Shown: one piece after another, positions 1 through 64,000 of the stretch | Layout: every line of letters begins with the position of its first letter | Numbering within the stretch: position 1 is the stretch's first letter | IMG/VR virus record: IMGVR_UViG_3300046517_002304 | Span: 1-64,000 of that record | Length of the DNA stretch: 64,000 nt | Strand: one strand, 5' to 3' | Made by a program: the position numbers and the translations under genes | The notes under the pieces: generated by a model | Told to the model about the DNA's origin: nothing | Databases searched by the model: none | What the model saw: the letters and a program-made list of their open reading frames with translations, nothing else

Positions 1-313
1 AAAAAAACGACTCATCTGATGGATACAGACATTCAATCTGATTTTCACGAAACAACCAATTGTACCTCGGGTCGTAAAGACATCCTAGCTTAACCGACGA
101 ATTAAAATACTTAAACTGCGCAGCAACATTGGCGCAACCACCCAACTTACAAACAGGAACATCATCTAATGAATGAAGAACCGGAAATGGGCCTTCTGGC
201 GAAATTCTATTTACGCTCACATTCAAATACTCGTCTACCATAGTATCGCCAAGGCAAATAACGTCTATCTTTTTTTGACGATTAAACTCTAAAAATTTGG
301 ATAAAACAGTCAT
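1..313 (-). CDS. hldE: HldE/RfaE domain I, heptose-7-phosphate kinase (PfkB family); runs off the window edge
   Basis: Not in the ORF track. Manual translation from ATG 313: MTVLSKFLEFNRQKKIDVICLGDTMVDEYLNVSVNRISPEGPFPVL...KLGGCANVAAQ, matching the HldE GDxMLDxY..RISPEAPVPV..GGAANVA signature. Confidence 0.85.
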   Translation of the reverse strand, partial: MTVLSKFLEFNRQKKIDVICLGDTMVDEYLNVSVNRISPEGPFPVLHSLDDVPVCKLGGCANVAAQFKYFNSSVKLGCLYDPRYNWLFRENQIECLYPSDESFF

Positions 314-373
314 ATTGAGCTAGTAATAAAGGAAATTGTGTGCTATAATGTAGTACCAAGCAAGGGAAAAATC

Positions 374-1648
374 ATGAACAACATAGAAATCAAAGATTAT
401 CTAAAAACTAAAATTCCATTTGACGATTCAGCAAAAACCATTGATTTCAAGAAATCACACGGTTCTTTCCTAGTAGATGCTGACGGCACTGAATACCTAG
501 ACCTATGTACATCTTTCGGCTCCGGATCTATCGGGTATAATCACCCCAAGCTACGCGAAAAAATGATGGAACATTCAGAAGTATTTATCAACAAAATTTC
601 CAATGCAGACCTTTACAGCTCTATACAGGCCAACTTTATAAAGAAGCTTTTTCAAATATTGCCGTCTGGATTTGAAAAATGTTTTTTAGTCGATAACGGA
701 ACTAACGCTGTTGATGCTGCACTCAAAACATGCTTTGACTTCTACGCCAAGAAACATAATATTAAAGAAGAAGATATTAATAATTTAAATATCATATCCT
801 TCCAAAACGGATTTCATGGCAGATGCGGCATTCCTATTAGTTTAACCTGCACCGATATAAATAAAACAAAACTATACCCTAAACATAAATTCACAAAAAT
901 AACCCCTCCTGGCGTTCACCACCCAATAGATGTCAGAAAAGTTGAACAACTAGAAGCAATAAGCTTAAACGAACTAGAAAACGCGCTATTTTCAGGTGGC
1001 ATTGTAGCGGTTATAATGGAGCCGCTACTCAGTGAAGGCGGAAATATCATACTTAGAAAAGAATATCTCCAAAAAGTCAGAGACATGACAGAGAGATATG
1101 GAACATTTTTAATCTTTGACGAAGTTCAAACATTCGCTATGACAGAAAAATTCTGGCTGTCAGAATATTACGGGGTTATACCAGACATCATATGTTTTGG
1201 TAAAAAGCTTCAAATTTCTGGATTTGCCGTCAATTCAAAAATTAATGAAGTACCAAATAACGTCTTCGTAGAAAAAAGTAGAATATCTAGCACCTTCTGC
1301 GGGTCAACGGCAGACATGCTAAGAGCTACATTTATATTAGAAATCATCCAAGAAGAAAATTTACTTGCCAATGCACAAAATCAAGGCGAATATATCGTCA
1401 ACAAAATAACCGAATTAAGCCAGAAATACAAGTCAATAACAAACATACGAGGGATTGGATTTCTAATTGGGTTTGACCTACCTACCGCCGATATGAGAGA
1501 TGCCCTTGCCAAGGAATTAAATAAACAGTTATTTATACTAACTTGCGGAAAACAATCAATACGATTAAGGCCGTTCCTAAACATGTCTAGAAATGAATGT
1601 AATACATTTCTCGGTGTTCTTGAATTTGCTCTTAACAATACTATCTAA
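374..1648 (+). CDS. lat: L-lysine 6-aminotransferase (class III PLP aminotransferase)
   Basis: FHGR, DEVQT and PDIICFGKK (PLP lysine) motifs; SRISSTFCGSTADMLRA resembles Lat. Start moved to ATG 374; TGcTATAAT extended -10 at 341-349. Confidence 0.8.
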   Translation: MNNIEIKDYLKTKIPFDDSAKTIDFKKSHGSFLVDADGTEYLDLCTSFGSGSIGYNHPKLREKMMEHSEVFINKISNADLYSSIQANFIKKLFQILPSGFEKCFLVDNGTNAVDAALKTCFDFYAKKHNIKEEDINNLNIISFQNGFHGRCGIPISLTCTDINKTKLYPKHKFTKITPPGVHHPIDVRKVEQLEAISLNELENALFSGGIVAVIMEPLLSEGGNIILRKEYLQKVRDMTERYGTFLIFDEVQTFAMTEKFWLSEYYGVIPDIICFGKKLQISGFAVNSKINEVPNNVFVEKSRISSTFCGSTADMLRATFILEIIQEENLLANAQNQGEYIVNKITELSQKYKSITNIRGIGFLIGFDLPTADMRDALAKELNKQLFILTCGKQSIRLRPFLNMSRNECNTFLGVLEFALNNTI

Positions 1649-1651
1649 AAA

Positions 1652-2533
1652 TTAGCAGTCATCATCAGGCGGTGGTGGGGCATCAGGGATATAGCCATCA
1701 TCATCAACTGGTGGCGGAACATTCCCATAATAATATCCTTCTTCTTCAGATGGATCTGCCTTCTCCATTACAGGGGAAGTTAGCAACAATATACTAAGCT
1801 CAGAAAAATCATCGTCACTATTAGACCAAACCCAATCTAAATTTCCACTAACATCTTTAGACATGTCTTTTAATAAGTCAATAGACATCATAAAAGCAAC
1901 ATGATCTAAAGGACGGCCACTTTTGTCAATCACAAAAGCCCGAATTCCAACTAAACCATAATCCAGCCAGCTACCAGATCCGCTATCTCCGGAAATAGTC
2001 GGCACATTAATTCTATGAAAAGTGCGTTCGGATAGCGATTTACTACGATAATTCACGCCGGTGACTTCTCCGGAGTTCAGCCTAGGAACGGCTGTTCCAT
2101 CACCTAATCCAAAACTAAAAACCTTAGTCCCGATATAAAGCTTTTCGCCAAAACTTATCGTTGCAGTGCATAGCTTTTTAGGGGTTACAAAAAATACAAG
2201 AGCCATATCAGTTTCAAAATCAGCATAATAAACCCGAGCCGCATATGTGCTAGCACTATCATATTCAGACCAGTTTTTATACTGATTAACGCCAACTTTA
2301 CAAGTTAAGTCTGTATCAACAACATGAGCACATGTTAGCGCTATATTATAATAAACATCGTCTACTTTATAACTTTTTAAAACCGTACCAGTTCCCATAT
2401 GACCCTCTGCTGTTGTTATTCTAACAGTGGGGTATAGACATTTTAAATGTAAATTAATATTAGGACTAGCAGAAAATATAGGAGAAACGAAAAAACTACA
2501 GGCAACAATGATGGTTAATGCAAGTCGGCTCAA
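1652..2533 (-). CDS. Secreted trypsin-like serine protease
   Basis: Signal peptide, TCAHVV, DMAL and GDSGSG triad motifs; acidic/Pro-rich tail; TTG start with AGGAG SD. Confidence 0.8.
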   Translation of the reverse strand: MSRLALTIIVACSFFVSPIFSASPNINLHLKCLYPTVRITTAEGHMGTGTVLKSYKVDDVYYNIALTCAHVVDTDLTCKVGVNQYKNWSEYDSASTYAARVYYADFETDMALVFFVTPKKLCTATISFGEKLYIGTKVFSFGLGDGTAVPRLNSGEVTGVNYRSKSLSERTFHRINVPTISGDSGSGSWLDYGLVGIRAFVIDKSGRPLDHVAFMMSIDLLKDMSKDVSGNLDWVWSNSDDDFSELSILLLTSPVMEKADPSEEEGYYYGNVPPPVDDDGYIPDAPPPPDDDC

Positions 2534-2588
2534 ATGATACTCCTAATGAAACGATAGAATAATATATCTAAGGTTGAATAAATATTAT

Positions 2589-3251
2589 ATGACAAACAAG
2601 TATTTAGTTATAATAATCATATTATTATTGGCCGTAATCATATTTAGACACAGCAGAACCACCATTGAAGTTGGCGTTCATCAGCCTAATACAAGCGAAA
2701 AAGTAAACCTAGATCCAGCAGTGCCGAAAGAAGACGTCGTAACCGAACCGACTCCAGCAGAAACTCCCAACACAGAAGTCAAAACAGACAGTCCCCCTAT
2801 GGTAATTGCTCCGGTGCCGGTGCCTGCCCCAATCCCAGTGCCCGACACAGTACCCCCACCAAAGAGTAACGATGTGGTTTTTGTGTATAGCATGACCGAT
2901 GCTATTAAAAAATCTAAAGAATTAAACAAAAAAATATTAGTATTCTTTCACGCTCCATGGTGCGGAGCATGCGAAACAATGAAAGACTATTTTCCAGGCT
3001 CTAAGCATCCTAATAAAGATGTAAAGACCGCCATGTTAGATTACGTTGTCTTTATGTGTAATACTGACGTTGACAGGGCAATGGCTAAAAAATATGGAAT
3101 TTACGGACTCCCAACCTATATTATCATTGATGAAAATGAAAATATCATCAAAAGCGGTGTCGGAGGACTACCAGCAAGACAATTTATTAGCTGGCTAAAC
3201 ATATCTAAATCAACAAAACCTAAAGCCAGATTTAATAACTCAAGACGATAG
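2589..3251 (+). CDS. Membrane-anchored thioredoxin-family protein
   Basis: N-terminal TM helix, Pro-rich linker, WCGAC active site, cis-Pro loop GLPT. Confidence 0.85.
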   Translation: MTNKYLVIIIILLLAVIIFRHSRTTIEVGVHQPNTSEKVNLDPAVPKEDVVTEPTPAETPNTEVKTDSPPMVIAPVPVPAPIPVPDTVPPPKSNDVVFVYSMTDAIKKSKELNKKILVFFHAPWCGACETMKDYFPGSKHPNKDVKTAMLDYVVFMCNTDVDRAMAKKYGIYGLPTYIIIDENENIIKSGVGGLPARQFISWLNISKSTKPKARFNNSRR

Positions 3252-3261
3252 AAAGAACAAA

Positions 3262-3630
3262 ATGACGAACATATTAGAAAAAGAAACACAAGCTGTAATT
3301 GCTGAATGGAATGCCATAAAGCCAACCGTTGCCGCTGGAGCCAAGGCGGCGTGGAAGTCAGTATCGGGATTTATGCTTAACGCCTTAGATGTGTTCGTTA
3401 TTGCAGTAGAACCTATGATACTGGCTGGCGGCGATAAAAAAGTTGCTGTTTTAACCGCTATTTCGTTAACATATGACTCTGTTGTTGCGCCTTTAATGCC
3501 TTTTTATCTAAAACCATTTAACTCCGCTATCAAGGCATTTATCATAATGACATTAGCGTCTTCTATGATTGATTTCGTAGTAAAGCAATATAATAAAATG
3601 GGTGGCGTACCTATGCAAGCTGCGAGCTAA
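3262..3630 (+). CDS. Small hydrophobic/membrane protein (holin-like size)
   Basis: 122 aa with several hydrophobic segments; function not recognised. Confidence 0.5.
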   Translation: MTNILEKETQAVIAEWNAIKPTVAAGAKAAWKSVSGFMLNALDVFVIAVEPMILAGGDKKVAVLTAISLTYDSVVAPLMPFYLKPFNSAIKAFIIMTLASSMIDFVVKQYNKMGGVPMQAAS

Positions 3631-3634
3631 TTTA

Positions 3635-4108
3635 ATGTTTAAAACATGGCTAGAAACAGTGCAATTAGAAAAACCTTTTGTATTTCTTGATCTTGATGAA
3701 ACACTAATTCACTGTTTGGATTATCCAGATGCAGAATCTATTATAGCAAGGCCGCATTTAGAGCAATTTTTAAAATCGGCCAACAAATTCGCTAACTTAT
3801 GTATTCTAACAAGAAGTCCCAAAAAATATGCAGATGCCATCATGCATAACTTAGGGCTATCTGAGTACTTTGCCCACATATTCAGTAGCAGGGACGATAA
3901 TGATATATGTAAAAAATTAAACTTAGACAAACAAAAATGGGTATTGGTGGACAATCGCTATGCCGATTTTCCCTACACCATTGAGAAGATGGGCCAACTT
4001 GGAAACAACGGCGAGTTGATCAAAATCAAATCATGGATAGGCGATAAAAATGATAATAGATTAATGAAAATTATACCCAAAATCAAAAAAACATTAAATA
4101 TCACATAA
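3635..4108 (+). CDS. NIF/FCP1-like HAD phosphatase
   Basis: LDLDETLIH, RPHLEQFL and LVDN motifs; N-terminus MFKTWLE. Confidence 0.8.
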   Translation: MFKTWLETVQLEKPFVFLDLDETLIHCLDYPDAESIIARPHLEQFLKSANKFANLCILTRSPKKYADAIMHNLGLSEYFAHIFSSRDDNDICKKLNLDKQKWVLVDNRYADFPYTIEKMGQLGNNGELIKIKSWIGDKNDNRLMKIIPKIKKTLNIT

Positions 4109-4142
4109 GATAACTTTCCGAGCCAGAAATAATAAATATAAT

Positions 4143-5084
4143 ATGGCAAAGAAAAAATACAAAAAAAATACATGCTTCCTACCAAAGTTCACCGTAGAAC
4201 CAGTGGTTAGTATGCTAGAAGCATCCCAACGCGCAGGATGGCAAATTACTAAATTTGACTTCCCTGACGTTTGGAAATATACAAGAGGCAAAGGTGTGGT
4301 CGTCGCCGTTATTGATAGCGGCTGCGATATGGATCATGAAGATTTAAAAGACAACCTTATCCCAGGCCCTAACTTCGTTATCCCTACATCCTTGCCAGAA
4401 GATGACTGTGGCCACGGTACGCATTGCGCCAGTTTGATCGCGGCCGAGAATAATGAAGTAGGTTTGATCGGACAATCCCCAGAAGCCAAAGTAATGGTAA
4501 TTAAAACATTGGACAGAAACGGGATAGGAAATTTACAGACTGTAGCCAAGGCTATCAGGTGGGCGGTAGACAGTAAGGCCGATATAATTTCTATGTCACT
4601 AGGATGTCCTAATGAAACTCCAGAAATATATAAAGCCGTAATGTATGCCTATAGCCAGAACGTACCTATATTCTGCGCATCTGGAAACTCTGGAAACCTA
4701 AACAATATATTCTGGCCCGCAAATTATAAAGAAACAATAAGCGTATCTGCTTATGATGAAAATATGCACAGAGCGCATTTTGCCAACGTATCTCCAAATA
4801 TTAACTTCTTTGCGCCAGGGACATCGTTATTCGGAGCATATCTAAATAATGATTATACGATTATGTCTGGAACAAGCATGGCCTGCCCGATAATGGCATC
4901 TGCCGCTGCTCTGATATTATCATATAAGAGAAACTATCAAACAGATATTAAATTAAATTCTGTTGAGGACTACCGAGATATTCTAAAACAATACTGCAAG
5001 CCTATTAGCGATAACTGCTCTCAGGGATTTGGGTTCTTTAATCCAGATGTATTTTTAGAGTGGATTAAGAAACAGCCGGTCTAA
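4143..5084 (+). CDS. Subtilisin-family S8 protease
   Basis: VAVIDSG, GHGTHCA and SGTSMACP catalytic motifs; no signal peptide. Confidence 0.92.
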   Translation: MAKKKYKKNTCFLPKFTVEPVVSMLEASQRAGWQITKFDFPDVWKYTRGKGVVVAVIDSGCDMDHEDLKDNLIPGPNFVIPTSLPEDDCGHGTHCASLIAAENNEVGLIGQSPEAKVMVIKTLDRNGIGNLQTVAKAIRWAVDSKADIISMSLGCPNETPEIYKAVMYAYSQNVPIFCASGNSGNLNNIFWPANYKETISVSAYDENMHRAHFANVSPNINFFAPGTSLFGAYLNNDYTIMSGTSMACPIMASAAALILSYKRNYQTDIKLNSVEDYRDILKQYCKPISDNCSQGFGFFNPDVFLEWIKKQPV

Positions 5085-5266
5085 TCACCTAATTTTGTTT
5101 TAGGATCAATTTTATCAATTTCTATTTTGTTCGCAAATTTTTTAGGCGAACAATACTTTTGAATATCCTCTTCAGTCAAACGGCCATGACGATCTGGCGT
5201 AAGAAATTTCTGCCAGTCATGTGGTCGCCACAACTTCAAATTTTTTATGTACTGTTCTGATGCCAT
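5081..5266 (-). CDS. Hypothetical protein
   Basis: 61 aa ORF, TAATG-coupled to upstream gene. Confidence 0.55.
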   Translation of the reverse strand: MASEQYIKNLKLWRPHDWQKFLTPDRHGRLTEEDIQKYCSPKKFANKIEIDKIDPKTKLGD

Positions 5267-5772
5267 TAGTCTATTTTTACTTTCTTTGCAATCAATTCTT
5301 CCTTTAATTTTTTAAACTCGGCAACCTTTTTTTTAGTCCGCTCCTTATCATACCAAGCCTCATATAAAGACATGATTTCTTTAAAGATTTCTTTTTCTTT
5401 GCTAATGGCGGCTATTCTCTTATTATGAGCAGACAATTCCTGCTTATATTTAACATTAACCTTTGGCTGATTACACTTGAGCATAATAGAGCAACAATCA
5501 TCTTCGGGATACTCTACTGCAACAGCGTAACTTAAGATATCTTTACACTCACAGTTTTCATGAATATACTTTGAGATATCATTCATGGATATCTCATTTC
5601 CTACATAAAATGTATGAATATATCGGTAATTATTAAACACTTCAACTGGCGGAAGTGGCTGGCCCCATGGAATACTTAAATACGGAGATTTATCTGGACG
5701 AAAATTAATATACGAATATCGTTTGCGTAATTTTTCAGGCACATAAGAAGGAAATTTAATTTTATCAAACAT
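5266..5772 (-). CDS. Hypothetical protein, paralog of 5789..6271
   Basis: MFDKIKFPSYVPEKLRKRYSYINF vs MFKKFDVSNLPEHLKKDYKFINF; shared EKxIF and C-terminal FxKLKxxLxAK. Confidence 0.7.
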   Translation of the reverse strand: MFDKIKFPSYVPEKLRKRYSYINFRPDKSPYLSIPWGQPLPPVEVFNNYRYIHTFYVGNEISMNDISKYIHENCECKDILSYAVAVEYPEDDCCSIMLKCNQPKVNVKYKQELSAHNKRIAAISKEKEIFKEIMSLYEAWYDKERTKKKVAEFKKLKEELIAKKVKID

Positions 5773-5788
5773 TTTTACTCTCCACCAA

Positions 5789-6271
5789 TCAATCAATTAA
5801 CTGTTTTGCCTTTAATTTGTTTTTTAATTTATTAAACTGGGCAATCTCTGATTTGGTCTGTTCTTCTTCTACAAAGTTATTATAAGCCGCAAGCACTGCC
5901 GGAAATATCTTTTTCTCTTCCTCATATATCTCGCTATCCTTCTGATACTTCTTGAGCAGAGTTTGATACTGTGGACTTTTCACATTCTTAATGTACATTA
6001 AATTAATTTCGGTTCCGTTCAATTCATCATAATTAGAATTTAGGGCATAATGGCTAATATCCTTATCATCACGATTATTATTAATATACTCAATAATGCT
6101 TGTGATGTATACTTCTCCACTATAAAACGAATAAACGCTTTCAAGTTTTACATAAGACTCATTAGGAGGAGTAGGATTCACCATAGATGGACTGCTAAAT
6201 GAAAAATTAATAAACTTATAATCTTTTTTCAAATGCTCGGGCAAATTACTAACATCAAACTTCTTAAACAT
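5789..6271 (-). CDS. Hypothetical protein, paralog of 5266..5772
   Basis: Tandem paralogy as above. Confidence 0.7.
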   Translation of the reverse strand: MFKKFDVSNLPEHLKKDYKFINFSFSSPSMVNPTPPNESYVKLESVYSFYSGEVYITSIIEYINNNRDDKDISHYALNSNYDELNGTEINLMYIKNVKSPQYQTLLKKYQKDSEIYEEEKKIFPAVLAAYNNFVEEEQTKSEIAQFNKLKNKLKAKQLID

Positions 6272-6731
6272 TTTTCATTCTCCTAATTTCATCTCTTATT
6301 TTTGCTGCTTCTTCGTATCTTTCTTCTAAGACAGCAGCTTTCATTTTTTGTTCTAGTAATAGAATCGTCTTCTTATTATCTTTCTTTAATGGACGACGAC
6401 CCACATGAATAGTTTTTTTACAATGCTTCTGCAAAAATGGCATAATAAAATCACTAAACGCTTCATAGCACTTCGGGCACCCCAACCTACCATTTTTAGT
6501 AAAATTAAATAAAGTCATCCCACAAACGCACTCTGATCCTGGTTTCTCACTTTCTACCGGCGGCAGCTCAAACCCAACTGCATCTATTAGTTTAAAAAGC
6601 TCATCTTTCAAGCCATATTTTACGGCGCAATCACGACAAGCCGAAACTGAAGTTTTTTTGCCATCAATAATTTTAACTACAGAAAGTATTCTCGGCTTAT
6701 CGCAAGGCTCATCGGTGAATGGGCAATTCAT
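6264..6731 (-). CDS. mcsA: McsA-like activator (Zn-binding CxxC motifs plus UVR domain)
   Basis: CRDC, CVCGMT..F.K.GRLGCPKCYEAF, HVGRRP and C-terminal AVLEERYEEAAKIRDEI. Confidence 0.88.
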   Translation of the reverse strand: MNCPFTDEPCDKPRILSVVKIIDGKKTSVSACRDCAVKYGLKDELFKLIDAVGFELPPVESEKPGSECVCGMTLFNFTKNGRLGCPKCYEAFSDFIMPFLQKHCKKTIHVGRRPLKKDNKKTILLLEQKMKAAVLEERYEEAAKIRDEIRRMKNV

Positions 6732-7303
6732 TCTTTTTCCTTCGGCTTTTCATCCTGTGGAATCAATCGAAGCTTCTGGTAAACTTTAATCATTTGTTTT
6801 CTGTAAACAACACACTCTTTCTTATCCTCTTCTAAAAGAAACGCTATATTGCCTGCGATAACCTTATCTAAAAATGCAATATGCTTGCTAGCGAAATCTT
6901 TACTCAAGCTTAAATATCGTGCTGACAAATCAACAAATTCTGCACTCAAATCTCCACCATCTACTGACTGTAACTTGCTGGCCATCTGTAAATGTATTTG
7001 ATACTGCTTATATGACAACCCATAATACTTCTCAAATACCTTAAGGATATAAGCAATTTTTTCGTAATCGTCCATATCTGAAAATTTATGTTTTTTGTCA
7101 GCAGATTGATAATTCTTATAGGTATCAAAATTATCAATACCCCCCAGTACTTCGGTCATTTCTTTCAATGTAGTCTCACTAAGCTTAATAACTTTATCAA
7201 GCGCTGCTGCTTGATCGGGGGTCGGCGTAGGAGAGGCGACCAAGTAATTGGAGCTAGCAATAGAAACCACAAACAACAGAGTCATCATCATCATTTTTCG
7301 CAT
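6728..7303 (-). CDS. Secreted helical hypothetical protein
   Basis: Signal-peptide-like N-terminus; SD AGGAG upstream. Confidence 0.65.
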   Translation of the reverse strand: MRKMMMMTLLFVVSIASSNYLVASPTPTPDQAAALDKVIKLSETTLKEMTEVLGGIDNFDTYKNYQSADKKHKFSDMDDYEKIAYILKVFEKYYGLSYKQYQIHLQMASKLQSVDGGDLSAEFVDLSARYLSLSKDFASKHIAFLDKVIAGNIAFLLEEDKKECVVYRKQMIKVYQKLRLIPQDEKPKEKE

Positions 7304-8129
7304 CTCTTATCTCCTGTAAGGTTAAAACTTTGGGAAGAACATCATTAGATATTTTACTAATCTCAATTTTCTGAATACTTCTTAAAGAAGTCCGCGGTTC
7401 ACTGTTACTTTTTACTTGCTTAACCGGACAACCAGTAAAAAAATGAACCTTTTTTAACTTTTCCTGCTCTTCTATAATGTTTTTATCTAAGAAGGCATGT
7501 TGGTACGCCTCTTGCCAATAATCGTACTCATAGTCTTTAAGAATAAAATCCCCGAATCCCTGATTGGTGAAAAAGTCCTTAACTAACATGCAATCAATTC
7601 CACACTTATTGGCAATATCATAGGCAAAAGATATTATCACAGACAAAGTAAATCCTATGTCTGCTTTATTCCTGCGTGACAACTCCATAACATAATCACG
7701 CATACCACTATACGGACTATGCCAAACAAAACAATCTGATACTGCCGCCTTTTCAGCATCCCTAGAATAAAGATCAAACAAATCTCCGATATTATCAAAT
7801 CGGTATTCTGCTAATCCACTAAATTGCGGATCAAAATTGAACGTCATCCAAGCTAGCGCACATCTATGGATGCTGCCAAGACAGCAAGACTGCTTTCTAT
7901 CTACCTGATTTTCAATCTGCCGAAATTTTCTAATAATAAAATCACAAAAATCAAGTTCCGTAATTCTATGCCGGAGCTGAACCGGCAAGTTGAGATAATT
8001 TTTATCCAATTTTGCAAAGTACGAATGCAGAGCATCCAATTTACAGGCTACAATGCCAGGAAGAAGACACTTCCACTGGCCCATTAAAGCGCCATCATAT
8101 TTAATGTCGCTGATAAATCGTGCGCTCAT
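7254..8129 (-). CDS. Hypothetical protein
   Basis: 291 aa ORF in a co-oriented run. Confidence 0.65.
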   Translation of the reverse strand: MSARFISDIKYDGALMGQWKCLLPGIVACKLDALHSYFAKLDKNYLNLPVQLRHRITELDFCDFIIRKFRQIENQVDRKQSCCLGSIHRCALAWMTFNFDPQFSGLAEYRFDNIGDLFDLYSRDAEKAAVSDCFVWHSPYSGMRDYVMELSRRNKADIGFTLSVIISFAYDIANKCGIDCMLVKDFFTNQGFGDFILKDYEYDYWQEAYQHAFLDKNIIEEQEKLKKVHFFTGCPVKQVKSNSEPRTSLRSIQKIEISKISNDVLPKVLTLQEIRDAKNDDDDSVVCGFYC

Positions 8130-8134
8130 TATTT

Positions 8135-8935
8135 TTACGGAAACACGGTGCCTTGGATTTGTAAAGTGGCCGAATCAGACGGCAGGGCCGCAGATCCCGC
8201 AGGTGTGACTCTTTTTAGCCAAAGAGGAAATCCTTCTTCGGCCCTCAATGTTGCTATTGTAATAGATCCGCTGGTAAATACAACCCCAGTTGGGGTAGTT
8301 GCGACATTTCCAGTGCTCTGAGCAATATCATTTCTTGGACCACCTTCTGTTATCGTGCTCATAGTTGGATTGGGTACAGATGGGGTCAAAGCATTCGTAT
8401 CTACCACCAAAAGATTTTGATTTCTATTGCCGTCATCACCGGTAAATGTTATTGTGTAATTAGAGCCACTTGAATGAGCACAAGAAACCTGTGACAAACC
8501 AGCGGTTCCATTCAACCCAGCCTGCAAATTTACGGCAAAAACTGACGGCGTATTGTCCCAGTTGATCTGGGGAGATAAAGCGTTTTCGTATTTTAGCACT
8601 AAATTTCCACCTGTTGGCGACCCATTTATCGCAATTCGCTGAACCTCATTTCTTGCTAAAACTCCAATAGTAATAGTAGAACCGCCAGCAATCTGGGATT
8701 GCAAAGAAACAGAAACATTGTAGAATACATCCGTTGAATTGTTATTAAATACGTAAATACAGCGATAGTCAGTATACCCGCTTTGAGCCTGTGCGGCAGT
8801 CACATTAGTGAACAAGTTATTCAGCGTTGTTCCGACTGCATGCGAACTAGGTTGCCCACCAAAAGAAAGAGCCGGATTAGTATTGCTTGAACCCCCTGAA
8901 AGCACTATGCTAATATCCGAAGCCATAATCGTCAT
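8135..8935 (-). CDS. Probable virion structural protein
   Basis: S/T/G/N-rich beta-type composition, NNLFxNVT..DYRCIYVFN and FPLWLKR; TAAATA box upstream. Confidence 0.6.
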   Translation of the reverse strand: MTIMASDISIVLSGGSSNTNPALSFGGQPSSHAVGTTLNNLFTNVTAAQAQSGYTDYRCIYVFNNNSTDVFYNVSVSLQSQIAGGSTITIGVLARNEVQRIAINGSPTGGNLVLKYENALSPQINWDNTPSVFAVNLQAGLNGTAGLSQVSCAHSSGSNYTITFTGDDGNRNQNLLVVDTNALTPSVPNPTMSTITEGGPRNDIAQSTGNVATTPTGVVFTSGSITIATLRAEEGFPLWLKRVTPAGSAALPSDSATLQIQGTVFP

Positions 8936-8961
8936 ACCTTATTTACCCTGAGAGGTTGAAA

Positions 8962-9855
8962 ATGCCAGACGAAGAAACAAAGGAACTCAAAATTACGTGG
9001 CAGCCTCGTAAAGGCGGGAAGCCATCCCAGATTTACACCACAGGGCTTGAATACTGCTTTATCAACAGCGAAAATCAACAGTGCCATGAATTTGTTTACT
9101 GCAAAGACTTCCTACATGACGCGGTTCATGCTTTTTTGTACGAAAAAGTCGCGGACATTTATGACTTCGTTTACGACCCCAAGAGCATGCCTCCCCTCAT
9201 GCTTTCTAGGACAAAAATTGCGCTAAGCAATGCGTCCGACAAAAATTTTGTCAGTAAAATGGATAATATGGTTGACTTCATCAACCAATGTGAGGTAAAA
9301 TTAAAACTCAAGAAGTCTAGGGGAATCCTTTGTAGTAACCCGCCAAAACAATATAAAAACGGTATTATAGTTTTAAGAGGTTCAGCTAAGTGGATAGAAG
9401 CGCCTCCAATGCTATCTTTATATACTCTTCTTATTAGAATAGGGTTTATCCATAAAAAGGGCGATAGTTATACCCAGACTATGGACGCTTTAATCAATGG
9501 ATCGGTTAAACCATATCAAAAAAATGATACCAGCTACCTCTCAAGCGCCAAGAAAAGTGTTGACAGGATTCTTGAAGAAGGGTATAGAAAAATATTCTAC
9601 AGCGATATCAAGCGAAATTATCCAAAAAATGTAGACATTGGAACGCTACACAACAGCTTCGGTATTGTCGGGTTCACTAGCAAATCTCCCAAACAATGGG
9701 TTCCAGGCTGGTGGAAATCTAAGAAAAAGAAAATCACTACCGCTGAAGCTGCGGCAGCTAACCCAGACGATTATTATATTGATTGCGAAATGGGACTGAC
9801 CAAAAAAGAAACCGCCAAACCGGAAACCATTAAAACAGAGGTGGCAAATGCCTAA
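8962..9855 (+). CDS. Hypothetical protein coupled to the COOH-NH2 ligase
   Basis: Overlaps the start of the downstream ligase; CKDFLHD motif. Confidence 0.65.
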   Translation: MPDEETKELKITWQPRKGGKPSQIYTTGLEYCFINSENQQCHEFVYCKDFLHDAVHAFLYEKVADIYDFVYDPKSMPPLMLSRTKIALSNASDKNFVSKMDNMVDFINQCEVKLKLKKSRGILCSNPPKQYKNGIIVLRGSAKWIEAPPMLSLYTLLIRIGFIHKKGDSYTQTMDALINGSVKPYQKNDTSYLSSAKKSVDRILEEGYRKIFYSDIKRNYPKNVDIGTLHNSFGIVGFTSKSPKQWVPGWWKSKKKKITTAEAAAANPDDYYIDCEMGLTKKETAKPETIKTEVANA

Positions 9856-10735
9856 ATCTTGGACAATCGGACATGATGTTGAATTTACGGTCTTTGACCC
9901 GAAAAGTAAGAAAATCAGAAGTGCTATCGGGGTAGTTCCTGGCAGCAAGGAATGCCCTTATGACCTCGGGGACGGCCATCGGGCTTTCTACGACAATGTG
10001 CTGGCAGAATGTAACTTAAAAGTTAGCAATTCCAAAGAAGATTTTATAGCAAATAACAAGGAATGTTTTCAGCGATATGCAGATGCAATTAAGCCGTGTG
10101 TTTTACTGCCGAAAGCATCCCACACATATCCGGCATCAGAACTTCAGCACGAAGATGCCTTAAAGTTTGGCTGCGATCAATCTTTTGATGCTTATACCGT
10201 CGCCCCAAATCCACCGCCCGACTGTCAGCCCGGTAATGGCTTCCGAACCGGGGGTGGTCATATTCACCTTGGTGGCGATTTCTTCCCCTTAAACGACGAC
10301 TGGGGGCGTATATGGGTCATTAGAATGATGGATATCTTCTTTGGAGTTCCGTCACTGTTTATTGACCAAGATCCAACGTCTATGGTAAGACGCAAGCTGT
10401 ATGGTGGAGCAGGGGATCATCGTCCGCAAGTCTACGGAGTTGAGTACAGGTCACCATCCAATTTCTGGGTAGCTACTCCTCAACTGGTCGCACTCACATA
10501 TGATATCTGTGATTTTGTGCTGGATGTCTGCATTAACGAGCAACATGAAGAAATTTATAATCTTCATGAAGACAATATCGTGAAATGCATCAATAATTGG
10601 GACAAAAAGGCGGCAAAACCCTTTATGGAAATATGCCGAAGACTAATGCCCAAAAAACTATGGGAAAACGTTGAGCAACTCTCTAAGCCGCGAGAAGACA
10701 AGTCGTTCTACGAGAGCTGGGGAATCAAGGCTTAG
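9848..10735 (+). CDS. phiEco32-like COOH-NH2 ligase type 2
   Basis: IGHDVEF, DNVLAE, FGCD, FRTGGGHIHLG, RRKLYGGAG and GVEYRSPSNFW motifs. Confidence 0.85.
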   Translation: MPKSWTIGHDVEFTVFDPKSKKIRSAIGVVPGSKECPYDLGDGHRAFYDNVLAECNLKVSNSKEDFIANNKECFQRYADAIKPCVLLPKASHTYPASELQHEDALKFGCDQSFDAYTVAPNPPPDCQPGNGFRTGGGHIHLGGDFFPLNDDWGRIWVIRMMDIFFGVPSLFIDQDPTSMVRRKLYGGAGDHRPQVYGVEYRSPSNFWVATPQLVALTYDICDFVLDVCINEQHEEIYNLHEDNIVKCINNWDKKAAKPFMEICRRLMPKKLWENVEQLSKPREDKSFYESWGIKA

Positions 10736-10752
10736 TCAAAATAATAGGCAAA

Positions 10753-10819
10753 TAGCCCAAACTGGCAATTAGCAAGTTTATTCCTTTCCTTATCTTTTTT
10801 ATACGGCCAGTTTGGGCTA
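10753..10819. repeat. Perfect 14-bp inverted repeat with 39-nt loop
   Basis: TAGCCCAAACTGGC (10753-10766) / GCCAGTTTGGGCTA (10806-10819). Confidence 0.9.
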
Positions 10820-10838
10820 CCAACCAACGGAGAAAAAC

Positions 10839-11486
10839 GTGCCAAAAAATCTAATCGGGAAATGGATAGTTGATGCGCCTGAGAACATAGAGCGGTGCAT
10901 CATCGCCTTCCCAGGAAGGGGAGGATCGGCTGAAAGTATGATGAGTCTTTGTCGTGCCATAAGGTTGCCGGATACATTGATTATATGCTTACAATCTAGA
11001 TATTTTGCTTGGTACGCATCTCCAAATGGAGCCAATGATCAATATGATGCTGTGCAAAGCATGAAGAATGCTATAAAAGAAATAACAAATACAATTAATA
11101 AAATAAAAGACTTTTGGGGAGTGTCGGACAACCAAATCGCCTTGCTTGGACATAGTGCTGGTAGCGTTGTCTCAATTCAAACTGCGCTAAACTTCAATTT
11201 CCGTGCGGTTATTTCCCTTGCCGGTGCTATTTTAGAGCCGGAAAAAATGCCGATATGCGCTATAGACACTCAATTTTTGCTTCAACACGACACTAATGAT
11301 GACTGCTTTTCTTGGGATGAACGATTCGTGCCAATGCATGACGCTCTAAAAACAAACAAGTATCATACAGAAATATGTATAGACAGAGGAAATGGGCATG
11401 ATTCATTTACGAACGAAGTCGTAGACTATGTGCAATCATTTCTAACTGAGAAGTTCAAAATTACCGCAGAAAGCGAAGAGTCCTAA
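10839..11486 (+). CDS. Alpha/beta hydrolase (carboxylesterase/phospholipase-like)
   Basis: PGRGG oxyanion loop, GHSAG nucleophile, C-terminal D and GH; GTG start after GGAG. Confidence 0.8.
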   Translation: MPKNLIGKWIVDAPENIERCIIAFPGRGGSAESMMSLCRAIRLPDTLIICLQSRYFAWYASPNGANDQYDAVQSMKNAIKEITNTINKIKDFWGVSDNQIALLGHSAGSVVSIQTALNFNFRAVISLAGAILEPEKMPICAIDTQFLLQHDTNDDCFSWDERFVPMHDALKTNKYHTEICIDRGNGHDSFTNEVVDYVQSFLTEKFKITAESEES

Positions 11487-11494
11487 AACTCTAA

Positions 11495-12244
11495 CTACTT
11501 ACTAAGATCAACAATCTTAAAACCTAGATTAAGCAAGTCAGCAAATCCATCTAAGGATTTCTTTGCCTGCATATCACCTAGAGTATCATTAATCTCATCA
11601 ATAGTAGCTTCTGTTAGTTGTTTTCCTGGGTTATAACCCTTGCTCAAATAAGACGCAAAGCTATAAAGAGCAGACTCAGTCCCACGATAAAACTTAAGAG
11701 CATCGTCTACCATCTTTTCTCTTGAGTAGCTTTCCGATACAACATACTTTGAGCACTTGGAGCACATCCCGTCTTTGGGGTCTTTACTGCCGCAATTACA
11801 GAAATAAGTGTCCATACCGTTGCCAAAATAATTGGCTTCTTCTTTTTTATCATGGCCATGCGCAGCGTGACTACCTTTACCTTCGCATTTGTCGCAATCA
11901 CAATTACACTTTGACTTTCCACCTTTATCCATCATGTCATCATCATCATCGTCCATGTCGTCGTCATCCATATCATCATCTTCGTCACCATCTACATCAT
12001 CATCGTCCATGTCGTCGTCGTCCATGTCATCATCTTCGTCACCATCTACATCATCATCGTCCATGTCTTCGGGTTCTGGGGCAATAGGTTGCTTAGGCGC
12101 TTCTGTAGTAACATCTTCAGTGGCGTCAACATTTGCCCATTGAGCACCGATTACGCCAATGGCCTTTGGTCCAGAAGAAAGTCCAAGTAAAGTAGAAGAT
12201 CCAAGACTTTCATGTAAAAGCTTCCAAGATTTAAAATCTATCAT
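11495..12244 (-). CDS. Highly acidic, Cys-cluster protein with capsid-targeting-like N-terminus
   Basis: MIDFKSWKLLHES start, poly-Asp tract, CNCDCDKC and CNC..CSKC. Confidence 0.7.
   Translation of the reverse strand: MIDFKSWKLLHESLGSSTLLGLSSGPKAIGVIGAQWANVDATEDVTTEAPKQPIAPEPEDMDDDDVDGDEDDDMDDDDMDDDDVDGDEDDDMDDDDMDDDDDDMMDKGGKSKCNCDCDKCEGKGSHAAHGHDKKEEANYFGNGMDTYFCNCGSKDPKDGMCSKCSKYVVSESYSREKMVDDALKFYRGTESALYSFASYLSKGYNPGKQLTEATIDEINDTLGDMQAKKSLDGFADLLNLGFKIVDLSK
11947..12067. repeat. 54-bp coding tandem repeat (about 2.2 copies)
   Basis: 11947-12000 and 12001-12054 differ at 2 positions; encodes the D/E/M-rich tract. Confidence 0.85.
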
Positions 12245-12292
12245 ATTATATTTTTCCTGCGATATAGGTGCTGAAATATATATCAAAGACAA

Positions 12293-13135
12293 TCAGCATT
12301 TTAGTTCACATAACACTTTTTCAGGCGATGAACTAAAATAGTCCGCTTGGAAAACGCGATTATTAATATTTGTTCTCTTAACCCACGATGTCGTCATAGG
12401 GGCTAAACAAGGAAAATACATCATTAGCTGCCGAACGTTAAAGTTATCTGCAACACAAGATAAGCCTGACTGAAACCCAACAAAAAAGACAGAATTTCTT
12501 ATTATATAGCAAATATTACTAATGTAAGAGTCAATATAAACAGTATTATGGACGCCTTGTCTAGTCAATCTGTCTCCTATTTCAGATAGGACGTTTTTAT
12601 CATACCCTGCACCTACTAATATAATAGGCAGATTAAACCTGTCATATATCCCCTTAACCAACTTGTGCCATTGATCTGTATTCCAAAGGTCCGTTCTAGA
12701 GCGATTAGTTCCAGAAACAAAAGCCGTAAGATACCGCCCATAAGGAGTGGGGCAACAATCCGTTCTAATAGGAACGCAAATATCAATAGGATATTCTAAA
12801 TCTATTTCATCTAGCCTAGTTCCGGACTCAAGCCACCGATTCGCCGAATATTCAAATGCAAAGCGCCCTTTTTGATATAAATCAAATATGCCTTTAATAT
12901 CAGGCTTTAAGCCAGCCACTCTGTGATAATCTGCTTCAGAAACCTTTTTAAAACAAGACTTTCCTACCTGTGGCAAAAGCTTGACGAATTCCCCAGATCT
13001 GTGCTGTACGGCATCATCGGCTATGGTTAATATGTTAAAATTAATCTTATCAAAATATGGGGCAAACTTTTGATATATCCAAAATATATCCCCAATACCT
13101 TGAGGAACATCCAGAGTAATTTCAGCGCCAATCAT
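12293..13135 (-). CDS. GT9-like (heptosyltransferase-like) glycosyltransferase
   Basis: PQGIGDIFW start motif, W..DQW, LVGAGYD, FFVGFQSGLS; coupled to hldD. Confidence 0.65.
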   Translation of the reverse strand: MIGAEITLDVPQGIGDIFWIYQKFAPYFDKINFNILTIADDAVQHRSGEFVKLLPQVGKSCFKKVSEADYHRVAGLKPDIKGIFDLYQKGRFAFEYSANRWLESGTRLDEIDLEYPIDICVPIRTDCCPTPYGRYLTAFVSGTNRSRTDLWNTDQWHKLVKGIYDRFNLPIILVGAGYDKNVLSEIGDRLTRQGVHNTVYIDSYISNICYIIRNSVFFVGFQSGLSCVADNFNVRQLMMYFPCLAPMTTSWVKRTNINNRVFQADYFSSSPEKVLCELKC

Positions 13136-13920
13136 GCAATAAATATAGTCGGCGACCAGTTAAAAATATCTTTAGTCCTGGCGATATCAGCACAGGTATG
13201 AAACTGATATGTATCTTTGAATGGGCAATCAATATAGTCTGGGATAATGTTAGAATTATACAATCTATTACAGTAATTTATTATATTTTCAAAAGGGACG
13301 CTGACTCCGCTACCTAAATTAAATACTCCACTTGTTTGCACGCTTATAGCACTCTTAATACACTCGCATACATCATCAATATGAATAAAATCACGCTTAG
13401 GATTGCCTTTAAATAAAATAGGCGGTTGGCCATTCTTGATCATATTGTTAATCTGATGTACCATGGATGCCCTTTTACCCTTGTGCTCTTCGCCAATAAG
13501 CGACCAGACATTGGTAAACCTAAAACCAATACAAGAAACATCTTTGTCTCTAGTCCAAGATAATGTCCATCCCTCAAAGTTCTTTTTACTCTGAGCATAT
13601 GGGGTTAAACAATCATGAACTGCGCCCGATGATGCCCAAATAAACTTGCGACATCCTTTGCCATAATAATAATCAAACATTTCAATCGGCCAATAATAAT
13701 TAGCTCTCATCATGGCGTCATAATCTCGGCTCTGCGTATCATTGTTTGCCGCAAGATGTATCAATACATCTGCCTGTCCCGCATCTTGCCAGTGGATTAT
13801 AGGAACTGCACTTGGCTGCTCATTCAAATGCCCTGTGCCAACTACATCGTGTCTCTGACATAGTATTCTAGACAAATATGATCCTACAAATCCGGTGGCA
13901 CCAGTGATTAATATTCTCAT
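13132..13920 (-). CDS. hldD: ADP-L-glycero-D-manno-heptose 6-epimerase-like SDR
   Basis: TGATGFVG, YAQSK, RFTNVW..EEHKGKRASMV, KRDFIHIDDV and YQFHTCAD match HldD/RfaD-specific motifs. Confidence 0.8.
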   Translation of the reverse strand: MRILITGATGFVGSYLSRILCQRHDVVGTGHLNEQPSAVPIIHWQDAGQADVLIHLAANNDTQSRDYDAMMRANYYWPIEMFDYYYGKGCRKFIWASSGAVHDCLTPYAQSKKNFEGWTLSWTRDKDVSCIGFRFTNVWSLIGEEHKGKRASMVHQINNMIKNGQPPILFKGNPKRDFIHIDDVCECIKSAISVQTSGVFNLGSGVSVPFENIINYCNRLYNSNIIPDYIDCPFKDTYQFHTCADIARTKDIFNWSPTIFIA

Positions 13921-14612
13921 GATTTCTTAAAAACAAAACTCATTACACCGTCACGGCCCGCAAGGGTTTCTGCATCGCTCGTTTCTATCAGTTCAAAACC
14001 ATATTCGGTTACACAATAAATCAAGCCATTTTGAGTGAAGTACTGAAGGTGCTCGCCTGGCTTCTTATGCTTTGACGACACGATATCATGAATATCATTA
14101 AAAATAGGCATGCTTATAAAAAGATATCCATTTTTCCGTACTTGCCGCAATATCTCTTCTGGCTTTTGAAAGTGTTCAAAAACATCCCACAGTGTAATCC
14201 CATTAAATTCAAGAAGCGTTTGATCTTTACTTAGCTCTTTATAAATACCTCTATCTTTTAGCCACTTCACGCCACATGGGTTAATATCATACCCGAATGA
14301 CCTAACTCTTAACTTTTTAATAAATTCTCCGCAACCAATCCCTACATCTAAAACCAAATCCTGATCTGACATATACTTTTCAACTAAACTACAACGATAT
14401 TTATTTAAGGCAATGGCAGTAGGAGTGTGCTCTAGGTCTACATAATGCTTCCAGTAAGCATCTGAATATTCAATAACTTTGTTTCTATCAATTTGCCAAG
14501 CAACCCCTATTTCAGGAATACCTTCTATACCGTCTGTAATAGAAACTACTTTATCGCCATATATGCCCCGTTTCAATAAGTCAAACATGCGATAATATAG
14601 TTCATAGTTCAA
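13917..14612 (-). CDS. Class I SAM-dependent methyltransferase
   Basis: VLDVGIGCG, YDIN, LWDVFEH, EHLQYF. Confidence 0.8.
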   Translation of the reverse strand: MNYELYYRMFDLLKRGIYGDKVVSITDGIEGIPEIGVAWQIDRNKVIEYSDAYWKHYVDLEHTPTAIALNKYRCSLVEKYMSDQDLVLDVGIGCGEFIKKLRVRSFGYDINPCGVKWLKDRGIYKELSKDQTLLEFNGITLWDVFEHFQKPEEILRQVRKNGYLFISMPIFNDIHDIVSSKHKKPGEHLQYFTQNGLIYCVTEYGFELIETSDAETLAGRDGVMSFVFKKS

Positions 14613-15498
14613 TTTTATTTTTCAGGAATTCATACGATTTATGCGGAGCATAATAGATGTGCTTGTATTTAAAACAATGATCGTCTGTGCTCTTTATCAT
14701 TAGGCTAGGATAACTAAAAATTTTAGCCGCAACTACTGATAGAACAGAATTAACGCCGATATAGCCGCTAGATTTTTTTAATATCTCCATGGCTTCAACT
14801 ATAGATGTTTGATTTGATAAATCTATTAAGTTTTTGCTGCCCGCAGGAATTAAATCAGGGCCAAGATTTAAAACAACCCCGCTCATCTCTAATCTTTGCA
14901 ACGATATAATAGTATTTTCCCAGTCACCTTTATCAAAATCCCTAGACGCAATTCTCTTATCACTAGAATATGGGCAAATTACCATGTATTTTTCTGGTAG
15001 TCCAAAATCAGAAACATTACATAACTGATTACTTAAAATGCTTGAATCATTATACTTGAGATACCCGGACGTAATGCGGGAAAACTTCGGACTGATGCTC
15101 CAGTCATCAGCATCAGACAGCCCTTGAGGAATATTCATTTTCTTAGTTTTTAAATGAACCATAACCTCATCTTTGGTAAAGAAGCACCAGAATTTAGAAA
15201 AATCATCATAAACTATAACATGATTTTTGAGCTTTGGAAAATTAGAAAGCCTTTTGAAAACTTCCATAATATGCTTGCTTTTATTAGTCGCATAATATAT
15301 CGTGTCCAGATTTTCTCTTTCATAATGAGAAAAATAGCTTTCTAAAGCAAGAACATCCCCAATTCCACCCGTCAGTAAAATACCACCAGACGATTCTTTA
15401 AATACTCTGGCAGGAGCATTAAATACTCTTTCTTTAATAAGCCGCTGATTACGGCTTTTAATTAAATATTGATTTCTTTCACTAAAGTTAAATGGCAT
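14602..15498 (-). CDS. GT9-like glycosyltransferase (paralog of 54842..55690)
   Basis: GGIGDVLALES, VICPYSS..RDF, DLSNQTSI.EA.EILK..GYIGVNS. Confidence 0.7.
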   Translation of the reverse strand: MPFNFSERNQYLIKSRNQRLIKERVFNAPARVFKESSGGILLTGGIGDVLALESYFSHYERENLDTIYYATNKSKHIMEVFKRLSNFPKLKNHVIVYDDFSKFWCFFTKDEVMVHLKTKKMNIPQGLSDADDWSISPKFSRITSGYLKYNDSSILSNQLCNVSDFGLPEKYMVICPYSSDKRIASRDFDKGDWENTIISLQRLEMSGVVLNLGPDLIPAGSKNLIDLSNQTSIVEAMEILKKSSGYIGVNSVLSVVAAKIFSYPSLMIKSTDDHCFKYKHIYYAPHKSYEFLKNKIEL

Positions 15499-17506
15499 AA
15501 TGCAAGTTTTTAGCTTCGCTGACAACTGATGCGGCAATCTCATCAGAGCAATTCAAAGCAATCTTAACCTTATTTATATTAGTGGAAATATCTTTAAGAG
15601 TCCTAAGTCCAGCAGTCCACAGTTTATTAGCCTTTACCCTGCCTATTCCGCTTAGCTTGACTATATCAACCATTTCAAATGGCACGCCATAATTTATCCT
15701 GGCTCTCAGTTGTTCTAGCCACATATGCCGGTTCCACATACCATGCATACGATTTATAGCAGATAAAACTTCTAGCGTTCGGCTAAAATCATATTGCAAC
15801 CCTCTCATGGGAGCGCTCAATATAGGATTCTCTTTTCCCTGTAATAAAAGATGGTAACAATACCCTACCTTAATTACCGATGCATTGTGCATATCAAAAT
15901 TAACCTTTTTTCGCCGCAATATATTAACATAGCCATCAGCTTCATCTACTTCCATTCTACTAGCAATGCCGCAGCGGTGGGTATCAATATTTGATAGCGC
16001 AATAGTTAGCCAATAATCATCTTGCTCTTTTTCGTTTTTAAAAAGGTGATCAAAATTAAAATATAAGTTAGAAACATCATATGGAGAATAGTAATACATG
16101 CTAGATATCTTGCCTAGCTGCGTCAAAGTATATGTGCCACTCTCTTCTTTCAATATACTACACTTTTTTAAACTATCCAGCATATTGTATATAAAATTAC
16201 TATCTAGTCTTAAGTTCTGATGATGAGAAAGCGTTTCTTTGAACCAATTATTTAACTCAGTCCTATTTGTTATGTTACCATGATGAATTTCGCTAACAAT
16301 ATGAAAGGCTAAATTTTTAAACGTTTCGTTCTTACCAACTAAGGATGACATAACATCAGGAGGATTATTAATTCTATATTTCCAATCTTCTATTTTACTA
16401 TCTGGCAATAGAACGTAAGCATCCCCTTCGTCTGACCCGTATCCTTTTCGGCCAGCTCTACCCATAGAATTTAAAATAGCGCTCACTTCCACTTCTGATA
16501 ATCCCCGATGAACTCCTAATACTATAACACCCTTAGCAGGCGTATTAACTCCAGCGGATAACGTTGATGTGGCAACCAGAACTTTCAAGCTATCACTATC
16601 TCTAAACTCATTTTCTATTTTAATCCTATCAGCTTTAGCTAAATCGGCAGTGTGATATTTGGCAACTATCCCCTCGGACGCTAGCTTCTTTAGCATTGCC
16701 AGTCCTGTTTTCTTACCATGCACAAATATAATGAATTTATCATTTAAGTTTTTCTTGATTATCTCAAGAGCCTTCTTCATTTTGGTCTCTTCTTTTTCTT
16801 CATATCTCCCTTTATCGCGATATGGAGTAAAGTACTTATTCAATTTACACGGACGATAATCAGACCTTAAAACATAAGTATCTCTACCCGTTATATTGCT
16901 AATCCAATTCCCTATTTCTTTATGATTTGGCATAACAGCAGATAAGGCCACAATCCTTGCCTTAGGATTAAGTTTCAAGAAATTCAATAGCCCAACCTCA
17001 ATGTGACTCCCACGAGACTCATCTCCCAACATATGAAATTCATCAATCACCAATGTCACATCGCCATTCAAAAAATCAGATTTATCTGACCGCGCCCTTG
17101 ACAGGGAGTTAAGAATTTCGTATGTCATGATAATAATATCGGCTTCCGCTAACTCTTTTTTTCTATCAGACGTAATCTGATAGTCTCCGGTACATATAGA
17201 CACTTTTAAGTCAGAAAAATGATGGTCTGATGATCGCCATTCATCAAACTTCTCTTGGGAGAGCGCCTTCATCGGCGATAAGTATATTCCTTTACCGCCA
17301 TGCTGCCTTATCGTGCTAGCGATATACATTTCCGCTATGGCAGTTTTACCAGCACTCGTATTCGCAGATATCAAGCAATTTTCTGGTTTATCAAAAACAG
17401 AAAATACTGCGCTCTGCACAGGATTAAAATGCTCGAATGAAAAACGACCGAACTTAAACTGTTCGGTCGAAATAATATCTTTAGATTCCGCAATTTCAAT
17501 AATCAA
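15488..17506 (-). CDS. Hel308/Ski2-like SF2 helicase with C-terminal HhH
   Basis: FNPVQ, TSAGKT, PMKAL, DEFH, LSA, TLSAGVNTPA, MGRAGR, GIGRVKA. Confidence 0.88.
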   Translation of the reverse strand: MIIEIAESKDIISTEQFKFGRFSFEHFNPVQSAVFSVFDKPENCLISANTSAGKTAIAEMYIASTIRQHGGKGIYLSPMKALSQEKFDEWRSSDHHFSDLKVSICTGDYQITSDRKKELAEADIIIMTYEILNSLSRARSDKSDFLNGDVTLVIDEFHMLGDESRGSHIEVGLLNFLKLNPKARIVALSAVMPNHKEIGNWISNITGRDTYVLRSDYRPCKLNKYFTPYRDKGRYEEKEETKMKKALEIIKKNLNDKFIIFVHGKKTGLAMLKKLASEGIVAKYHTADLAKADRIKIENEFRDSDSLKVLVATSTLSAGVNTPAKGVIVLGVHRGLSEVEVSAILNSMGRAGRKGYGSDEGDAYVLLPDSKIEDWKYRINNPPDVMSSLVGKNETFKNLAFHIVSEIHHGNITNRTELNNWFKETLSHHQNLRLDSNFIYNMLDSLKKCSILKEESGTYTLTQLGKISSMYYYSPYDVSNLYFNFDHLFKNEKEQDDYWLTIALSNIDTHRCGIASRMEVDEADGYVNILRRKKVNFDMHNASVIKVGYCYHLLLQGKENPILSAPMRGLQYDFSRTLEVLSAINRMHGMWNRHMWLEQLRARINYGVPFEMVDIVKLSGIGRVKANKLWTAGLRTLKDISTNINKVKIALNCSDEIAASVVSEAKNLHYAI

Positions 17507-17518
17507 ATTTAATACCTT

Positions 17519-18232
17519 TTAACAAAGAACGTCGCCATAATCATCAGGCGCAATACTTACAATCTTACACCCATCCGCTATTAAACCAGTTAACTTATCA
17601 ATTTTGATGTCCATTACAACTGGATCTGAAACAGTGTCTGGGATATTATCAAAATCTAAATTAATATCAAGCCAATTAATTCCTCTACAAGCCCTGTGTA
17701 TTCTACGAATACGCTTTGTTATATCGGCTATAGTCTTGTTATGTTTAAATTCTTTTTTCTTAACAATCGTAAACCAAAACGACTTCACATAATTAATCTG
17801 ATGCGACACAAAATCAAAAAACTTATTAAACCCAAAATATTCGTGAATAATTTCTTCAGTAAGATTAATTACTACGCCTCTTGTCCAAAGATCTCTAGCT
17901 TCATCTAAAGTATGGGCTATAGGAGTATGAACACGACACTCCATACATCCTGCTACCCACCCCAAAGAACCACAAGAATTAATAGTAAATTTTTCATGCT
18001 TACAAAAATTATAACTCTCCAAAAATCTTAAAAATTTACAATCTGGAAATACATCATAATCGCTCATCAGCGGCTGCTCATGCCAACTAACAATAGCCTC
18101 TATTGAGTTATCGCACAATTTGGCTCGATGGCGGCAAATACCGCATTTAACGAACCACCATATCTTGGCATCTTTATCCCATGAATATAGTGCCGGATTA
18201 TGACTGCATTCGGGCATGGGATTTCTGGACAA
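17519..18232 (-). CDS. Protein with two Lar-like Zn-finger repeats
   Basis: WFVKCGIC..EAIVSW and WVAGCMEC..EARDLW. Confidence 0.55.
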   Translation of the reverse strand: MSRNPMPECSHNPALYSWDKDAKIWWFVKCGICRHRAKLCDNSIEAIVSWHEQPLMSDYDVFPDCKFLRFLESYNFCKHEKFTINSCGSLGWVAGCMECRVHTPIAHTLDEARDLWTRGVVINLTEEIIHEYFGFNKFFDFVSHQINYVKSFWFTIVKKKEFKHNKTIADITKRIRRIHRACRGINWLDINLDFDNIPDTVSDPVVMDIKIDKLTGLIADGCKIVSIAPDDYGDVLC

Positions 18233-18239
18233 TGTAAAA

Positions 18240-18470
18240 TTAGATGCGCTTACTCAACTCGGTCTTTACCGAATCAGCAATTTCGTCAACCATCTTATAG
18301 AAGTCATCGCTACTTTTAGCAGACGCTAACCATTTATCAATATCTTTATGTTCTTTTTCAATAAAATGAAGAACATCATACATGTCGCCGTGTAATTTAT
18401 CGCCTAATCTATCAGAAACAAACTTCAAACTATCCTGATCCAAACGCTCAACAAAATTCTTAATAACCAT
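18240..18470 (-). CDS. Hypothetical protein
   Basis: 76 aa ORF with GAGG SD. Confidence 0.65.
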   Translation of the reverse strand: MVIKNFVERLDQDSLKFVSDRLGDKLHGDMYDVLHFIEKEHKDIDKWLASAKSSDDFYKMVDEIADSVKTELSKRI

Positions 18471-18485
18471 GATAATACCTCTTAA

Positions 18486-18944
18486 CTAAAAAAACTTGGA
18501 ACTTGATACATTTAAAACTCGGTGGAACTTTAAACCATTATACTCATCTTGTCTTACTGCGCCATAGCTCTTGTCTTCAATGGACTGATTATTTTTATTA
18601 AAGCAAACTGTCCAAATGTAAACCTTTCTATCATTTTGTATGATAGAAACATAATATAGTCCTAAACTACCTAAAAATCTCTCCGCTACTTTGCACACTA
18701 AAGAGAATGGAAGGAAGGCACCAAATGACGCATATATCTGCAATGTCTGCATATAATGCGCCTGGTGATCGTTCTTACTTAAAACAACACAGATGCCATA
18801 TCCATCAACATATAAATCTCTCTCTTTCAAGCAAATAATTTGCTTTTCATCGTCCATGCTAACAACCGGCCAAGAATACTCCATCAAAGCAGCAGATGCG
18901 TCGTGCATTTCCTTTATATGCTTTTCTAATAAAACACTTTGCAT
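18486..18944 (-). CDS. Hypothetical protein
   Basis: 152 aa; TATAAT 5 nt upstream of ATG. Confidence 0.65.
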   Translation of the reverse strand: MQSVLLEKHIKEMHDASAALMEYSWPVVSMDDEKQIICLKERDLYVDGYGICVVLSKNDHQAHYMQTLQIYASFGAFLPFSLVCKVAERFLGSLGLYYVSIIQNDRKVYIWTVCFNKNNQSIEDKSYGAVRQDEYNGLKFHRVLNVSSSKFF

Positions 18945-18974
18945 CCCTTATTATAATGCGGCGACTCAATTTTT

Positions 18975-20027
18975 TTAGAACTTACAGCTTTCGTCGTAAA
19001 GTGCCCATGAAAGTTCCTTGGGAGTCAAGTGCTCTTCGGGTCTAATTTCATGTCCGGCTTCCTTGAATCTCCTGAGGATATTTTGCAATTCTTTACTCGC
19101 AATCAGCCGCGAAGGGTCGTTAGACATAAACTTCATCATTCTGGCCAAAAACCAATCTCTAGTCTGTTGAAGCCCCTTTGAGAGTTCGTATGCCTTAGGA
19201 TTATCTGAAAATCCCAAAAATCTCATGGTATCTTCAGGATCAAGCCAGCACAAGTGGCTCCAAGGATCGCCAGGCTTATATTCTGGATTAATAGGTTGAG
19301 CAAGCGCTCTATCAATAAAATGTAGTAAGAATCTTATCCAGTTCTTAATTAAATATGCGTCCTTGCAGCCATCACCCTCAATTACCCGAAACTCAACAGT
19401 CCGGCGGGCGCTATCCTTCTTTAAGGACTTGGCATTCATCGTATAATATTTAACATCGCCTACACGATTGATGATTTCCTGAGGAGAATACTTTTCATCG
19501 TGCGATAAATTATTCGTCATGCCTATAACTTGGCAATAACGATTAACCTTTCGGTAATCTGGCACTGCGTCCAAAATAACAGGTTCGCACTTTATATACC
19601 ACGATAAAACTCTGGCAATCTGTTCATTTTCTAAATCAGAAAAATCAATATGAACATGAACAGAACAACGCTTGTCTGACTTTATCTTTGCGTCTTTAGA
19701 AAGTGCCTCAATAACACGGCACACTTTCTGAACGCCCTTCCATCCACTGAACGGAGGCGTGCAAACCTCCATACCGCAACTACTGTCTGGTTTAACAATC
19801 CATGTATTATTGTTATTAGTATGTTCCCAACCACGTACTTCGGCACCTTCTTCACTATTGGCATTCACAACTGACGCCACGTAATCAATGCCGGCAACCT
19901 TACTATTACCATCATCTGGTTTATTTTTACCATCAAAAGCGTTCAGCTCTATTTCAATACCGAATTTTCTGGTGGAAACAAACGCCACATGTTCGTGTCC
20001 CATTTCCTTCTTCCTGGTATCGCCCAT
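18975..20027 (-). CDS. Amidoligase_2 family COOH-NH2 ligase
   Basis: FGIEIE, PDSS.GMEVCTPP, CSVHVH, TVEFR. Confidence 0.85.
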   Translation of the reverse strand: MGDTRKKEMGHEHVAFVSTRKFGIEIELNAFDGKNKPDDGNSKVAGIDYVASVVNANSEEGAEVRGWEHTNNNNTWIVKPDSSCGMEVCTPPFSGWKGVQKVCRVIEALSKDAKIKSDKRCSVHVHIDFSDLENEQIARVLSWYIKCEPVILDAVPDYRKVNRYCQVIGMTNNLSHDEKYSPQEIINRVGDVKYYTMNAKSLKKDSARRTVEFRVIEGDGCKDAYLIKNWIRFLLHFIDRALAQPINPEYKPGDPWSHLCWLDPEDTMRFLGFSDNPKAYELSKGLQQTRDWFLARMMKFMSNDPSRLIASKELQNILRRFKEAGHEIRPEEHLTPKELSWALYDESCKF

Positions 20028-20069
20028 ATTTCACCCTACCTTTTTGTGTGCCTGAAATTCAATAACGCC

Positions 20070-20098
20070 AATATACTTCATTTGCATCAATGTGTCAA
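20070..20098 (-). promoter_or_regulatory. Sigma70-type promoter for the amidoligase
   Basis: TTGACA-N17-TATATT on the minus strand. Confidence 0.75.
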
Positions 20099-20121
20099 TA
20101 ACATTTATCGAACGAATGCTC

Positions 20122-20150
20122 TTGCTGAAACAGTTTTTTTCGTGTAAAAT
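20122..20150 (+). promoter_or_regulatory. Sigma70-type promoter (divergent)
   Basis: TTGCTG-N17-TAAAAT upstream of AAGGAG and ATG 20176. Confidence 0.6.
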
Positions 20151-20175
20151 ACTCAAAATTCAACAAGGAGATAGC

Positions 20176-20709
20176 ATGAAGAAGCCAGTAAAGAAGAGTG
20201 TAAGAGAAAAAAAGACGAAAATTATCAGCAACGAAAAATGTCTGATGGTGAAGCATGGTAATAAACAGTATTTTACGGATGAAAAAAACTACCCAATGTT
20301 GATTGAATTCGGCAAGAAATTTGACGCCGAAATTTCCGTCGTAAAGGTAAATGAAGCCGAATTGCTCATTGATCTGCAAACGCTCGCGGAATGTCTCTGC
20401 AATCCAGATTATATCCCATCCAAAACAGAAGTCAATGTAGAAGTTTTAGAATCAAGACTGCTTCCAAAAAAGAAAATCATAGTAGAAAAAGAACAATCCA
20501 AATCTACCGTGGAAGATGAAATGGAAAAACTGCTGCGGTCTGGCAAGCCGCTGGCAATCGCAGAACTTTACGCCAAATGGCAAGACATAGAAGACGGCGA
20601 TTACCAAAAGGTTTACAACAAATTTATAAAAATTAAAAGCACGCTAATAAAAGAAGGCTACTCCATTGAGCGTGTTCGCAAGGGAATTTACATCGCAAAG
20701 AAAGCATAA
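20176..20709 (+). CDS. Hypothetical protein, possible C-terminal winged HTH
   Basis: C-terminal LIKEGYSIERVRKGIY wing-like segment. Confidence 0.6.
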   Translation: MKKPVKKSVREKKTKIISNEKCLMVKHGNKQYFTDEKNYPMLIEFGKKFDAEISVVKVNEAELLIDLQTLAECLCNPDYIPSKTEVNVEVLESRLLPKKKIIVEKEQSKSTVEDEMEKLLRSGKPLAIAELYAKWQDIEDGDYQKVYNKFIKIKSTLIKEGYSIERVRKGIYIAKKA

Positions 20710-20711
20710 GC

Positions 20712-20867
20712 ATGGAATTAATCACTGATTTATTATCGGGAAACTATTCCACCGTTCAATTTATGTGGAATTACTCAGCTTTTTACCGTATTCAAATAAT
20801 TTTATTTGCGATAGTCGTACCGTGTTTACTTATTGCGTTTATAAATTCATTTCGCAAATGGAAATAA
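20712..20867 (+). CDS. Small membrane protein (51 aa)
   Basis: Manual translation MELITDLLSGNYSTVQFMWNYSAFYRIQIILFAIVVPCLLIAFINSFRKWK fills the gap exactly. Confidence 0.6.
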   Translation: MELITDLLSGNYSTVQFMWNYSAFYRIQIILFAIVVPCLLIAFINSFRKWK

Positions 20868-20868
20868 T

Positions 20869-21360
20869 TCAGATCAGCTTCTTCTCACCGCTGAAAAGAA
20901 TTTCTTCTCCAAAATGATGGTCTATAAAAGAATGCTCTACGCCACCACGGCGCAAGATGTCTAGGCCAATCTCTACCGGCATCTTCCATCGCTCTGGTGT
21001 ACTATCGTACATGCTTTTAAGTCCAATCACTTCTCGGACTCCGCATTCTACAATAGCGCGAGCGCAATCTGGACAAGCAAACCAAATGCAGTACAGCGTA
21101 GAGTCTTCAGAGCCAGACTCTCCCCATTTAGCAGATGAATATAGAGCAACTCTCTCAGCATGCTCCATTATATTCATTTTTTCATCTCTGGTTAGCTTAG
21201 ACACATCACATGGAATGGTAGGGCGATTATAGCCATCATACCAAGCAATTCCGCCGGGACAATTTGTTACTAAGACTGATCCATTCTGAGTGGACGGATC
21301 AGGGCTTTTCTGTGCATTATTAACCGCCCGCAGCAACCAATCTATATGAGATTTTTCCAT
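20869..21360 (-). CDS. dCMP deaminase
   Basis: SPDPSTQNG, GYN, HAE and CPDC Zn motifs. Confidence 0.9.
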   Translation of the reverse strand: MEKSHIDWLLRAVNNAQKSPDPSTQNGSVLVTNCPGGIAWYDGYNRPTIPCDVSKLTRDEKMNIMEHAERVALYSSAKWGESGSEDSTLYCIWFACPDCARAIVECGVREVIGLKSMYDSTPERWKMPVEIGLDILRRGGVEHSFIDHHFGEEILFSGEKKLI

Positions 21361-21363
21361 TGA

Positions 21364-22539
21364 TTATCCGTCCAATTCTTGTTCATCAACAATATCTTGC
21401 TCTGCTAATGTACTCTGGGATGCAGACGTAGCCTTGCCAAACATATCAATATAATACTGCACATCTGATACATCTTCGGCATCTACAAGCTTAGGGCATT
21501 GTAGCAATACTTCAGCGGGCACATCATTTCTCTCTTGGCTAGATTTAAAGCTAACTTCTTCTCCCCCCGTATATTCTAAACCAACCTTATAGTTTCCTTT
21601 TGACCCAGTTATTCTTCCTGATCTTACTAAAGAATCTAGCATGCCTGAAAATGGAGCAATGCCCATATCAAAAAACAAAAACATAGATTCAACATTTTGA
21701 AATGGCTTAAAGCATTTGTTCTTAACGTTAGAGACATTAACTCTAATACCTATAACATTGTCTAACGAATCTTTAATGCGCTTTGATGCCCTAGTTTGCA
21801 TTCTTAGGCTCGCATAGTAAGGAATTGACGTACCGCCGGTTGGACTTTCTGTCGGACCAAACATTACGCCTATCTTACTTCTTAGCTGGTTAATAAAAAT
21901 TACACTAACATTATTTTTATCTAATACACCGCCTAATACACGAAGCTGCTCTGATATAACTTTTGCGCGCTCCCCTGGACGGGTTACCCCGCCGCCTGCG
22001 GCCTTACGAGCCGCTAGTGATAGGTCCATCATATCCACTTCCACGCTTTCACGCTCACTAGGACTAGCTGCGATTGAATCATAAACTATAACAATCGGTT
22101 TTTCCTTAGCAACCTTTTCTCGTAATACGCGAATAATAGTATGAATCTTAGCAAATCCTTTTTCTAAAGAATCAACTTTTACTATAATTGTTTGCTTCGC
22201 TGACAATCCCGAAACCTTAATGGCAAATTCTTTTGATAAAGAATTCTCTGCATCAATGAAGACCCCAATTCCCCCACACTTTTGAACACCGCGCAGAATG
22301 TTGGTAGCAAATAAAGTTTTGCATGACGACGACATTCCAAACAACTCTATAATTCGTCCGCTTGGTACTCCCCCGCCGCAAAATCGGCCAGAGCACGCAA
22401 AATTAAGAGCAAGATTTCCTGTATCAATCCATGTAGATACACTATCAATCTTATCTAAAATATCTCCGCCAATATCAGCGGCCAATCCTTCAAAATCAAC
22501 TTCTACTTCGTTTCCTTTATCAATTTTCTTTTTTGCCAT
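21364..22539 (-). CDS. uvsX: RecA/UvsX recombinase
   Basis: DTGNLALN, GRIIELFGMSSSCKT, FIDAE, YDSIA, INQLRSKIGVMFG, KNK. Confidence 0.92.
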   Translation of the reverse strand: MAKKKIDKGNEVEVDFEGLAADIGGDILDKIDSVSTWIDTGNLALNFACSGRFCGGGVPSGRIIELFGMSSSCKTLFATNILRGVQKCGGIGVFIDAENSLSKEFAIKVSGLSAKQTIIVKVDSLEKGFAKIHTIIRVLREKVAKEKPIVIVYDSIAASPSERESVEVDMMDLSLAARKAAGGGVTRPGERAKVISEQLRVLGGVLDKNNVSVIFINQLRSKIGVMFGPTESPTGGTSIPYYASLRMQTRASKRIKDSLDNVIGIRVNVSNVKNKCFKPFQNVESMFLFFDMGIAPFSGMLDSLVRSGRITGSKGNYKVGLEYTGGEEVSFKSSQERNDVPAEVLLQCPKLVDAEDVSDVQYYIDMFGKATSASQSTLAEQDIVDEQELDG

Positions 22540-22549
22540 TACCTATTCC

Positions 22550-22828
22550 TTATCTTAATTTAATTAAACCATCATCTACTTCAAAGCTAATTTGAGTCTT
22601 GTCATTCTTAATGACCGTAATATGCGCATTCTTTCCTTTGCCGCGAATAATCTCTACATCAACCATACCGCTAATACTCTGCCCAGACTGGGTAAATATC
22701 TTGTGGTATCGTGAAATAGAACAACGTACTCTAGAAACATGGCAGTGCTCTGGATCTACTTCTGCCTCTTTAATAATAGAATTAATGTTAGTCAGCTTGT
22801 TAAGACCTTCAAATTTCATCTCTAGCAT
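22550..22828 (-). CDS. Hypothetical protein
   Basis: 92 aa in a coupled run. Confidence 0.6.
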   Translation of the reverse strand: MLEMKFEGLNKLTNINSIIKEAEVDPEHCHVSRVRCSISRYHKIFTQSGQSISGMVDVEIIRGKGKNAHITVIKNDKTQISFEVDDGLIKLR

Positions 22829-23091
22829 GATGCTTTCCCTTTTTTAACTTTGCCTCTAAAAACTTTCATCTCAACCATAAACTTGTCACAAAACTCATCA
22901 AAAAAATCATCTATATTAAAATTATCTTCATTATAAACTAATCTTAACAAAAGATGCTTTTCAATCTTGCCGTCTTTATTTTTCTTTGACACTGGTCCAG
23001 CGACCATATCAAATGGAGTGTCGGCTTCCTTTACAAATTCTAAACTCTTAATCATTGATGTCGCTATCAATTCTATCTTGCCGCACTTCAT
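22822..23091 (-). CDS. Hypothetical protein
   Basis: 89 aa in a coupled run. Confidence 0.6.
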   Translation of the reverse strand: MKCGKIELIATSMIKSLEFVKEADTPFDMVAGPVSKKNKDGKIEKHLLLRLVYNEDNFNIDDFFDEFCDKFMVEMKVFRGKVKKGKASC

Positions 23092-23260
23092 TAATTAAAT
23101 CAGATAGCATCTGCTGCATAGACTGACATTCGTCATTGCTTCCTGTAGCAAAAAATCGCCACTTATCAGCACAATAAATCTCTAAACAACTTTCACACCA
23201 AGGTTCATCTTCTGTTTCAACAATTCTAATTCTATTCATTTTTGCACCTCTACGAGCCAA
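23048..23260 (-). CDS. Hypothetical protein
   Basis: Short ORF; true start may be MNRIR at the ATGA overlap. Confidence 0.45.
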   Translation of the reverse strand: MARRGAKMNRIRIVETEDEPWCESCLEIYCADKWRFFATGSNDECQSMQQMLSDLINEVRQDRIDSDIND

Positions 23261-23475
23261 CCAAGGGGATTTCCAAAAAACCTCGCCGGAGCATTGTGGG
23301 GAATCTTAAGCACTTTATTTAGATCGCCCCACTCAACTGAAAGTTTTCTAGAACTTCCTTTTCGCCTAAATTCTATTCGGTCATGATACATCGTAACAAT
23401 AACCGGTCCTTTAACTCCAAAGTTATCAGAAACCTCTAACTCTCTCTTCACCGGCTTTTCAAGCTTTGTGGCCAT
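23236..23475 (-). CDS. Small basic hypothetical protein
   Basis: 79 aa, AAGGA SD. Confidence 0.7.
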   Translation of the reverse strand: MATKLEKPVKRELEVSDNFGVKGPVIVTMYHDRIEFRRKGSSRKLSVEWGDLNKVLKIPHNAPARFFGNPLGWLVEVQK

Positions 23476-23492
23476 GATAACTTTCCTTTATG

Positions 23493-23557
23493 AACTCGCC
23501 ACTGAAATTATTATAAAAATTCACCTCCTCAGGGCATCAGTGGCGAGTTTGTTTTTT
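23493..23557. repeat. Perfect 13-bp inverted repeat with 31-nt loop containing TCACCTCCT, followed by a T-tract
   Basis: AACTCGCCACTGA (23493-23505) / TCAGTGGCGAGTT (23537-23549). Confidence 0.9.
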
Positions 23558-23654
23558 AAAGTATGTTAACTAAAGTAATTCATTATAAATAACAAGCATA
23601 GTGAATTTTATCATCTGTCTATAGCCTGTTTAAATCATTTCAATAGCCAATACT

Positions 23655-24560
23655 TTATAGGTCGTCAATATTAATATTCTTCAAAAAATCGTCGTCTGTA
23701 AGAGCCATGTCTACGTCAGCAGTAGCAAAATCTTCCTTCTTAGACGAAGAAGCGGCCACCTTTGTAACTGTAGCTGGTGCTTTATCAAATGGAGCACGCT
23801 CCACTTTTACAGACTCATCAACCTCTAGACCGCGAAAAATATTTACTTCTTTTAATAGAACGTCAAACGGCTGTGGCTTCTTCCAAGAATTTAGATCATG
23901 GCATTCAGCAAGCCACTCCTTGCAAACCTTCTTATCCTTATGCAAGGGACTTGCGTCCATAAATTCGCTACTCTTCCAGTTTGGATATTCACCCTTAAGT
24001 TCTCGGACGCAATTTAGATCACGGCCAGTTTCAATATCCGTAATATCGCCGAAGCCCTTCTTGTTAAGAAGTGGATTGCCTACGATTGACTTGATAATGT
24101 AAGTGTGAAGTTCTTTTCCTGCACTCAAAATCTTATGAAAGACATCGTACTTTGCTTCGCCCTTTTCGTCAATTTCCTTGCGGACAACAACATTATAGAA
24201 ATAACGTTCAACTGGCTTAATAGAACGAGCCTGTGCTTGTAGTTCTTTTACTTGATTTTCACTTAGATCAGGATTCTCTGACTTCTTCCATAGCGAAGAA
24301 TAAAATTCGCATACTGGACACTGACCCTGCCACATTCCACCGACTAAATTCTTTGAGCACTGAAATCGCTTACCGTTAATAGTATGATTTCTAATAGCCA
24401 CATAAATTGTATCGTTATCATGGCTAGGAGGAAGAATGCGAACTATTGTGCTGCATTCGCCAGGCGGGAAGCGAACAAAGTCCTTAAGAAAATTCTTATT
24501 CTGTCCATTACCTTCAACTCGCTCCAACTCGCTCTTAAATGCTTCTAAATTAATACCCAT
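23655..24560 (-). CDS. gp32-like single-stranded DNA-binding protein
   Basis: VRILPP, H..C..CPVCE Zn site, RYFYNVVVR, DITDIETGRD, acidic tail; start MGINLEAF after GGAG. Confidence 0.85.
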   Translation of the reverse strand: MGINLEAFKSELERVEGNGQNKNFLKDFVRFPPGECSTIVRILPPSHDNDTIYVAIRNHTINGKRFQCSKNLVGGMWQGQCPVCEFYSSLWKKSENPDLSENQVKELQAQARSIKPVERYFYNVVVRKEIDEKGEAKYDVFHKILSAGKELHTYIIKSIVGNPLLNKKGFGDITDIETGRDLNCVRELKGEYPNWKSSEFMDASPLHKDKKVCKEWLAECHDLNSWKKPQPFDVLLKEVNIFRGLEVDESVKVERAPFDKAPATVTKVAASSSKKEDFATADVDMALTDDDFLKNINIDDL

Positions 24561-24645
24561 TTTCTTCTCCGTATTGTTAAAAAATTGTTTCTTGATAGTA
24601 CTTATATCGTCCTGGTTTTTAAAACACATTATATAATTCTGAGAA

Positions 24646-25194
24646 TTATTTACAATCTTGTGTTTTTGCCATTAGCTTACCAACAGAATCTTTGCAAAAA
24701 CTTGCCTGTCTTCGTTCAATTAATTCAAAAATTACATTAACTAGCAAATTTTGTTCCGTAAATGATTGAGTTAATTCATCGCATACAAGCGGATCTTCCG
24801 TCAAAAACTTAAACCCAGCATCTTTAAACTTCTGCATCTCGCTCTCAACCGATTCTGTAGAATATGCACAATGATGTACCCCGCCAATGTTACCTCTATT
24901 AGCAACATATTTTGCTACGATGGACTCTGGATCGGAACTAGAAGAAATAAACAAATCTGGCATAGTCTGATACCTAATTCCATCATGCTCAATAATTCTA
25001 GGAGCGTCCTTTTTATCTTTTAGTCCTTTAGGCATCAAGACCGTGCATTTCGTACTTTGCGTGCTTCCATCAGGAAACTCGGGTTCAAATTTATCTGCTA
25101 TCTCATAACCAAACAAATTAACAAACATATCGCAGGCTGCGTCATGATTATTGCGGTTGATACGAAAAGCAATATGGTCTAAAGAATTAATCAT
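24646..25194 (-). CDS. VOC-family protein resembling the HPPD C-terminal domain
   Basis: LDHIAF, GGVHHCAY, LTQSFT, FELIER..F (H/H/E metal triad). Confidence 0.75.
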   Translation of the reverse strand: MINSLDHIAFRINRNNHDAACDMFVNLFGYEIADKFEPEFPDGSTQSTKCTVLMPKGLKDKKDAPRIIEHDGIRYQTMPDLFISSSSDPESIVAKYVANRGNIGGVHHCAYSTESVESEMQKFKDAGFKFLTEDPLVCDELTQSFTEQNLLVNVIFELIERRQASFCKDSVGKLMAKTQDCK

Positions 25195-25245
25195 TTATTT
25201 CTCCTTGTGTACATTTATCGGAAGATATAAGAAAATATATTAGCC

Positions 25246-25764
25246 TTATTTTCTGCGATTTAATGGCTTACCAGAATCAGGAATAATTGGCCCGTCATAA
25301 TAAATTTTTCCATCTTCTGTCGGACTAAACGCCTTGTCCAAACCAGGGACCGCCGCAACAAAATAAATAGGATCTGCAACTATGGCAATCCCGTAATCAT
25401 TTACAACTAAATAATTACCATTGCTCATATCTTGTATAATAGGATATGACTTGCCAATAGTAAATCCTTTTATAGGACTTCTTCTACCTATCTCTTCCGG
25501 CAAAAAAACCTCTCTTCTTATTACTTTTGCCTGCTTCCTATTTGTCTTAGGCAAAACATCAACCTTAATTCCTGAATCATACTTCTTCTTTTTTTCTAAA
25601 TCGCTCAATATTTCATATGCATCGCTCACTTCTCTAAATTTTACGGTGGACGTACCATTATTGCTATCAGGATGATATTTCTTTGCTAGTTTTTTATATG
25701 CTCGCTTAATATCATCCTGTGATGCCGATAATGACAGCTCTAATATCTTATAGAGATCAGCCAT
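25246..25764 (-). CDS. J-domain protein fused to a shared SH3-like module
   Basis: DLYKIL..IKRAYKKLAKKYHPD..AYEILSD. Confidence 0.9.
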   Translation of the reverse strand: MADLYKILELSLSASQDDIKRAYKKLAKKYHPDSNNGTSTVKFREVSDAYEILSDLEKKKKYDSGIKVDVLPKTNRKQAKVIRREVFLPEEIGRRSPIKGFTIGKSYPIIQDMSNGNYLVVNDYGIAIVADPIYFVAAVPGLDKAFSPTEDGKIYYDGPIIPDSGKPLNRRK

Positions 25765-26471
25765 TACCGTCTCCTGAGCGGCTGCATGGAATCTTGAGTT
25801 TCAGGAATAATCTCACCGCCATACTGGAGTTTATTCGCCTGCATCATCTGATTTCGCATTTCAGCTTCACGACCCTGGATGTACTCGGCGCTTTCCGCTA
25901 TAGGTCCATCAAATATAATGCCTTTTCCAATACTACTAAAATATGCGGCATTTACAGCCATTTCCATGTTTACATCATTCACTACTACGTAATTTCCAGC
26001 ATCAGTTTCTCTAATAATTCCGTACTTTCTACCAGGAGTTAAATTTCTAATCGGACTAGCTCCAGCTATATCAGGCGAAAATACTTCTTCTCTAATAACT
26101 TTAATTTTAGGTTTTGGAGGAGCGACCGGAACTGGCTTGTCAACAACATGTGTTACAAGCTGCGGCTTGTCTTCCTCCGCAGTAATTCCGCCATCTACTA
26201 CGCCACTCACACTAAATGAAAACTTACGATTTTTAATCACAATGCCATCTTTAGTTTCTTTAAACGAAACCTTACGCTTAACATATTCATATGGCTCAAC
26301 GTCAACAATAAAAATATCTCTACGAGCTAACTGCGATGCAACAAAACTAGCAACCTGCTCTAATGGGACTTCTTCCTCTTTCTTTCCCAGTGTTTTGCGC
26401 ATAGTATGGTCTTCTGTGTCATACCTTCCGCTTTCCAATCTCTTATGGTAATGAAATATTAGCTCAAACAT
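25764..26471 (-). CDS. Hypothetical protein carrying the shared SH3-like module
   Basis: C-terminal half aligns by eye with the J-protein C-terminal half. Confidence 0.75.
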   Translation of the reverse strand: MFELIFHYHKRLESGRYDTEDHTMRKTLGKKEEEVPLEQVASFVASQLARRDIFIVDVEPYEYVKRKVSFKETKDGIVIKNRKFSFSVSGVVDGGITAEEDKPQLVTHVVDKPVPVAPPKPKIKVIREEVFSPDIAGASPIRNLTPGRKYGIIRETDAGNYVVVNDVNMEMAVNAAYFSSIGKGIIFDGPIAESAEYIQGREAEMRNQMMQANKLQYGGEIIPETQDSMQPLRRR

Positions 26472-26480
26472 ACTTTTTCC

Positions 26481-27071
26481 TTATTTAGTAATAATACCGA
26501 CACCATACCGAGTATTAAATTTTTCAAAATTTCTATTTCTAACCTTACAAAATACATTAAATATTTCTGGATTAACGTCAATGTAATCTACTACAAATAT
26601 AACATCATAATTTAGTACATCCCAAGCAAAATTCAAGTATTCGCTCATTTTTTCCTTATCTTTTTCTCTTATAAAAACAATTTGCGGCCGTTGATCTTTG
26701 ACTAATTTCTTGAACCCTTCATCTAATTGCCCATAATAAAAGTAAAATTTGTCCTTGTAAACACGTCTTATGTTATGCCTAGTCATGTTATCTGGGTAAT
26801 AATCATTTGTCTTATTTTGAAATGCTGTAAAACTCTTGACACTGGGACATCCGCACAAAAAACTACCACTACATATTCCTAGTCCTAATCCAAACTCTAC
26901 ACAGCTACTCGGGGTAATATCCTGTCCTAAGTAGTAATAAAACGGCAAGTACATCGGATCAGAAAGCTCTGAACTTTTATAATCATTTTCGCTATTAAGG
27001 CTAAATTTATTCAACAATACACTTGCAATATTATTTTTTTTAAGTTTTTGGCGGATTTTTTCACAGTCCAT
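26481..27071 (-). CDS. Methyltransf_24-like protein, degenerate
   Basis: YYYLGQ..PSSCVEFGLGLG resembles 30768..31367 but lacks the IDGxH motif. Confidence 0.55.
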   Translation of the reverse strand: MDCEKIRQKLKKNNIASVLLNKFSLNSENDYKSSELSDPMYLPFYYYLGQDITPSSCVEFGLGLGICSGSFLCGCPSVKSFTAFQNKTNDYYPDNMTRHNIRRVYKDKFYFYYGQLDEGFKKLVKDQRPQIVFIREKDKEKMSEYLNFAWDVLNYDVIFVVDYIDVNPEIFNVFCKVRNRNFEKFNTRYGVGIITK

Positions 27072-27104
27072 AAATTTATCATAGCGAAAGCAGCTAAATA
27101 TTGC

Positions 27105-27830
27105 ATGATAGAATGCATCCAAGTGTGTGTGAATTACGGAGATTTCTTAGCCTGGACCCTGCCGTTTAACCGAATGCAGTTTGATAATATGGTAATTGTC
27201 ACATCGGTAGAAGATACCTTAACTCAAAAAATTTGCGAATACTGGCATGTTCGTTGTATAAAAGTAAGAATCAATAAAGATGAAGGTTTCCCAAAAGGAA
27301 AACTAATCAATATCGGGTTAGAAAACCTAAAACAAACTGATTGGGTTGTTCATATGGATGCGGACATCTACCTACCCCCGCACTTCAAGCGAACTATGGA
27401 AACCATTACATTAGACAAAGATGCAATCTATCATATGGATAGAATGAATTGTAGTAATTTTGCCGACTGGATTCGCTTTCTACAAAAACCATTAGTGCAA
27501 CATGAAAATGATATTTTTGTTCACTCTGGCCCATTTCCTACCGCGACTAGAGTGGCCAGCCTAAGCCGCGACGGAATTATAGCTATTGGATTTTTTCAAT
27601 GTTTTCATCAAGGTACTAAAAACCTTAAGTATAATGAAGAACATACAAGCGCAGCAAGAGGCGACATGCTATTCGGCATGAAGTTTCCAAGAGACAAAAG
27701 GCAATTCTTACCAGAATGTATTGCTATTCATCTTGAAACTAAAATAAAAGAAGGCGAACCACATGGACAAAACTGGGATGGACGCAAGACTCCACCATTC
27801 ACTATAGATGGACCGTCCAATGCAAAATAA
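27105..27830 (+). CDS. GT-A/GT2-like glycosyltransferase
   Basis: KGKLINIGL, WVVHMDADIYL (DxD), GFFQCF. Confidence 0.75.
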   Translation: MIECIQVCVNYGDFLAWTLPFNRMQFDNMVIVTSVEDTLTQKICEYWHVRCIKVRINKDEGFPKGKLINIGLENLKQTDWVVHMDADIYLPPHFKRTMETITLDKDAIYHMDRMNCSNFADWIRFLQKPLVQHENDIFVHSGPFPTATRVASLSRDGIIAIGFFQCFHQGTKNLKYNEEHTSAARGDMLFGMKFPRDKRQFLPECIAIHLETKIKEGEPHGQNWDGRKTPPFTIDGPSNAK

Positions 27831-28131
27831 CAAAAAGCACAATCCGGAACTACTCAATCACATAACCGTTCGTCATAAAAACGAAAAGGTGGAATTTGTT
27901 TACTTATCAGAACAAAAAAAGGACGCCAAAAAAACGTTTCATCAACTATGCCATCACTTTGATGGGGCTGGATATAATCCATGCGTAATCAATGATGAAA
28001 ATGGAAATCAATTAGCTAAGCTTATATCGGTTTACACCGGCAAGAAAGCCAAGTCAGCATTAGGTGATTTCTGGGGCGGATTATTCCTCGGAGCAACGGT
28101 CACTGCTCTTATTGTTATATGCATACTATAA
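27820..28131 (+). CDS. Hypothetical protein with C-terminal TM helix
   Basis: FWGGLFLGATVTALIVICIL. Confidence 0.6.
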   Translation: MQNNKKHNPELLNHITVRHKNEKVEFVYLSEQKKDAKKTFHQLCHHFDGAGYNPCVINDENGNQLAKLISVYTGKKAKSALGDFWGGLFLGATVTALIVICIL

Positions 28132-28616
28132 TGTTAAATTTCACAGAATGGCTCACTTTTAATGAAGGTCTAAAAATTATAAACGTAGACCCAGAAGAAG
28201 ACTGGGAAATGGGACAAGAGGCAGAAAATATCGCTCACAAAGTCAACATACACATTTCTAGAAATAAAAACCTAACCCTAGTAGCGCTAAATGATCAGGA
28301 AGAAGTAATAGGAGCAGTCTATACTTCATATGAAAAAGACCACAGCGCATCAGAAAATGCGGGCGAGGAAATGTTCCATTTTGATTTTGACGTGGTGGTA
28401 GATCCTAGGTGGCAAGGATATGAAATGGTAGGAATAAAACTAATAAAGGCCGCAGAACAGGAAAGAAAGCATTTAGATATTATGTATGGCCATAAATCAT
28501 ACACCAGAACATGGGTTGTGAACCCGCGATTAGCTAAAATACTTCAACATCCAAGGTTTGGATATGAATCCGAAGGTGAACACGAAGGCGGATCTCACCA
28601 CCTAACAAAGTATTAA
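28131..28616 (+). CDS. GNAT-like acetyltransferase with capsid-targeting-like N-terminus
   Basis: VVVDPRWQG...VGIKLIKAA (motif A), VNPRL..FGY; starts MLNFTEWLTFNE. Confidence 0.65.
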   Translation: MLNFTEWLTFNEGLKIINVDPEEDWEMGQEAENIAHKVNIHISRNKNLTLVALNDQEEVIGAVYTSYEKDHSASENAGEEMFHFDFDVVVDPRWQGYEMVGIKLIKAAEQERKHLDIMYGHKSYTRTWVVNPRLAKILQHPRFGYESEGEHEGGSHHLTKY

Positions 28617-29902
28617 ACAGCTTTTTGTTTAACTAAATCTAATTCAACCCCATTAACTCCAGCTAAGGCTCTCCAGGTTTCTTCCATGGACAACTCTCTA
28701 CTAACCTTAATGTCTTCGGATTCGGATAAAGATTTATCGTCCTTAATAGAAAAAACAATATCGCCATTACTACTAAATTTTTTATCAATCTTCGAAGCAT
28801 ATTCAGTTGAACGCTTAGCCCCAAATATATTCATCTGATATTCATAACTAACCACAACGTTAGTTTGTGGAGGAACAATATTCCAATCTAAATGTATTGT
28901 GCTATTATCAATGTCAGCATTGCCGCGCAAAATATAAAACTCATCCTGATCGCGCGAGGGGGCCAATATTAGGGCGTTGCTATCGTTAACGGTAAACAAG
29001 CAAATAACATCATCATCTACGTAAACAGAACCTTTAATCGACGACGGATTAATGTTTTTATACCCTAGCCGATATGTGGTATGCTTGCCATTAAAGCCAA
29101 TATGAGAAACCGACTCATTGATAGACTTACGCACTTCTTCGCACCACTTTTCGCTCTTACCAACTCCAGACTTATGTCTAGCTAAACTTTCTTCGGTAAT
29201 CGCTTGAAAATTAGCCGCATCTACGACAATCGTATTACCGCAATCATCTATGGTTGTATAAAGTATTCTTGTGTCATCTGATGCCTCGCATAAAATAGGG
29301 TATATCTTTTCATTAGTCAATTTGTGTTTCGGATTATAGTTAATCGGAGCACTGGTAAAAATTTCATACCTTAATATGCCAGACTTATCAAACGGCTCTT
29401 TGCCTTCGGCCTGACGCTCACACTTAGGTAAATCTGCATCATTATTTTTAACTGCTATTACTTTTCTATTTTCATCCTTGGGTGGAGTTTGTTTAATATT
29501 CCAAGTTAATTTTAAAATACCGTTTCCAAAAGTGGCTTCTGGATCACCAATTAGATTGTCGGGCAAAACAATATTTCTAGTAAATGAAGACCTCTTTAGT
29601 TCTTTCTGATAAAAAGTAGCCTGACTATACGAAACATCACTTTCCATCTTGCCGGAAATTTGCAGGATTCCAGATGGAAGAATTTCTACTTGAATATCTT
29701 TATGTTGTACCCCTGGTACGGCGGCCTCTACAATATACTTGCCATCATTGGTGGTTATTGTGTCAGCTTTTGGGTAGCTGCCATCTTTAAGAATGTTTTT
29801 ATAGTTTCTGCGGCCATCATCAAAAAACTGGCTAAAAAACTGATCAAACTGGCGTTCAATGGGGGTAAAAAACTCATCGCGACGGGACATTAAATTGTTC
29901 AT
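28613..29902 (-). CDS. Hsp20 fused to the shared SH3-like module and a further beta domain
   Basis: YPKADT..AAVPG..ELKRSSFTRNIVLP..ATFGNGILKL, followed by about 280 extra residues. Confidence 0.85.
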   Translation of the reverse strand: MNNLMSRRDEFFTPIERQFDQFFSQFFDDGRRNYKNILKDGSYPKADTITTNDGKYIVEAAVPGVQHKDIQVEILPSGILQISGKMESDVSYSQATFYQKELKRSSFTRNIVLPDNLIGDPEATFGNGILKLTWNIKQTPPKDENRKVIAVKNNDADLPKCERQAEGKEPFDKSGILRYEIFTSAPINYNPKHKLTNEKIYPILCEASDDTRILYTTIDDCGNTIVVDAANFQAITEESLARHKSGVGKSEKWCEEVRKSINESVSHIGFNGKHTTYRLGYKNINPSSIKGSVYVDDDVICLFTVNDSNALILAPSRDQDEFYILRGNADIDNSTIHLDWNIVPPQTNVVVSYEYQMNIFGAKRSTEYASKIDKKFSSNGDIVFSIKDDKSLSESEDIKVSRELSMEETWRALAGVNGVELDLVKQKAV

Positions 29903-30016
29903 TTTGTTTCTTCCTAATTATTAAAAGACCTATTAAGTATCTTTGCGAGCAAACTCTACAAGATGAATGCCCTATAGTCTATTATATGAATGAAAAGTTA
30001 TTTTTTACAATAATTT

Positions 30017-30730
30017 TTACCTACAATGCAAAAACATATTGTGTTTTAGCTCAAAATTATGCTCACATTTTTGTCCATTTAGATAAACTTCATATCCGTT
30101 AGAATACAAAATGTCTAACAGCTCCTGCGGATCAAAGCCGTGATACTCCATACTGACCTTTTCAAAAAGATGTGTTTCAATTTCCAGCTTCGGCTTCTTC
30201 TTAAGCATCTCTTTAGCTCCACGCAATACGGCTATTTCATATCCCTCAACGTCAATTTTAATAACATCTGGTGCAATCCCCAAATCATCTAAAGCTATAG
30301 TTTCTACTTCGGTTCCACGGCTATCAACCATTTCTTCAGATATAAACTTCTTCATCCCGCTTTTTTCATCTGCTATATTACTGTATATCTGATAATCTAT
30401 AACGTCATTTAGCTGAAAATTACGCTTTATAATAGGAATATTGCTTGGATTAGCTTCAATAACTATAATTTTAGACTTAGACCGCATTACCATGCTTAGG
30501 GCAACGCTTCCTATGTTGGCGCCTACATCTATAACAACATCGCCAGGAGAAATCAAATCTCTTAAAAAAAGGTTTCTTTTATTCTGAACTTCAACAGCAT
30601 CATCCCAAGAACATTTTAAATCATCGCAAATAGTTTTTAGACCATACCAGTTTTCATCACGATCATTGGATATGCAAAGCTTAAACCAATTATCCCAAAC
30701 TTTATGATGCTCAATATACGGGTATACCAT
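30017..30730 (-). CDS. FkbM-family methyltransferase
   Basis: IDVGANIG, IEAN, IKIDVEGYE.AVLRGA. Confidence 0.9.
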   Translation of the reverse strand: MVYPYIEHHKVWDNWFKLCISNDRDENWYGLKTICDDLKCSWDDAVEVQNKRNLFLRDLISPGDVVIDVGANIGSVALSMVMRSKSKIIVIEANPSNIPIIKRNFQLNDVIDYQIYSNIADEKSGMKKFISEEMVDSRGTEVETIALDDLGIAPDVIKIDVEGYEIAVLRGAKEMLKKKPKLEIETHLFEKVSMEYHGFDPQELLDILYSNGYEVYLNGQKCEHNFELKHNMFLHCR

Positions 30731-30767
30731 ATGTTATTTACTATCAAGAACTAATCTAAATATAGCA

Positions 30768-31367
30768 ATGGTAGCCGAAATACAAAAATTAATAGAATCC
30801 TGTGCCAAAACAGAAGATGATATTCTTTCTTTGGTTAAAAATCCAATAGACGATGGCGTGGACTGGCTTGGAAAGGGAACTTACATAGCATACTATGCCA
30901 TAGGGCAATATTTAAGACCAAAAAGCATAGTAGAAATAGGGGTAAGATATGGATATTCCCTAGAATCAATGAGGCGAGGAAGTGGTGAAACCAAACACAT
31001 TTTCTGCTTTGACAACGAGCAAGATTGCCTAGGATCTGGCGAATACGTATTCAATAAATTAAAAGACGTAGAACTTGAGACTTTAGATGTAATCAACGCA
31101 AACACACAAGCGATCAATTCATTAAACATCAATATGAAAATAGACTTAGGGCATATTGACGGATGTCATACCTTTGACGGAGTCTATCACGATTGCATAC
31201 TTGTTTCAAAGGTTATGAAAAGAAACGGGGTTATCTTAGTAGATGATGTTCTACATGGCAAAGATAGCGATGAAGTGAGATGGGGCGTAGATAAATTTTG
31301 CTGGGAGCGCGATATTAAACCAATGGTAATTGAGTGCCATAGAGGGCTATACGTAATTCAACTTTAG
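30768..31367 (+). CDS. Methyltransf_24 family methyltransferase
   Basis: VEIGVRYGYS, HIDGCH, VDDV. Confidence 0.85.
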   Translation: MVAEIQKLIESCAKTEDDILSLVKNPIDDGVDWLGKGTYIAYYAIGQYLRPKSIVEIGVRYGYSLESMRRGSGETKHIFCFDNEQDCLGSGEYVFNKLKDVELETLDVINANTQAINSLNINMKIDLGHIDGCHTFDGVYHDCILVSKVMKRNGVILVDDVLHGKDSDEVRWGVDKFCWERDIKPMVIECHRGLYVIQL

Positions 31368-32332
31368 CCAAAATTAGCAGGATACCCTTCACGAATAAAC
31401 CAAGTCAAAGCTTCACTTACAGTTGGCCTTACCATAGTTTTAAAATTGTCATAAGCCATATCCATGGGATCAGCAATATTATCTTGCATGCTTTTAAGAA
31501 TTCTAGGTAGTAAAAAAATCGTTGGGACGTTAAGATTGTTCGCCAGAAGACCTACCCCACCCGGAAATTGAAATGAAAACTTACACCTTTTAAGACACGC
31601 TAGGGTAATGCCTAAGTGTTTTCCTACTACCATTTCTGTCTTGCAGCCTCTAGACTTCATAATTTCATATACATCCTTAGTGCGGTCGTAATCCCAAGAT
31701 GCTCCTGAAAATAAAAATGAATAATTCCTACACTCTGGTATATTATGCACACCGGTTAAAAACTCAACCCACTCATCGGTATTCCAAATGTTCCATCCTG
31801 GTCTTACCTGTCGATCTTTTTCTTTATTAGAAACAAAGCAAAAAAAGGTATTCGGACCTAATCTTTGCATTATGCTATCTGCTTCATGATAATGTTCTTG
31901 CGGTATATTTATAGGATAATGCCAATCAAGCGGCAATTTAGGAAGCCAATCCGAAAGCTTCTTACTCCGCTCAAGCCATAAATTACATGAAAGATTAATC
32001 TTCCAAGGTTTTCCACAAAGATAATCGTATTTGCCATTACAATCGGCCCAATCATCCCCCAGACAATTTTGCATAACCTCAAAGCTTGTAACAGAATCAT
32101 CATATCCAGCCCAACGAACATTAGGCGATAATAACTGAACAAATTCTTCTGCTCGCCTTAATTCATTCTTGGATGCTACTGATAATAAAATTTCACGACC
32201 AAGCTTTTGTTTAAGGTTAAATATCTTGGCTATTGCCCAATGTATATCTCCCATTCCGGCACAGCACCTAAACTGAATTACATTATGGACCCCAAAATCT
32301 TCGGGGCGATATACTTTTGTATCTACAGGCAT
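31364..32332 (-). CDS. GT9-like glycosyltransferase (divergent)
   Basis: AGMGDIHW, WNTDEW, GASWD, PGGVG; paralog of 12293 and 32994. Confidence 0.55.
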   Translation of the reverse strand: MPVDTKVYRPEDFGVHNVIQFRCCAGMGDIHWAIAKIFNLKQKLGREILLSVASKNELRRAEEFVQLLSPNVRWAGYDDSVTSFEVMQNCLGDDWADCNGKYDYLCGKPWKINLSCNLWLERSKKLSDWLPKLPLDWHYPINIPQEHYHEADSIMQRLGPNTFFCFVSNKEKDRQVRPGWNIWNTDEWVEFLTGVHNIPECRNYSFLFSGASWDYDRTKDVYEIMKSRGCKTEMVVGKHLGITLACLKRCKFSFQFPGGVGLLANNLNVPTIFLLPRILKSMQDNIADPMDMAYDNFKTMVRPTVSEALTWFIREGYPANFG

Positions 32333-32335
32333 TAT

Positions 32336-32992
32336 CTAGCTCCTTATCTTAGAAGACTCGCATCTACTAGAATTTCTAACCACAATCCAGTAACAATGAT
32401 TTTTTCTTAAGTGCTTAACATTATTCCATTTACTAGACTGTAAATTTCCCGCTGACGGGTCGCATTTAATTAACAGGTCACAAGGCGTCATACCAACTTC
32501 TAGGGTAGCATTAACAAAATCCACATGCTGCCATTGGTATCTATGATTATGGACAATATCTGCAATCTTAGCCAAAACAATTCCATTCTTATTTAAAACT
32601 CTTTTCGCTTCTTTTAAAAATGGAATAAACATACCGCTTACATTATCTCCTTCTCTACCTTCGCCGTCAGATGTTATGCCATATGATTTTTCCCAAATTT
32701 TAGAACTGTTCTCAGATGCCGCATTTGTGGGAAGATGTGGAGGGTCAAAAACAATAATATCATATGAGCCATCGGCAAATGGTATAGCGGTAAAATCGGC
32801 CACAACGTCTAAAGACAAATCTGGATTAATATCCATTCTAGTCGGCGCATAGGATGATCCAATCCACATCTTTCCAGAGTTATAGGTAACGTCTAATATT
32901 TTAGGATTTGCTACGGAACTGTGCACTTCTATTAATATCCTAATAGCTTCTACATCACGTCCATTTAGAACAGTCTTATAGCGCTTAGACAT
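32336..32992 (-). CDS. Phage SAM-dependent (probable DNA amino-) methyltransferase
   Basis: ILDVTYNSGKMW, IVFDPPHL, EAKRVL..G. Confidence 0.7.
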   Translation of the reverse strand: MSKRYKTVLNGRDVEAIRILIEVHSSVANPKILDVTYNSGKMWIGSSYAPTRMDINPDLSLDVVADFTAIPFADGSYDIIVFDPPHLPTNAASENSSKIWEKSYGITSDGEGREGDNVSGMFIPFLKEAKRVLNKNGIVLAKIADIVHNHRYQWQHVDFVNATLEVGMTPCDLLIKCDPSAGNLQSSKWNNVKHLRKNHCYWIVVRNSSRCESSKIRS

Positions 32993-32993
32993 A

Positions 32994-33983
32994 TTACCAA
33001 CCATTATCCTTTATAAAATTTAAAATTTCATTCACGCCATGCCGACCATAGTAGCACGGAAAATATGTCTTGCCTGTAACGGAACCGGGCTTAGTCCAAG
33101 CAAATGCCATATCCTCATGAAAAGCAATATAATGTTCGTAACTTATGCTATCGTCATGATTCTTAGGAGTGCGTTTTTGTCTCCACCACATAGCCGTTTT
33201 TGTTCCCATATAATTAGCACAAACTCCAAGTCCAGACTGGTAACTAATCATAAATCTAGCATTTTTAATTACAGCAAGAGTATGCTCGATAGGCCATTGG
33301 CTAATGAAGTTCTTCCACCATAATTTCATTTTAGTTTTAGGTCTAATATTATTGTTATAATACTCTAAATCCCAATCTGCTCCCACAACAATAATTTTAA
33401 CTCCATACGCCTCATGGAGTCTATCGCCTAAATCTACCCATTCTTGGGCAGTAAAAATTAGCCCTCTATTATGACCAGAATGAGAGCAATTTCCACCCTC
33501 TCCGGCTATAAAGAAAATAACATACTCGCCCATAGTATCTTTAAATTTATTTGTGTACTCTTTTTCAGCATCTAACCAATTAAACTCATTGAATATTTCA
33601 AAATTAGATTCAACGTCTGGCAACCAGTCCGAAAGATTAATTCCTCTTTCCAGCGGTGCATTCGGCATCATTACGAAGTCAATATTTTTTAAAGATGGAT
33701 TTTTACCATCAGGAATATATCTATACAGACCATCTTCTGTAGCGAGAGGCCCTTCAAGTAAAACTGGACCATGCCTATTGACATGTGGCATAACATATGG
33801 TTCTACAGAATTAACAAATTTAAATTTTCTTAAGAACTCAATCGCACGACTTTCTATGTTATTAGCATTCCAGACGCCGACCTTCAAATCAATCCTGTTA
33901 TCGCCGTGCTTCTTAACAAGACCTTGTGCTTTAACTAAGCACCATACAGAATCGCCCACGCCTTGAGGAACAAGTATGTTCAT
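32994..33983 (-). CDS. GT9-like glycosyltransferase
   Basis: PQGVGDSVW, VVGADWD, FMISYQSGLG. Confidence 0.6.
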   Translation of the reverse strand: MNILVPQGVGDSVWCLVKAQGLVKKHGDNRIDLKVGVWNANNIESRAIEFLRKFKFVNSVEPYVMPHVNRHGPVLLEGPLATEDGLYRYIPDGKNPSLKNIDFVMMPNAPLERGINLSDWLPDVESNFEIFNEFNWLDAEKEYTNKFKDTMGEYVIFFIAGEGGNCSHSGHNRGLIFTAQEWVDLGDRLHEAYGVKIIVVGADWDLEYYNNNIRPKTKMKLWWKNFISQWPIEHTLAVIKNARFMISYQSGLGVCANYMGTKTAMWWRQKRTPKNHDDSISYEHYIAFHEDMAFAWTKPGSVTGKTYFPCYYGRHGVNEILNFIKDNGW

Positions 33984-34462
33984 TATTTCTTTCCGATAAT
34001 CTTGTCTGCTTCAGCAACGGCTTGTTGCCAATCAGAAGTACCAGGAGAAAATTTTATGGAAGTGAACAATTTATCCAATTCTTTTCGAATATTTTGGGCG
34101 AGGTTCACGAGGCAATCATGGGCGCGATCAAATGAACGAAGATATGCTTGAATGGCATCTCTTGCGTACTTAGCCTGACGAACCTTCTTAAGACACTCCT
34201 GCACCTTTTCGTCGCCTTTGGCGCTTGCCTCAGCTAGCTTATCACTAGAAGTACCCTTACATTCTATAAACTTTTTATGATATTCTGAATCATATTCATC
34301 CTCAAGAAGCGAAAGAATATAATTAGCCTTTGTTAATTGCTCAGCATAATATGAATACAAAGACGCCTCTTCTTGGAGGCGTTGATTTAACGTAGCTTCG
34401 CTAAACTTAAGGTGTTCAGGATCTAATTCAACTTCTGTTTTGCCTACATGTACTTTTGTCAT
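33983..34462 (-). CDS. UvsY-like recombination mediator
   Basis: About 160 aa helical coiled coil, next to the gp41-like helicase. Confidence 0.55.
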   Translation of the reverse strand: MTKVHVGKTEVELDPEHLKFSEATLNQRLQEEASLYSYYAEQLTKANYILSLLEDEYDSEYHKKFIECKGTSSDKLAEASAKGDEKVQECLKKVRQAKYARDAIQAYLRSFDRAHDCLVNLAQNIRKELDKLFTSIKFSPGTSDWQQAVAEADKIIGKK

Positions 34463-34477
34463 TTTATCTTCTTCAAA

Positions 34478-35887
34478 TTAGTTAGAGTTTTGTTTAAAAT
34501 TCTTTGGGAGAGAAACATTTTCATTAGTGCTCTGGACAACAGCATTCATTCTATTTGCATATGCTTCGTTAGAAATCTCAACCATATCTAAGCTATCTGT
34601 GCACTTATAGTGAACTAAATATCCACTCCTACCGTCTCTATGTTTGGCTACCCAAATTCTACCGACACCAGCCGACTTTTCTGTAGTTGACTGATTAATT
34701 GACCACAGGGCATCCAGCGGCTTAACAGCATCATACGATCCGGACAAATTACTATCCTGTAAAACAGACCCAGAATTCTGCGCATCCCTAGCGCTTCTAT
34801 TTCCTTGTAGTCCAGTGAAGATAACTATTTTTTCTTCCATGGCCAATGCTCTTAGATCTCGGATAGCAAGATAATAAGACTGATGCATAGGCATAGCTGG
34901 ATCAAAGCTAAGTTCTCCAAGATAGTCTAAACAAATCAAGTCAGGAACAAATTTTTCAATATGTAGCATTGACAGATATGATCTTAACTTTTTAACAGTC
35001 AAAGTACCCGCCGCAAATTGCTTGATGATCAATCTTCGCTCACCTATCGGTCCAACACTACTCGCCGACTCATTAACAGCATCAATTACTATGTCTCTTT
35101 CCTGAGCCAAACTGCCTACGCCTACTCCGCTTAACTGAGAATCCATTCTTAATGCCGTTTTTTCCGCGCTAAGCTCTAGAGTAATATAAAGTACTTTCTT
35201 CCCCTGTGCGCAGTTTGCTATCGCCTGCTTAGAGAGTATTAATGACTTGCCGACGCCAGATGACCCCATTACTGCGGCGCATTCTCCACGACATATTCCG
35301 CCAGCACGCAATCCCTTGTCTATCGTAGGAAATCCGCTAGTAAATGTTTCATTATTATCCTGCATCTTCATCATATTTTCATAACGCTGCTGAACTGTAT
35401 TAAAGTAATCAATACCATCATCATCGTTCTTTTCAACAGTCAAGGCGTCGTTGAAAATCTTGTAAATCTTCTCCCATTTGCCGTCAACTTTTTTCCCCAA
35501 TATATCTGTAGCGTGAACAATCGCTTGTCGCATAGTCTGAATTTTAGTGAACTCTGCTACTTTATCAGTAAGGTATTCTCTGGTTTCAATACCAGCCTCA
35601 TAACAGCTCATTACTGTTCTTAATTCATAAATATAAGCGTCCCTTTTTATATCATCATTCTGAATCTTTTCTTTAATCTCTTGCTCAATATATTCCTTCT
35701 TAGGAACCTGACGATATTTGTCAAAAAACTGCAAGATAATATCACAAATTACTTCATGAGATTTATCTTCAAAGTAAAACGGCTTCACCAAGCTAGAGCT
35801 TTGCTTAAGAAAATAAGGATCTTTCAACATTGCCCCTAGCAACATTTGCTGCATATAAACATCAAACTCGTACTTTTCTTCTATCAT
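34478..35887 (-). CDS. dnaB: DnaB/gp41-like replicative helicase
   Basis: SGFPTID, GSSGVGKS, YITLE, DYL, QGNR, AKHRDG. Confidence 0.9.
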   Translation of the reverse strand: MIEEKYEFDVYMQQMLLGAMLKDPYFLKQSSSLVKPFYFEDKSHEVICDIILQFFDKYRQVPKKEYIEQEIKEKIQNDDIKRDAYIYELRTVMSCYEAGIETREYLTDKVAEFTKIQTMRQAIVHATDILGKKVDGKWEKIYKIFNDALTVEKNDDDGIDYFNTVQQRYENMMKMQDNNETFTSGFPTIDKGLRAGGICRGECAAVMGSSGVGKSLILSKQAIANCAQGKKVLYITLELSAEKTALRMDSQLSGVGVGSLAQERDIVIDAVNESASSVGPIGERRLIIKQFAAGTLTVKKLRSYLSMLHIEKFVPDLICLDYLGELSFDPAMPMHQSYYLAIRDLRALAMEEKIVIFTGLQGNRSARDAQNSGSVLQDSNLSGSYDAVKPLDALWSINQSTTEKSAGVGRIWVAKHRDGRSGYLVHYKCTDSLDMVEISNEAYANRMNAVVQSTNENVSLPKNFKQNSN

Positions 35888-35890
35888 AAT

Positions 35891-36091
35891 TTATTTCTTA
35901 AAACAACCAGCTATTCTTTCGGCACACTTAGGGCAAATAACAAACATATTATCTAACCAATATCCACTTAACGGCTTATTTCTAGATAAATGATTTAGAA
36001 AAACCGTAGCCGTCTTATCTTTACTGTTTCCGCATACTGCACAACTCAGCATAGAGTTTTTGCTCAGGCTTATCCAATTTTCTTCTTTCAT
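35891..36091 (-). CDS. Small Zn-finger protein
   Basis: CAVC..CPKC. Confidence 0.6.
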   Translation of the reverse strand: MKEENWISLSKNSMLSCAVCGNSKDKTATVFLNHLSRNKPLSGYWLDNMFVICPKCAERIAGCFKK

Positions 36092-36092
36092 A

Positions 36093-36275
36093 TTAATTTA
36101 AGAGCACTATGCCTTTTTTAGAATCATCAATTAACTTAATGCCGGTAGAAAACTTAGAAACCCCATGCATTTCTTCAACACTCCTCAGCTTAACTATATC
36201 AAAATTAGACAACAGTAGTACTTCGGCTGTTTCATCACACATCATTAACTTTTCTACCAATTCTTTAACAGTCAT
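36093..36275 (-). CDS. Small phage hypothetical protein
   Basis: MTVKELVEKL start is common in phage small ORFs; GGAG SD. Confidence 0.65.
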   Translation of the reverse strand: MTVKELVEKLMMCDETAEVLLLSNFDIVKLRSVEEMHGVSKFSTGIKLIDDSKKGIVLLN

Positions 36276-36284
36276 GTTGAACTC

Positions 36285-36650
36285 CTAAAACGTAGGTTTC
36301 TTAGACAAATCAATAATTACATCATTCTGACAAGGCGCAGGATTGACCCATGCTTTGCTACTCCCAATCATCGTAGTAGATTCACTCTCCGTCTCAATAA
36401 TACATGGAGTCTTTACAACATGTGGTGAATGATAGTGATATATCATATCGTCGCCAATTTCGCCTATGCCACAAGTAATATTATGCGTCTTGGTCTTTCT
36501 ATTACGCTTTGGCTTATATTCCTGTTCCGCCTTAGCCCAATTCTCTAATTCGTTGCCATCTACACAACCAGAATTAATCCAGTTATAATATGCAGCTTCT
36601 CTAATCGCCTTCTCTTTTTCTTCTAATTTCTTGCCATACTTGGTTTTCAT
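36285..36650 (-). CDS. DUF2934-domain protein
   Basis: IREAAYYNW..G..ENWAKAEQE. Confidence 0.75.
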   Translation of the reverse strand: MKTKYGKKLEEKEKAIREAAYYNWINSGCVDGNELENWAKAEQEYKPKRNRKTKTHNITCGIGEIGDDMIYHYHSPHVVKTPCIIETESESTTMIGSSKAWVNPAPCQNDVIIDLSKKPTF

Positions 36651-36662
36651 AATTCTTTCTTT

Positions 36663-36914
36663 CTACGAAAAATCTGTTTCTAAATCATTATGACAGAAGG
36701 TCGTCGGCTTACTGTCTAACTTAATCTGCTCTTTCTTTTTTGAATAGGCATCTTTAAGCAACTTTTGATACCTATCAAGCTTCATGCTCATGTCTTCAAT
36801 AAAATTTGCATCTTCATCACTGAATTCACACAGCGCTCCATTGTTTGCTCTTTCGGGCGAAACTACATAGTAAAACTGATTACGATCATAATAATCAATA
36901 ATTATTTTTTGCAT
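36663..36914 (-). CDS. Hypothetical protein
   Basis: 83 aa, TAATG-coupled. Confidence 0.6.
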   Translation of the reverse strand: MQKIIIDYYDRNQFYYVVSPERANNGALCEFSDEDANFIEDMSMKLDRYQKLLKDAYSKKKEQIKLDSKPTTFCHNDLETDFS

Positions 36915-37378
36915 TATATCACGAAATCCTTAACTAATTTAATAAAATCTCTATTAGCCAACTTTGCTCTGGGGGCAGTAAGTATTCCGCTGCACTCATT
37001 AACTTGCGTAATCCCGCTGCAATTAAAGTATATGGAGCCAGTACAACAATCTGCATTCCATGGATCAGAATGAACAACTTCACCGTGCCATACAACATTA
37101 TTAAACTTATTAGAAATTACATTAGCCCATTTGATTCCATCGTCACTAAACCATATGTCTATTATGAATTCTGAAGGAGCACTATACTCAGTGGGAATAG
37201 CTCTCAAATCTTCAGAATAGCAGCCTGATACCCATCGGCTAAATGGGAGGCAGTTCCAGAAACCAGAACTAATGTAAAACTTATTATAGCTATCTTCTAA
37301 TTTAGCTGGTGGATTCCATAAAACCAAATCAGAATCTCTTACTACAAACCTGGTTTGCATTATATCACGAAATCCTTA
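36908..37378. repeat. 25-bp exact direct repeats flanking one ORF
   Basis: TTTGCATTATATCACGAAATCCTTA at 36908-36932 and 37354-37378. Confidence 0.92.
36914..37360 (-). CDS. Hypothetical Trp/Cys-rich protein inside the repeat-bounded cassette
   Basis: 148 aa; ends KDFVI like the upstream gene. Confidence 0.65.
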   Translation of the reverse strand: MQTRFVVRDSDLVLWNPPAKLEDSYNKFYISSGFWNCLPFSRWVSGCYSEDLRAIPTEYSAPSEFIIDIWFSDDGIKWANVISNKFNNVVWHGEVVHSDPWNADCCTGSIYFNCSGITQVNECSGILTAPRAKLANRDFIKLVKDFVI

Positions 37379-37902
37379 TCGCTAAGAGAAACTAATCCAA
37401 TCCTAATTCCACTATCCTTGGTCACTTTTTTACCAATATGCTTAGTGGCATTCCAAATAATTGACTTAATATAAATTTCAAATTTCCTGTTAACCAATAG
37501 TTTAGCGCTTACATCTGGAAAAAGCTCTTTGGGAACATATCTATTAAGAATTAAATCAAGCATATTCTCTTGATGATCCCCAAAGGTACGCTTGTTCGCA
37601 CCATGGTGTCTACGATTTTCCCAAAGCCGCTCTAGTTCGCAAACTATACAAAAAATAAACTTATCCTTACAATATGCCTTAGCAATTTCTAATGAATCCT
37701 CAATATATGTCTGCCGCTTAAAATAAACAGCAGCCTTAGTTAAGGCCATTTTTGTTTCTTGAATTACGTCTTCAATTTCTAAGAAACTTCCGCTGTTGTA
37801 ATTGCGTCTTAATAGCTTCCAAGAAGCATCATAACAAAGACGACCATACTTCTTATCTAATAACGCATACTCATCATTAGTTATCGCAAACTTATTCTTC
37901 AT
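37360..37902 (-). CDS. Sigma70 region-2-like protein (possible phage sigma factor)
   Basis: KYGRLCY..EDVIQETKMALTKA...KFEIYIKSIIWN; no region 4 visible. Confidence 0.45.
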   Translation of the reverse strand: MKNKFAITNDEYALLDKKYGRLCYDASWKLLRRNYNSGSFLEIEDVIQETKMALTKAAVYFKRQTYIEDSLEIAKAYCKDKFIFCIVCELERLWENRRHHGANKRTFGDHQENMLDLILNRYVPKELFPDVSAKLLVNRKFEIYIKSIIWNATKHIGKKVTKDSGIRIGLVSLSDKDFVI

Positions 37903-37924
37903 GCTAGATATATCGGTAATAACT

Positions 37925-39145
37925 TTATACTCCTTTAGTTTCGGCTACATTTAGTTTCAACCCAGGGTAAAAATCATCATCTTTCTCCAATACATGAATT
38001 ATACTATTCAAAGTATCTGTATCTCCAGCGTCAAGCTGTACGACATAACCGTCATGAATATTAAACATGATATTTTTGTGTTTGTGGAAAAGTTGAATTA
38101 GTTTATGCTGGCAAACTGTTGCAGCGGCTGACTGTATCAGGAAATTCCCAACCTGATATTTATGATCAACCTTCTTAATTCTACCAAAATAATTCTGCGC
38201 TACCGTGTCGCTATTAACGCTATCCAACCACTTAAAAACATCGGGAATTCTATTTTTTATTAAAGACAAAATCTTAACAACATGCTCCCTGCCTATACCA
38301 GAATTTTCTGATAACGTGTCTGGACCACCACCATAAATAAATGGTAAAAATAATAACTTCATCTTCTTGCGAGATGCAGATGAGCATTCTTGCCTAAACA
38401 AATCTTTGTATAAGTTACAATAAAAATCAGAGCCGTTAATAAGTTTAAGCAACTCTTTGTCTTGTGACAACCACTGTAGAACAGAAACTTCCATATGCTT
38501 GTAATCAACTGTCCAAATTTCCTTATTATATCCACTTGGTTTTATCTTCTCTTTAATTTCCGGCGACAAAGTATGAGGGACAATATATCTTTCATTTACC
38601 TTGCTACACGACATCCTGCCTTGTGACTGCCCTTCAATCTCATAATTAGTATACCGGACATTTTTGCCGACGATTATTTTCATATTCTCTAATGACGGAA
38701 TGACTTCGGTAATCAAAGGAAGATGAACATTTTTATAGACCGATTTCCATGTATCCGGCAACTCTTTAAAAATACCAACGGCATCTAAAAACGTCTCGGG
38801 GCAAGAAACGGGTAAGCCGCAAAAAGCGGCAATTACCTTTAAATCTATAATCTTTCCATCAAATTTAGAAAAACCGTTATCTCCAAATCTATGTTTTATA
38901 TGCGAAACAAATCTCTTAAAATCATATACTAAAATCGTTTTCTGATGAAAGAGTTCTTGCAAAACTGTTAAATTACTTCTAAAACTACCGTCTATTTCAA
39001 AATTAAAACAGTAGTTTTGATTACTCAATTCTAGTTTTCCAGAAAATGTATCTGTGAAATCAACGATTTCTGGAATCGTCCTAAAGAAAAGAACGCCGCT
39101 ATCCTTAAAATGACTAATATGACTCACAAAATCAAATAAAAGCAT
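37925..39145 (-). CDS. Short family A DNA polymerase-like protein
   Basis: GRMS, motif A DYKHME, motif B RKKMKLLFLPFIYG, NFLIQSAAA, motif C IHDG. Confidence 0.8.
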   Translation of the reverse strand: MLLFDFVSHISHFKDSGVLFFRTIPEIVDFTDTFSGKLELSNQNYCFNFEIDGSFRSNLTVLQELFHQKTILVYDFKRFVSHIKHRFGDNGFSKFDGKIIDLKVIAAFCGLPVSCPETFLDAVGIFKELPDTWKSVYKNVHLPLITEVIPSLENMKIIVGKNVRYTNYEIEGQSQGRMSCSKVNERYIVPHTLSPEIKEKIKPSGYNKEIWTVDYKHMEVSVLQWLSQDKELLKLINGSDFYCNLYKDLFRQECSSASRKKMKLLFLPFIYGGGPDTLSENSGIGREHVVKILSLIKNRIPDVFKWLDSVNSDTVAQNYFGRIKKVDHKYQVGNFLIQSAAATVCQHKLIQLFHKHKNIMFNIHDGYVVQLDAGDTDTLNSIIHVLEKDDDFYPGLKLNVAETKGV

Positions 39146-39154
39146 GTGTACCAG

Positions 39155-40279
39155 TTATCGTGAAATTTCCACTGCGACGTTAAGATTCAACTTAAAAAAC
39201 TCATCTTGTATGACGGATGCTATGTATTCTGCGTGTTTGTCTTGTGCTAAGATACAATCATGAACTGTCAATATCTGCACATCTGGATTTTCACTCATTA
39301 TCCTTTTGCAAATCTTATGAATGAATATATCCGACTCAATCTTCTGCAATTCTCTGGCTAAGTTTTTATAATCATCTTTCTTGTAGAACTGGATAGCATC
39401 TGAAATCGTTGGGAAATACTTAGCAAATTTTTTTGCAGTCTTTCTACCAAAGAAAACATTTTTAAATAACCGATTTTTTATATTTTTTTTATCACTTTCA
39501 TTTATTTTATATAATTCAGAACAATGATTGTAGAATACACCCATCTCAGTTAGTTTTCTATATTCTAAAACATCCTGATTATTTTTAATATAATTTTTAT
39601 TAATCAATTTATCAACAAGCAGATTCAATAAAAGAGGCTGACAATTCTTTATATCAATTTGGGTTAACTTTTCGCCATTAATCATTAATTGCTTACGATG
39701 AGATCTTTTAAGAGTTGTAATATTGGTGTGCGTTCTGCCATAAGTATCAACATGCAGATATACTTTTTTATTTTTAATCCAATCCACCACCTTGGCATGA
39801 TGTATATTTAACTCGCCAAAATGACTATCATCAATGCTAGTTTGCTTTAAACACGCATATAAATATTCATAAATATTGCCTTTAGCAGTTAATTTATGAC
39901 GATTTCGCTTCTTTAGCTTCTTAATAAGCACCGCATCATCTACGGAAACAGTTCTATATCCATGTTCGTAAAGTGGAGCAATACGATAATTTTGAGAAAA
40001 TCTCCCAACACTATAGGTTTTATTAACTAAAATAACATCGCAATCTATCAATAATTTTTTGTATTCCAAGTACCTTCTAGTAAACATGTTTTCAAGATAC
40101 TTCCAATGCAGCTTGGCCCAAAGATCATGGTCTCTACCATGCGTCATACCCCGCACACACACCATTTCAACAAACCAATACATGCGCTGCAAATGCTTCT
40201 TAGACTTCAAATGTTTATACTTTTCCGGTATGATATTTTCTAAAATTAAATTTTTAGGAACAAATATTCTGTATTTCAT
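39155..40279 (-). CDS. Divergent superfamily-A polymerase-like protein
   Basis: GRTHTNIT, DIKNCQP, LQKIES, TVHDC; probable start MKYRIF at 40279. Confidence 0.6.
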   Translation of the reverse strand: MKYRIFVPKNLILENIIPEKYKHLKSKKHLQRMYWFVEMVCVRGMTHGRDHDLWAKLHWKYLENMFTRRYLEYKKLLIDCDVILVNKTYSVGRFSQNYRIAPLYEHGYRTVSVDDAVLIKKLKKRNRHKLTAKGNIYEYLYACLKQTSIDDSHFGELNIHHAKVVDWIKNKKVYLHVDTYGRTHTNITTLKRSHRKQLMINGEKLTQIDIKNCQPLLLNLLVDKLINKNYIKNNQDVLEYRKLTEMGVFYNHCSELYKINESDKKNIKNRLFKNVFFGRKTAKKFAKYFPTISDAIQFYKKDDYKNLARELQKIESDIFIHKICKRIMSENPDVQILTVHDCILAQDKHAEYIASVIQDEFFKLNLNVAVEISR

Positions 40280-40487
40280 ACAGTGTACATCGTGCCAAAT
40301 GCATTTTTCCATTAGTGGTATTCGAAAAAAAACACAGGGATGTGTGGCTAATGATTGATAGGACACAATTTAGATCTTTTTAGTACTTTAAGTACCTAGG
40401 ATTTTATTGTACTTTTCTAATATTATTAGTACTTCTGATTTATTAATACAAACATTAATGATTAATCATTGAGAGTACGATAAACAT

Positions 40488-41174
40488 ATGATGTTAATAG
40501 AAGAATTGATCTTTAATTATAAGATAACTGATGATAAAGAGAAACTATCAGTATTCATATCTCATCTCTTCTACTCATACGTACAGAAACTCTTTCCTAA
40601 TAATAACATGGTTAGGTTCTCTTGGAAGAAAGACCCTAGAGAAAACATTCTCTTTAAATACTGCTATAAACTTGTAAATGAAACAAGCGGTAAACTTAAC
40701 GCTACCGACTATGAAATATACCTAAGAGCACAAATAGCTGTAATTAAGAACGTTCATGATGTTCTCGCTAAAGATATCATGATTTCCGAACGTTGCTTAG
40801 TAGGAGAAAAGGCGTGGAAAAGATATGTATTTTACAAACATCAGTATGATTTAAAATTACAGCTTAAGTCTGCGAAAGAAGTTGGGGTAAGCTTGCATGA
40901 TTACAGTTTCGTTATTAATGAATTAAAACGATCTAAAAAAGTGCTGACCGCTAAATTAGGTGATTTAAATAAAGAATCTATAGAAAAAGCAGTAAATGGC
41001 AGAGCTATTTTTAGATGGCATGCCGTTGGTTTAATTTCAGGTTACTATCTTGCCTTATCGGAAATTGCTAAGAAAAGCCAATTTTATCCTGACTTGTCAT
41101 TGTATAGAGACGGCCTGACGCCTGAAGTTAAAGAGTTTTTTAAACAAGAATTTGGCTATGAGATTATAAATTAA
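40488..41174 (+). CDS. Hypothetical protein
   Basis: 228 aa, divergent from the polymerase-like pair. Confidence 0.7.
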   Translation: MMLIEELIFNYKITDDKEKLSVFISHLFYSYVQKLFPNNNMVRFSWKKDPRENILFKYCYKLVNETSGKLNATDYEIYLRAQIAVIKNVHDVLAKDIMISERCLVGEKAWKRYVFYKHQYDLKLQLKSAKEVGVSLHDYSFVINELKRSKKVLTAKLGDLNKESIEKAVNGRAIFRWHAVGLISGYYLALSEIAKKSQFYPDLSLYRDGLTPEVKEFFKQEFGYEIIN

Positions 41175-41500
41175 GCCATTTGCGACAGATGAAAGTTTCT
41201 GCGATCTTTAATTTTACTAAACTCCCCGATCAGATCTCTATCTAGGCTAATTTTTTTAGCTTCCATGTCAGATTGACCGTCTTTTTTGACGGTCCACTCA
41301 ACACTTATCTGCCCATGTTTTAACATATCCATCAGTTTTTCGGCAGCGTATGGACCTTCCCAAGGCATATTGTATAACGGGCGTATTACGTATTTGCGGT
41401 CATTGCCTTCTAAAAGAAGCATGGGTGGCTCTTCTGCGACTTCCTGCCCGAATAGTGGGACACCATAGTTTTCTTTGATGTACTGTAAGAAACTCTTCAT
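41171..41500 (-). CDS. GYF_2 (DUF4339)-like protein with capsid-targeting-like N-terminus
   Basis: GPYAAEKLMDMLKHGQISVEWTVKKDG; starts MKSFLQYIKE. Confidence 0.6.
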   Translation of the reverse strand: MKSFLQYIKENYGVPLFGQEVAEEPPMLLLEGNDRKYVIRPLYNMPWEGPYAAEKLMDMLKHGQISVEWTVKKDGQSDMEAKKISLDRDLIGEFSKIKDRRNFHLSQMA

Positions 41501-41679
41501 TACTTACAAATACATGGATTACAACTGCAACCCATTCCCTTGCAACAAGCGGTTGGCATGCCTGGTTTGCACCCGCAATTTTTGGTGCAAGAGCACTGAG
41601 ATGTATTAACAACCCCAAATAAACGGTACCCACCGGCGATGGCCAGTAAAATTGCTGTTACAAATATAAAGTTTTTCAT
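41500..41679 (-). CDS. Exported metallothionein-like Cys-rich peptide (59 aa)
   Basis: Manual translation MKNFIFVTAILLAIAGGYRLFGVVNTSQCSCTKNCGCKPGMPTACCKGMGCSCNPCICK; AGGAG SD and TAAATA upstream; TAATG-coupled to the next gene. Confidence 0.8.
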   Translation of the reverse strand: MKNFIFVTAILLAIAGGYRLFGVVNTSQCSCTKNCGCKPGMPTACCKGMGCSCNPCICK

Positions 41680-41707
41680 AATTTTTCTCCTATAGTATTT
41701 AGTTTTT

Positions 41708-42637
41708 TTAGTAGGAATCTAGTAAATGCATGATAATATGAGCCATTTTCTTTACATGCATGGATGGTGATAGATGTACGTCCCACGAAACAATATCTGG
41801 AACCCATCTATGGACTCTAATCGGCGATGAGATTTCTTGTCCGATACACTTAACTAAACCTGTTTTAGGATTGAAGCTCATGTCAATATTGAATTGCTCC
41901 AGTCGTTCGCCATCAACAGGTCTCATCATGCCGCCGCCGCGAACACTAAAGTAAGTAATGTATCTGTTGTTATTTATTCTTTTAGTTTTCTCATAGATAA
42001 ACCATTCTGGCTTCTCATTTTGAACCCAACTGTCTATCATCTTCACCAAAGGCAGTAGATCGTATTCTTTTTCAGGGTTTAATGGTTTTTCTTTTACTAA
42101 ATGCTCCATATTTTCCCATATTACATCTATAATTTTATTCTCTACATCTGGATCTTCTGATTTTGGCTTAAACTGTATTAATGGTATAGCAGATATACAC
42201 TGCCAAACTAACTCGCCCTCAAAATTATGGCTTAAAACCGATACAAATGCCTTCCAAGAACCGAGTGGGCTTAAGTCTAGTTCTATTGCGCCTTCATTGT
42301 ACTCGCCATGAGCAATATCTTTATTGCTATTTTTATTTTTGTGACCCCATATAATGCTATCACTCCATATCTCTATTGGTTTTAGCGCACCTAACTTTCG
42401 CTTAGACAAAGTATCAATAATTACACCCGCTTCTGCGGGTTGAATAGCATGGTTGTTTTTAGATATTGGTTGGAGTTTACTAAGTTTTCCAAAGCCGAAA
42501 ATATCTTTGTGCTTCCCGAAGTATTCTTCTGGCTCTGCTCTTTTGGGAAGTTTTTGAAGATTTGGGTCTATAACAGGCCGTTCTTTGGATTTAAATCCAA
42601 ACATGTCTTCTTGCATCCAGTTAGCGAAACTTCCCAT
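41708..42637 (-). CDS. Hypothetical protein with capsid-targeting-like N-terminus
   Basis: MGSFANWMQED; TAAATA-N4-ATG. Confidence 0.7.
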   Translation of the reverse strand: MGSFANWMQEDMFGFKSKERPVIDPNLQKLPKRAEPEEYFGKHKDIFGFGKLSKLQPISKNNHAIQPAEAGVIIDTLSKRKLGALKPIEIWSDSIIWGHKNKNSNKDIAHGEYNEGAIELDLSPLGSWKAFVSVLSHNFEGELVWQCISAIPLIQFKPKSEDPDVENKIIDVIWENMEHLVKEKPLNPEKEYDLLPLVKMIDSWVQNEKPEWFIYEKTKRINNNRYITYFSVRGGGMMRPVDGERLEQFNIDMSFNPKTGLVKCIGQEISSPIRVHRWVPDIVSWDVHLSPSMHVKKMAHIIMHLLDSY

Positions 42638-42660
42638 ACCTTATTTAGTTGAATTTAAAA

Positions 42661-43191
42661 TTAAAACTGCTCATTAGTACCCTTCACAAAATTATAAAAA
42701 TCAGCTAGTTCATCATTTGACCTAGGAAGATACTTATTTTGAGAACGGTCAAAATCCTGCGCAGCCTTTCGTCCGTACACCTTTATTACTCTTGCTTTAG
42801 ATGGGTCGTTAACAAAAAATTCGTTACCGAAACCCCGGCTAGATTGGAAATATTGATTTCTTGGAACTTGAGTCATGTCAATTAAGGCTACGTATTGCCT
42901 ATTTCCATAGCTTGACCAGTTAGCCAGATGAGATGTGATCATAAATTTACCAACGTCTACCCCTCCTGTAGCCAAGCTAGACATATCTCTAGGGCCTTTG
43001 TTTGGGTCTATCTGAAAATTAGGATCATCTGTCCAATGCCAATACAAACCATGCTTAATTTGTATTTGATAATCTTGATAAAAATCTTTTAAAGATGGAG
43101 CCTTTATGGCTTCAGCGGCAAGTCCACGAAGAATGGCGGTTTTTAGGTTCCACTTGCGAGATTCTTCTAGGAATAGCTTAAATGAACTCAT
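42661..43191 (-). CDS. Possible ADP-ribosyltransferase-fold protein with capsid-targeting-like N-terminus
   Basis: LYWHWT..FMITS..NEFFV spacing resembles the H-Y/S-E ART core; starts MSSFKLFLEE. Confidence 0.45.
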   Translation of the reverse strand: MSSFKLFLEESRKWNLKTAILRGLAAEAIKAPSLKDFYQDYQIQIKHGLYWHWTDDPNFQIDPNKGPRDMSSLATGGVDVGKFMITSHLANWSSYGNRQYVALIDMTQVPRNQYFQSSRGFGNEFFVNDPSKARVIKVYGRKAAQDFDRSQNKYLPRSNDELADFYNFVKGTNEQF

Positions 43192-43208
43192 GCAATATAT
43201 ATTGTATG
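43189..43208. promoter_or_regulatory. Bidirectional TATATA box with ATG 4 nt away on each strand
   Basis: CAT-gcaa-TATATA-ttgt-ATG. Confidence 0.7.
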
Positions 43209-43496
43209 CAAACCTTTAAACAGTATTGGGAATCTCGGGTTTTAGGCGCAGATGACATTAAGCGAATTATCTTTAACTCGCTTGGGATCAATATTGACAG
43301 CGCGCAGGAAAAAGACTATCTTAACAATAATCTTTCTGACTACAGCAACCGAAATGAGATTTTACGCGCACAGGCGATTAGAGAGTTGCCAAATTTTGAT
43401 GAAATCAAAAGAGTTATTACCGTAGACTACAACAAATTCACAATCGGTACTCTAATAAGCTACATAGACAAATTGGTAAATCCAGGAGAAATCTGA
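43206..43496 (+). CDS. Hypothetical protein with capsid-targeting-like N-terminus
   Basis: MQTFKQYWES. Confidence 0.7.
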   Translation: MQTFKQYWESRVLGADDIKRIIFNSLGINIDSAQEKDYLNNNLSDYSNRNEILRAQAIRELPNFDEIKRVITVDYNKFTIGTLISYIDKLVNPGEI

Positions 43497-44293
43497 TGCC
43501 ACAAAGATTTTTGATGTCGTATCCAGAGTTTTTTGACGTAAATTACGAAATCAACACTTGGATGGACGTAAAAAACAAGCCTGATAACTTTCTTGCCAAT
43601 AAACAGTGGCGAAGACTGTATCAGTTGCTTATTACATTAGGGGCAAATGTTGACGTTGTAGACGGCCATAAAGATTATCCTGATTTAGTTTTTACTGCTA
43701 ATGCAGGAACGGTTAAGGGAAAGGTTTTTATTCCTTCTAATTTCAAGTATAAGGAACGACAAGGCGAATCTTTGATATATAACAGATGGTTTGCCGAAAA
43801 TGGTTTTGAGTTAAAATCTCTACCATCAGAAGTTTCTTTTGAAGGGCACGGAGACGCGATATTCTTTCAAGACAAACTGATTCAGGGACATGGATTTCGT
43901 AGTTCTTATGAATCTCATCAAAAATTAAGCGACTTATTAGAAACCGAAGTTGTGCCTGTAGAGTTGACGAATGGTCATTTTTATCATTTAGATACTTGTC
44001 TTTTTGTTCTGAATCAAGCCACTCCATCTATTATTTATTTCCCAGGCGCTTTTTCACCAGAGAGTGTGGCGGTAATTGAAGGATTACCATGCGATAAACT
44101 ACAAATATCAGAAGATGAAGCGCATGGATTTGCTTGTAATGCAATACAGGTAGGAGGGTGCGTGATTTTATCTGAAGGATGTGAAGAAACTGCGGAATGG
44201 CTAATGGATAGAGGGATTAAAGTATTTTTTAACGATGTAAGCCAGTTTAACTTGGCTGGTGGCGGGAACGCCTGTATGGTGTTGGAAATTTAA
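43496..44293 (+). CDS. Amidinotransferase/DDAH-family (arginine dihydrolase-like) enzyme
   Basis: FLMSYPEFFDVNYEINTWM, PDLVFTANAG, FEGHGD, YHLDT, GGNACM. Confidence 0.88.
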   Translation: MPQRFLMSYPEFFDVNYEINTWMDVKNKPDNFLANKQWRRLYQLLITLGANVDVVDGHKDYPDLVFTANAGTVKGKVFIPSNFKYKERQGESLIYNRWFAENGFELKSLPSEVSFEGHGDAIFFQDKLIQGHGFRSSYESHQKLSDLLETEVVPVELTNGHFYHLDTCLFVLNQATPSIIYFPGAFSPESVAVIEGLPCDKLQISEDEAHGFACNAIQVGGCVILSEGCEETAEWLMDRGIKVFFNDVSQFNLAGGGNACMVLEI

Positions 44294-44296
44294 TTA

Positions 44297-44695
44297 TTAT
44301 ATGGGAGTAAACTTCCCAAACATTTTGCATGCGGCATCGCATAATTGAATTGACAACGATATATTCTTTTGATCAATGGCATCTTTTAATTCAAAAACCT
44401 TTTTCTGAAGTTCTTTTAGGAAATCTAATATTTTAATTGTCGCGCCATATTTTGGTCTTACAGACATTTTATCTATACCATCCTGTATTGCTTCGTAACA
44501 TCGCCCCAACATTCTTTCTGCCCAATGAATATCTCTAGTTCCCTTGCTGGCCATATCCAGCATTTCTTTAGTCATAAATATTGGCTCGCCGATTGAGTTT
44601 AGGATACTTATCATAAATCCAGTAAACATTTCTTCATCCGTATACATTGGAGCATCGTTTCCGTCATTCTCTAGCCACAGTTTAAAACTACTCAT
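44297..44695 (-). CDS. Hypothetical protein with capsid-targeting-like N-terminus
   Basis: MSSFKLWLEND. Confidence 0.7.
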   Translation of the reverse strand: MSSFKLWLENDGNDAPMYTDEEMFTGFMISILNSIGEPIFMTKEMLDMASKGTRDIHWAERMLGRCYEAIQDGIDKMSVRPKYGATIKILDFLKELQKKVFELKDAIDQKNISLSIQLCDAACKMFGKFTPI

Positions 44696-44901
44696 TTATG
44701 CTTCTTTCTTCGCTTTCGCTTTTTTTCATGGCTAGTATAATAACCACCCCATGACCATACTGGCATTGCCATAGGCAGTCCAAATCCCCCACCGGCACCA
44801 CCATTTGATCCGGCTCCGCACATACCTCCTGTGCCGCCAGCTCCCGCCATCCCACCGCCACAACCACATTGTTCCATACGCCATTGTTCAAATGTTTTCA
44901 T
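44692..44901 (-). CDS. Small Gly-rich protein with basic tail and capsid-targeting-like N-terminus
   Basis: MKTFEQWRME..GGG..KKRKRRKKHK; TAAATA-N4-ATG. Confidence 0.7.
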   Translation of the reverse strand: MKTFEQWRMEQCGCGGGMAGAGGTGGMCGAGSNGGAGGGFGLPMAMPVWSWGGYYTSHEKKRKRRKKHK

Positions 44902-44943
44902 GCTATATTTACTATTTTTTACGCAAACATTTAATATGAATTT

Positions 44944-45516
44944 TTATGGTTTACCGAGACTCAAGGCTCTAACGCCCCATCCTAAGTATATGCCATAGGT
45001 GATTCGTTCCGCGTCAAGCATAAGCATATTGGTTGCCTTAAGCCAACTATTGATAATTTCAATGGTAATTGGTCGCTCATGCGCCTTTGACACACCGGAT
45101 ACATGTTCCGCCGACTCATTTTGAGCATCTAACGAACGATTGTCTTCTGGACATGTTATAATTAAAATTCCGCCTGGTTTTAATACGTTTCTTGTATTTG
45201 TGATTATTGTTTTAGCATCTTCATCACTAAAGTGTTCTAGTATATCTCCTAAAACAGCGACATCTGCGGTCGCATTAAATGGGAATGGTAATCTAGCATC
45301 GTGAATAATATCGGCTTGAGTTGGGCAATCATTGGCTCCAGACCATTGATTTATATCAATGTTGATAGCTTGAAAGTCATACTTTAATAAGCCGCAGTCA
45401 ATGTCGCATCCGATATTAAGAATCCTTTGCCCTTTTTGAAGGTACTTTCTTTGGAAGACATATTGATGTAGTTGGCGGCAGACTTCTAGTTTTGCGGCAG
45501 CTTCTTCTGGCGTCAT
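44944..45516 (-). CDS. Class I SAM methyltransferase (Methyltransf_11-like)
   Basis: ILNIGC, NIDI, LPF, DILEH, VLKPGG.LIITCP. Confidence 0.85.
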   Translation of the reverse strand: MTPEEAAAKLEVCRQLHQYVFQRKYLQKGQRILNIGCDIDCGLLKYDFQAINIDINQWSGANDCPTQADIIHDARLPFPFNATADVAVLGDILEHFSDEDAKTIITNTRNVLKPGGILIITCPEDNRSLDAQNESAEHVSGVSKAHERPITIEIINSWLKATNMLMLDAERITYGIYLGWGVRALSLGKP

Positions 45517-45553
45517 AATAGATTTTCCTTATAGTGAATCTATTATAGGTGGT

Positions 45554-45739
45554 TTATTTTACTTTTTTAACCTTCTTCTTTTTAATAATTATATTTGGCA
45601 TATCACAGGCGCAACATCCGGTTTCAGAAGTTTCATCTTTTTGCGGCATAGATTGAGTGTTGGATGAACAGGCATCGCTTCCTGCCATATTGTCTAAGGA
45701 AGTTTCTTTAATTTTAATCCACTCATGGAAAGTTTGCAT
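45554..45739 (-). CDS. Small protein with capsid-targeting-like N-terminus and Lys tail
   Basis: MQTFHEWIKIKE..CCAC..KKKKVKKVK. Confidence 0.6.
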   Translation of the reverse strand: MQTFHEWIKIKETSLDNMAGSDACSSNTQSMPQKDETSETGCCACDMPNIIIKKKKVKKVK

Positions 45740-45750
45740 ATATATTATAT

Positions 45751-45954
45751 ATGGCCGCTTGCCCTACTATCATCAGTTCTGAAGACCCCACTTTTCCAGA
45801 ATTTCAGAGGCCCTATACGCCGATTACGTATCAGAGTTGCCGTGGGTGCGCCGATTCACAGGTTACAGATAATGCATATCCATTGCCCGATCTAGTGATA
45901 AATAATACACCAAAAGTCGTAGTAGGAAGATTATCTCGTCAAGATTTTTCTTGA
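45751..45954 (+). CDS. Hypothetical protein
   Basis: 67 aa, divergent from 45739 across an 11-nt AT spacer. Confidence 0.55.
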   Translation: MAACPTIISSEDPTFPEFQRPYTPITYQSCRGCADSQVTDNAYPLPDLVINNTPKVVVGRLSRQDFS

Positions 45955-45966
45955 AATTGACGATAA

Positions 45967-47370
45967 ATGTATATGGATGTCATTGTAATTGAAAATAGTT
46001 ATTCATGCTTATTAAGCGATAATGAAAAGCTAAAAGATGTGCTTTGGACATCTCTAAGGTTCAGAGACAGGAACTATTTTCATAATCGCGCCTATAAAAT
46101 GAAAAAGTGGGACGGGTTCGTTGATTTCTTTAATAAGAAAAACGGAAAGTTTCTTACAGGACTACTGCCTGAAGTAAAAACTATATTAAAACTTAAAGGT
46201 GTTGAGTACGAAGTTTCTGATCGTCGTACATCGCTTGATTTTTTGCACCAGAAGATAGATGAAGATTTTTTGGGTAATGGGTATAAGTTAAGAGATTATC
46301 AGATGGAGTACATTGAGAATATTTCAAAGTATAAAAGAGGTATTATTGATTCTAAAACTGGCTCGGGTAAAACCTTAATGATGGCTGGTATTGTTAAAAA
46401 TTTGCCGAAGGGGACTAAAGTACTAATTCTCTGTAATAGGAAATCATTAGTAGAACAAAATTATAATGAGCTAATTGAGTTTGGGATTGAGGGTGTCGGA
46501 AGAGTATATGACAAATATAAAGAGCCTAATACAATTACTTGTAGCACGATACAAAGTTGTAAACATATAGATAAATTGATTCCAGGAATTCAGGCTATCA
46601 TTATTGATGAGTTACATTTGCTAAGCAGTGGTAAGGCAAAGAAGCTGTACGCGAAGTTAAAAAATTGTTCTGTTCGTGTTGGTTTAAGCGCTACTCCGTT
46701 TAAATTTGGTGGCAAAGATTTGACGCAGAAGTTTTTGGTCAAGGGGTGGATTGGGCCGATTATTAAGGTGCTAGAGTCTACTGATACCGGATTCTTAACG
46801 ACTAAAGAATTGCAGGACAGGAATATTTTATCAACCGTAGAATGCACATTTTTTAAAGTTGATAAGCCTCAGTTAAAATATGAGGTTTACATAGATGCCG
46901 TCACCAAGGGCATCGCCCAGAATGATTATTTGAATAATATGGTTAAAAAAATAATTACTGAAATGTCTGGTAGAACGCTTATACTAGTTGACAGGATCGA
47001 ACACGGCGACCGGCTGAAAGAATTAATTCCACATGCTTATTGGATACAAGGAAAAGATAACCTTGACAGCAGGCAATTTGTGATAGATAAACTGACGGCT
47101 AATGAACAGGCCGTGGGCATCGCAACAGCCGGCATATTATCTGTAGGCGTGAACGTATTCGTTCACCAACTGGTGAATTTATGTGACTCTAATGCAGAGC
47201 ATATATTGCTACAGGCATTAGGAAGAGGGCTTAGAGTTAAAAGCGACAAGCAACACTTAAAGTATTACGATTTCTTATTTGAAATCAATCAGTATTTAAA
47301 CGATCATTCAAAAAATAGAATCAAGATATTAGAGAAGCAAGGATATTCGGTATCTATCGTTGATTTATAA
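45967..47370 (+). CDS. uvsW: UvsW-like SF2 helicase
   Basis: WDG, LRDYQ, TGSGKT, DELH, SATP, HG, QALGRGLR, HSKNR. Confidence 0.88.
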   Translation: MYMDVIVIENSYSCLLSDNEKLKDVLWTSLRFRDRNYFHNRAYKMKKWDGFVDFFNKKNGKFLTGLLPEVKTILKLKGVEYEVSDRRTSLDFLHQKIDEDFLGNGYKLRDYQMEYIENISKYKRGIIDSKTGSGKTLMMAGIVKNLPKGTKVLILCNRKSLVEQNYNELIEFGIEGVGRVYDKYKEPNTITCSTIQSCKHIDKLIPGIQAIIIDELHLLSSGKAKKLYAKLKNCSVRVGLSATPFKFGGKDLTQKFLVKGWIGPIIKVLESTDTGFLTTKELQDRNILSTVECTFFKVDKPQLKYEVYIDAVTKGIAQNDYLNNMVKKIITEMSGRTLILVDRIEHGDRLKELIPHAYWIQGKDNLDSRQFVIDKLTANEQAVGIATAGILSVGVNVFVHQLVNLCDSNAEHILLQALGRGLRVKSDKQHLKYYDFLFEINQYLNDHSKNRIKILEKQGYSVSIVDL

Positions 47371-47844
47371 AACCTGACTATGCTTAAATGACTTTGTAGG
47401 ATATTCTGAAGTTCCATGCACTCCATTCCCGATGCCATCATTCATAAAGAAGATCATTGCGTATTTAGCACTTATCTGTAAAGAGAACCGTAATATTTTG
47501 CCTTTCGTTAGCCATGAATCGCATGAACAGTGAATAACTATTACGGGTTTATTGTCATGATCAGTAGTCTTGCAGGTAAGATTTACATTTAAAGGCATTT
47601 TGGCTACTTGCGGGCATCTTATTTTTATTCCCTTTGTGATATAATCAAAAGACGCCAATGTATTTTTTTGATTCTTATTATATGGCGATTTTAAAGATGT
47701 CCGTGGGTTCATCTTTTTAGAAATCGTCGGCTTTGGCTTGTTTGTATTATGCCTTTTGTTGATTAATATAATTTGCTTTGGGTGCTGCGGAGTAAGTTTT
47801 GTAATCTCTATTTGAGATCTACTATCGGTTATTTTGTTCTTCAT
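47365..47844 (-). CDS. Basic hypothetical protein
   Basis: 159 aa ORF. Confidence 0.55.
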   Translation of the reverse strand: MKNKITDSRSQIEITKLTPQHPKQIILINKRHNTNKPKPTISKKMNPRTSLKSPYNKNQKNTLASFDYITKGIKIRCPQVAKMPLNVNLTCKTTDHDNKPVIVIHCSCDSWLTKGKILRFSLQISAKYAMIFFMNDGIGNGVHGTSEYPTKSFKHSQVL

Positions 47845-47869
47845 GGCAGTTGGACTGCATAGTTTTAAT

Positions 47870-48529
47870 TTAATCTTGGGCGTGGATTACTTTGAATGTA
47901 AGAAAAAATTGCTTTGTTCTAGTCTTAAAGCGCTCTTGGTTATTTGAGTCGTAAATAACGACTTCATCTGCCCGAACTTCCATAGTAAAACATTTGCCTT
48001 TTTGAGATCCATCTATAGCCGATAGAAAGATATTACAGAAAAGAACTCCTGCCTGAACTTTCTCTCTGCCATCAACGCGAAACGATTGATTTCTGAGAGA
48101 CAAAATAAGGGTGTCGCCAGCAAACAGGTTATTGTAAATATCTACAGCTACGGATATATCGCTTGGCTTAAAATGATGGCTCGGTGGCATATCTATTGTT
48201 GTTTCACCGACTTTAATTATCTGGCTAATATCGCATCCATCAGAAATATTTCCGCCAAGTTTTTCTATGATTATTTGTGATTTTATTCTAGAAATTATGT
48301 CAAAAAACAGACCGATATCAATGTCATCAATCCTGATCTTATAGCCTATACTTGGCCTTATTATAGCAGATTTATCCTTTTTATATTGGATAACCTTTGC
48401 CATATATTCTCCCTTGGTCGGGTCTAGAATTTCAGACACAACAAGGTATACGTTTGCGGGGACTTTATGTTTTTTTCCCCACTTCATCGGAATTGCATTC
48501 CGAATTATAGTTCCTAAAGGAAGATGCAT
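47870..48529 (-). CDS. Hypothetical protein
   Basis: 219 aa, TAATG-coupled. Confidence 0.6.
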   Translation of the reverse strand: MHLPLGTIIRNAIPMKWGKKHKVPANVYLVVSEILDPTKGEYMAKVIQYKKDKSAIIRPSIGYKIRIDDIDIGLFFDIISRIKSQIIIEKLGGNISDGCDISQIIKVGETTIDMPPSHHFKPSDISVAVDIYNNLFAGDTLILSLRNQSFRVDGREKVQAGVLFCNIFLSAIDGSQKGKCFTMEVRADEVVIYDSNNQERFKTRTKQFFLTFKVIHAQD

Positions 48530-49734
48530 TATTCGTTCATCACCGTCAGCTTACTGGCATTAAATGTCTGATTGGCGATGGATATTATATCATCATTTTT
48601 GACATTGTCAATACAAGAAATAAAATCAGTTAACGTAGGAGTAATTCCTCCATTCTGGAACCAATCATTAGCCATCATAGAGTTCAATGACGCGCTTCCC
48701 TCAAAAGCCGACGCGATCTTATACGAAAAATTACGCTTAGCTACGTCCAAGACATCATCGCTAAAGCCATGTTTTTTGACAGATTCAACAATTAAACGAG
48801 ATTCAGCGGTTGCCTGCTGGACATTTTTCTTATTTAGCTGTACGTATAAATGTATCAATGATTCGTCATTAACGGAATCGCAGAAGGATGAAGCTGAGTA
48901 GCAAAGACCTAGTTCTTCTCGCAGTCTGTCAAAGAGCATTGAAAACATCCCACCACCCAATCCAACCGTCAGTAAATCTGTTAATATTTCTAGCTGTAAG
49001 TTGCTTCCTGGTGATGGACATGGATAAGAAATGTCTAAGAATGATTGTTCGCTGTTGTGCTGGAACGTGTATGGATCTAAATTCAAAGTAGGTTTTTCAA
49101 AAGTATTAAGATCTCCGCTTGGAAATTCTGTCGGGAGAATTTCGCTTAGTATCTGGAAGAACTCCGACGACGGAACTCCCCCGACAACCGAAAGGATGAT
49201 ATTTTCTTTATTGTAATATTTAGATTTAAAATCTAAAAGCGTCTGTATATTCATTTCAGCGATGCTTTTCTTGGTTCCGATAATATCGTGGCCAGGCGCA
49301 CCGTAAATATTAGATGTCATATTGTAAAAGAAATAATGAGAAGGGTTGTCAACGCAAGACTGCTCTTCTGCAAGGATAGTCCCCTTTTCTATTTCAAACT
49401 CGTCTGCCGGAAAAGACGAATGGAAAAACATTTCAGCCAGAATAGCAAATGCGTCTTTGAAATTTTTGGACAACGCCGTAATGAAATACATGGTTTCATT
49501 ATAGCTTGTGCTAGCGTTGATAGATCCTAGCCTCGCTGTAGTTTTATTGATTTCTTTATAATCTTTAAATTTGGTCCCCTTAAAAAACATATGCTCTAAA
49601 AAGTGAGCCGCGCCATATTCTTTTTCTACTTTTTCCATAGAAGATCCGGTGTTTACTACAAACTTAATGTTTGTAATTGGGCTACTGTTGTCTTTAAACA
49701 GAACCGTCCAGCCGTTGATTTTGTACGTTTTCAT
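48529..49734 (-). CDS. M16-family zinc peptidase
   Basis: GAAHFLEHMFFKGT, NASTS, LGGGMFSMLFDRLREELGLCY; start MKTYK at 49734. Confidence 0.92.
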   Translation of the reverse strand: MKTYKINGWTVLFKDNSSPITNIKFVVNTGSSMEKVEKEYGAAHFLEHMFFKGTKFKDYKEINKTTARLGSINASTSYNETMYFITALSKNFKDAFAILAEMFFHSSFPADEFEIEKGTILAEEQSCVDNPSHYFFYNMTSNIYGAPGHDIIGTKKSIAEMNIQTLLDFKSKYYNKENIILSVVGGVPSSEFFQILSEILPTEFPSGDLNTFEKPTLNLDPYTFQHNSEQSFLDISYPCPSPGSNLQLEILTDLLTVGLGGGMFSMLFDRLREELGLCYSASSFCDSVNDESLIHLYVQLNKKNVQQATAESRLIVESVKKHGFSDDVLDVAKRNFSYKIASAFEGSASLNSMMANDWFQNGGITPTLTDFISCIDNVKNDDIISIANQTFNASKLTVMNE

Positions 49735-49756
49735 GTTTTCCTGACTATAGTAGGTT

Positions 49757-50269
49757 ATGGCTATAAATTCTTGCAGCAAGGGTAAGCGAATTGAACGACA
49801 GTTAGTAGATACGCTTAACGAACGTTTCGTAGATATTTTATCACAAAATCCTTCGTGGGGCAAGTTCTCTAGGACGGTAGGATCTGGCAATCGGTGGGCG
49901 CAGCACGTTGTTTTGTCCGAAGATATTAAAAGTCTTTATACTGGGGACTTAGTGACTCCAGGGAAAAATTTTAAATTTACGATAGAGTGTAAGGGTGGAT
50001 ATAATCACATTGATTTAAATGGAGCTTTTAACGGTAACAGGGAAATAGATGCCTTTATTAAACAAGCCGAAGATGATGCTCAACGCAGTGGTAAAAAACC
50101 TATGGTTATGTGGCAAAAGACCAGAAAACCTTCTTTGGCTATAATTAAAATGTCCGACTTAGGAAGTCACATAAAAAAAATTAAGTTTTATATGAAATAT
50201 AATCAATGGGCAATAGTGTCGTTAAACGATTTTTTAAAATTACCTGATGATTTTTTCTTTACGATATAG
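49757..50269 (+). CDS. Holliday junction resolvase-like PD-(D/E)xK nuclease
   Basis: NSCSKGKRIER, GDL, IECK, QAEDDA..KKP. Confidence 0.75.
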   Translation: MAINSCSKGKRIERQLVDTLNERFVDILSQNPSWGKFSRTVGSGNRWAQHVVLSEDIKSLYTGDLVTPGKNFKFTIECKGGYNHIDLNGAFNGNREIDAFIKQAEDDAQRSGKKPMVMWQKTRKPSLAIIKMSDLGSHIKKIKFYMKYNQWAIVSLNDFLKLPDDFFFTI

Positions 50270-50271
50270 TC

Positions 50272-51270
50272 TTATGTTGTGAAGACTTCACATGATTTCA
50301 TTTGACTTTCGTTTAGTCCAATAAGACTTTGGTCACATAAACGACATAAGTAAATACCTTCTGACGCCCTTAGCTCAACAACCTTAAAGAAATCTTCATG
50401 ATTAAGTGATCTTCCTTGTAGTTGTTCACGAAGACAAAAATTCTTTCTTACTCTCCATATAGCAGATCTTTTATTATTAGTATGCTTAGATATTTTTTTA
50501 ATTTCACATTGATCAGATATGCTAGAAGCGTTTAGCTTGTCTATTTGGATAGAAAACTTTGCGTTTTCATAAAGTTCGCAGCTATTATTTATTTGATAGG
50601 CAGTAGCTTCTTTTGACTCTCCGAGGAGATTTGTTGTTTTATGATAATAATGTGACTTACCAGTTACTTTAAATATTTCTCCAGGCTCAAACTTAAACGT
50701 GTACAAAACAAATGGCTTAGATACAATATACTCAGTACCGACGATTATATTTGGCTCTGTGCTCTTCCAGGGGTTGTGTGATATGTCATAATAATCCTGC
50801 CACTCTTCGTTTTCGTAATTTTCGTATTTATCGATTGCCTTATCTACTGCTTTATTGTCCCATAATTTGAATAATGAAAAGTTATTCTGTAGGCTTTCTA
50901 GCGTCACTCCACAGAATAACTTATCGGATATGGTGCAGGTGATATTAAAAACACCTGCACCAACCTTAGTTATAATAAATATCTTATGGCTTCGCTCTTC
51001 TCCCTTGTCATGATAAAGTATCGTATCACATAAGTAATTTGATACATGCACCTTACCATCAGTGCTTGCGGTAATCGGAACGAAGTGGTCGCAGGATTTT
51101 TTTAATGTAGATTCTAATAATACTGGATTAGATTTAGAGTCGTCCGATCTTTTTAAGACACAGTATTCAGGAGGATGATTAACTGCTGTTATTATGTAAT
51201 AACCATTACCACTAAGGCCAGGCGTGATACAGCTTTTTTTAGCCCGAACTATGTCACCTGGTAGAAACAT
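50272..51270 (-). CDS. Hypothetical protein with repeated KOW/SH3-like segments
   Basis: FLPGDIVRAK and FEPGEIFKVTG. Confidence 0.55.
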   Translation of the reverse strand: MFLPGDIVRAKKSCITPGLSGNGYYIITAVNHPPEYCVLKRSDDSKSNPVLLESTLKKSCDHFVPITASTDGKVHVSNYLCDTILYHDKGEERSHKIFIITKVGAGVFNITCTISDKLFCGVTLESLQNNFSLFKLWDNKAVDKAIDKYENYENEEWQDYYDISHNPWKSTEPNIIVGTEYIVSKPFVLYTFKFEPGEIFKVTGKSHYYHKTTNLLGESKEATAYQINNSCELYENAKFSIQIDKLNASSISDQCEIKKISKHTNNKRSAIWRVRKNFCLREQLQGRSLNHEDFFKVVELRASEGIYLCRLCDQSLIGLNESQMKSCEVFTT

Positions 51271-51311
51271 TTAGAATGACGCATTCTTTTCTAGAGAATG
51301 GAGCAGCTATT

Positions 51312-51671
51312 TTAGAGAGTAAAGATTGACTTACCAGTGTTCTCGTCAATCTGCCAGTGAATATTAAATGTATTTTCTAAATCGGCAGCTACGTTAGCTC
51401 TTGCGCTACGCAGAGCAGCAACAACGTATAGAGCACTTGGATTCTCTTGATTTTTATACTCGCCTATTGTTTGCGTAATATTTTTAATCATTCTGATTAA
51501 TTGACGCGGGTCAACGGCGAACTTTTTCCCGCACACCTTCAGTTCCTTCTTGCGATCAAGGCTGATGGGAAAGTTATTTTTCTTGACGAGAATCTCGGTA
51601 TTCCCATCTTCTTTTTTTGCGGGCACTGAGATTGTCGTTTTGTCTGGTAAGAATCTATTAATTAGACTCAT
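51312..51671 (-). CDS. Hypothetical protein
   Basis: MSLINRF start after AGGAG, directly downstream of the GATase. Confidence 0.6.
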   Translation of the reverse strand: MSLINRFLPDKTTISVPAKKEDGNTEILVKKNNFPISLDRKKELKVCGKKFAVDPRQLIRMIKNITQTIGEYKNQENPSALYVVAALRSARANVAADLENTFNIHWQIDENTGKSIFTL

Positions 51672-51672
51672 T

Positions 51673-52947
51673 TTAGTTCTCCTGCACTTTAGATTCAAGG
51701 TTCACTAGGTCACCATAAACGTCCTGCAACGTGTCAATCACAAGACTACAATTTTCTTCATATTTGTCTTCTTCATCGTTTTGAGCAAGAATGGTCACGA
51801 TGCTATCTGCTGCTTCAAGTTTATTTTCTATGCTCTGAATGCTCTCAACAAGAGATTCCTTGTTTATATTCGCAAGGGTATCATCACCAGTGGACACTTC
51901 TAAAGTAGTGTCTTCATCAGGGTCGTTCTGTTGGTCAATCATATCTTGTGAATTTATCAAATGCTCGTCAACCAGCACCTCTGATGTCTTGTCCTGCTTA
52001 ATAATGGACAACGGTGTCTTTGTCGTTTTTTCTGTATCATTAATAACGGTTGTGGGAGCCTTCCCAGTTTTTTTCTCTTTCTTTTGTTTTGACTTACCCG
52101 CCGGAGTAGTTGACTGGACCTTCTTAATCTGGAACCTCTCATAAGTTGGCAAGTCACTAGTACCCGCCAACTTTAAGACCCATGTCTGGAAATCAGGGAA
52201 TATAATAACGCTTTCAGGAATACACTTTCGCGCTTCTTCGCTTACGTCCTGTGACGTTTGCTCCCAGATTTTATCTGTTGAACAGAAAAAGAATTGCCCG
52301 AGAGTTTCAGTAGCATCAATCACATGAATAGGACGGGTATTTCCATCACGGAACAACCAGAGATACCGGTCGCCGTTAGTCATGTATTCACCAACTGCAA
52401 CTGCCATCGCACCATAATGAACGTTGGCAAAGATGTCTTCAATGCCAGTGATTCTGTCAAGGATATGTTTTTCGGTATCTGTGGCGAAATTATACGCCGC
52501 TTTTTCAGAGGAATGCTCAAACATTCGCAGCAATATTTCGCTGTCGCATCCAGAATCCGTTTCATACTCTTGTTTCAGATTTTCATACTCAGCAATTTTG
52601 CCGTTGTGAACCAGTGCTATGGTCTGATCATCGGATACGTGTGGATGATTATTTTTATTAACTTTTTCATCACCCATCTTCGTTGGCTGGCGACAGTGGG
52701 CGATCATAAGGGATGGATTCATATCCTTTGTGTTTTTCCACACATTGGTTTTAATATAATCAGTTGCCTTGATAGGCTTTTTATCCCAAGAGATTTTACC
52801 CTTGGTTTCGCCGTCATCTTTTTGGCAGCACCAAAAGCCAGTGGCGTCTAGGCCACGAGATTCGGTTCGGACAAGAAGGGCAGACATAATCTCATAGGTG
52901 ATTTTGGGATTCTTGCTGACCCCTATGTATCCTGCGATTCCGCACAT
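51673..52947 (-). CDS. Class II (Ntn) glutamine amidotransferase with acidic C-terminal extension
   Basis: MCGIAG, RGLDATG, HCR, NNHPH, LVHNG, DSE. Confidence 0.88.
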   Translation of the reverse strand: MCGIAGYIGVSKNPKITYEIMSALLVRTESRGLDATGFWCCQKDDGETKGKISWDKKPIKATDYIKTNVWKNTKDMNPSLMIAHCRQPTKMGDEKVNKNNHPHVSDDQTIALVHNGKIAEYENLKQEYETDSGCDSEILLRMFEHSSEKAAYNFATDTEKHILDRITGIEDIFANVHYGAMAVAVGEYMTNGDRYLWLFRDGNTRPIHVIDATETLGQFFFCSTDKIWEQTSQDVSEEARKCIPESVIIFPDFQTWVLKLAGTSDLPTYERFQIKKVQSTTPAGKSKQKKEKKTGKAPTTVINDTEKTTKTPLSIIKQDKTSEVLVDEHLINSQDMIDQQNDPDEDTTLEVSTGDDTLANINKESLVESIQSIENKLEAADSIVTILAQNDEEDKYEENCSLVIDTLQDVYGDLVNLESKVQEN

Positions 52948-52964
52948 GTCGTTTCTCTCTTCGT

Positions 52965-53309
52965 TTACAGGGAATTCGTTTGAATTGTGTCTTTGCCGGC
53001 TAGATTATGCATTGTTTCAGCAGTTTGGTCAATAGCACCTTTCAAATCTTCGCTGGTATCGATAGATTTTAGTATAAAAACGGCAACCTTTTGAAGCTCT
53101 TTAAGCGTGCTGGTATCAGAATCGTCCCAATCGTCGTTTAATATTTTACGAATCTCATTGGCGATATTTGTAGCTGTTTTGATAATCTGCCTACTGCCCA
53201 TTTGAGCAGCATCATTTTGCAAAGAATCTATCGCATTTACGATTGGACCGATACGGTCGTTTAAGATTTTCTTTTGTTCGTTCAAGACGAACTTTTTGAA
53301 GCGTGTCAT
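52965..53309 (-). CDS. Helical protein with capsid-targeting-like N-terminus
   Basis: MTRFKKFVLNE; TATATA-N4-ATG. Confidence 0.7.
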   Translation of the reverse strand: MTRFKKFVLNEQKKILNDRIGPIVNAIDSLQNDAAQMGSRQIIKTATNIANEIRKILNDDWDDSDTSTLKELQKVAVFILKSIDTSEDLKGAIDQTAETMHNLAGKDTIQTNSL

Positions 53310-53326
53310 ACGATATATATGGTAGC

Positions 53327-54025
53327 ATGGAAAACGAAAAAAATCAAGACCACATTGAAATGGCTTTATTCAGAGCTGGACCTTTGCATCCTTACAGGCT
53401 TAAAATTGAAAAAATGCTCAAGGATTTACCGGTAAAAACTGGCGACATTTTGTTTCGGCTGGATGGATACGTGTTTTGGGGATTGTTCAATTTTAGCGAA
53501 ACTGTATGCACTTTAACAAAATCAAATTTTGATCATGCTGCCGTAGTTTACGTAGAAAACGAAATTCCGATGGTGGTAGAAATAAGTGACCAGGGATGTA
53601 CTTTGTTTCGCCTTGTAGATTGGGCAGATTATGTTTTTGCTTCCACTTTTTCCGTTTACAGACTAAAGACCGGACTGGATACTGACGCCAATATAGCAAA
53701 ATTGCAGGAGTCTGTCAAGACTCTTATTGCCAGCGATCCAGATTATGATTTTTCGTTCGGTAATGAAAATGGTAAATTTTATTGCACAGAGTTTGTGGCA
53801 AAGGTTTATGAAGATGCTGGTTTGCCTTTAATGAAACCCATGTTAATAAAAGACATTATGGGTGGCGGCTGGAGATACTGGCTATTTTATGCAATAAACA
53901 AATTAGCTGGAAAAATTACTGGAATGTGTTTTAACGCGGAGACTCCGATGTATTTTGTTGGTAACAATAAACAAGGAATGATGTCATCGCCGCTAATTAG
54001 TTTGATGGCTAAGATTAGTTTCTAA
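53327..54025 (+). CDS. Permuted papain-like NlpC/P60 (YiiX/YebB-like) enzyme
   Basis: GDILFR, FDHAAV, YDF, FYCTEFV. Confidence 0.8.
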   Translation: MENEKNQDHIEMALFRAGPLHPYRLKIEKMLKDLPVKTGDILFRLDGYVFWGLFNFSETVCTLTKSNFDHAAVVYVENEIPMVVEISDQGCTLFRLVDWADYVFASTFSVYRLKTGLDTDANIAKLQESVKTLIASDPDYDFSFGNENGKFYCTEFVAKVYEDAGLPLMKPMLIKDIMGGGWRYWLFYAINKLAGKITGMCFNAETPMYFVGNNKQGMMSSPLISLMAKISF

Positions 54026-54826
54026 TAATCTACTTTCAGCTATATCGCAGTATTTTTGTTCCAAGTCAATTCCGATGTATTGTCTGCCAGCATTTTTTGC
54101 AGCAACGCATGTAGTTCCCGATCCGCAAAATGGGTCTAAAATAATATCGCCGATGAAAGATGCTAATTTTATACATCTATGAGGTATCTCTAATGGAAAC
54201 GGTGCAGGATGCCCAAATTTGTTTTTTCCCATAGCTGGTGGTACGGCCCAAATTTGCATTCCATAAGACTTGAATTCTTCTGGAGTTAGCGCAGATTGCT
54301 TTCGTAAATCATCAGTTACATCTTTTCTTGTTCCTGATTTGCGGAACCATAAGATATACTCTACTTCTTGCACTAGAGGGATTTCGCCGGGTGAATGGAA
54401 GCGGCCATATGACCCGAGTAGACGGTTAGAACCACCTGATGCATGCGATCCTCTAATCTTTTTCCACAAGACAATTTCTTTGTAATCTAAAGCATTGCGT
54501 AAATGCATAATTAAATGTGCATGAGACGGCAAGACTATATTTTTCCCTAAGTTTTTTAAGCTTGTATGTCTGTCGTCAATGTTAATTACTAATTTTCCTG
54601 CTGGCTTTAATATTCTGACGCATTCATCAAAAATTGAACAAAGCCATGAGATATAAATGTTCCATTCACCAACGACATCTTTGCTTTTGGCATCGCCACC
54701 TTGATGGTAGTCTAATGTCTGTATAAAATATGGAGGACTAGTAATCACCATGTTCACACATTCATTGGGCATTTTCTTTAATATTTCTAGGGAATCTCCG
54801 CATATAATTTTGTTAGTTTCTAGCAT
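53993..54826 (-). CDS. Beta-class N4C/N6A DNA methyltransferase
   Basis: TSPPY, HPAPFP, LDPFCGSGTT. Confidence 0.92.
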   Translation of the reverse strand: MLETNKIICGDSLEILKKMPNECVNMVITSPPYFIQTLDYHQGGDAKSKDVVGEWNIYISWLCSIFDECVRILKPAGKLVINIDDRHTSLKNLGKNIVLPSHAHLIMHLRNALDYKEIVLWKKIRGSHASGGSNRLLGSYGRFHSPGEIPLVQEVEYILWFRKSGTRKDVTDDLRKQSALTPEEFKSYGMQIWAVPPAMGKNKFGHPAPFPLEIPHRCIKLASFIGDIILDPFCGSGTTCVAAKNAGRQYIGIDLEQKYCDIAESRLLETNLSHQTN

Positions 54827-54841
54827 GTACTATAATAGTTC

Positions 54842-55690
54842 GTGAACATTTTTATATCAGGCGGCATAGGCGATTTCATAGCATTAGAGTCTCATTTTTC
54901 CGATGAGATGCGGAGTGAATTAAAGACAGTATACCTTGCTAGCAGGGCCAATAAAGAAATAGCCGAACTCATTAATGCCGTTTATCCTAATGTTAAATGT
55001 GAAATTGTGTGGAGTGACTTTACTAAATTTCCTTGTTTCTTTAGCATAGATGATTTTAAATTAGCTGGTGGAAGTATTTCTGATGATGTAGAAGATTGGA
55101 GCATAATGGCCAAGTTCAATCTAGGTGAAATTACTAGAATGAGTATTCCAGGCCAGTCTCCATTAGAAATATTGCATGAGTTTCAGAGAAAAAATAAATT
55201 ACTTTCAGAATATAATGGCTCTAGTTTTTTGAAGAATAGATTGTGTAATTTACCTGAAAAGTTAGATTGTTATAATGATTTTATAAGAAGATGGAGTAAT
55301 AGAAGTAGAGATACTTTGCTTAATGATTACGTAGTTATTTTTCCTTATACTGGCACCCCTACTACTTCCGCAGGTAGAAATTTTAATGACATAGACTGGA
55401 AATACGTAAAAACTGTAAATAAAAAGGCTATTGTACTCGGAAACCTTTTTAATCAGCCAATCCCGCCTTTAGCCTTTAATGTAAAAACGACAATACCAGA
55501 GTCTATTGAAATATTAAAGGGCGCATCCGGGTATATCGGCATTGATTCATTCTTATCAGTGCTTGCCGCTAAGTTATTTGAATACCCTAATCTAAAAGTT
55601 AAAAGTATCAATCCACATTGCTATAATGCTAAACACATTTATTATGCGCCGCAAACTAATTTTGAATTTTTAAAGGAAAGTATATGCTAG
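54842..55690 (+). CDS. GT9-like glycosyltransferase (paralog of 14602..15498)
   Basis: GGIGDFIALES, GYIGIDSFLSVLAAKLF, HIYYAP. Confidence 0.7.
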   Translation: MNIFISGGIGDFIALESHFSDEMRSELKTVYLASRANKEIAELINAVYPNVKCEIVWSDFTKFPCFFSIDDFKLAGGSISDDVEDWSIMAKFNLGEITRMSIPGQSPLEILHEFQRKNKLLSEYNGSSFLKNRLCNLPEKLDCYNDFIRRWSNRSRDTLLNDYVVIFPYTGTPTTSAGRNFNDIDWKYVKTVNKKAIVLGNLFNQPIPPLAFNVKTTIPESIEILKGASGYIGIDSFLSVLAAKLFEYPNLKVKSINPHCYNAKHIYYAPQTNFEFLKESIC

Positions 55691-56424
55691 GGTTAAATAA
55701 GATTTATTATGGAAATTGTGTTGACGTTATGTCTGGATGCATAGAAGACAATACAATTCATTTAATTGTTACTTCACCGCCGTATCACATCCAAAAGGAC
55801 TATGAGAAAAAAACTACTTACGATGATTATTGTGCGATGATGGAGTCTTTCTTTAAAGAATCGCAACGAGCTTTAATTGGCGGCGGATATTTGGTTGTAA
55901 ACTTTGGAGATTACTTTAATTCTGGTAATCGGTTTTATACGTCTGATGTTCCTGCATGTTACCCAGCAGCGTTAAACTATTTTAACTGGGGCGTCACAAA
56001 AGCCGGAATGGACTTGCAAGCAACAAGAATATGGAGAAAGAAATTTGCAAAAATGGGAATCCCGTTTGTTTGCAACAAAGCGCCTCGTGGAATTTATGAT
56101 TATGAACATATTTGGACGTTTAGAAAAAAGAATGGAAGTAAAGAAGAGTTTGTAAACGATAGAAAGTTATCTCAGCGTGGAGTGCTGGGGGAATCTTGGA
56201 AATCAGCGGCTAAGATAGGCGAGCATTGTTCTGGATTCCCAGTTGAACTACCAGAGTGGGCTATTAAAGTTTATAGTAAAAATGAGAGCGATATTGTTTT
56301 AGATCCGTTCATCGGTGGAGGCACGACGGCAGTTGCGGCCAAAAACCTTGGGCGTAGCTATATCGGGATAGACTGCTGCGCAGAATATTGTAAATTAGCT
56401 ATGGAAAGATTAATGACGCAATAA
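55684..56424 (+). CDS. Beta-class N4C/N6A DNA methyltransferase
   Basis: TSPPY, HCSGFP, LDPFIGGGTT. Confidence 0.9.
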   Translation: MLGLNKIYYGNCVDVMSGCIEDNTIHLIVTSPPYHIQKDYEKKTTYDDYCAMMESFFKESQRALIGGGYLVVNFGDYFNSGNRFYTSDVPACYPAALNYFNWGVTKAGMDLQATRIWRKKFAKMGIPFVCNKAPRGIYDYEHIWTFRKKNGSKEEFVNDRKLSQRGVLGESWKSAAKIGEHCSGFPVELPEWAIKVYSKNESDIVLDPFIGGGTTAVAAKNLGRSYIGIDCCAEYCKLAMERLMTQ

Positions 56425-56470
56425 GACGTTGACGATCTAATTAATAGAATTTTTAAAAAAGGAAATGATT

Positions 56471-56641
56471 ATGAATTTTGTAGCTGGGGACGTAGTGAAG
56501 CATAAGTCGGGAAAAGGGCCAAAGATGGTTGTAGTTTTTACAGAAATTAGCGCAACACCAGTATGGTGTCAGTACTGGAATGATCCGATACAACTATTTC
56601 AGCAATTTGCTTTTGCAGCAGAAGTGCTTAAGAAGGTTTAG
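56471..56641 (+). CDS. YodC/DUF2158-like small protein
   Basis: Manual translation MNFVAGDVVKHKSGKGPKMVV..WCQYW..FAAEVLKKV. Confidence 0.75.
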   Translation: MNFVAGDVVKHKSGKGPKMVVVFTEISATPVWCQYWNDPIQLFQQFAFAAEVLKKV

Positions 56642-56647
56642 TCGTCT

Positions 56648-56929
56648 ATGAAAAACGAAGAATGGTCAGAGTATGCTTATACTGAAAACGGCGTAGAGAA
56701 GAAGGCATATTACAAGTGGGCTGAAATAAAGCCATATTGGGATGACATAGGTGGAATGCTTCATACACATGATTTTGTATGGAAGGATGGCTCTGCTCCC
56801 GCTGCATTTTATGAAGAGAATCAAAAAAGTTTTGACCGTCATATGAAGTTTATGTATGCAGTGCTTATTGCTTTGGTATTGGGATTTTTAGGCATGGTAA
56901 TACACATATGTTCAGTGGGCCGCTGCTGA
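56648..56929 (+). CDS. Hypothetical protein with C-terminal TM helix
   Basis: 93 aa. Confidence 0.6.
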   Translation: MKNEEWSEYAYTENGVEKKAYYKWAEIKPYWDDIGGMLHTHDFVWKDGSAPAAFYEENQKSFDRHMKFMYAVLIALVLGFLGMVIHICSVGRC

Positions 56930-56966
56930 TTTTTATCTGCTAAAACAGATTTTGGCCATTTCCCGC

Positions 56967-56994
56967 TTGATCATAATTTCTTTTCTGCTAGAGT
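56967..56994 (+). promoter_or_regulatory. Sigma70-type promoter
   Basis: TTGATC-N16-TAGAGT with a TGn extension. Confidence 0.5.
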
Positions 56995-57043
56995 ACCCGA
57001 AGCTGTTTTTAGCACGTAAAAAACCGTTGAGCAGGACGACCAA

Positions 57044-57958
57044 ATGCCTGAATTAAAGATTGAAAAAGTCAAGTGGAAGTGGGCCAAAGAGGTACAGCAA
57101 AAGAGCGTTTACCGCGACGACGAATTTGTACGCACTAAGACAGCCGAAGATGCTCTTGCCGCCACTGATTTTTTGTTAACAAAACCGAGTGGCTTGACAT
57201 ATACCATCACAGTTATTCGTGATGGCGAATATTTTACTTACTACCGGCATTCAATGCCATGTCTTGGCGGGCTTGTGAAATACCGAGATTCACATGGTTC
57301 ACGGCATTTCATGAATCCGTATTTCCCGAGAGATATTCGTGTTGCTTATCCAGACGGAGATACTGTCTTTATTGGTTGCGCCCGCCAAAACACCAAAGAT
57401 GTTTTTAAGAGTACTCCATATTACGAATTCATTTTCTCTCCAGAGTCGCCATGGGTGTCTGCCTTTGGCAAGAAAGAGTCAATAATATTTAAAGACAACT
57501 ACTTTGTCCTTACGGATATGAATACCGATCCAACGGTTTTCTATTCTTTAATGAGGTTGGGTGGATTTGCATATCACCATGGAGCTAGCTCTAAACGCGA
57601 TCCGAGAGCGGAAATTCTCTTAACCAAGACGACCGCCGGTGATCCGCGTAGGCTAGCTGGACAGAAGCCTCTACGAATTTCTGGAGGCACATGGGCGGAA
57701 GGATTCGGATACACTCGTCCATATAATGAGTCTATTTTTAAGACAACACTGCCGACCAAGTATAAGGATTTCGGCAAGTTAGCGGGGTATCCGAACGCTC
57801 CTTACGATAATTCGCATTTCATTTCTGAAATGAAGAAGGTGTTTAATGTCACCTTTGCGGCTGGGGTGAACGCCTTAGCAAAAATAGAAGACGATGTGTT
57901 GATAAAAGCTTGGGATTATTTTAAGAAGCAGTCCGAAGAATTGAGCGATACGGTTTAG
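57044..57958 (+). CDS. Hypothetical protein (probably early)
   Basis: 304 aa, AGGA SD, sigma70-like promoter upstream. Confidence 0.7.
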   Translation: MPELKIEKVKWKWAKEVQQKSVYRDDEFVRTKTAEDALAATDFLLTKPSGLTYTITVIRDGEYFTYYRHSMPCLGGLVKYRDSHGSRHFMNPYFPRDIRVAYPDGDTVFIGCARQNTKDVFKSTPYYEFIFSPESPWVSAFGKKESIIFKDNYFVLTDMNTDPTVFYSLMRLGGFAYHHGASSKRDPRAEILLTKTTAGDPRRLAGQKPLRISGGTWAEGFGYTRPYNESIFKTTLPTKYKDFGKLAGYPNAPYDNSHFISEMKKVFNVTFAAGVNALAKIEDDVLIKAWDYFKKQSEELSDTV

Positions 57959-57978
57959 TATATAAGTGGAGAAATAAA

Positions 57979-58164
57979 ATGGCGGCTGACCCAAACGGAA
58001 TTAATTATCCAGAAGACCCAGAATTACGACGAATACTCGCAAATGAGATTCGGAAGTTGCAGGAAAGCACTCCTGAAAGAAAAGCGACTACAGAAGCGTC
58101 TAAACATTGGTCAGAATATGCCGCAAAAGTAGTTAAAAGAATTCAAAGCGAAAGAGGGAATTAA
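57979..58164 (+). CDS. Hypothetical protein
   Basis: 61 aa, GGAG SD. Confidence 0.6.
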   Translation: MAADPNGINYPEDPELRRILANEIRKLQESTPERKATTEASKHWSEYAAKVVKRIQSERGN

Positions 58165-58170
58165 TATAAA

Positions 58171-58971
58171 TCAGTTCCACCATGATAATACTTCCTGATT
58201 CGCTTTTCCGCGAATTCCAGAAATACCGCCCTTGCTTCTGGCGCAGTTAATAGCCACATAATTGTCTGATAACGGAATAGCTTCAGACACATAGCATTTG
58301 CATTTTAATCCAGCGGCATACTTCACTACATCAAATGAATGTCCGTATCCAGTAGTGCCAGAATAAGGTGGGTCAATGTATACAACTCCATTTGTTGGAA
58401 TAAATGTTGTAATATCTTGGTGATATGCTTTAATTCCTGACATATGTTCTACGATAGCCGACATACGCTCATACAGCGTATCTTTCATTGGCATCATTGG
58501 ATTAACTGGACTTCGGCGGTTTGAAGTCTCGGTCGGAAGCCAGTAGCTACGAAAGCTAGTATTCTTCCATTTATTATCATTGATCCATATTGCTTTAGAT
58601 CCAAAGGAACCTGCTTGTAGAATTAAGTAAACATATGGAGTTAATATGTCGGCGGGTTGTTGGGATAGATTTTTAATATAACTTTGTATTTCAGAAATAC
58701 TTTTTGGTATCTTACCTAATTCGCTTTTGAAAATATCTAGGCTAAAGGTTTTGTCGGCGATACTTTGCCAGACAATTCCCCAAGGGCCAGCATCAAGCAT
58801 ATGAATTTTACTTGGATTGTATCCGCGATTTATTAACTCAATACTAATTGAACCGGAGCCACAACAAAGATCATAAAAGTTTTTGTGGTCGGTTCCTATA
58901 ATATCAGTTATCTGTTTGGATATTCTAGATTTGCCGCCTTGATAAGCTACTGGCGTTTGGATTCGGACCAT
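58171..58971 (-). CDS. D12-class DNA adenine methyltransferase-like
   Basis: YQGGKSR, DLCCGSGSIS, YIDPPY. Confidence 0.85.
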   Translation of the reverse strand: MVRIQTPVAYQGGKSRISKQITDIIGTDHKNFYDLCCGSGSISIELINRGYNPSKIHMLDAGPWGIVWQSIADKTFSLDIFKSELGKIPKSISEIQSYIKNLSQQPADILTPYVYLILQAGSFGSKAIWINDNKWKNTSFRSYWLPTETSNRRSPVNPMMPMKDTLYERMSAIVEHMSGIKAYHQDITTFIPTNGVVYIDPPYSGTTGYGHSFDVVKYAAGLKCKCYVSEAIPLSDNYVAINCARSKGGISGIRGKANQEVLSWWN

Positions 58972-59120
58972 TTTTTGAGATTATCTAATATTTCTTGCGG
59001 TGGTAGCGAGAATGGATAGAATGGATGTAGTTTTCTGGCGGCTATGTCGGCATTATATTGTTGCGTGCATAGGATTGGAAATAGCTTGGCTGCTAGTATG
59101 AAGTCGTCGCGGGAAATCAT
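58947..59120 (-). CDS. Hypothetical protein
   Basis: ATGA-coupled to the endonuclease stop. Confidence 0.45.
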   Translation of the reverse strand: MISRDDFILAAKLFPILCTQQYNADIAARKLHPFYPFSLPPQEILDNLKKWSESKRQ

Positions 59121-60259
59121 GATAATAATGAATCTGGATCGCAATACTTATTTCTTGCCTGAATTGCATCATTAAGTACCTTAAATTTACCTATTGTTTT
59201 TCGTTTTCCGTTAACTGGAGCAGTAACTAAATAATGTCCTGATTTTAAATAGTTTATATATTTGTGGCCTGATTTAGGGAGAAGATCACACGGACATAAA
59301 GATTTTTCGTTTATTGAGTGCGGAGTTTTAGTAAAGGTAACTCCATGACAACATTTTAACACTACATGAATATCTGTTGACTGGTAATCAGACATTAAGT
59401 TCCACTTAAGTTTATCTAATTTTTCTTTTAATACCTGCTTACTATGAGCGACTATTTCTAGCGACTTACTTTCACGATTCTCGCACTTACGCGCAAAGCA
59501 TTTCCATGGTATAAAAGGCTTGACTCCGGCGATGAAGTTAAACCAGTTATCCCCCGATAATCTAATGATTGGGTGATTGTTATCATGCCTATTTCTTAAG
59601 TATATTTTCCCAGATACTCCTAGATCTCTTTGTAGTACATAATTCAAAAATTCAGCATCGTGTAACGTAAATCCATCGGTGTGAAGTACGAGGTATCTGC
59701 CGTCTATATTATTATGTCCATCATCGCAAAACCATACTGCCGCCGCTACCCACGATAGATTAATTTCTTGAGGTATGGATTTTATACCACTTGGATACCA
59801 TTTATTTCTAAGTTCTAAAAAAATAGGATGCTGTACAGTTCTAAATGATACCGAATACGAGTATTCCCCACCCCAGTTAGATATTTCATGATTAATACAT
59901 CCGTTAACAGATGATGGTTTTCTTCGTTTGATTTCTTTTAATTCTAATGAAAAAGGAGATAATATACTTTTTATGAAAGACACATATTCAGTATTATTGC
60001 TCATTTGCTTAAGAGTGAATCTACTTTGAGAGTAATTGCCCTTAGGCTTCTCAAGAGAGCCGTCGCCCAGTAAATTTCCAGTTATATATTCTGTTTGTAT
60101 GGCGGTTAGAACATTTGGGTATAATGCTGCATGTTGAGCAGATTTATGTTTAGCCGCGCAATCTGCGGAGCAGCATTTTCTTTTATTTTCTTGTGACGGA
60201 ATAACAAAAAATTTAGAACCACAGCATAAGCATATTTTGTCCGACCCGCTCATCGTCAT
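59117..60259 (-). mobile_element. Free-standing LAGLIDADG homing endonuclease (Zn finger + LAGLIDADG_2 + AP2-like)
   Basis: CLCC..CCSADC, GNLLGDG, WFCDDG, C-terminal GKF..DAIQARN; overlaps the nrdB stop. Confidence 0.85.
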
Positions 60260-61314
60260 AGTTCAAACCCACTTAAATCCATACTTTGAACATCATTGAC
60301 CATAGCATTAATTTTGTAGTTAGTCAAGGTATGCTCTTGAGGAGCAACTTGAACTGCCGATGTATTGTTCCAGTTTGAGAGCCATCCGATAGGATTCTTA
60401 ACATTGCCAAAAAGTTGTGGTAATCCGAGAGATTTAGTTCTAATATTACATAACCATTCTATGTACTGAGCGAGTATTTTTTCATTCAGCCCAAGGATAG
60501 AGCCATCTTTAAATAAATATTCAGCCCATTGCTTTTCGGATTCAACGGCATCCTTAAACATATCCATTGCTATATCTTTATTTTTCTTAACGGTTTCAGT
60601 AAATCCTTCATCATCTACATTGGTTAGCAGTTTAATAATTTGCTGAGTGATAATTACGTGTTTATTTTCATCTCTGTTTATAAGCTTTAAAATATCGGCA
60701 TTCCCAATTAGCTTACGATTCTGGCCGAATGCGAAGCTGCAAGCAAACGAGACGTAAAACTTAATACTTTCCATGATATTAGTCGCTATTAAGCTTAAGA
60801 AAATATTATCTTTAATGTTATCTTTGGTAGAATTTAGAAGATTGTCATATTTTTCCTTTGTAGATTGTGCTCTACTAACAATTTCTTTATCTTCTAAAAT
60901 ACTATTAAATATTTCATTAGGGTCATTAAAAATGCCTTTGATCACGTACGTATAGCTATATGAATGTATATTTTCGAAGAACATCCACGTATTCATCGCA
61001 AACTCTAGTTCTGGTAAACTCACATGCTCTGTGAGCGTATTGATATATCTGGAAATAATTGAATCTAGTAAAGTTTGATATTTAAGATTAGATGTAAAAA
61101 TAAATTGTTCATTCTTACTTAGACTGTCAAATGACGCTTTGTCTAATTCTACGGATACTTCTTCAGGCGTCCAAAAATTTTGAATTTGTTCTCTAGCCAA
61201 CTTGTAAAATACTGGATATCGAAACGCATCGTATCTTTGCAACGAGAGTTTTGCTCCGAGAAACATTGGTTCTTTTGTGGTATCTACTGTTATATTATTT
61301 AAAACTGTTTTCAT
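60256..61314 (-). CDS. nrdB: Ribonucleotide reductase class Ia beta subunit
   Basis: FWTPEE, QTLLDS, ENIHSYSY, ESIKFYVSF, RDENKH, VAPQE. Confidence 0.95.
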   Translation of the reverse strand: MKTVLNNITVDTTKEPMFLGAKLSLQRYDAFRYPVFYKLAREQIQNFWTPEEVSVELDKASFDSLSKNEQFIFTSNLKYQTLLDSIISRYINTLTEHVSLPELEFAMNTWMFFENIHSYSYTYVIKGIFNDPNEIFNSILEDKEIVSRAQSTKEKYDNLLNSTKDNIKDNIFLSLIATNIMESIKFYVSFACSFAFGQNRKLIGNADILKLINRDENKHVIITQQIIKLLTNVDDEGFTETVKKNKDIAMDMFKDAVESEKQWAEYLFKDGSILGLNEKILAQYIEWLCNIRTKSLGLPQLFGNVKNPIGWLSNWNNTSAVQVAPQEHTLTNYKINAMVNDVQSMDLSGFEL

Positions 61315-61315
61315 G

Positions 61316-63577
61316 TTACAAGCTGCATGCTCCTGACTCGCATCCTCTTATTTGAGATTCATCAGTACTATCGACATAACCATCGTTTGAGTTGAGGTAA
61401 TAAAGTGTTTTAATTCCAACTTTCCATGCATATAATTGCTCTTTTATGATCAAACTCATTGGAATTTCTTTGGTCTCAAAGTGATCATAATTATAGTACA
61501 CGTTGGTTGAAATGGACATATCTACGTACTTCTGGCAAGTGGCAGCGATGTTAAGCATTCCGATATTGCTTCGCATGTCAAATGCTTTAGTGTAATGATT
61601 TTTATAACGATTAAATTCTGGTACAATTTGCTTTAAGTTCCCTTTTTTAGATTTTTTAATCGATAAAAGTTGTCTCGGTGCCTCAATTCCATTTGTACTA
61701 TTTTGAATGACCGAAGAACTTTCTACTGGCATAATTGCCGTTAGCGTACTATGTCTTAGTCCGTATTTTATTATATCGGCACGAAGTGCTTCCCAGTTGA
61801 ATGAAAGTTTTCTATCCACGATAGTGTCTACAAACTTTGTGTATGTATCTATTGGCAGGATACCTTGCGAATACTTAGTGAGATTAAATTTTTTGCATGC
61901 TCCTTTTTCCTTAGCAAGATTACAAGATGCCTTAAGTAGATTGTATTGAATTGCTTCCATCCATTCATCTATAAGGTAACATGCTTTTGGATCTTCGTAT
62001 TTTAACTTATTTACAGCAAGAAATGCCGCCAGATTTGTTATTCCCACACCTAGAGATCTTCTATTAACGGCAAAATTTTCTGCCGCCTTAACTGGGTATT
62101 GCTGATGATCAATAACAGCGTCAAGTAATCGTACGATAATATCGCAAACTGATTCTAGTTCGTCAAAATCTTTTATTTTTAATAAATTAACTGCTGATAG
62201 TATGCATACTCCAATTTCTGCATCTGGATCATCTATATGTTTTTGGGGCACTAGAGGCTGGAGAATCTCACAACACAAGTTTGTAACATTGATTTTGTCC
62301 TTGAAACTATTGTGTGAATTAGCATGATCAACGTTTAGGGCATAAATTCTCCCAGTTTCCAATCGTTCGCGTACATATGCTTCCATGAACTCTTTTGCCT
62401 TGACTTTTTTTCTAAATTGTAAACTTTCGTCTTTTTCGTACTTCTTATACAAATCGTCAAATTCAGGAAGACCAAATGCAGAATAAAGCCCTTTTGCCTC
62501 ATGCGGAGAAAATAAGGTAATATAATCATCCGCAATTAATCTTTCATAAAATAATTTACTAAATGAAACGCAGTAGTCTAATTGTCTGACAGAGAATTCA
62601 GCAGTTTTAGAATTATTTTTTAGTGTTATCATTTCCATGGATTCGTAGTGCCAGAATGGAAATGTGACGGTTGCGTTTGCTCCTCTAATTCCATTCTGGC
62701 TGCATGACTTAACCGTTGCCTCAAAAATTTTAGCGTAAGGTATTACTCCAGTGTGCACTACTTCAGATTTGCGAATGGGAGATCCTATTGGGCGAATTCT
62801 CCCAAGATTGATGCCAATCCCCGCTCGTTTACTGGAGTAGTAAGCGACAGACGTTGCCGCACTCATGATTCCTTCCATTGAATCATCAATATCGATTAAG
62901 CAGCATGAACTGTACTGCCGAACTAGTGTTCTAACACCAGCCATTATTGGAGTTGGTAAATTAATTTTAAACTTACTGATATAATCATAGCACTTACGGA
63001 CATAATGTAGACGGCAATCTTCTGGATAATTTGCGAATAAAGTCATAGCAATTAATATGTTCGCAAACTGCGGAGTTTCGTGTAATGTTCCGGTAAGTCG
63101 GTCTTGGCACAAATATTTATCGACTAACTGCTGTAGTCCCGCATAAGTGAAATCATAATCCCTATCATGATTTACAAAGCGATTAATTTTATGAATTTCT
63201 GTTTCGGTATACTTTTCTAAAATAAACTTGTCGTAAATTCCCTTATTTACATTTTCTTGAATTTGCTCTAATAATCGGGGAGGTTCTTCGCCGCCCCAAA
63301 CTTCTTTCCTTACCCAGAATAAAAGTAAACGAGCTGCCACATATTGATATGAGGGAGCATCTTCTGATATCAAATTATTCGCTGATCGAATGAGCAAATT
63401 GTGAATTTCTTTAGTCGAAATGCCATCCACTAATTCCAACTTCGCCCCGACCTCAATTTCCGACACAGAAGTATCTGGATAACCATCACACCCCCAACTT
63501 AAAACCTTATGAATTTTCTCAATATCTAACTCTTCCAGCCGCCCATTCCTCTTCCTTACATTAATTTTTCCCGACAT
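61316..63577 (-). CDS. nrdA: Ribonucleotide reductase class Ia alpha subunit with ATP cone
   Basis: VRKRNG ATP cone, PTPIMAG, SSCC, NLCCEI, MPVESSS, TLYY, C-terminal CESGAC. Confidence 0.97.
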   Translation of the reverse strand: MSGKINVRKRNGRLEELDIEKIHKVLSWGCDGYPDTSVSEIEVGAKLELVDGISTKEIHNLLIRSANNLISEDAPSYQYVAARLLLFWVRKEVWGGEEPPRLLEQIQENVNKGIYDKFILEKYTETEIHKINRFVNHDRDYDFTYAGLQQLVDKYLCQDRLTGTLHETPQFANILIAMTLFANYPEDCRLHYVRKCYDYISKFKINLPTPIMAGVRTLVRQYSSCCLIDIDDSMEGIMSAATSVAYYSSKRAGIGINLGRIRPIGSPIRKSEVVHTGVIPYAKIFEATVKSCSQNGIRGANATVTFPFWHYESMEMITLKNNSKTAEFSVRQLDYCVSFSKLFYERLIADDYITLFSPHEAKGLYSAFGLPEFDDLYKKYEKDESLQFRKKVKAKEFMEAYVRERLETGRIYALNVDHANSHNSFKDKINVTNLCCEILQPLVPQKHIDDPDAEIGVCILSAVNLLKIKDFDELESVCDIIVRLLDAVIDHQQYPVKAAENFAVNRRSLGVGITNLAAFLAVNKLKYEDPKACYLIDEWMEAIQYNLLKASCNLAKEKGACKKFNLTKYSQGILPIDTYTKFVDTIVDRKLSFNWEALRADIIKYGLRHSTLTAIMPVESSSVIQNSTNGIEAPRQLLSIKKSKKGNLKQIVPEFNRYKNHYTKAFDMRSNIGMLNIAATCQKYVDMSISTNVYYNYDHFETKEIPMSLIIKEQLYAWKVGIKTLYYLNSNDGYVDSTDESQIRGCESGACSL

Positions 63578-63681
63578 TTATTCTCAATCCTTCTTATTTT
63601 TAGATAAGGTATGTAAGTATAACATACTCAAATTTTATACTCTTGCCCGACATACATATATCGTGGATTATAGGACAACGC

Positions 63682-64000
63682 ATGAAAACTTTTTTAGAAT
63701 ATTTTCAACTATATGAAGACACATCAAATGATGTGCAGATGGCTTTCGGTGATGCCGAAAGTAAGGTAAAAAGTATATTCGCATACCTACACAAGGTTAT
63801 GATGAATACGTGGGGAAAACAGGCTCCATCGTGGGATGATCAATTAAAAAACAAGGTAATCGGTGAGCTACAAAACGTTATTGACAAGCTTAAAGGAAAA
63901 GTAAATAAAACCGAAGCATGTGATGCCGCAAAAATGGCAGTCAAAGAAAGCATTGTTTTGCTTGAAGGCGGCGCAATTCCAGATTGGATGCAAGGTATGG
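63682..64000 (+). CDS. Partial protein with capsid-targeting-like N-terminus
   Basis: Manual translation MKTFLEYFQLYED..., open to the window end; AGGA SD and TACATA upstream. Confidence 0.7.
   Translation, partial: MKTFLEYFQLYEDTSNDVQMAFGDAESKVKSIFAYLHKVMMNTWGKQAPSWDDQLKNKVIGELQNVIDKLKGKVNKTEACDAAKMAVKESIVLLEGGAIPDWMQGM

What the first reader, a model, noticed from the sequence alone, without database searches (positions are those of the whole stretch)
6264..6731. Phage-borne McsA without McsB or ClpC nearby
Seen: a complete McsA architecture with a modified first Cys pair (CPFTDEPC). Known: McsA activates the protein arginine kinase McsB, which tags proteins for ClpCP, and it normally sits in a ctsR-mcsA-mcsB-clpC operon. 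Inference: the phage tunes host pArg/ClpC proteolysis, and the host belongs to an McsAB-containing lineage (Bacillota, PVC and others).
Basis: partly seen in the sequence, partly recalled or inferred. Interest (0 to 1): 0.6.

Follow-up and report, generated by a model that had tools for sequence, protein, structure and literature searches.

The report
Orphan McsA-like gene in huge phage
A complete 511-kb soil phage carries a stand-alone, virus-specific version of McsA, the zinc-finger subunit that switches on the bacterial protein-arginine kinase McsB, so a whole clade of huge phages probably interferes with the host's phospho-arginine tagging of proteins for degradation.

Summary
Window 6264..6731 (-) encodes a 155-aa protein with the full McsA layout: zinc domain Z1, zinc domain Z2, loop L3 and a UVR coiled coil. 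It matches the NCBIfam McsA model, solved McsA chains and the McsA fold.

The window belongs to a complete 511,233-bp tailed-phage genome. That genome has no McsB kinase domain, no ClpC and no pArg phosphatase, but it does have its own ClpX and a ClpP-like gene.

The "modified first Cys pair" is not a quirk of this gene. A 4-residue insert (Cx6C) marks a virus-specific McsA clade of at least 20 sequence clusters. Members lie on huge-phage contigs, including GenBank LR756511.1 (595 kb), in conserved synteny and always without McsB. Only 1 of 185,579 prokaryotic species genomes carries the motif, and that contig looks like a phage contig.

All eight Zn-ligand Cys and the core McsB-contact residues are conserved in the clade. 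A complex model with a Verrucomicrobia-type McsB kinase domain scored 0.81 (best control 0.01) at the crystallographic interface.

Most likely the protein binds and re-programmes host McsB. Whether it activates or blocks the kinase is open, and the host is unknown. The nearest cellular McsAs are PVC, but one relative sits in an Acidobacteriota MAG, a phylum without McsB in 151 sampled genomes. I found no published phage McsA.

The parts
6264..6731 (-). McsA-like ORF, 155 aa (P0001); the stop codon is at 6264-6266
6618..6731 (-). Z1 zinc-ribbon domain (residues 1-38). Ligands are C3, C10, C32 and C35. The first pair is Cx6C because of a 4-residue insert that marks the phage clade.
   Evidence: Alignments: the insert is absent in 197 of 198 bacterial McsAs, and the Cys are 16/16 in the clade. 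AF2 pLDDT is 88-90.
6423..6542 (-). Z2 zinc domain (residues 64-103). It has C68-x-C70 and the G81-R82-L83-G84-C85-x2-C88-Y89 core. This is the McsB-binding domain.
   Evidence: alignment to 8wtb_B; contact list in PMC11046695; conservation; predicted interface
6378..6422 (-). L3 loop (residues 104-118) with T107, H109, G111, R112 and P114. This is the second McsB-contacting element.
6267..6377 (-). C-terminal helical hairpin (coiled coil) holding the UVR motif (residues 119-155)
   Evidence: Pfam UVR E 1e-8; helices 119-135 and 139-154 with pLDDT 93-98
6728..7303 (-). Upstream gene, 191 aa, with an N-terminal signal peptide. Its stop overlaps the McsA start (ATGA). It belongs to a family found directly upstream of the McsA-like gene in five related phage loci.
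   Evidence: no known family or fold
7254..8129 (-). 291-aa ORF of unknown function. It is inserted in this phage between the conserved 266-aa gene and the exported-protein gene.
   Evidence: No Pfam or PHROG match; no tblastn match in related loci
8135..8935 (-). 266-aa protein of a virus-only family, weakly like tail-tube proteins. It heads the same-strand gene run that contains the McsA-like gene and is syntenic in all relatives.
5266..6271 (-). Two tandem paralogous genes (160 and 176 aa, 32% identical) directly downstream. The first overlaps the McsA stop.
   Evidence: no family
4143..5084 (+). Subtilisin-like S8 peptidase, a syntenic neighbour of the McsA-like gene in related phages
8956..11486 (+). 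Conserved syntenic block: a 299-aa unknown protein, a phiEco32-like COOH-NH2 ligase (9848..10735) and an alpha/beta hydrolase (10812..11486)

Best explanation
The gene encodes a virus-adapted McsA. During infection the protein docks its Z2 zinc domain and L3 loop onto the kinase domain of the host's protein-arginine kinase McsB. This is the crevice used by cellular McsA. It thereby takes over control of host arginine phosphorylation, the pArg mark that ClpC-ClpP reads as a degradation signal.

It keeps the elements that suffice for activation in B. subtilis: Z2, the R-[L/F]-G loop that touches the catalytic loop, and L3. I therefore think it more likely activates or re-targets McsB than blocks it. 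The virus-specific Z1 (Cx6C) and the coiled coil would then change holoenzyme assembly or substrate choice.

Shown: homology, domain layout, conservation, orphan status, clade-wide vertical inheritance and purifying selection.

Inferred: binding to host McsB (in-silico support only), the direction of the effect, the benefit to the phage, and that the host has McsB.
For: 1. Homology to McsA by sequence, profile and fold.
2. The closest cellular homologues sit in mcsA-mcsB(-clpC) operons, so the family assignment is sound.
3. PMC11046695 shows that Z2 plus L3 bind McsB-KD and suffice for activation. Of its 17 contact residues, 7 are identical and 4 conservative in the phage protein (alignment).
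4. In 16 phage-clade members all 8 Zn Cys, G81, G84, Y89, H109, G111 and P114 are invariant, and R82, L83 and K/R112 nearly so.
5. Complex prediction of residues 60-155 with a Verrucomicrobia-type McsB kinase domain gave ipSAE 0.81, 0.80 and 0.81. The best of 3 controls was 0.01. The runs agree in at least 93% of contacts and partner pLDDT is at least 77. In calibration the mark was reached by 51 of 78 solved complexes and 2 of 108 mismatched pairs. The interface uses McsA 70-115 and McsB 34-43, 141-171 and 225-231, which are the lambda1-3 loops of the crystal structure.
6. The gene is kept in a deep huge-phage clade, with members only about 30% identical to this protein, in conserved synteny. 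dN/dS is 0.15 for one pair.
7. No McsB is present in this genome or in five related phage records, including the complete 595-kb LR756511.1. The partner must therefore come from the cell.
8. McsA-like genes with the ordinary CxxC Z1 also occur, without McsB within the fetched flanks, on one further IMG/VR contig and on one likely viral contig.
Against: - The host is unknown.
- One clade member lies on a contig binned into a 'Chloracidobacterium sp.' MAG with matching GC. None of 151 sampled genomes of that phylum has a McsB kinase domain or a full McsA. One of those genomes, G025, is unpublished, and the tally does not depend on it. If that binning reflects the host, McsB is not the target.
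- The complex score may be memory of 8WTB/8WTC. It shows likeness, not binding.
- The score against the curated McsA model is far below its equivalog cut-off.
- The Cx6C and CxC spacings could alter zinc binding.
- There are no expression data; no RNA run holds the locus.
- With Z1 left out, the placement of this protein in the clade is unresolved, although one clade is not rejected (AU p 0.74).
Confidence: 0.55

Rival explanations
1. Decoy or inhibitor. The phage protein occupies the McsA site on host McsB but, because of its altered Z1, does not build a productive McsAB oligomer or hand over to ClpC. It thus shuts down pArg tagging, protecting phage proteins or blocking a stress or abortive response.
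For: It shares the binding evidence of the best explanation. In B. subtilis, Z1 and the coiled coil are needed for the large McsAB oligomer, and Z1 deletion cuts autophosphorylation by about 75%. Z1 is exactly the part that is virus-specific.
Against: Z2L3 alone activates McsB in vitro. The activating R-L-G loop and L3 are intact, and Z1 and the coiled coil are retained and conserved rather than lost.
Confidence: 0.2
2. McsB-independent function. The McsA scaffold has been re-used in these phages for another partner, in hosts that may lack McsB. Candidates are the phage ClpX/ClpP-like proteins, host ClpC through the UVR coiled coil, the translationally coupled exported protein, or the syntenic COOH-NH2 ligase.
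For: - A clade member sits in an Acidobacteriota MAG whose phylum lacks McsA and McsB in 151 sampled genomes.
- Coupling to a conserved exported protein is constant.
- The phage has ClpX and a ClpP-like protein.
- UVR-domain proteins are enriched among plastid ClpC1 interactors (PMC8889267).
- The COOH-NH2 ligase is syntenic in most relatives. By my own knowledge, untested here, it has a glutamine-synthetase/guanido-kinase-type fold.
Against: - The residues kept invariant are precisely the McsB-contact residues.
- MAG binning is weak host evidence.
- The complete relative LR756511.1 has the McsA-like gene but no PF14395 ligase match, and the same search rings on this genome.
- The 266-aa and 191-aa neighbours show no kinase-like family or fold.
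Confidence: 0.2
3. Non-functional passenger: a captured host gene that is decaying, with the odd Cys spacings as signs of decay.
For: The score is below the equivalog cut-off. There are two non-canonical Cys spacings.
Against: The frame is intact with tight operon packing. The Cx6C spacing is conserved in at least 16 diverged relatives with all ligand Cys kept. Synteny is conserved and dN/dS is 0.15.
Confidence: 0.03

Closest known systems
Cellular McsA (protein-arginine kinase activator; B. subtilis McsA, PDB 8WTB/8WTC; PVC-type McsA in mcsA-mcsB-clpC operons)
   Same: It has the same four-part layout (Z1, Z2, L3, UVR coiled coil), eight Cys ligands, the G-R-L-G-C-x2-C-Y core and the H-x-G-K/R-x-P loop. 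Identity to Verrucomicrobia, Planctomycetes and Omnitrophota McsAs is 33-39%. The fold matches solved McsA, and the predicted docking site on McsB is the same.
   Different: It is encoded by a phage with no mcsB or clpC partner gene. Z1 carries a 4-residue insert (Cx6C), and the first Z2 pair is CxC. It is shorter (155 aa) and scores below the curated equivalog cut-off. It belongs to a separate virus-only clade.
SPO1 Gp53, phage adaptor-like protein that binds ClpC (PMC6873191)
   Same: It is a phage protein that re-programmes the host ClpC-ClpP degradation pathway for phage development.
   Different: Gp53 binds the ClpC N-domain and linker directly and is unrelated in sequence to host adaptors. 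The protein here is a true homologue of the kinase's regulatory subunit and would act one step upstream, on substrate tagging.
Other phage-borne orphan McsA-like genes with canonical CxxC Z1 (IMG/VR 3300037264_002228, locus L012; protein P0005 on a 59-kb contig)
   Same: They are stand-alone McsA-like genes with no McsB or ClpC within the fetched flanks. P0005 shares the CxC in Z2 and is the nearest sequence over Z2 to the C-terminus, at 46% identity.
   Different: They lack the Cx6C insert and the synteny of the huge-phage clade. These are probably independent captures. The viral nature of the P0005 contig is likely but not shown.
UvrB/UvrC and other UVR-motif proteins
   Same: They share the roughly 35-residue UVR helical hairpin.
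   Different: There is no helicase or nuclease domain here, and matches to UvrB/UvrC models cover only the last 40 residues, far below their cut-offs. Many phage UVR proteins found in the first scan are not McsA.

Membership tests
McsA (protein-arginine kinase activator) | N-terminal Cys4 zinc domain Z1 | tested here: met
   C3, C10, C32 and C35 are present and invariant in the clade. The spacing of the first pair is Cx6C instead of CxxC. The region folds confidently as a zinc-ribbon-like hairpin. Zinc binding itself was not measured.
McsA (protein-arginine kinase activator) | Second Cys4 zinc domain Z2 with the G-R-[LF]-G-C-x2-C-Y core | tested here: met
   C68, C70, C85 and C88 plus G81-R82-L83-G84 and Y89 are present. 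The first pair is CxC.
McsA (protein-arginine kinase activator) | L3 loop (H-x-G-K/R-x-P) that contacts McsB | tested here: met
   H109, G111, R112 and P114 are present. They are invariant or nearly so in phage and bacterial sets.
McsA (protein-arginine kinase activator) | C-terminal UVR coiled coil | tested here: met
   Pfam UVR E 1e-8; two helices with pLDDT above 93
McsA (protein-arginine kinase activator) | Score above the curated NCBIfam equivalog cut-off (NF053706) | tested here: not met
   78.7 bits against a cut-off of 210, although E is 4.4e-22 over nearly the full length. By its name, the model was built for the Bacilli type.
McsA (protein-arginine kinase activator) | Fold like solved McsA | tested here: met
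   The top Foldseek matches are 8wtb_B and 8wtc_B/D (prob 1.00, E 6e-5 to 1e-4), followed by 8gqd_E. The high rmsd reflects the flexible hinge between Z2 and the coiled coil.
McsA (protein-arginine kinase activator) | Encoded next to mcsB (usually also clpC) | tested here: not met
   No PF00217 and no tblastn match in the 511-kb genome, nor in five related phage records. Cellular homologues do have the operon.
McsA (protein-arginine kinase activator) | Binds the McsB kinase domain and raises its activity | not testable with these tools
   There is in-silico support only. ipSAE was 0.81 against a best control of 0.01, at the crystallographic interface. This may reflect memory of 8WTB/8WTC.
UvrB/UvrC excinuclease subunits | Helicase or nuclease domains in addition to the UVR motif | tested here: not met
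   The protein is only 155 aa. UvrB/UvrC models match residues ~105-154 only, at 15-19 bits against cut-offs of 285-1504.

The most novel reading that the evidence does not exclude
The phage McsA forms a hybrid holoenzyme with the host's McsB. It uses its virus-specific Z1 domain to redirect phospho-arginine tagging onto host proteins chosen by the phage, such as defence or regulatory proteins. This would be a bacterial-virus counterpart of the way eukaryotic viruses hijack ubiquitin ligases. It would be conserved across a clade of huge phages and would operate outside the Gram-positive bacteria where pArg signalling has been studied.
Probability: 0.2. Interest if true: 0.8.

Novelty: new variant of a known kind. 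Interest (0 to 1): 0.55.

Why it matters
Phospho-arginine tagging by McsAB is the bacterial analogue of ubiquitin marking, and it has been studied almost only in Bacillota. A regulatory subunit carried alone by phages would be the first viral factor acting at the tagging step. The known SPO1 Gp53 acts at the unfoldase instead.

Three things make this testable and potentially useful:
- The gene is conserved across a huge-phage clade from soil, rhizosphere and mud.
- It has its own structural signature.
- It offers a natural McsB-directed probe, gives a functional hint for hosts of uncultured huge phages (they should carry mcsB), and points to pArg signalling mattering in PVC-type bacteria.

Tried and rejected
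- **First viral scan.** The scan with the full alignment used the UVR motif as its pattern. Of 20 loci, only L012 encodes an McsA-like protein; the rest are other UVR-motif proteins.
- **GenBank 'phage' hits.** MT836804.1 is a bacterial mcsA-mcsB-clpC operon. The short Listeria and Staphylococcus 'phage' records are probably host DNA; that is inferred from their size and was not checked.
- **PHROGs.** No family matches the protein.
- **Hidden kinase next door.** The 266-aa neighbour belongs to a virus-only, tail-tube-like family. The 191-aa neighbour has no convincing family or fold. The 291-aa ORF has no relatives in the related loci.
- **COOH-NH2 ligase as alternative partner.** The complete relative LR756511.1 has no PF14395 match, and the positive control on this genome rang.
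- **pArg phosphatase (LMW-PTP) or ClpC N-domain in the phage.** None found.
- **Host from the literature.** Al-Shayeb et al. 2020 list LR756511.1 as SR-VP_PHAGE_COMPLETE_CIR-CU-CL_42_23. Its profile is 82% unknown, with Proteobacteria 4.0%, Parcubacteria 2.3% and Planctomycetes 2.2%. That is inconclusive.
- **Host from the terminase.** The only close GenBank relative is that same uncultured phage.
- **Host from a MAG.** Ambiguous.
- **Expression.** No RNA run holds the locus.
- **dN/dS.** Copies from other samples are DNA-identical. Two of three clade pairs are saturated.
- **Not run.** The one complex job went to McsB, so ClpX, ClpC, the exported protein and the ligase could not be tested as partners.

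Full report
**1. What is at the coordinates**

Window 6264..6731 on the minus strand is an intact ORF of 155 codons. Its ATG lies in an ATGA overlap with the stop of the upstream gene (6728..7303). Its last 8 bases overlap the start of the downstream gene (5789..6271). It therefore sits inside a tightly packed same-strand gene run, 8935 to 5081.

- Pfam finds a UVR motif at residues 123-154, E 1e-8.
- The NCBIfam McsA model NF053706 matches residues 11-153 at E 4.4e-22. The score is 78.7 bits, below the equivalog cut-off of 210.
- Against PDB sequences the best match is B. subtilis McsA (8wtb_B, E 2e-16), then S. aureus McsA (8gqd_E).
- An AlphaFold2 model built on 46 homologues has mean pLDDT 84. 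It shows an N-terminal beta-hairpin zinc ribbon, a disordered linker (residues 58-62), a small helical domain and a C-terminal helical hairpin.
- Its best matches among solved structures are the McsA chains of the McsA/McsB complexes, prob 1.00.

The Cys pattern is C3-x6-C10 ... C32-x2-C35 and C68-x-C70 ... C85-x2-C88.

**2. The genome**

The window is the first 64 kb of a 511,233-bp IMG/VR virus record with a 127-bp terminal repeat and a CheckV completeness of 100%. It has 39% GC, four tRNAs and 92% coding density under the standard code. It encodes a Terminase_6N-type large terminase. That terminase's only close GenBank relative is the uncultured 595-kb phage LR756511.1, at 42.9% identity; the next hits are T4-like myoviruses at about 33%. 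Near-identical DNA is present in six soil and rhizosphere runs, none of them RNA.

The genome has none of the following:
- a McsB kinase domain (PF00217, E up to 1);
- a tblastn match to two PVC McsB or ClpC proteins, beyond weak AAA+ similarity;
- a Clp_N domain or an LMW-PTP.

It does encode a ClpX (zf-C4_ClpX plus AAA_2, 404 aa, at 437745-438959) and a ClpP-family protein (499913-500512).

**3. Relatives**

With the single sequence, the best non-self hits are 33-39% identical proteins of 150-200 aa. Those that carry names are from Verrucomicrobia, Planctomycetes and Omnitrophota, plus one from Selenomonadales. Two of them (P0002, P0007) lie directly upstream of mcsB and clpC. A third (P0063) lies upstream of mcsB. 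These are genuine McsAs.

A viral-contig scan keyed on the Z2 core found three further IMG/VR contigs (L035, L036, L037). Their proteins begin with the same unusual knuckle, C-P-[FLI]-[TS]-x-x-P-C. A profile of the viral proteins then pulled out about 20 further clusters with this Cx6C start. They score well above all bacterial McsAs and include proteins on contigs of 149 kb and 669,797 bp.

- In a tree of 227 sequences, the 16 Cx6C rows form one clade together with four rows that either lack the N-terminal start of the motif or carry a variant N-terminus. Support is 94, and this protein is included.
- With Z1 removed from the data, 15 of the 16 stay together (SH-aLRT 94). This protein becomes unresolved, but holding all 16 together is not rejected; that tree even has the higher likelihood (AU p 0.74).

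Synteny settles orthology. In this phage, L035-L038, L045 and L050, the McsA-like gene lies in the same block:
- alpha/beta hydrolase,
- phiEco32-like COOH-NH2 ligase,
- a ~260-300-aa unknown protein,
- a ~270-aa virus-only protein,
- a ~200-aa exported protein,
- the McsA-like gene,
- then an S8 peptidase or a trypsin-like peptidase nearby.

LR756511.1 also has a Cx6C McsA-like gene. It is preceded by the exported-protein gene and by paralogues of the virus-only protein.

A strict DNA motif for the Cx6C knuckle gave these counts:
- Seven IMG/VR contigs of 32-341 kb.
- One contig among 185,579 prokaryotic species genomes. That contig, in a 'Chloracidobacterium sp.' MAG, carries the phage block.

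None of five related phage records has PF00217. Two other McsA-like genes with an ordinary CxxC Z1 lie on a 98-kb IMG/VR contig (L012) and on a 59-kb, mostly ORFan contig (P0005). Neither has McsB or ClpC in the flanks.

I found no paper describing a phage-encoded McsA, and PHROGs has no family for it.

**4. Is the McsB-binding function kept?**

The B. subtilis McsA/McsB-KD structure shows three things (PMC11046695):
- Z2 and loop L3 make the contacts with three loops of the kinase domain.
- Z2L3 alone activates the kinase and dissolves McsB self-oligomers.
- Z1 and the coiled coil drive the large McsAB oligomer.

Mapping the 17 listed contact residues through the alignment gives this split:
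- 7 identical: C70, R82, G84, Y89, H103, T107, H109.
- 4 conservative: N76, L83, R112, K116.
- 6 different.

In 16 phage-clade proteins all eight ligand Cys, G81, G84, Y89, H109, G111 and P114 are invariant, and R82, L83 and K/R112 nearly so. The same holds in 198 bacterial McsAs. The 4-residue Z1 insert is absent from 197 of those 198. One clade pair gives dN/dS 0.15.

The one complex job paired residues 60-155 with the kinase domain (residues 1-265) of the McsB encoded next to P0007.
- ipSAE was 0.81, 0.80 and 0.81, and the best of three controls was 0.01.
- The runs agree in at least 93% of contacts, and partner pLDDT is at least 77.
- In calibration the mark was reached by 51 of 78 solved complexes and 2 of 108 mismatched pairs.
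- The interface uses McsA 70, 72, 81-86, 89, 96-115 and McsB 34-43, 141-171 and 225-231. These are the crystallographic lambda1-3 crevice.

Because a like complex is solved, this pass shows likeness of the surface. It does not show that this copy binds.

**5. Mechanism**

The simplest reading is a xenogeneic regulatory subunit. The phage supplies McsA, the cell supplies McsB, and ClpC-ClpP reads the pArg marks.

The activating parts are intact, and Z1 and the coiled coil are kept, so I favour activation or re-targeting (0.55 for McsB-directed action with this polarity). A decoy that blocks the host McsA site comes next (0.2).

A McsB-independent role (0.2) stays open, mainly because of the MAG contig. 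Its GC matches the MAG. In 151 sampled genomes of that phylum there is no McsB kinase domain and no full-length McsA apart from that contig; the other hits are only the UVR motif of UvrB or UvrC. One of the 151, G025, is unpublished and the tally does not rest on it. Binning is weak host evidence, but if it is right, McsB cannot be the target there.

Candidate alternative partners:
- The syntenic COOH-NH2 ligase is not universal. LR756511.1 lacks a PF14395 match, while the same search rings on this genome.
- The neighbours show no kinase-like features.

Decay of a captured gene is disfavoured by the conservation data.

**6. Host**

- The nearest cellular McsAs are PVC-type.
- Chlamydia, a PVC member, has McsAB, and its ClpC needs pArg substrates (PMC10128030).
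- The phage tRNAs read AGA, UUA and AUG. That would fit a host with higher GC than the phage; this is my inference.
- The published taxonomic profile for the related phage LR756511.1 was inconclusive.
- The clade spans 36-57% GC, so it probably infects several hosts.

The host therefore remains open. The model predicts that it carries mcsB.

**7. Comparison and verdict**

The protein is an McsA homologue by layout, motifs and fold. It fails two membership criteria: the curated equivalog score and operon linkage with mcsB. It also carries a clade-specific Z1 insert. I therefore file it as a virus-specific variant of the McsA family.

The closest functional precedent on the phage side is SPO1 Gp53, which binds ClpC directly (PMC6873191). 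The protein here would act one step earlier, at tagging.

Novelty: new variant of a known kind. Interest: 0.55.

Noticed in passing
window 6728..7303 (-); also L035 4761-5381, L036 7058-7720, L037 7084-7719, L038 6368-7000, L041 7195-7719: A family of ~175-220-aa proteins with N-terminal signal peptides and a conserved C-terminal motif (H-D-K-x-K-L-I-E-R in most members). It always lies directly upstream of the phage McsA-like gene, with the two genes abutting or overlapping (stop and start overlap in four of the six loci). It has no known family or fold. Why an exported protein is coupled to a cytoplasmic-type zinc-finger protein is unexplained.
   Followed up: partly
window 8135..8935 (-): 266-aa protein with an N-terminal S-G-G-x-x-N-x-x-P-x-x-S-x-G-G motif. 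It belongs to a virus-only (Uroviricota) family with weak tail-tube-like structure matches. It is syntenic in all relatives and is present in two or three copies next to the McsA-like gene in LR756511.1 and in two IMG/VR contigs.
   Followed up: partly
window 5266..5796 and 5789..6271 (-): Two tandem paralogues (32% identity, E 7e-22) of unknown function lie directly downstream of the McsA-like gene. No homologues were found in the related phage loci.
   Followed up: partly
window 1652..5084: A cluster of proteostasis, redox and signalling genes lies beside the McsA-like gene: a trypsin-like peptidase (1652..2533), a thioredoxin-like protein (2574..3251), a NIF/FCP1-like HAD phosphatase (3602..4108) and an S8 subtilase (4143..5084). 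The S8 and trypsin-like genes are syntenic in relatives.
   Followed up: partly
G000 437745-438959 (-) and 499913-500512 (-), outside the window: The phage encodes its own ClpX (ClpX zinc finger plus AAA_2 plus D2-small) and a ClpP-family protein. The latter could instead be a prohead protease.
   Followed up: partly
L042 (GenBank MT836804.1, 'UNVERIFIED: Bacteriophage sp.', 8.7 kb): This 'phage' record is a bacterial mcsA-mcsB-clpC operon: McsB is 39% and ClpC 51% identical to the Verrucomicrobia-type proteins. It is not evidence for phage-borne McsA.
   Followed up: yes
L050 / L055 (JAYVUD010000002.1, MAG 'Chloracidobacterium sp.', contig 69.8 kb): This contig carries the huge-phage block (hydrolase, COOH-NH2 ligase, virus-only 270-aa protein, Cx6C McsA-like) and is binned into an Acidobacteriota MAG of matching GC (55%). 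It is either a mis-binned phage contig or a host hint.
   Followed up: partly
alignment of 198 bacterial (mostly PVC) McsAs, column of B. subtilis C102; also L012 7944-8423: Half of the bacterial McsAs (99 of 198) and the L012 viral protein have Asp instead of the fourth Z2 Cys (C-P-x-D-Y), so a Cys3-Asp site seems common outside Bacillota. The Cx6C phage clade keeps Cys in all 16.
   Followed up: no
L013-L031 (IMG/VR contigs): Many unrelated phage proteins of 110-270 aa end in a near-perfect UVR motif (Y-E-E-A-A-x-I-R-D) without any McsA zinc domain. Their role is unknown.
   Followed up: no
IMG/VR records behind L036, L048, L049: Three large relatives (343, 341 and 187 kb) are labelled 'provirus' at 37-69% completeness. 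The L036 protein also occurs on a 669,797-bp metagenome contig. The label may come from trimming of a huge phage genome rather than from integration.
   Followed up: no
window 7254..8129 (-): A 291-aa ORF with no family and no counterpart in related phages is inserted between the conserved virus-only gene and the exported-protein gene. Its end overlaps the next gene by 50 nt.
   Followed up: no

What the first reader, a model, noticed from the sequence alone, without database searches (positions are those of the whole stretch)
23493..23557. Hairpin displaying a perfect anti-Shine-Dalgarno/SD 9-mer in its loop
Seen: a 13-bp perfect stem; the loop holds TCACCTCCT (23521-23529), followed by TGTTTTTT on +. 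On the coding (-) strand the loop reads AGGAGGTGA with no ATG at SD distance, and the real downstream gene has its own AAGGA. Known: UCACCUCCU matches the 16S rRNA 3' tail. Inference: as + RNA it could mask SD-led mRNAs; as - RNA it could trap 30S subunits or bind CsrA. Either would favour leaderless phage mRNAs. The mundane alternative is a processing stem downstream of the SSB gene.
Basis: partly seen in the sequence, partly recalled or inferred. Interest (0 to 1): 0.6.

Follow-up and report, generated by a model that had tools for sequence, protein, structure and literature searches.

The report
Hairpin after phage SSB gene
The hairpin is real, but it is this huge soil phage's version of the stem-loop that follows the single-strand-binding-protein gene in all its relatives, and the ribosome-binding-site look-alike in its loop is absent from them, so it is most likely an ordinary message-end or stability signal and not a ribosome decoy.

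Summary
Arms 23493-23505 and 23537-23549 pair perfectly over 13 bp around a 31-nt loop. The loop holds TCACCTCCT at 23521-23529, and TGTTTTTT follows on the + strand. The window is the start of a 511-kb phage from soil and rhizosphere metagenomes.

The hairpin lies in the 179-nt gap between a gp32-like SSB gene and a 79-aa gene, both on the - strand, 4 nt before that gene's own AAGGAAAG.

All four related lineages I could fetch also carry a strong hairpin at the SSB 3' junction, each with an unrelated stem sequence. Two are textbook terminators with a 4-6 nt loop and a U-run. One has a 12-bp stem, a 23-nt loop and a U-run. One has a 16-bp stem, a 5-nt loop and no U-run. None shows an SD or anti-SD word in its loop.

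The 9-mer occurs twice in the genome, about the chance number, and the other copy is coding. I found no Rfam match, no + strand promoter, no repeat family and no RNA data.

Best reading (confidence 0.55): a derived SSB terminator hairpin acting on the - strand mRNA as a 3'-end or stability and uncoupling element. A lineage-specific 30S-docking role for the loop, like STAB-SD, is not excluded (about 0.12). Interest is low.

The parts
23493..23505 (-). One arm of the 13-bp perfect stem (the 3' arm on the - strand RNA)
23506..23536 (-). The 31-nt AT-rich loop. On the + strand it begins AATT, the tetraloop of this genome's canonical terminators. On the - strand it holds TATAAT and AGGAGGTGA.
23521..23529 (-). 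The 9-mer: TCACCTCCT on the + strand, AGGAGGTGA on the - strand. It is an orphan SD-like word with no start codon at SD distance. Its mean unpaired probability is 0.56, because a small CCU/AGG helix can form inside the loop.
23537..23549 (-). The other arm of the stem (the 5' arm on the - strand RNA)
23550..23557 (.). T-run on the + strand, which reads as an A-run 5' of the stem on the - strand. The coding (-) strand has no U-run after the stem.
23481..23488 (-). AAGGAAAG, the SD of the 79-aa gene. It lies 4 nt after the stem and 5 nt before the ATG at 23475.
23236..23475 (-). 79-aa gene of unknown function. The family starts MATKLxKP. The model is all-beta with mean pLDDT 70 and has no PDB match. 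The homologous gene follows the hairpin in L079 and L005.
23655..24560 (-). gp32-like SSB gene. The longest ORF runs to 24629, but relatives align only from Met24, and GGAG lies 7 nt before the ATG at 24560.
24628..24655 (-). Sigma-70-like promoter candidate for the SSB gene: TTGTAA, 16 nt, TATAAT, 10 of 12 matches
23557..23657 (-). About 100 nt of long imperfect hairpin filling the rest of the gap (-21.4 kcal/mol, z = -3.8). It is absent from the shorter gaps of the relatives. It overlaps a weak extended -10 promoter candidate at 23634-23605.

Best explanation
The hairpin is this phage's version of the stem-loop that ends the SSB (gp32-like) message in the whole group of related phages. It acts as RNA on the - strand. 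The SSB gene has its own promoter-like site just upstream. After the SSB stop codon the transcript forms the 13-bp stem, which ends 4 nt before the next gene's SD.

In more distant relatives the equivalent hairpin is a canonical Rho-independent terminator. Here the U-run on the coding strand is gone and the loop has grown to 31 nt. Polymerase probably reads through in part. The stem would then serve mainly as a barrier to 3' exonucleases, giving a stable 3' end to the abundant SSB mRNA. It would also uncouple SSB output from the small genes and the UvsX-like recombinase downstream.

The SD-like 9-mer is a feature of this lineage's enlarged loop and not the conserved functional part.

Shown: the structure, its position, and a hairpin at the same junction in five lineages. 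Inferred: that it works at the RNA level, and the roles in stability and attenuation.
For: 1. Non-chance stem. z = -4.3 on the - strand and -5.6 on the + strand, with 0 of 200 shuffles as good. Long stems are about 20-fold enriched in non-coding DNA.

2. The same junction in every relative fetched.
- L005 (SSB 52% identical): 16-bp stem, 5-nt loop, 11 nt before the ATG of the homologous 77-aa gene.
- L079 (SSB 41% identical over a partial gene; 77-aa gene 68% identical): 12-bp stem, 23-nt loop, then CTTTTTAT.
- L114 (39%) and L115 (34%): GC-rich or 16-bp stems, 4-6 nt loops, then U-runs, followed by the RecA/UvsX gene.
- Energies run from -17 to -27 kcal/mol and z from -5 to -9.
- The stem sequences are unrelated, and each is perfectly paired.
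- In L079 and L005 it is the only stem of 12 bp or more in the DNA held for that locus.

3. The SSB gene has its own promoter-like site (TTGTAA-16-TATAAT) and an AU-rich leader. A unit boundary after the gene is therefore expected.

4. On the + strand the loop begins AATT, the tetraloop of this genome's canonical A-run/stem/AATT/stem/T-run terminators. This fits descent from such a terminator.
Against: - The coding strand has no U-run after the stem (CAUAAAGG). The U-run is on the opposite strand, so classical termination of the SSB message is unlikely here.
- A 31-nt loop is far outside the usual range for terminators and stabiliser hairpins.
- The distance to the downstream start is steadier (11-19 nt in three lineages) than the distance from the SSB stop (12-105 nt). 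That could mean the element belongs to the downstream gene's 5' end instead.
- There are no RNA data of any kind.
- Only four relatives were available.
Confidence: 0.55

Rival explanations
1. STAB-SD-like or standby element. The hairpin lies in the 5' untranslated region of the 79-aa/UvsX operon, transcribed from a promoter inside the gap. The orphan AGGAGGTGA in its loop docks a 30S subunit without initiating. This protects the downstream message from 5' decay or raises the local ribosome supply for the weaker AAGGAAAG site 35 nt further on.
For: - The word is a perfect 9-nt SD with no start codon at SD distance.
- It is rare for a given loop. Only 5 loci in the genome match the generic SD complement over 9 nt or more (a sixth has AGAAAGGAG lacking GGAGG), and none of them is a working RBS.
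- A weak extended -10 promoter candidate lies at 23634-23605.
- The hairpin keeps a tight distance to the downstream start in three lineages.
- STAB-SD is an established precedent: an SD-like sequence in the cry3A 5' UTR that does not initiate but binds 30S and blocks RNase J1 (PMC4113751).
Against: - The loops of L079, L005, L114 and L115 have no SD-like word.
- The similarity of the window's word to a GAAGGTGA upstream of the L079 hairpin is not significant: 70 of 500 shuffles scored as well.
- The GGAGG core is partly paired within the loop, with unpaired probability 0.15-0.24 for three bases.
- The host and its RNases are unknown.
- The transcription start is unknown.
Confidence: 0.12
2. 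DNA-level or promoter reading. The AT-rich loop carries a promoter for the downstream genes, with TATAAT on the - strand. The arms are then a leftover terminator or an operator-like palindrome, giving a compact terminator-promoter composite like the PeSLs of T4-type phages.
For: - A perfect TATAAT lies in the loop on the gene strand.
- Elsewhere in this genome, terminator hairpins are followed directly by a promoter-like motif and a short leader, for example at 326037-326070.
- PeSLs are described as composite terminator/promoter motifs (PMC4122927).
Against: - No -35 or TG element sits at a workable spacing, by my reading. The consensus scan lists no promoter in the loop.
- The element is unique in the genome and in IMG/VR apart from the same phage. 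PeSLs are repeated families.
- L005 has only a 5-nt loop, so a promoter inside the loop cannot be the conserved feature.
Confidence: 0.1
3. A + strand RNA ends at this hairpin plus U-run and displays UCACCUCCU in the loop. It would be an anti-SD sponge or a C-rich-loop regulator, or a cis-antisense RNA over the 79-aa gene's start.
For: - The + strand stem extends to 16 pairs through G-U pairs and is followed by UGUUUUUU, the only terminator-like flank of the element.
- The loop word equals the 16S 3' tail (my own knowledge).
Against: - No + strand promoter-like site lies between 22883 and 24278.
- A 31-nt loop is atypical for a terminator.
- The anti-SD word is not conserved in any relative.
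- The U-run orientation is not conserved. L079, L114 and L115 have it on the coding strand.
- The phage's own genes use SD words.
- No RNA data exist.
Confidence: 0.05
4. Host CsrA-type control. One GGA sits in the hairpin loop and a second in the SD of the 79-aa gene, together binding a CsrA dimer that represses that gene.
For: Two GGA motifs lie about 40 nt apart, one in a loop and one in the SD.
Against: - The hairpin loops of the relatives contain no GGA.
- The loop is much larger than typical CsrA hairpin loops (my own knowledge).
- The host is unknown.
- The 79-aa protein has no Pfam or PHROG match, so none to CsrA either.
Confidence: 0.04

Closest known systems
Rho-independent terminators and intercistronic stabiliser hairpins after phage gene 32-type SSB genes
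   Same: A strong stem-loop lies directly after the SSB gene, at a transcription-unit boundary. In the relatives L114 and L115 the equivalent element is a textbook terminator. On the + strand the loop starts with the AATT tetraloop of this genome's own terminators.
   Different: The loop is 31 nt. The coding strand has no U-run, which lies on the opposite strand instead. The stem abuts the next gene's SD.
STAB-SD 5' mRNA stabiliser of Bacillus thuringiensis cry3A (PMC4113751)
   Same: An SD-like sequence fully complementary to the 16S 3' end lies in an untranslated region and has no start codon to serve.
   Different: STAB-SD sits near the 5' end of a mapped transcript and is not described there as lying in a hairpin loop. 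Here the transcript ends are unknown, the word is in a loop and partly paired, and it is not conserved in relatives.
PeSL composite promoter-terminator cassettes of T4-type phages (PMC4122927, PMC2839356)
   Same: A stem-loop combined with a promoter-like AT-rich segment lies between small genes of a phage with T4-like replication genes.
   Different: PeSLs are repeated, sequence-conserved families within a genome. This hairpin has no second copy.
C-rich-loop regulatory RNAs of Firmicutes that pair with SD regions (RsaE/RoxS type; my own knowledge)
   Same: An unpaired pyrimidine-rich word complementary to SD sequences is displayed in a loop, if the + strand is read.
   Different: There is no evidence of a + strand transcript or promoter. 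The word would sit in the terminator's own loop. It is not conserved.

Membership tests
Rho-independent (intrinsic) terminator | Stable, fairly GC-rich stem directly downstream of a gene | tested here: met
   13 perfect pairs, -23 kcal/mol, z = -4.3 and -5.6. It lies in the gap after the SSB stop codon.
Rho-independent (intrinsic) terminator | Short loop of about 3-10 nt | tested here: not met
   The loop is 31 nt. The consensus scan, which allows loops of 3-8 nt, does not list it.
Rho-independent (intrinsic) terminator | U-run right after the stem on the transcribed (gene) strand | tested here: not met
   The - strand continues CATAAAGG. The T-run is on the + strand only. The relatives L079, L114 and L115 do have it on the gene strand.
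STAB-SD-type 5' stabiliser | SD-like word complementary to the 16S 3' end that does not serve a start codon | tested here: met
   AGGAGGTGA has no ATG, GTG or TTG 3-13 nt downstream that opens an ORF of 40 codons or more.
STAB-SD-type 5' stabiliser | Lies in the 5' untranslated region, near a transcript's 5' end, and binds 30S | not testable with these tools
   No RNA run holds the locus. The only lead is a weak promoter candidate at 23634-23605.
STAB-SD-type 5' stabiliser | Kept in related genes or relatives | tested here: not met
   No SD-like word appears in the hairpin loops of L005, L079, L114 or L115. The similarity to the word upstream of the L079 hairpin is not significant.
Anti-SD / C-rich-loop small RNA (+ strand reading) | A discrete transcript with its own promoter on the + strand | tested here: inconclusive
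   No promoter-like site lies on the + strand between 22883 and 24278, but only sigma-70 consensus was scanned and no RNA data exist.
Anti-SD / C-rich-loop small RNA (+ strand reading) | Conserved unpaired pyrimidine seed | tested here: not met
   The seed is absent from all four relatives.
PeSL promoter-terminator cassette | Repeated, sequence-conserved copies across the genome | tested here: not met
   blastn-short of the gap against the 511-kb genome finds only itself. The pattern scan of IMG/VR finds only the same phage.
PeSL promoter-terminator cassette | Stem-loop joined to an early promoter | tested here: inconclusive
   TATAAT is in the loop but no -35 is present.
Any curated RNA family (Rfam 15) | Covariance-model match at or near the gathering score | tested here: not met
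   No match at gathering score in the window. The best permissive matches across 23300-23800 score 13-22 bits against cut-offs of 40-100.
CsrA binding site | GGA in a hairpin loop plus a second GGA at the SD, conserved among relatives | tested here: not met
   Two GGA motifs are present here, but the hairpin loops of the relatives have none.

The most novel reading that the evidence does not exclude
In this 511-kb soil phage, a former SSB terminator hairpin has gained an enlarged loop that displays a perfect orphan SD. The loop docks host 30S subunits without initiating. It would act either as a STAB-SD-like shield and standby platform for the downstream recombination genes, or in bulk as a mild ribosome decoy. 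This would be a lineage-specific invention. The non-conservation argues against an ancestral role but does not exclude a recent one.
Probability: 0.12. Interest if true: 0.55.

Novelty: new member of a known kind. Interest (0 to 1): 0.2.

Why it matters
If the best reading holds, this is routine phage gene organisation. A stem-loop marks the end of the SSB message and separates a highly expressed gene from its neighbours. Its value is mostly for annotating an uncultured 511-kb soil phage.

It also shows how a terminator can drift. Across five lineages the junction runs from a canonical terminator to a U-less, large-loop hairpin. Only if the loop's orphan SD really binds 30S subunits would it be of wider interest, as a phage example of non-initiating SD elements.

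Tried and rejected
- Repeat or mobile element: the hairpin has no second copy in the genome and appears in IMG/VR only in the same phage.
- Known RNA family: none found. The window has no tRNA or tmRNA.
- Pseudoknot or long-range pairing of the loop with its flanks: duplex energies are no better than for shuffled loops on either strand.
- Homology of the SD-like word with GAAGGTGA upstream of the L079 hairpin: 17 of 21 positions are identical, but 70 of 500 shuffles score as well.
- Similarity between the two large loops in the window (23493 and 10753): not significant beyond the shared AATT(A) start.
- RegB-type cleavage at GGAG: no RegB match in the phage genome, though the control genomes gave no match either, so this is weak.
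- Phage-encoded RNase III: none found.
- Small ORF served by the loop SD: there are no canonical start codons. Only ATT or ATA lie nearby, with stop codons soon after.
- Integron attC-like site: considered because the element is 57 bp and runs AAC...GTT. The R''/R' consensus and the extrahelical bases are missing, by my reading.
- Invertible segment or strain variation: contigs of four other soil and rhizosphere runs are identical where they cover the stretch. Two of them do not cover the hairpin itself. Read laying was given 2,701 letters.
- 79-aa protein as an RNA-binding regulator: the model is all-beta with mean pLDDT 70 and has no convincing PDB match.
- Closer relatives: the contig of the 74%-identical SSB (P0002) could not be read. 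IMG/VR holds only distant SSB and UvsX relatives.
- Other points: the big representative protein search was not used. No alternative genetic code was used.

Full report
**Context.** The window is the first 64 kb of a 511,233-bp virus record with direct terminal repeats, 39% G+C. The same sequence appears in soil and rhizosphere metagenomes. No cultured phage is close: megablast finds nothing, and the best UvsX-like matches are below 40% identity.

Around the finding all genes lie on the - strand:
- a gp32-like SSB (Pfam PF08804, PHROG SSB families);
- a 79-aa gene and three further small genes;
- a RecA/UvsX-like recombinase;
- a dCMP deaminase.

The SSB gene most likely starts at the ATG at 24560, because relatives align only from residue 24 and GGAG lies 7 nt upstream. 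It is preceded by a good sigma-70-like promoter candidate, TTGTAA-16-TATAAT.

**Observation.**
- a perfect 13-bp inverted repeat at 23493-23505 and 23537-23549;
- a 31-nt loop;
- TCACCTCCT at 23521-23529;
- TGTTTTTT on the + strand at 23550-23557.

Both strands fold the hairpin at about -23 kcal/mol, and no shuffle did as well. On the - strand, 4 nt separate the stem from AAGGAAAG, and the ATG of the 79-aa gene is at 23475.

Long perfect stems are strongly concentrated in non-coding DNA in this genome. With my own crude ORF calls, 18 lie in 46.9 kb of non-coding DNA and 9 in 464 kb of coding DNA. The stem is therefore very unlikely to be chance.

The 9-mer is less clear-cut. It occurs twice in the genome, near the number expected from composition, and the other copy is inside a reading frame. 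Only five loci match the generic SD complement over 9 nt or more (a sixth has AGAAAGGAG, which lacks the GGAGG core), and none of them is a working ribosome-binding site. The word in the loop is thus unusual for a single loop, but it is a post-hoc pick.

**Comparison with relatives, the key result.** Protein searches with the SSB and the 79-aa protein gave two syntenic relatives. A further SSB search gave two more distant ones. All carry a strong hairpin in the gap after the SSB gene.

| Locus | SSB identity | Stem | Loop | After the stem | Next gene |
|---|---|---|---|---|---|
| L005 | 52% | 16 bp | 5 nt | no U-run; ATG 11 nt on | homologous 77-aa gene |
| L079 | 41% (partial gene) | 12 bp | 23 nt | CTTTTTAT | homologous 77-aa gene (68%) |
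| L114 | 39% | GC-rich | 4 nt | U-run (canonical terminator) | RecA/UvsX |
| L115 | 34% | 16 bp | 6 nt | U-run (canonical terminator) | RecA/UvsX |

The stems have no sequence in common, yet each is perfectly paired. In L005 and L079 the junction hairpin is the only stem of 12 bp or more in the DNA held for that locus. Energies run from -17 to -27 kcal/mol and z-scores from -5 to -9.

None of the four loops contains an SD or anti-SD word. A hairpin at this junction is clearly conserved.

**What the window's version looks like.** Canonical terminators in this genome have the form A-run, 13-15 bp stem, AATT or ATTT tetraloop, stem, T-run. On the + strand, the finding's loop begins AATT right after the arm. 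So does the loop of the only other large-loop hairpin in the window (10753-10819, 14-bp stem, 39-nt loop). Both look like such terminators with 27 or 35 extra bases in the loop, although the two loops are otherwise not similar.

In the finding the U-run survives only on the strand opposite to the genes. I therefore read it as a derived SSB terminator hairpin. It can no longer terminate the SSB message efficiently. It still forms in the - strand mRNA, where it can set a nuclease-resistant 3' end and uncouple SSB expression from the downstream small genes and the recombinase. The RNA-level role is inference, because no RNA run holds the locus.

**Rivals.**

(a) STAB-SD-like docking of 30S at the orphan SD in a 5' untranslated region.
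- The precedent is real (PMC4113751).
- The tight spacing to the downstream start and the weak promoter candidate at 23634-23605 fit it.
- The word is not conserved and is partly paired within the loop.

(b) A promoter in the loop, or a PeSL-like composite (PMC4122927).
- TATAAT is present on the gene strand.
- There is no -35 element.
- The element is unique in the genome.
- L005's 5-nt loop rules this out as the conserved feature.

- Only the terminator-like flank supports it.
- No promoter is found.
- The word is not conserved.
- The phage's own starts are enriched in SD words.

(d) A CsrA site. The relatives' hairpin loops have no GGA.

Further checks were negative:
- no Rfam match;
- no tRNA in the window;
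- no significant pairing between loop and flanks;
- no RegB or RNase III gene in the phage;
- no sequence variation or inversion in other metagenome contigs.

**Verdict.** The structure is real and functional, and of an ordinary kind. The striking loop word is lineage-specific and most likely incidental. A recent 30S-docking role cannot be excluded without RNA or binding experiments.

Noticed in passing
G000 (the window's 511-kb genome), about 262-394 kb, outside the window; e.g. upstream of the genes at 325559-325792 and 372952-373131 (- strand): The motif TAGTTATCC(A/G)T(A/T)A lies about 8-12 nt before the ATG of some 50-70 small genes, nearly all on the - strand. The same word forms inverted pairs at 260-277 kb. 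It looks like a phage-specific promoter, or a processing or translation signal, that gives very short leaders.
   Followed up: partly
window 10753-10819: A second large-loop hairpin: 14-bp perfect stem and 39-nt loop, lying between two + strand genes just before a GGAG..GTG start. Like the finding, its loop begins AATT on the + strand. On the gene strand it holds the anti-SD-like TTCCTTTCCTT. The U-rich flank is again on the strand opposite to the genes.
   Followed up: partly
G000, e.g. 85974-86005, 300830-300863, 326037-326070, 440478-440511: The canonical bidirectional terminators of this phage share one design: A-run, 13-15 bp stem, AATT or ATTT tetraloop, stem, T-run. At 326037 the terminator is followed directly by the TAGTTATCC motif and the next ATG, a compact terminator-promoter composite.
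   Followed up: partly
window 24560-24655 (- strand): The SSB gene probably starts at the ATG at 24560 (301 aa), not at 24629. GGAG lies 7 nt upstream and relatives align only from Met24. An 85-nt gap upstream holds TTGTAA-16-TATAAT and an AU-rich leader, reminiscent of the unstructured autoregulatory leader of T4 gene 32.
   Followed up: partly
window 23557-23657 (- strand): The first 100 nt or so after the SSB stop codon fold into a long imperfect hairpin (-21.4 kcal/mol, z = -3.8, 1 of 200 shuffles as good). It is absent from the shorter gaps of L005 and L079 and overlaps an extended -10 promoter candidate.
   Followed up: partly
IMG/VR loci L016, L023, L031, L035, L039, L040, L049, L053-L059, L065-L071, about 18 nt after the gp32 stop: About 30 distant gp32 loci (25-31% identity) share an element downstream of gp32. 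ACCG..CGGT and GGCACCC..GGGTGCC interleave like an H-type pseudoknot and are followed by a T-run. Covarying variants exist: GCCG/CGGC, GGCGCCC/GGGCGCC and GGCAGAC/GTCTGCC.
   Followed up: no
G000 355829-355839 (+ strand): AGAAAGGAGGT, the longest match to the generic SD complement in non-coding DNA (two coding sites match equally long), lies between two - strand genes. On the gene strand it reads ACCTCCTTTCT, which mimics the 16S tail, about 42 nt before the start at 355787. It could pair with that gene's AGAAAG site.
   Followed up: partly
whole genome G000: AGGAGG is about two-fold under-represented (65 on both strands against about 147 expected from composition), and only 8 copies sit at RBS distance from an ORF start. 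The phage's working SDs are short (AAGGA, AGGAG, GGAGA).
   Followed up: yes
window 23236-23475 (- strand) and the homologs in L005, L079, L080-L103: The 79-aa protein belongs to a small family found in large phage contigs. It has an invariant N-terminus MATKLxKP and a GNPLGWLV motif. The model is all-beta and has no Pfam, PHROG or PDB match. Some non-syntenic homologs also have a 7-10 bp hairpin 21-36 nt before the start (L098, L087, L089, L103).
   Followed up: partly

What the first reader, a model, noticed from the sequence alone, without database searches (positions are those of the whole stretch)
25246..29902. One unnamed SH3-like module is fused to a J-domain, to Hsp20 and to a third protein: a possible addressed chaperone system
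Seen: J-protein VIRREVFLPEEIGRRSPIKGFTIGKSYPIIQDMSNGNYLVVNDYGIAIVADPIYF; 25764 protein VIREEVFSPDIAGASPIRNLTPGRKYGIIRETDAGNYVVVNDVNMEMAVNAAYF; Hsp20 fusion ILRYEIFTSAPINYNPKHKLTNEKIYPILCEASDDTRILYTTIDDCGNTIVVDAANF. The first two also share a tail (KIYYDGPIIPDSGKPLNRRK / KLQYGGEIIPETQDSMQPLRRR). Known: J-domains recruit DnaK, and sHsps hold unfolded clients for DnaK/Clp. Inference: the module is a common docking or co-assembly tag that brings a holdase and host Hsp70 to the same phage target. I do not recognise this arrangement from described systems.
Basis: partly seen in the sequence, partly recalled or inferred. Interest (0 to 1): 0.8.

Follow-up and report, generated by a model that had tools for sequence, protein, structure and literature searches.

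The report
Shared SH3-like module on two phage chaperones
In one 511-kb uncultured phage, a small SH3-like domain from a conserved but uncharacterised phage protein encoded next to the DNA-replication genes has also been joined to a J-domain and to a small heat-shock protein, which suggests, without proving it, that both chaperone parts are sent to the same target.

Summary
Three minus-strand genes carry one homologous module of about 63 aa: J (25246-25764), M (25764-26471) and H (28613-29902). J vs M gives BLASTP E=9e-15. A profile built only from other phages finds M, H and J at E=3e-7, 2e-6 and 7e-6, and the next hit is at E=2.1. AlphaFold2 gives an SH3-like barrel. The module is a distant relative of Pfam DUF6501.

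New context:
- M is the module's normal home. It belongs to a family with over 100 IMG/VR loci, on contigs up to 572 kb.
- The family has a novel N-domain, the module, and a tail ending in MPDIRRR.
- It is nearly always encoded in the order methyltransferase-like gene, M, gp32, UvsX.

The two chaperone fusions were found only in this phage:
- None of 79 other M loci carries them.
- None of 64 related Hsp20 loci carries them.
- Word-indexed searches of 5.8 billion protein clusters found nothing.
- The two closest relatives lack the part that could be checked: no J gene in one, an unfused Hsp20 in the other.

J is a class-C-type J-protein, translationally coupled to M. H is the clade's own sHsp, complete through its IxI motif, with a 275-aa extension.

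The "addressed chaperone" reading is plausible but untested, and the ligand is unknown. I rate it a new variant of known kinds, of moderate interest.

The parts
25246..25764 (-). J: a 172-aa class-C-type J-domain protein. It consists of a J-domain, a short basic linker, the module and the tail.
   Evidence: ORF. Pfam DnaJ E=4e-22. Its ATG overlaps the TAA stop of M (TAATG, with GGAG upstream), which indicates translational coupling.
25576..25758 (-). J-domain of J (residues 3-63), with the HPD motif (KKYHPDS).
   Evidence: Pfam PF00226, 78.5 bits against a cut-off of 27.8. HPD motif seen.
25342..25530 (-). Module copy in J (residues 79-141).
   Evidence: Alignment A1. 46% identical to the module of M. 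Independent profile E=7e-6. Sister to the M/P0003/P0005 group in the tree, support 99/78.
25249..25341 (-). Tail of J (residues 142-172), ending DSGKPLNRRK. It is paralogous to the tail of M but lacks M's internal helix.
   Evidence: BLASTP alignment, compared with the family tail.
25764..26471 (-). M: a 235-aa member of a conserved huge-phage family, made of N-domain, linker, module and tail.
   Evidence: AlphaFold2 mean pLDDT 80.9.
26184..26471 (-). N-domain of M (residues 1-96), alpha+beta. It has no convincing match to a known fold or family.
   Evidence: pLDDT 84-96 over residues 1-90, falling to 61 for 91-100. No Pfam, PHROG or PDB sequence match. Only weak structural matches, Z 5.2-5.7.
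25917..26105 (-). Module copy in M (residues 123-185), an SH3-like barrel.
   Evidence: pLDDT mostly 91-95. VIA-align Z 5.0-6.6, rmsd mostly 2-3 A over 51-57 residues, against many SH3 domains. TM 0.81 to a 56-aa Atlas cluster in which 17% of members carry DUF6501.
25767..25916 (-). Tail of M (residues 186-235). It contains a helix at 195-212 and the C-terminal motif DSMQPLRRR (family consensus MPDIRRR).
28613..29902 (-). H: a 429-aa protein made of the clade's sHsp plus a C-terminal extension of about 275 aa.
   Evidence: It is the only one of 66 Hsp20 loci with an extension longer than 13 aa.
29450..29902 (-). sHsp part of H (residues 1-151): N-terminal FF-rich region, alpha-crystallin domain, and the IxI-type motif I149-A150-V151.
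   Evidence: Pfam HSP20 residues 49-151. PHROG 432. Aligns end to end with unfused Hsp20s of related phages, including their C-terminal I-x-I/V.
29189..29383 (-). Module copy in H (residues 174-238). It follows a hydrophilic linker of about 22 residues.
   Evidence: External profiles give E=2.6e-9 and 2e-6. Where this copy came from is unresolved.
28616..29188 (-). C-terminal region of H (residues 239-429): a long helix, then a beta-rich part of unknown fold.
   Evidence: AlphaFold2 pLDDT mostly below 60. No relatives in 5.8 billion protein clusters by word-indexed search. Residues 287-357 match one small ORF in L042.
26481..27122 (-). o213: a Methyltransf_24-like gene, the conserved upstream neighbour of M.
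   Evidence: A homolog lies directly upstream of M in 76 of 79 external loci. Two homologs pass the Pfam PF13578 cut-off.
23655..24629 (-). gp32-type ssDNA-binding protein, the conserved downstream neighbour of M.
   Evidence: Pfam gp32. Found downstream of M in 73 of 79 external loci.
21364..22539 (-). UvsX/RecA-type recombinase, part of the conserved block.
   Evidence: Pfam RecA_N. Found in 69 of 79 external loci at a fixed offset from M.

Best explanation
The SH3-like module, together with the basic tail in M and J, is the ligand-binding or assembly part of M. M is a conserved huge-phage protein that works alongside the replication and recombination genes, in the block methyltransferase-like gene, M, gp32, UvsX.

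In this phage lineage that part was copied twice onto chaperone parts:
1. A partial duplicate of the C-terminal half of M was joined to a J-domain. The result is a class-C-type J-protein, translated in tandem with M.
2. A second copy was placed after the intact IxI motif of the clade's own small heat-shock protein.

Both fusions would therefore be tethered to whatever M's module binds, or to M itself. The J-protein would recruit Hsp70 (DnaK) and trigger its ATPase there. The sHsp would act there as a holdase.

The likely place of action is a replication or recombination nucleoprotein assembly. This would resemble the way DnaJ and DnaK remodel the lambda P-DnaB complex (recalled from the literature, not checked here).

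Shown: homology, fold, domain architectures, synteny, and that the fusions were not found elsewhere. Inferred: that the module binds a ligand, that all three copies bind the same ligand, that DnaK is recruited, and what the target is.
For: - The three copies are homologous.
- The module folds as an SH3-like barrel, a fold typical of binding modules.
- J has only a J-domain with HPD plus the module and tail. It has no G/F region, zinc finger or client-binding C-terminal domains. By established knowledge this is the architecture of targeted class-C J-proteins.
- The stop codon of M overlaps the start codon of J.
- J's module and tail group with M and its closest relatives.
- H keeps a complete sHsp, including the IxI motif, before a flexible linker and the module.
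- M is fixed next to gp32 and UvsX in 69-76 of 79 external loci.
- An unfused Hsp20 sits directly upstream of o213-M in 9 related loci and in L089. The sHsp and M were therefore already neighbours.
- In this genome both extra copies of the module are on chaperone parts. Neither fusion was found in 79 M loci, 64 Hsp20 loci or the large protein collections.
Against: - No binding partner was identified, and no experiment exists.
- The fusions occur in a single phage lineage. All copies recovered are identical, so there is no comparative evidence of selection on them.
- H lacks the shared tail and carries a different C-terminal domain, so J and H need not share an address.
- Because the three genes are neighbours, local recombination could have produced the fusions without any functional logic.
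- No Hsp70 motif was found in the window. The host and its DnaK are unknown.
- 447 kb of the contig could not be read, so further copies on non-chaperone proteins are not excluded. Set against that, the exhaustive profile search showed none.
Confidence: 0.4

Rival explanations
1. The fusions are by-products of local recombination among neighbouring genes and do not share an address. On this view J is a general modulator of host DnaK, like Rki of phage RB43, and the module only supplies a stable C-terminal domain. H is an sHsp with an unrelated extension.
For: All three genes lie within 4.7 kb. Hsp20, o213 and M are ancestral neighbours. The region is rearranged relative to L089. H also picked up a domain (residues 287-357) whose only homolog is a small ORF from the same neighbourhood in L042, which suggests local mosaicism. 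Rki shows that a phage J-protein can act on DnaK itself without delivering clients (PMC3486835).
Against: Two separate copies of the same module both ended up on chaperone parts. The J and H copies differ from each other and probably in age. Both keep the family's core residues, score on an independent profile as well as M itself does, and lie in intact ORFs. J also kept the family's C-terminal motif.
Confidence: 0.25
2. The module is a self-association (co-assembly) domain and M itself is the target. On this view J and H join M oligomers through module-module contacts. They would chaperone, remodel or regulate M, or J would act as a truncated decoy that competes with M.
For: J equals the C-terminal half of M with a J-domain in place of the N-domain, and the two are translationally coupled, which favours co-assembly. 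DUF6501-type relatives occur as tandem arrays of up to 6 copies, so such modules can pack side by side.
Against: Nothing here shows oligomerisation. The AlphaFold2 monomer model gives no information on it, and no multimer prediction was available.
Confidence: 0.2
3. The module plus the arginine-rich tail binds nucleic acid. On this view M is a DNA- or ssDNA-associated accessory factor of gp32 and UvsX, and the fusions place chaperone parts on DNA or nucleoprotein filaments rather than on a protein docking site.
For: M sits in the gp32/UvsX block. The conserved tail ends in RRR or RGR. Fold matches include nucleic-acid-binding small barrels: KOW domains, the Hpy99I N-terminal domain, a PWWP domain bound to ssDNA, and ribosomal proteins eS4 and L21e.
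Against: Most of the best fold matches are peptide-binding SH3 domains. H lacks the basic tail. No sequence feature specific to nucleic-acid binding was found.
Confidence: 0.15

Closest known systems
Rki (ORF 057w) of T4-related phage RB43, a phage-encoded J-domain protein (PMC3486835)
   Same: Both are small phage proteins with a bona fide J-domain (HPD motif) and an orphan C-terminal part. Neither has a G/F region, zinc finger or DnaJ C-terminal domains. Rki is not a generic co-chaperone, and the domain make-up of J suggests the same. Both phages carry T4-type replication genes.
   Different: The non-J part of J here is a recognisable paralog of a neighbouring conserved phage protein (module and tail). 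This points to a phage-side address rather than to action on sigma-32 or on DnaK itself. No phage record in the INPHARED collection matched J residues 97-172. No activity has been tested for J.
Class C (type III) J-domain proteins with a dedicated targeting domain, such as HscB, DjlA, auxilin and polyomavirus large T antigen (established knowledge)
   Same: The architecture is a J-domain plus a specialised binding domain that sends Hsp70 to one client or site.
   Different: The targeting domain here is an SH3-like, DUF6501-related barrel shared with an sHsp and with a protein of the replication gene block. I found no description of one targeting domain shared by a J-protein and an sHsp, though my literature search was limited.
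Phage and bacterial small heat-shock proteins (Pfam HSP20, PHROG 432), including the unfused Hsp20 of related huge phages
   Same: H has the N-terminal region, the alpha-crystallin domain and the C-terminal IxI-type motif. It is 36-47% identical to unfused Hsp20s of related phages and shares their position upstream of o213-M.
   Different: H continues for about 275 aa after the IxI motif (linker, module, helix, beta-rich domain). None of 64 related phage Hsp20s has an extension longer than 13 aa.
Pfam DUF6501 (PF20111) and DUF7244 small-barrel domains
   Same: Both share the core pattern LT-x-GK-x-Y-x-[IV] ... Y-x-[IV]-x-DD-x-G ... F. The hhalign probability is 96.9% (E=1.4e-10) between the module family and DUF6501-positive repeats. 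The Atlas structural match has TM 0.81.
   Different: No module sequence reaches the Pfam model on its own (0 of 57). The module has an extra N-terminal strand (IRxExF-P). It occurs once per protein in a fixed architecture, not in tandem arrays. DUF6501 itself has no known function, and no paper in the searched library mentions it.
DnaJ/DnaK remodelling of replication complexes, such as lambda P-DnaB at ori-lambda and P1 RepA (established knowledge)
   Same: It is a precedent for Hsp70 and a J-protein acting on phage replication assemblies, which is the suspected site of action given M's gene neighbourhood.
   Different: Those systems use the host's generic DnaJ. Here the phage would supply its own addressed J-protein. 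This link is inferred only from gene order.

Membership tests
J-domain proteins (Pfam PF00226) | J-domain profile match above the curated cut-off | tested here: met
   78.5 bits against a cut-off of 27.8, residues 3-63, covering the full 63-position profile.
J-domain proteins (Pfam PF00226) | HPD tripeptide between helices II and III | tested here: met
   The sequence KKYHPDSNNG is present.
J-domain proteins (Pfam PF00226) | Stimulates the ATPase of Hsp70/DnaK | not testable with these tools
   This needs a biochemical assay, and the host is unknown.
Class A/B DnaJ (generic co-chaperones) | G/F-rich region, zinc-finger domain and/or DnaJ C-terminal client-binding domains | tested here: not met
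   Pfam finds only the J-domain. Residues 64-172 are a linker, the module and the tail. J is therefore class-C-type.
Small heat-shock proteins (Pfam PF00011 HSP20) | Alpha-crystallin domain match above the curated cut-off | tested here: met
   39.5 bits against 20.8, residues 49-151. PHROG 432 E=1e-15.
Small heat-shock proteins (Pfam PF00011 HSP20) | C-terminal I-x-I/V motif after the alpha-crystallin domain | tested here: met
   I149-A150-V151 aligns with the I-x-I/V of six related phage Hsp20s.
Small heat-shock proteins (Pfam PF00011 HSP20) | Small subunit that ends shortly after the IxI motif | tested here: not met
   H is 429 aa and has 274 residues after the alpha-crystallin domain. 64 relatives have 13 or fewer.
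Small heat-shock proteins (Pfam PF00011 HSP20) | Oligomeric holdase activity | not testable with these tools
   This needs biochemistry.
SH3-like small beta-barrel fold | Five-stranded barrel that superposes on SH3, Tudor or KOW domains | tested here: met
   For the M module, pLDDT is mostly 91-95. VIA-align gives Z 5.0-6.6 and rmsd mostly 2-3 A over 51-57 residues against dozens of SH3 domains. Foldseek and the Atlas agree. Caveats: Z below 8 is a modest score by the tool's own note, and the H-module model used the M-family alignment, so it is not an independent test.
Canonical SH3 families (Pfam SH3_1, SH3_3 and others) | Sequence match to an SH3 profile | tested here: not met
   No SH3 family was found for any of 57 module sequences at E up to 1.
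DUF6501 (Pfam PF20111) | Match to the Pfam model above the cut-off of 23.8 bits | tested here: not met
   0 of 57 module sequences match.
DUF6501 (Pfam PF20111) | Profile-level homology to DUF6501-positive sequences | tested here: met
   hhalign probability 96.9%, E=1.4e-10 over 39 columns. 12 of the 26 comparison repeats hit PF20111 at E<=0.01, best 3.3e-8. Caveat: the comparison set was found with a module profile.
M family (uncharacterised huge-phage family defined here) | N-domain, then linker, then module, then a tail ending ..MPDIR(R/G)R, encoded between a Methyltransf_24-like gene and gp32 | tested here: met
   The window's M has all parts and the synteny. J has only the module and tail. 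H has only the module. J and H are therefore derivatives, not members.
RB43 Rki family | Homology beyond the J-domain | tested here: not met
   tblastn of full-length J against 50,697 phage records matched at most residues 1-96, never the module or tail.

The most novel reading that the evidence does not exclude
A huge phage encodes an addressed chaperone set. A J-protein and a small heat-shock protein each carry the same SH3-like adaptor domain, borrowed from a conserved replication-block protein. Host Hsp70 and a holdase would then be delivered to one defined viral assembly, probably a gp32/UvsX/helicase nucleoprotein complex or M itself. This would be the first case I know of in which two chaperone classes share one targeting domain, and it would give a way to learn the function of a widespread orphan huge-phage protein family.
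Probability: 0.3. Interest if true: 0.75.

Novelty: new variant of a known kind. Interest (0 to 1): 0.55.

Why it matters
Targeted J-proteins and phage sHsps are both known. I found no description of one targeting domain shared by a J-protein, an sHsp and a conserved viral protein, though my literature search was limited.

If the shared address is real, it would matter in three ways:
- It would show that huge phages build their own client-specific chaperone delivery instead of relying on generic host co-chaperones.
- It would serve as a natural "Rosetta-stone" clue to the M family. That family has over 100 IMG/VR loci, sits next to gp32 and UvsX, and has no annotation in Pfam or PHROGs.
- It would offer a first functional clue for DUF6501-type barrels.

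If the fusions are only local mosaics, the lasting result is more modest: a newly delineated, conserved two-domain family of huge phages with a conserved C-terminal MPDIRRR motif.

Tried and rejected
- **Nucleotide search:** megablast of the 4.7-kb region against 50,697 phage records found nothing.
- **Word-indexed protein searches:** M 118-235, J 72-172 and H 160-429 returned only the query's own clusters or nothing.
- **Family and structure databases:** Pfam and PHROGs on the isolated modules, on the N-domain of M and on the C-terminal part of H gave nothing usable. PDB sequence searches with the M-family and module profiles gave nothing significant.
- **ESM Atlas feature searches:** scores were 0.71-0.74, below the usable range.
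- I removed that row and did not send it again.
- **A discarded alignment:** a composite alignment of full-length H with module fragments (A5) misplaced the fragments on the sHsp part. It was replaced by A6.
- **Structure of H 160-429:** only the module is modelled with confidence. The C-terminal domain stays below pLDDT 60, so its fold is unknown.
- **Origin of the H module:** the tree places it outside the local M/J clade, but the AU test does not reject joining them (p=0.48). The origin is unresolved.
- **Chaperone genes near M elsewhere:** only one J-domain gene was found, unfused, in L074. No Hsp70 or GroEL signature motifs were found in the window.
- **M as a gp59- or gp33-like protein:** I considered this because of its position next to gp32. 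No sequence or fold support appeared in any search, and the comparison rests on memory only, so it is not claimed.
- **Discounted hits:** P0013 and P0014 from the exhaustive search are giant repeat proteins. P0014 carries MBG domains in the matched region. P0013 repeats a TYTLHEE..NGY motif that only weakly matches the module profile. I discounted both as chance similarity.

Full report
**Source and setting**

The window is the first 64 kb of a 511,233-bp IMG/VR contig (IMGVR_UViG_3300046517_002304, also Ga0495630_0000004). It is an uncultured huge phage with T4-type replication genes. These include a DnaB-type helicase, gp32 (23655-24629, minus strand), a UvsX/RecA recombinase (21364-22539, minus strand) and a dCMP deaminase. 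No nucleotide relative exists among 50,697 deposited phage records.

**The observation**

- J (25246-25764, minus strand, 172 aa) has a full Pfam DnaJ domain at residues 3-63 (E=4e-22) and the HPD motif.
- H (28613-29902, minus strand, 429 aa) has a Pfam HSP20 domain at residues 49-151 (E=6e-10) and matches PHROG 432.
- M (25764-26471, minus strand, 235 aa) matches no Pfam or PHROG family.

The shared segment lies at J 79-141, M 123-185 and H 174-238. J and M match by BLASTP at E=9e-15 over the module and the tail. H is only marginal in pairwise comparison, at E=0.003-0.006.

The H copy therefore needed a profile test.
- A profile built from J and M alone finds H as the best non-self hit among the 957 six-frame ORFs of the window, at E=1.3e-4, with noise starting at E=0.26.
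- Profiles built only from other phages find it at E=2.6e-9.
- A fully independent set of 52 modules, fetched through N-domain patterns, finds it at E=2e-6. That score lies between M (2.8e-7) and J (7e-6), and the next hit is at E=2.1.
- 2000 shuffles of the H segment reach at most 6.7 bits, against 27.8 bits for the real sequence.

There is no fourth copy in the window. The fusion junctions recur in independent assemblies from other samples.

**What the module is**

AlphaFold2 on M, using a 51-sequence family alignment, gives a mean pLDDT of 80.9. Most of the N-domain (residues 1-96) and of the module (123-183) scores above 90.

The module is an SH3-like barrel.
- VIA-align gives Z 5.0-6.6, with rmsd mostly 2-3 A over 51-57 residues, against dozens of SH3 domains.
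- The top Foldseek matches in the PDB are YorP, Tudor and SH3 domains.
- The Atlas gives TM 0.81 to a 56-aa cluster in which 17% of members carry DUF6501.

These scores are modest in absolute terms, but they agree across methods.

No module sequence hits any Pfam family on its own. The exhaustive profile search of 1.84 billion representatives did return tandem-repeat proteins that carry Pfam DUF6501 and DUF7244. A profile-profile comparison of the module family with those repeats gives 96.9% probability and E=1.4e-10. The module is therefore a divergent, single-copy relative of DUF6501 with an added N-terminal strand. DUF6501 has no known function, and no paper in the searched library mentions it.

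**The 'third protein' is the module's home**

The same search recovered proteins of 218-265 aa with a fixed architecture:
- a well-conserved N-domain (MGYEI..Y.E...QLARRDI.I.DVEIYEY.KKK..FKE..GGIVIKNKKF.FD);
- a variable linker;
- the module;
- a tail ending in a conserved C-terminal motif, consensus ..MPDIR(R/G)R.

IMG/VR holds 110 such loci. The 80 that were fetched lie on contigs of up to 572 kb. One further member lies in the 595-kb record LR756511.1.

In all 79 external loci the module is attached to the N-domain. The gene order is strongly conserved:
- a homolog of o213 (window 26481-27122) lies directly upstream in 76 of 79 loci;
- gp32 lies directly downstream in 73 loci;
- UvsX follows in 69 loci;
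- an amidoligase gene follows in 51 loci.

Two o213 homologs pass the Pfam Methyltransf_24 cut-off. The N-domain has no convincing match to any fold or family. The family is absent from PHROGs.

**The two fusions are peculiar to this phage**

- None of the 79 external M loci carries the module on a J-domain or on an Hsp20.
- A scan of IMG/VR with the clade's Hsp20 profile gave 64 external Hsp20 loci. None has more than 13 residues after the alpha-crystallin domain, and none has the module.
- Word-indexed searches of 5.8 billion protein clusters with J 72-172 and H 160-429 found nothing beyond the query's own fragments.
- tblastn of J against all deposited phages matched at most residues 1-96, never the module or tail.
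- The closest relative by M identity (P0003, 59%) has M, then a 180-aa gene, then gp32, with no J gene between them.
- The next closest relative (L089, about 44%) has an unfused 202-aa Hsp20, then an o213 homolog, three small ORFs and M.
- One related locus (L074) has an unfused J-domain gene on the opposite strand, with a different C-terminal part. It lies about 1.5 kb upstream of M.

**Anatomy and origin of the fusions**

J is a J-domain, a short lysine-rich linker, the module and the tail. It has none of the G/F, zinc-finger or client-binding domains of generic DnaJ, so it is class-C-type. Its ATG overlaps the TAA stop of M (TAATG, preceded by GGAG), which indicates translational coupling.

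J's module is closest to the local M, at 46% identity. In the tree it is sister to M and its two nearest relatives, with support 99/78. J's tail looks like the tail of M with the internal helix removed. J is therefore a partial duplicate of the C-terminal half of M joined to a J-domain.

H aligns end to end with the unfused Hsp20s of related phages at 36-47% identity. The alignment includes their C-terminal I-x-I/V motif, which is I149-A150-V151 in H. After that motif H continues with a hydrophilic linker of about 22 residues, the module, a long helix and a beta-rich region of unknown fold.

H's module carries the longer loop seen in most family members, not the short loop of the local M/J group. 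In the tree it falls outside that group, but the AU test does not reject joining them (p=0.48). Its origin is unresolved.

Unfused Hsp20 lies directly upstream of o213-M in 9 of 72 related loci and in L089. The sHsp and M were therefore neighbours before the fusion arose.

**How it most likely works**

The following is shown:
- three homologous SH3-like modules;
- a J-protein whose only non-J part is paralogous to the C-terminal half of M;
- an otherwise complete sHsp with the module tethered by a linker;
- M fixed in the gp32/UvsX block.

The following is inferred. The module, with the basic tail in M and J, is a binding or assembly unit. The two fusions would then bring Hsp70 recruitment and holdase activity to M's ligand or to M itself. 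From gene order, the most likely site is a replication or recombination nucleoprotein assembly. The remodelling of lambda and P1 replication complexes by DnaJ and DnaK is a precedent from established knowledge.

I put this at about 0.4. The rivals are:
- mosaicism among neighbouring genes with no shared address, with J acting on DnaK itself as Rki of RB43 does (PMC3486835);
- co-assembly through module-module contacts, with M as the client or J as a decoy;
- a nucleic-acid ligand, suggested by the Arg-rich tail and by KOW-, PWWP- and Hpy99I-type fold matches.

These overlap with one another, and none can be excluded with the tools at hand.

**Comparison with what is known, and verdict**

J meets the tested criteria for a J-domain protein and fails those for class A/B DnaJ. 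H meets the sHsp domain and motif criteria but is atypically long. The module has the SH3-like fold, belongs to no SH3 sequence family, and is related to DUF6501 only at the profile level.

Phage J-proteins (Rki) and phage sHsps are both known. Co-occurrence of DnaJ, DnaK and Hsp20 in large phages has been described (PMC12619734). I found no description of one targeting domain shared by a J-protein, an sHsp and a conserved phage protein, though my literature search was limited.

I rate it a new variant of known kinds, with interest about 0.55.

Noticed in passing
window 21364-27122; loci L010-L088: A strongly conserved gene block marks a large clade of uncultured huge phages, with over 100 IMG/VR loci on contigs up to 572 kb. 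The order is a Methyltransf_24-like gene, M, gp32, UvsX, an opposite-strand gene of about 205 aa, and an amidoligase.
   Followed up: partly
window 25767-25800; C-termini of about 50 family members: The M family ends in a conserved C-terminal peptide, consensus (D/E)xMPDIR(R/G)R. It looks like a short linear motif with an unknown partner. J keeps a degenerate version (DSGKPLNRRK).
   Followed up: partly
window 28832-29044 (H residues 287-357); L042:5472-5900: Part of the C-terminal extension of H matches a small ORF lying between gp32 and UvsX in a related phage contig (BLASTP E=2e-9, 31% identity). No other homolog turned up in any fetched locus. H may therefore be a mosaic of three pieces from this neighbourhood.
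   Followed up: partly
L074:7840-8418 (minus strand): A related phage has an unfused J-domain protein with HPD (Pfam 23.8 bits, below the cut-off; jackhmmer E=2e-16). It lies about 1.5 kb upstream of that phage's M gene, on the opposite strand, and has an unrelated C-terminal part.
   Followed up: partly
window 27048-28616 (plus strand); L089:10194-11184: Three plus-strand genes are wedged between H and o213: a GT2-like glycosyltransferase, a 107-aa ORF and a GNAT-like gene. In the relative L089, homologs of the first two lie on the other side of M. The region has therefore been rearranged.
   Followed up: no
window 30017-33983: Upstream of H lies a run of modification-type genes: Methyltransf_21, Methyltransf_24 and several ORFs of 220-330 aa with no Pfam hit. 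This suggests a sugar or DNA modification cluster.
   Followed up: no
window 24646-25194 (minus strand): A glyoxalase/VOC-superfamily protein of 182 aa (Pfam Glyoxalase, 24.7 bits against a cut-off of 20.6) sits between J and gp32. It is absent from all 79 external M loci. The closest relative's contig may have it, as a 180-aa gene in the same place.
   Followed up: no
proteins P0006, P0007, P0008, P0011, P0012, P0016, P0022: These are proteins made of 2-6 tandem DUF6501-type barrels with the core pattern LTxGKxYxV...YxIxDDxG...F. The domain has no known function, and no paper in the searched library mentions it.
   Followed up: partly
window 22550-23475 (minus strand): Four small ORFs of 70-92 aa lie between gp32 and UvsX. 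They have no Pfam hit and no homolog in the external loci. This intergenic slot is variable across the clade.
   Followed up: no
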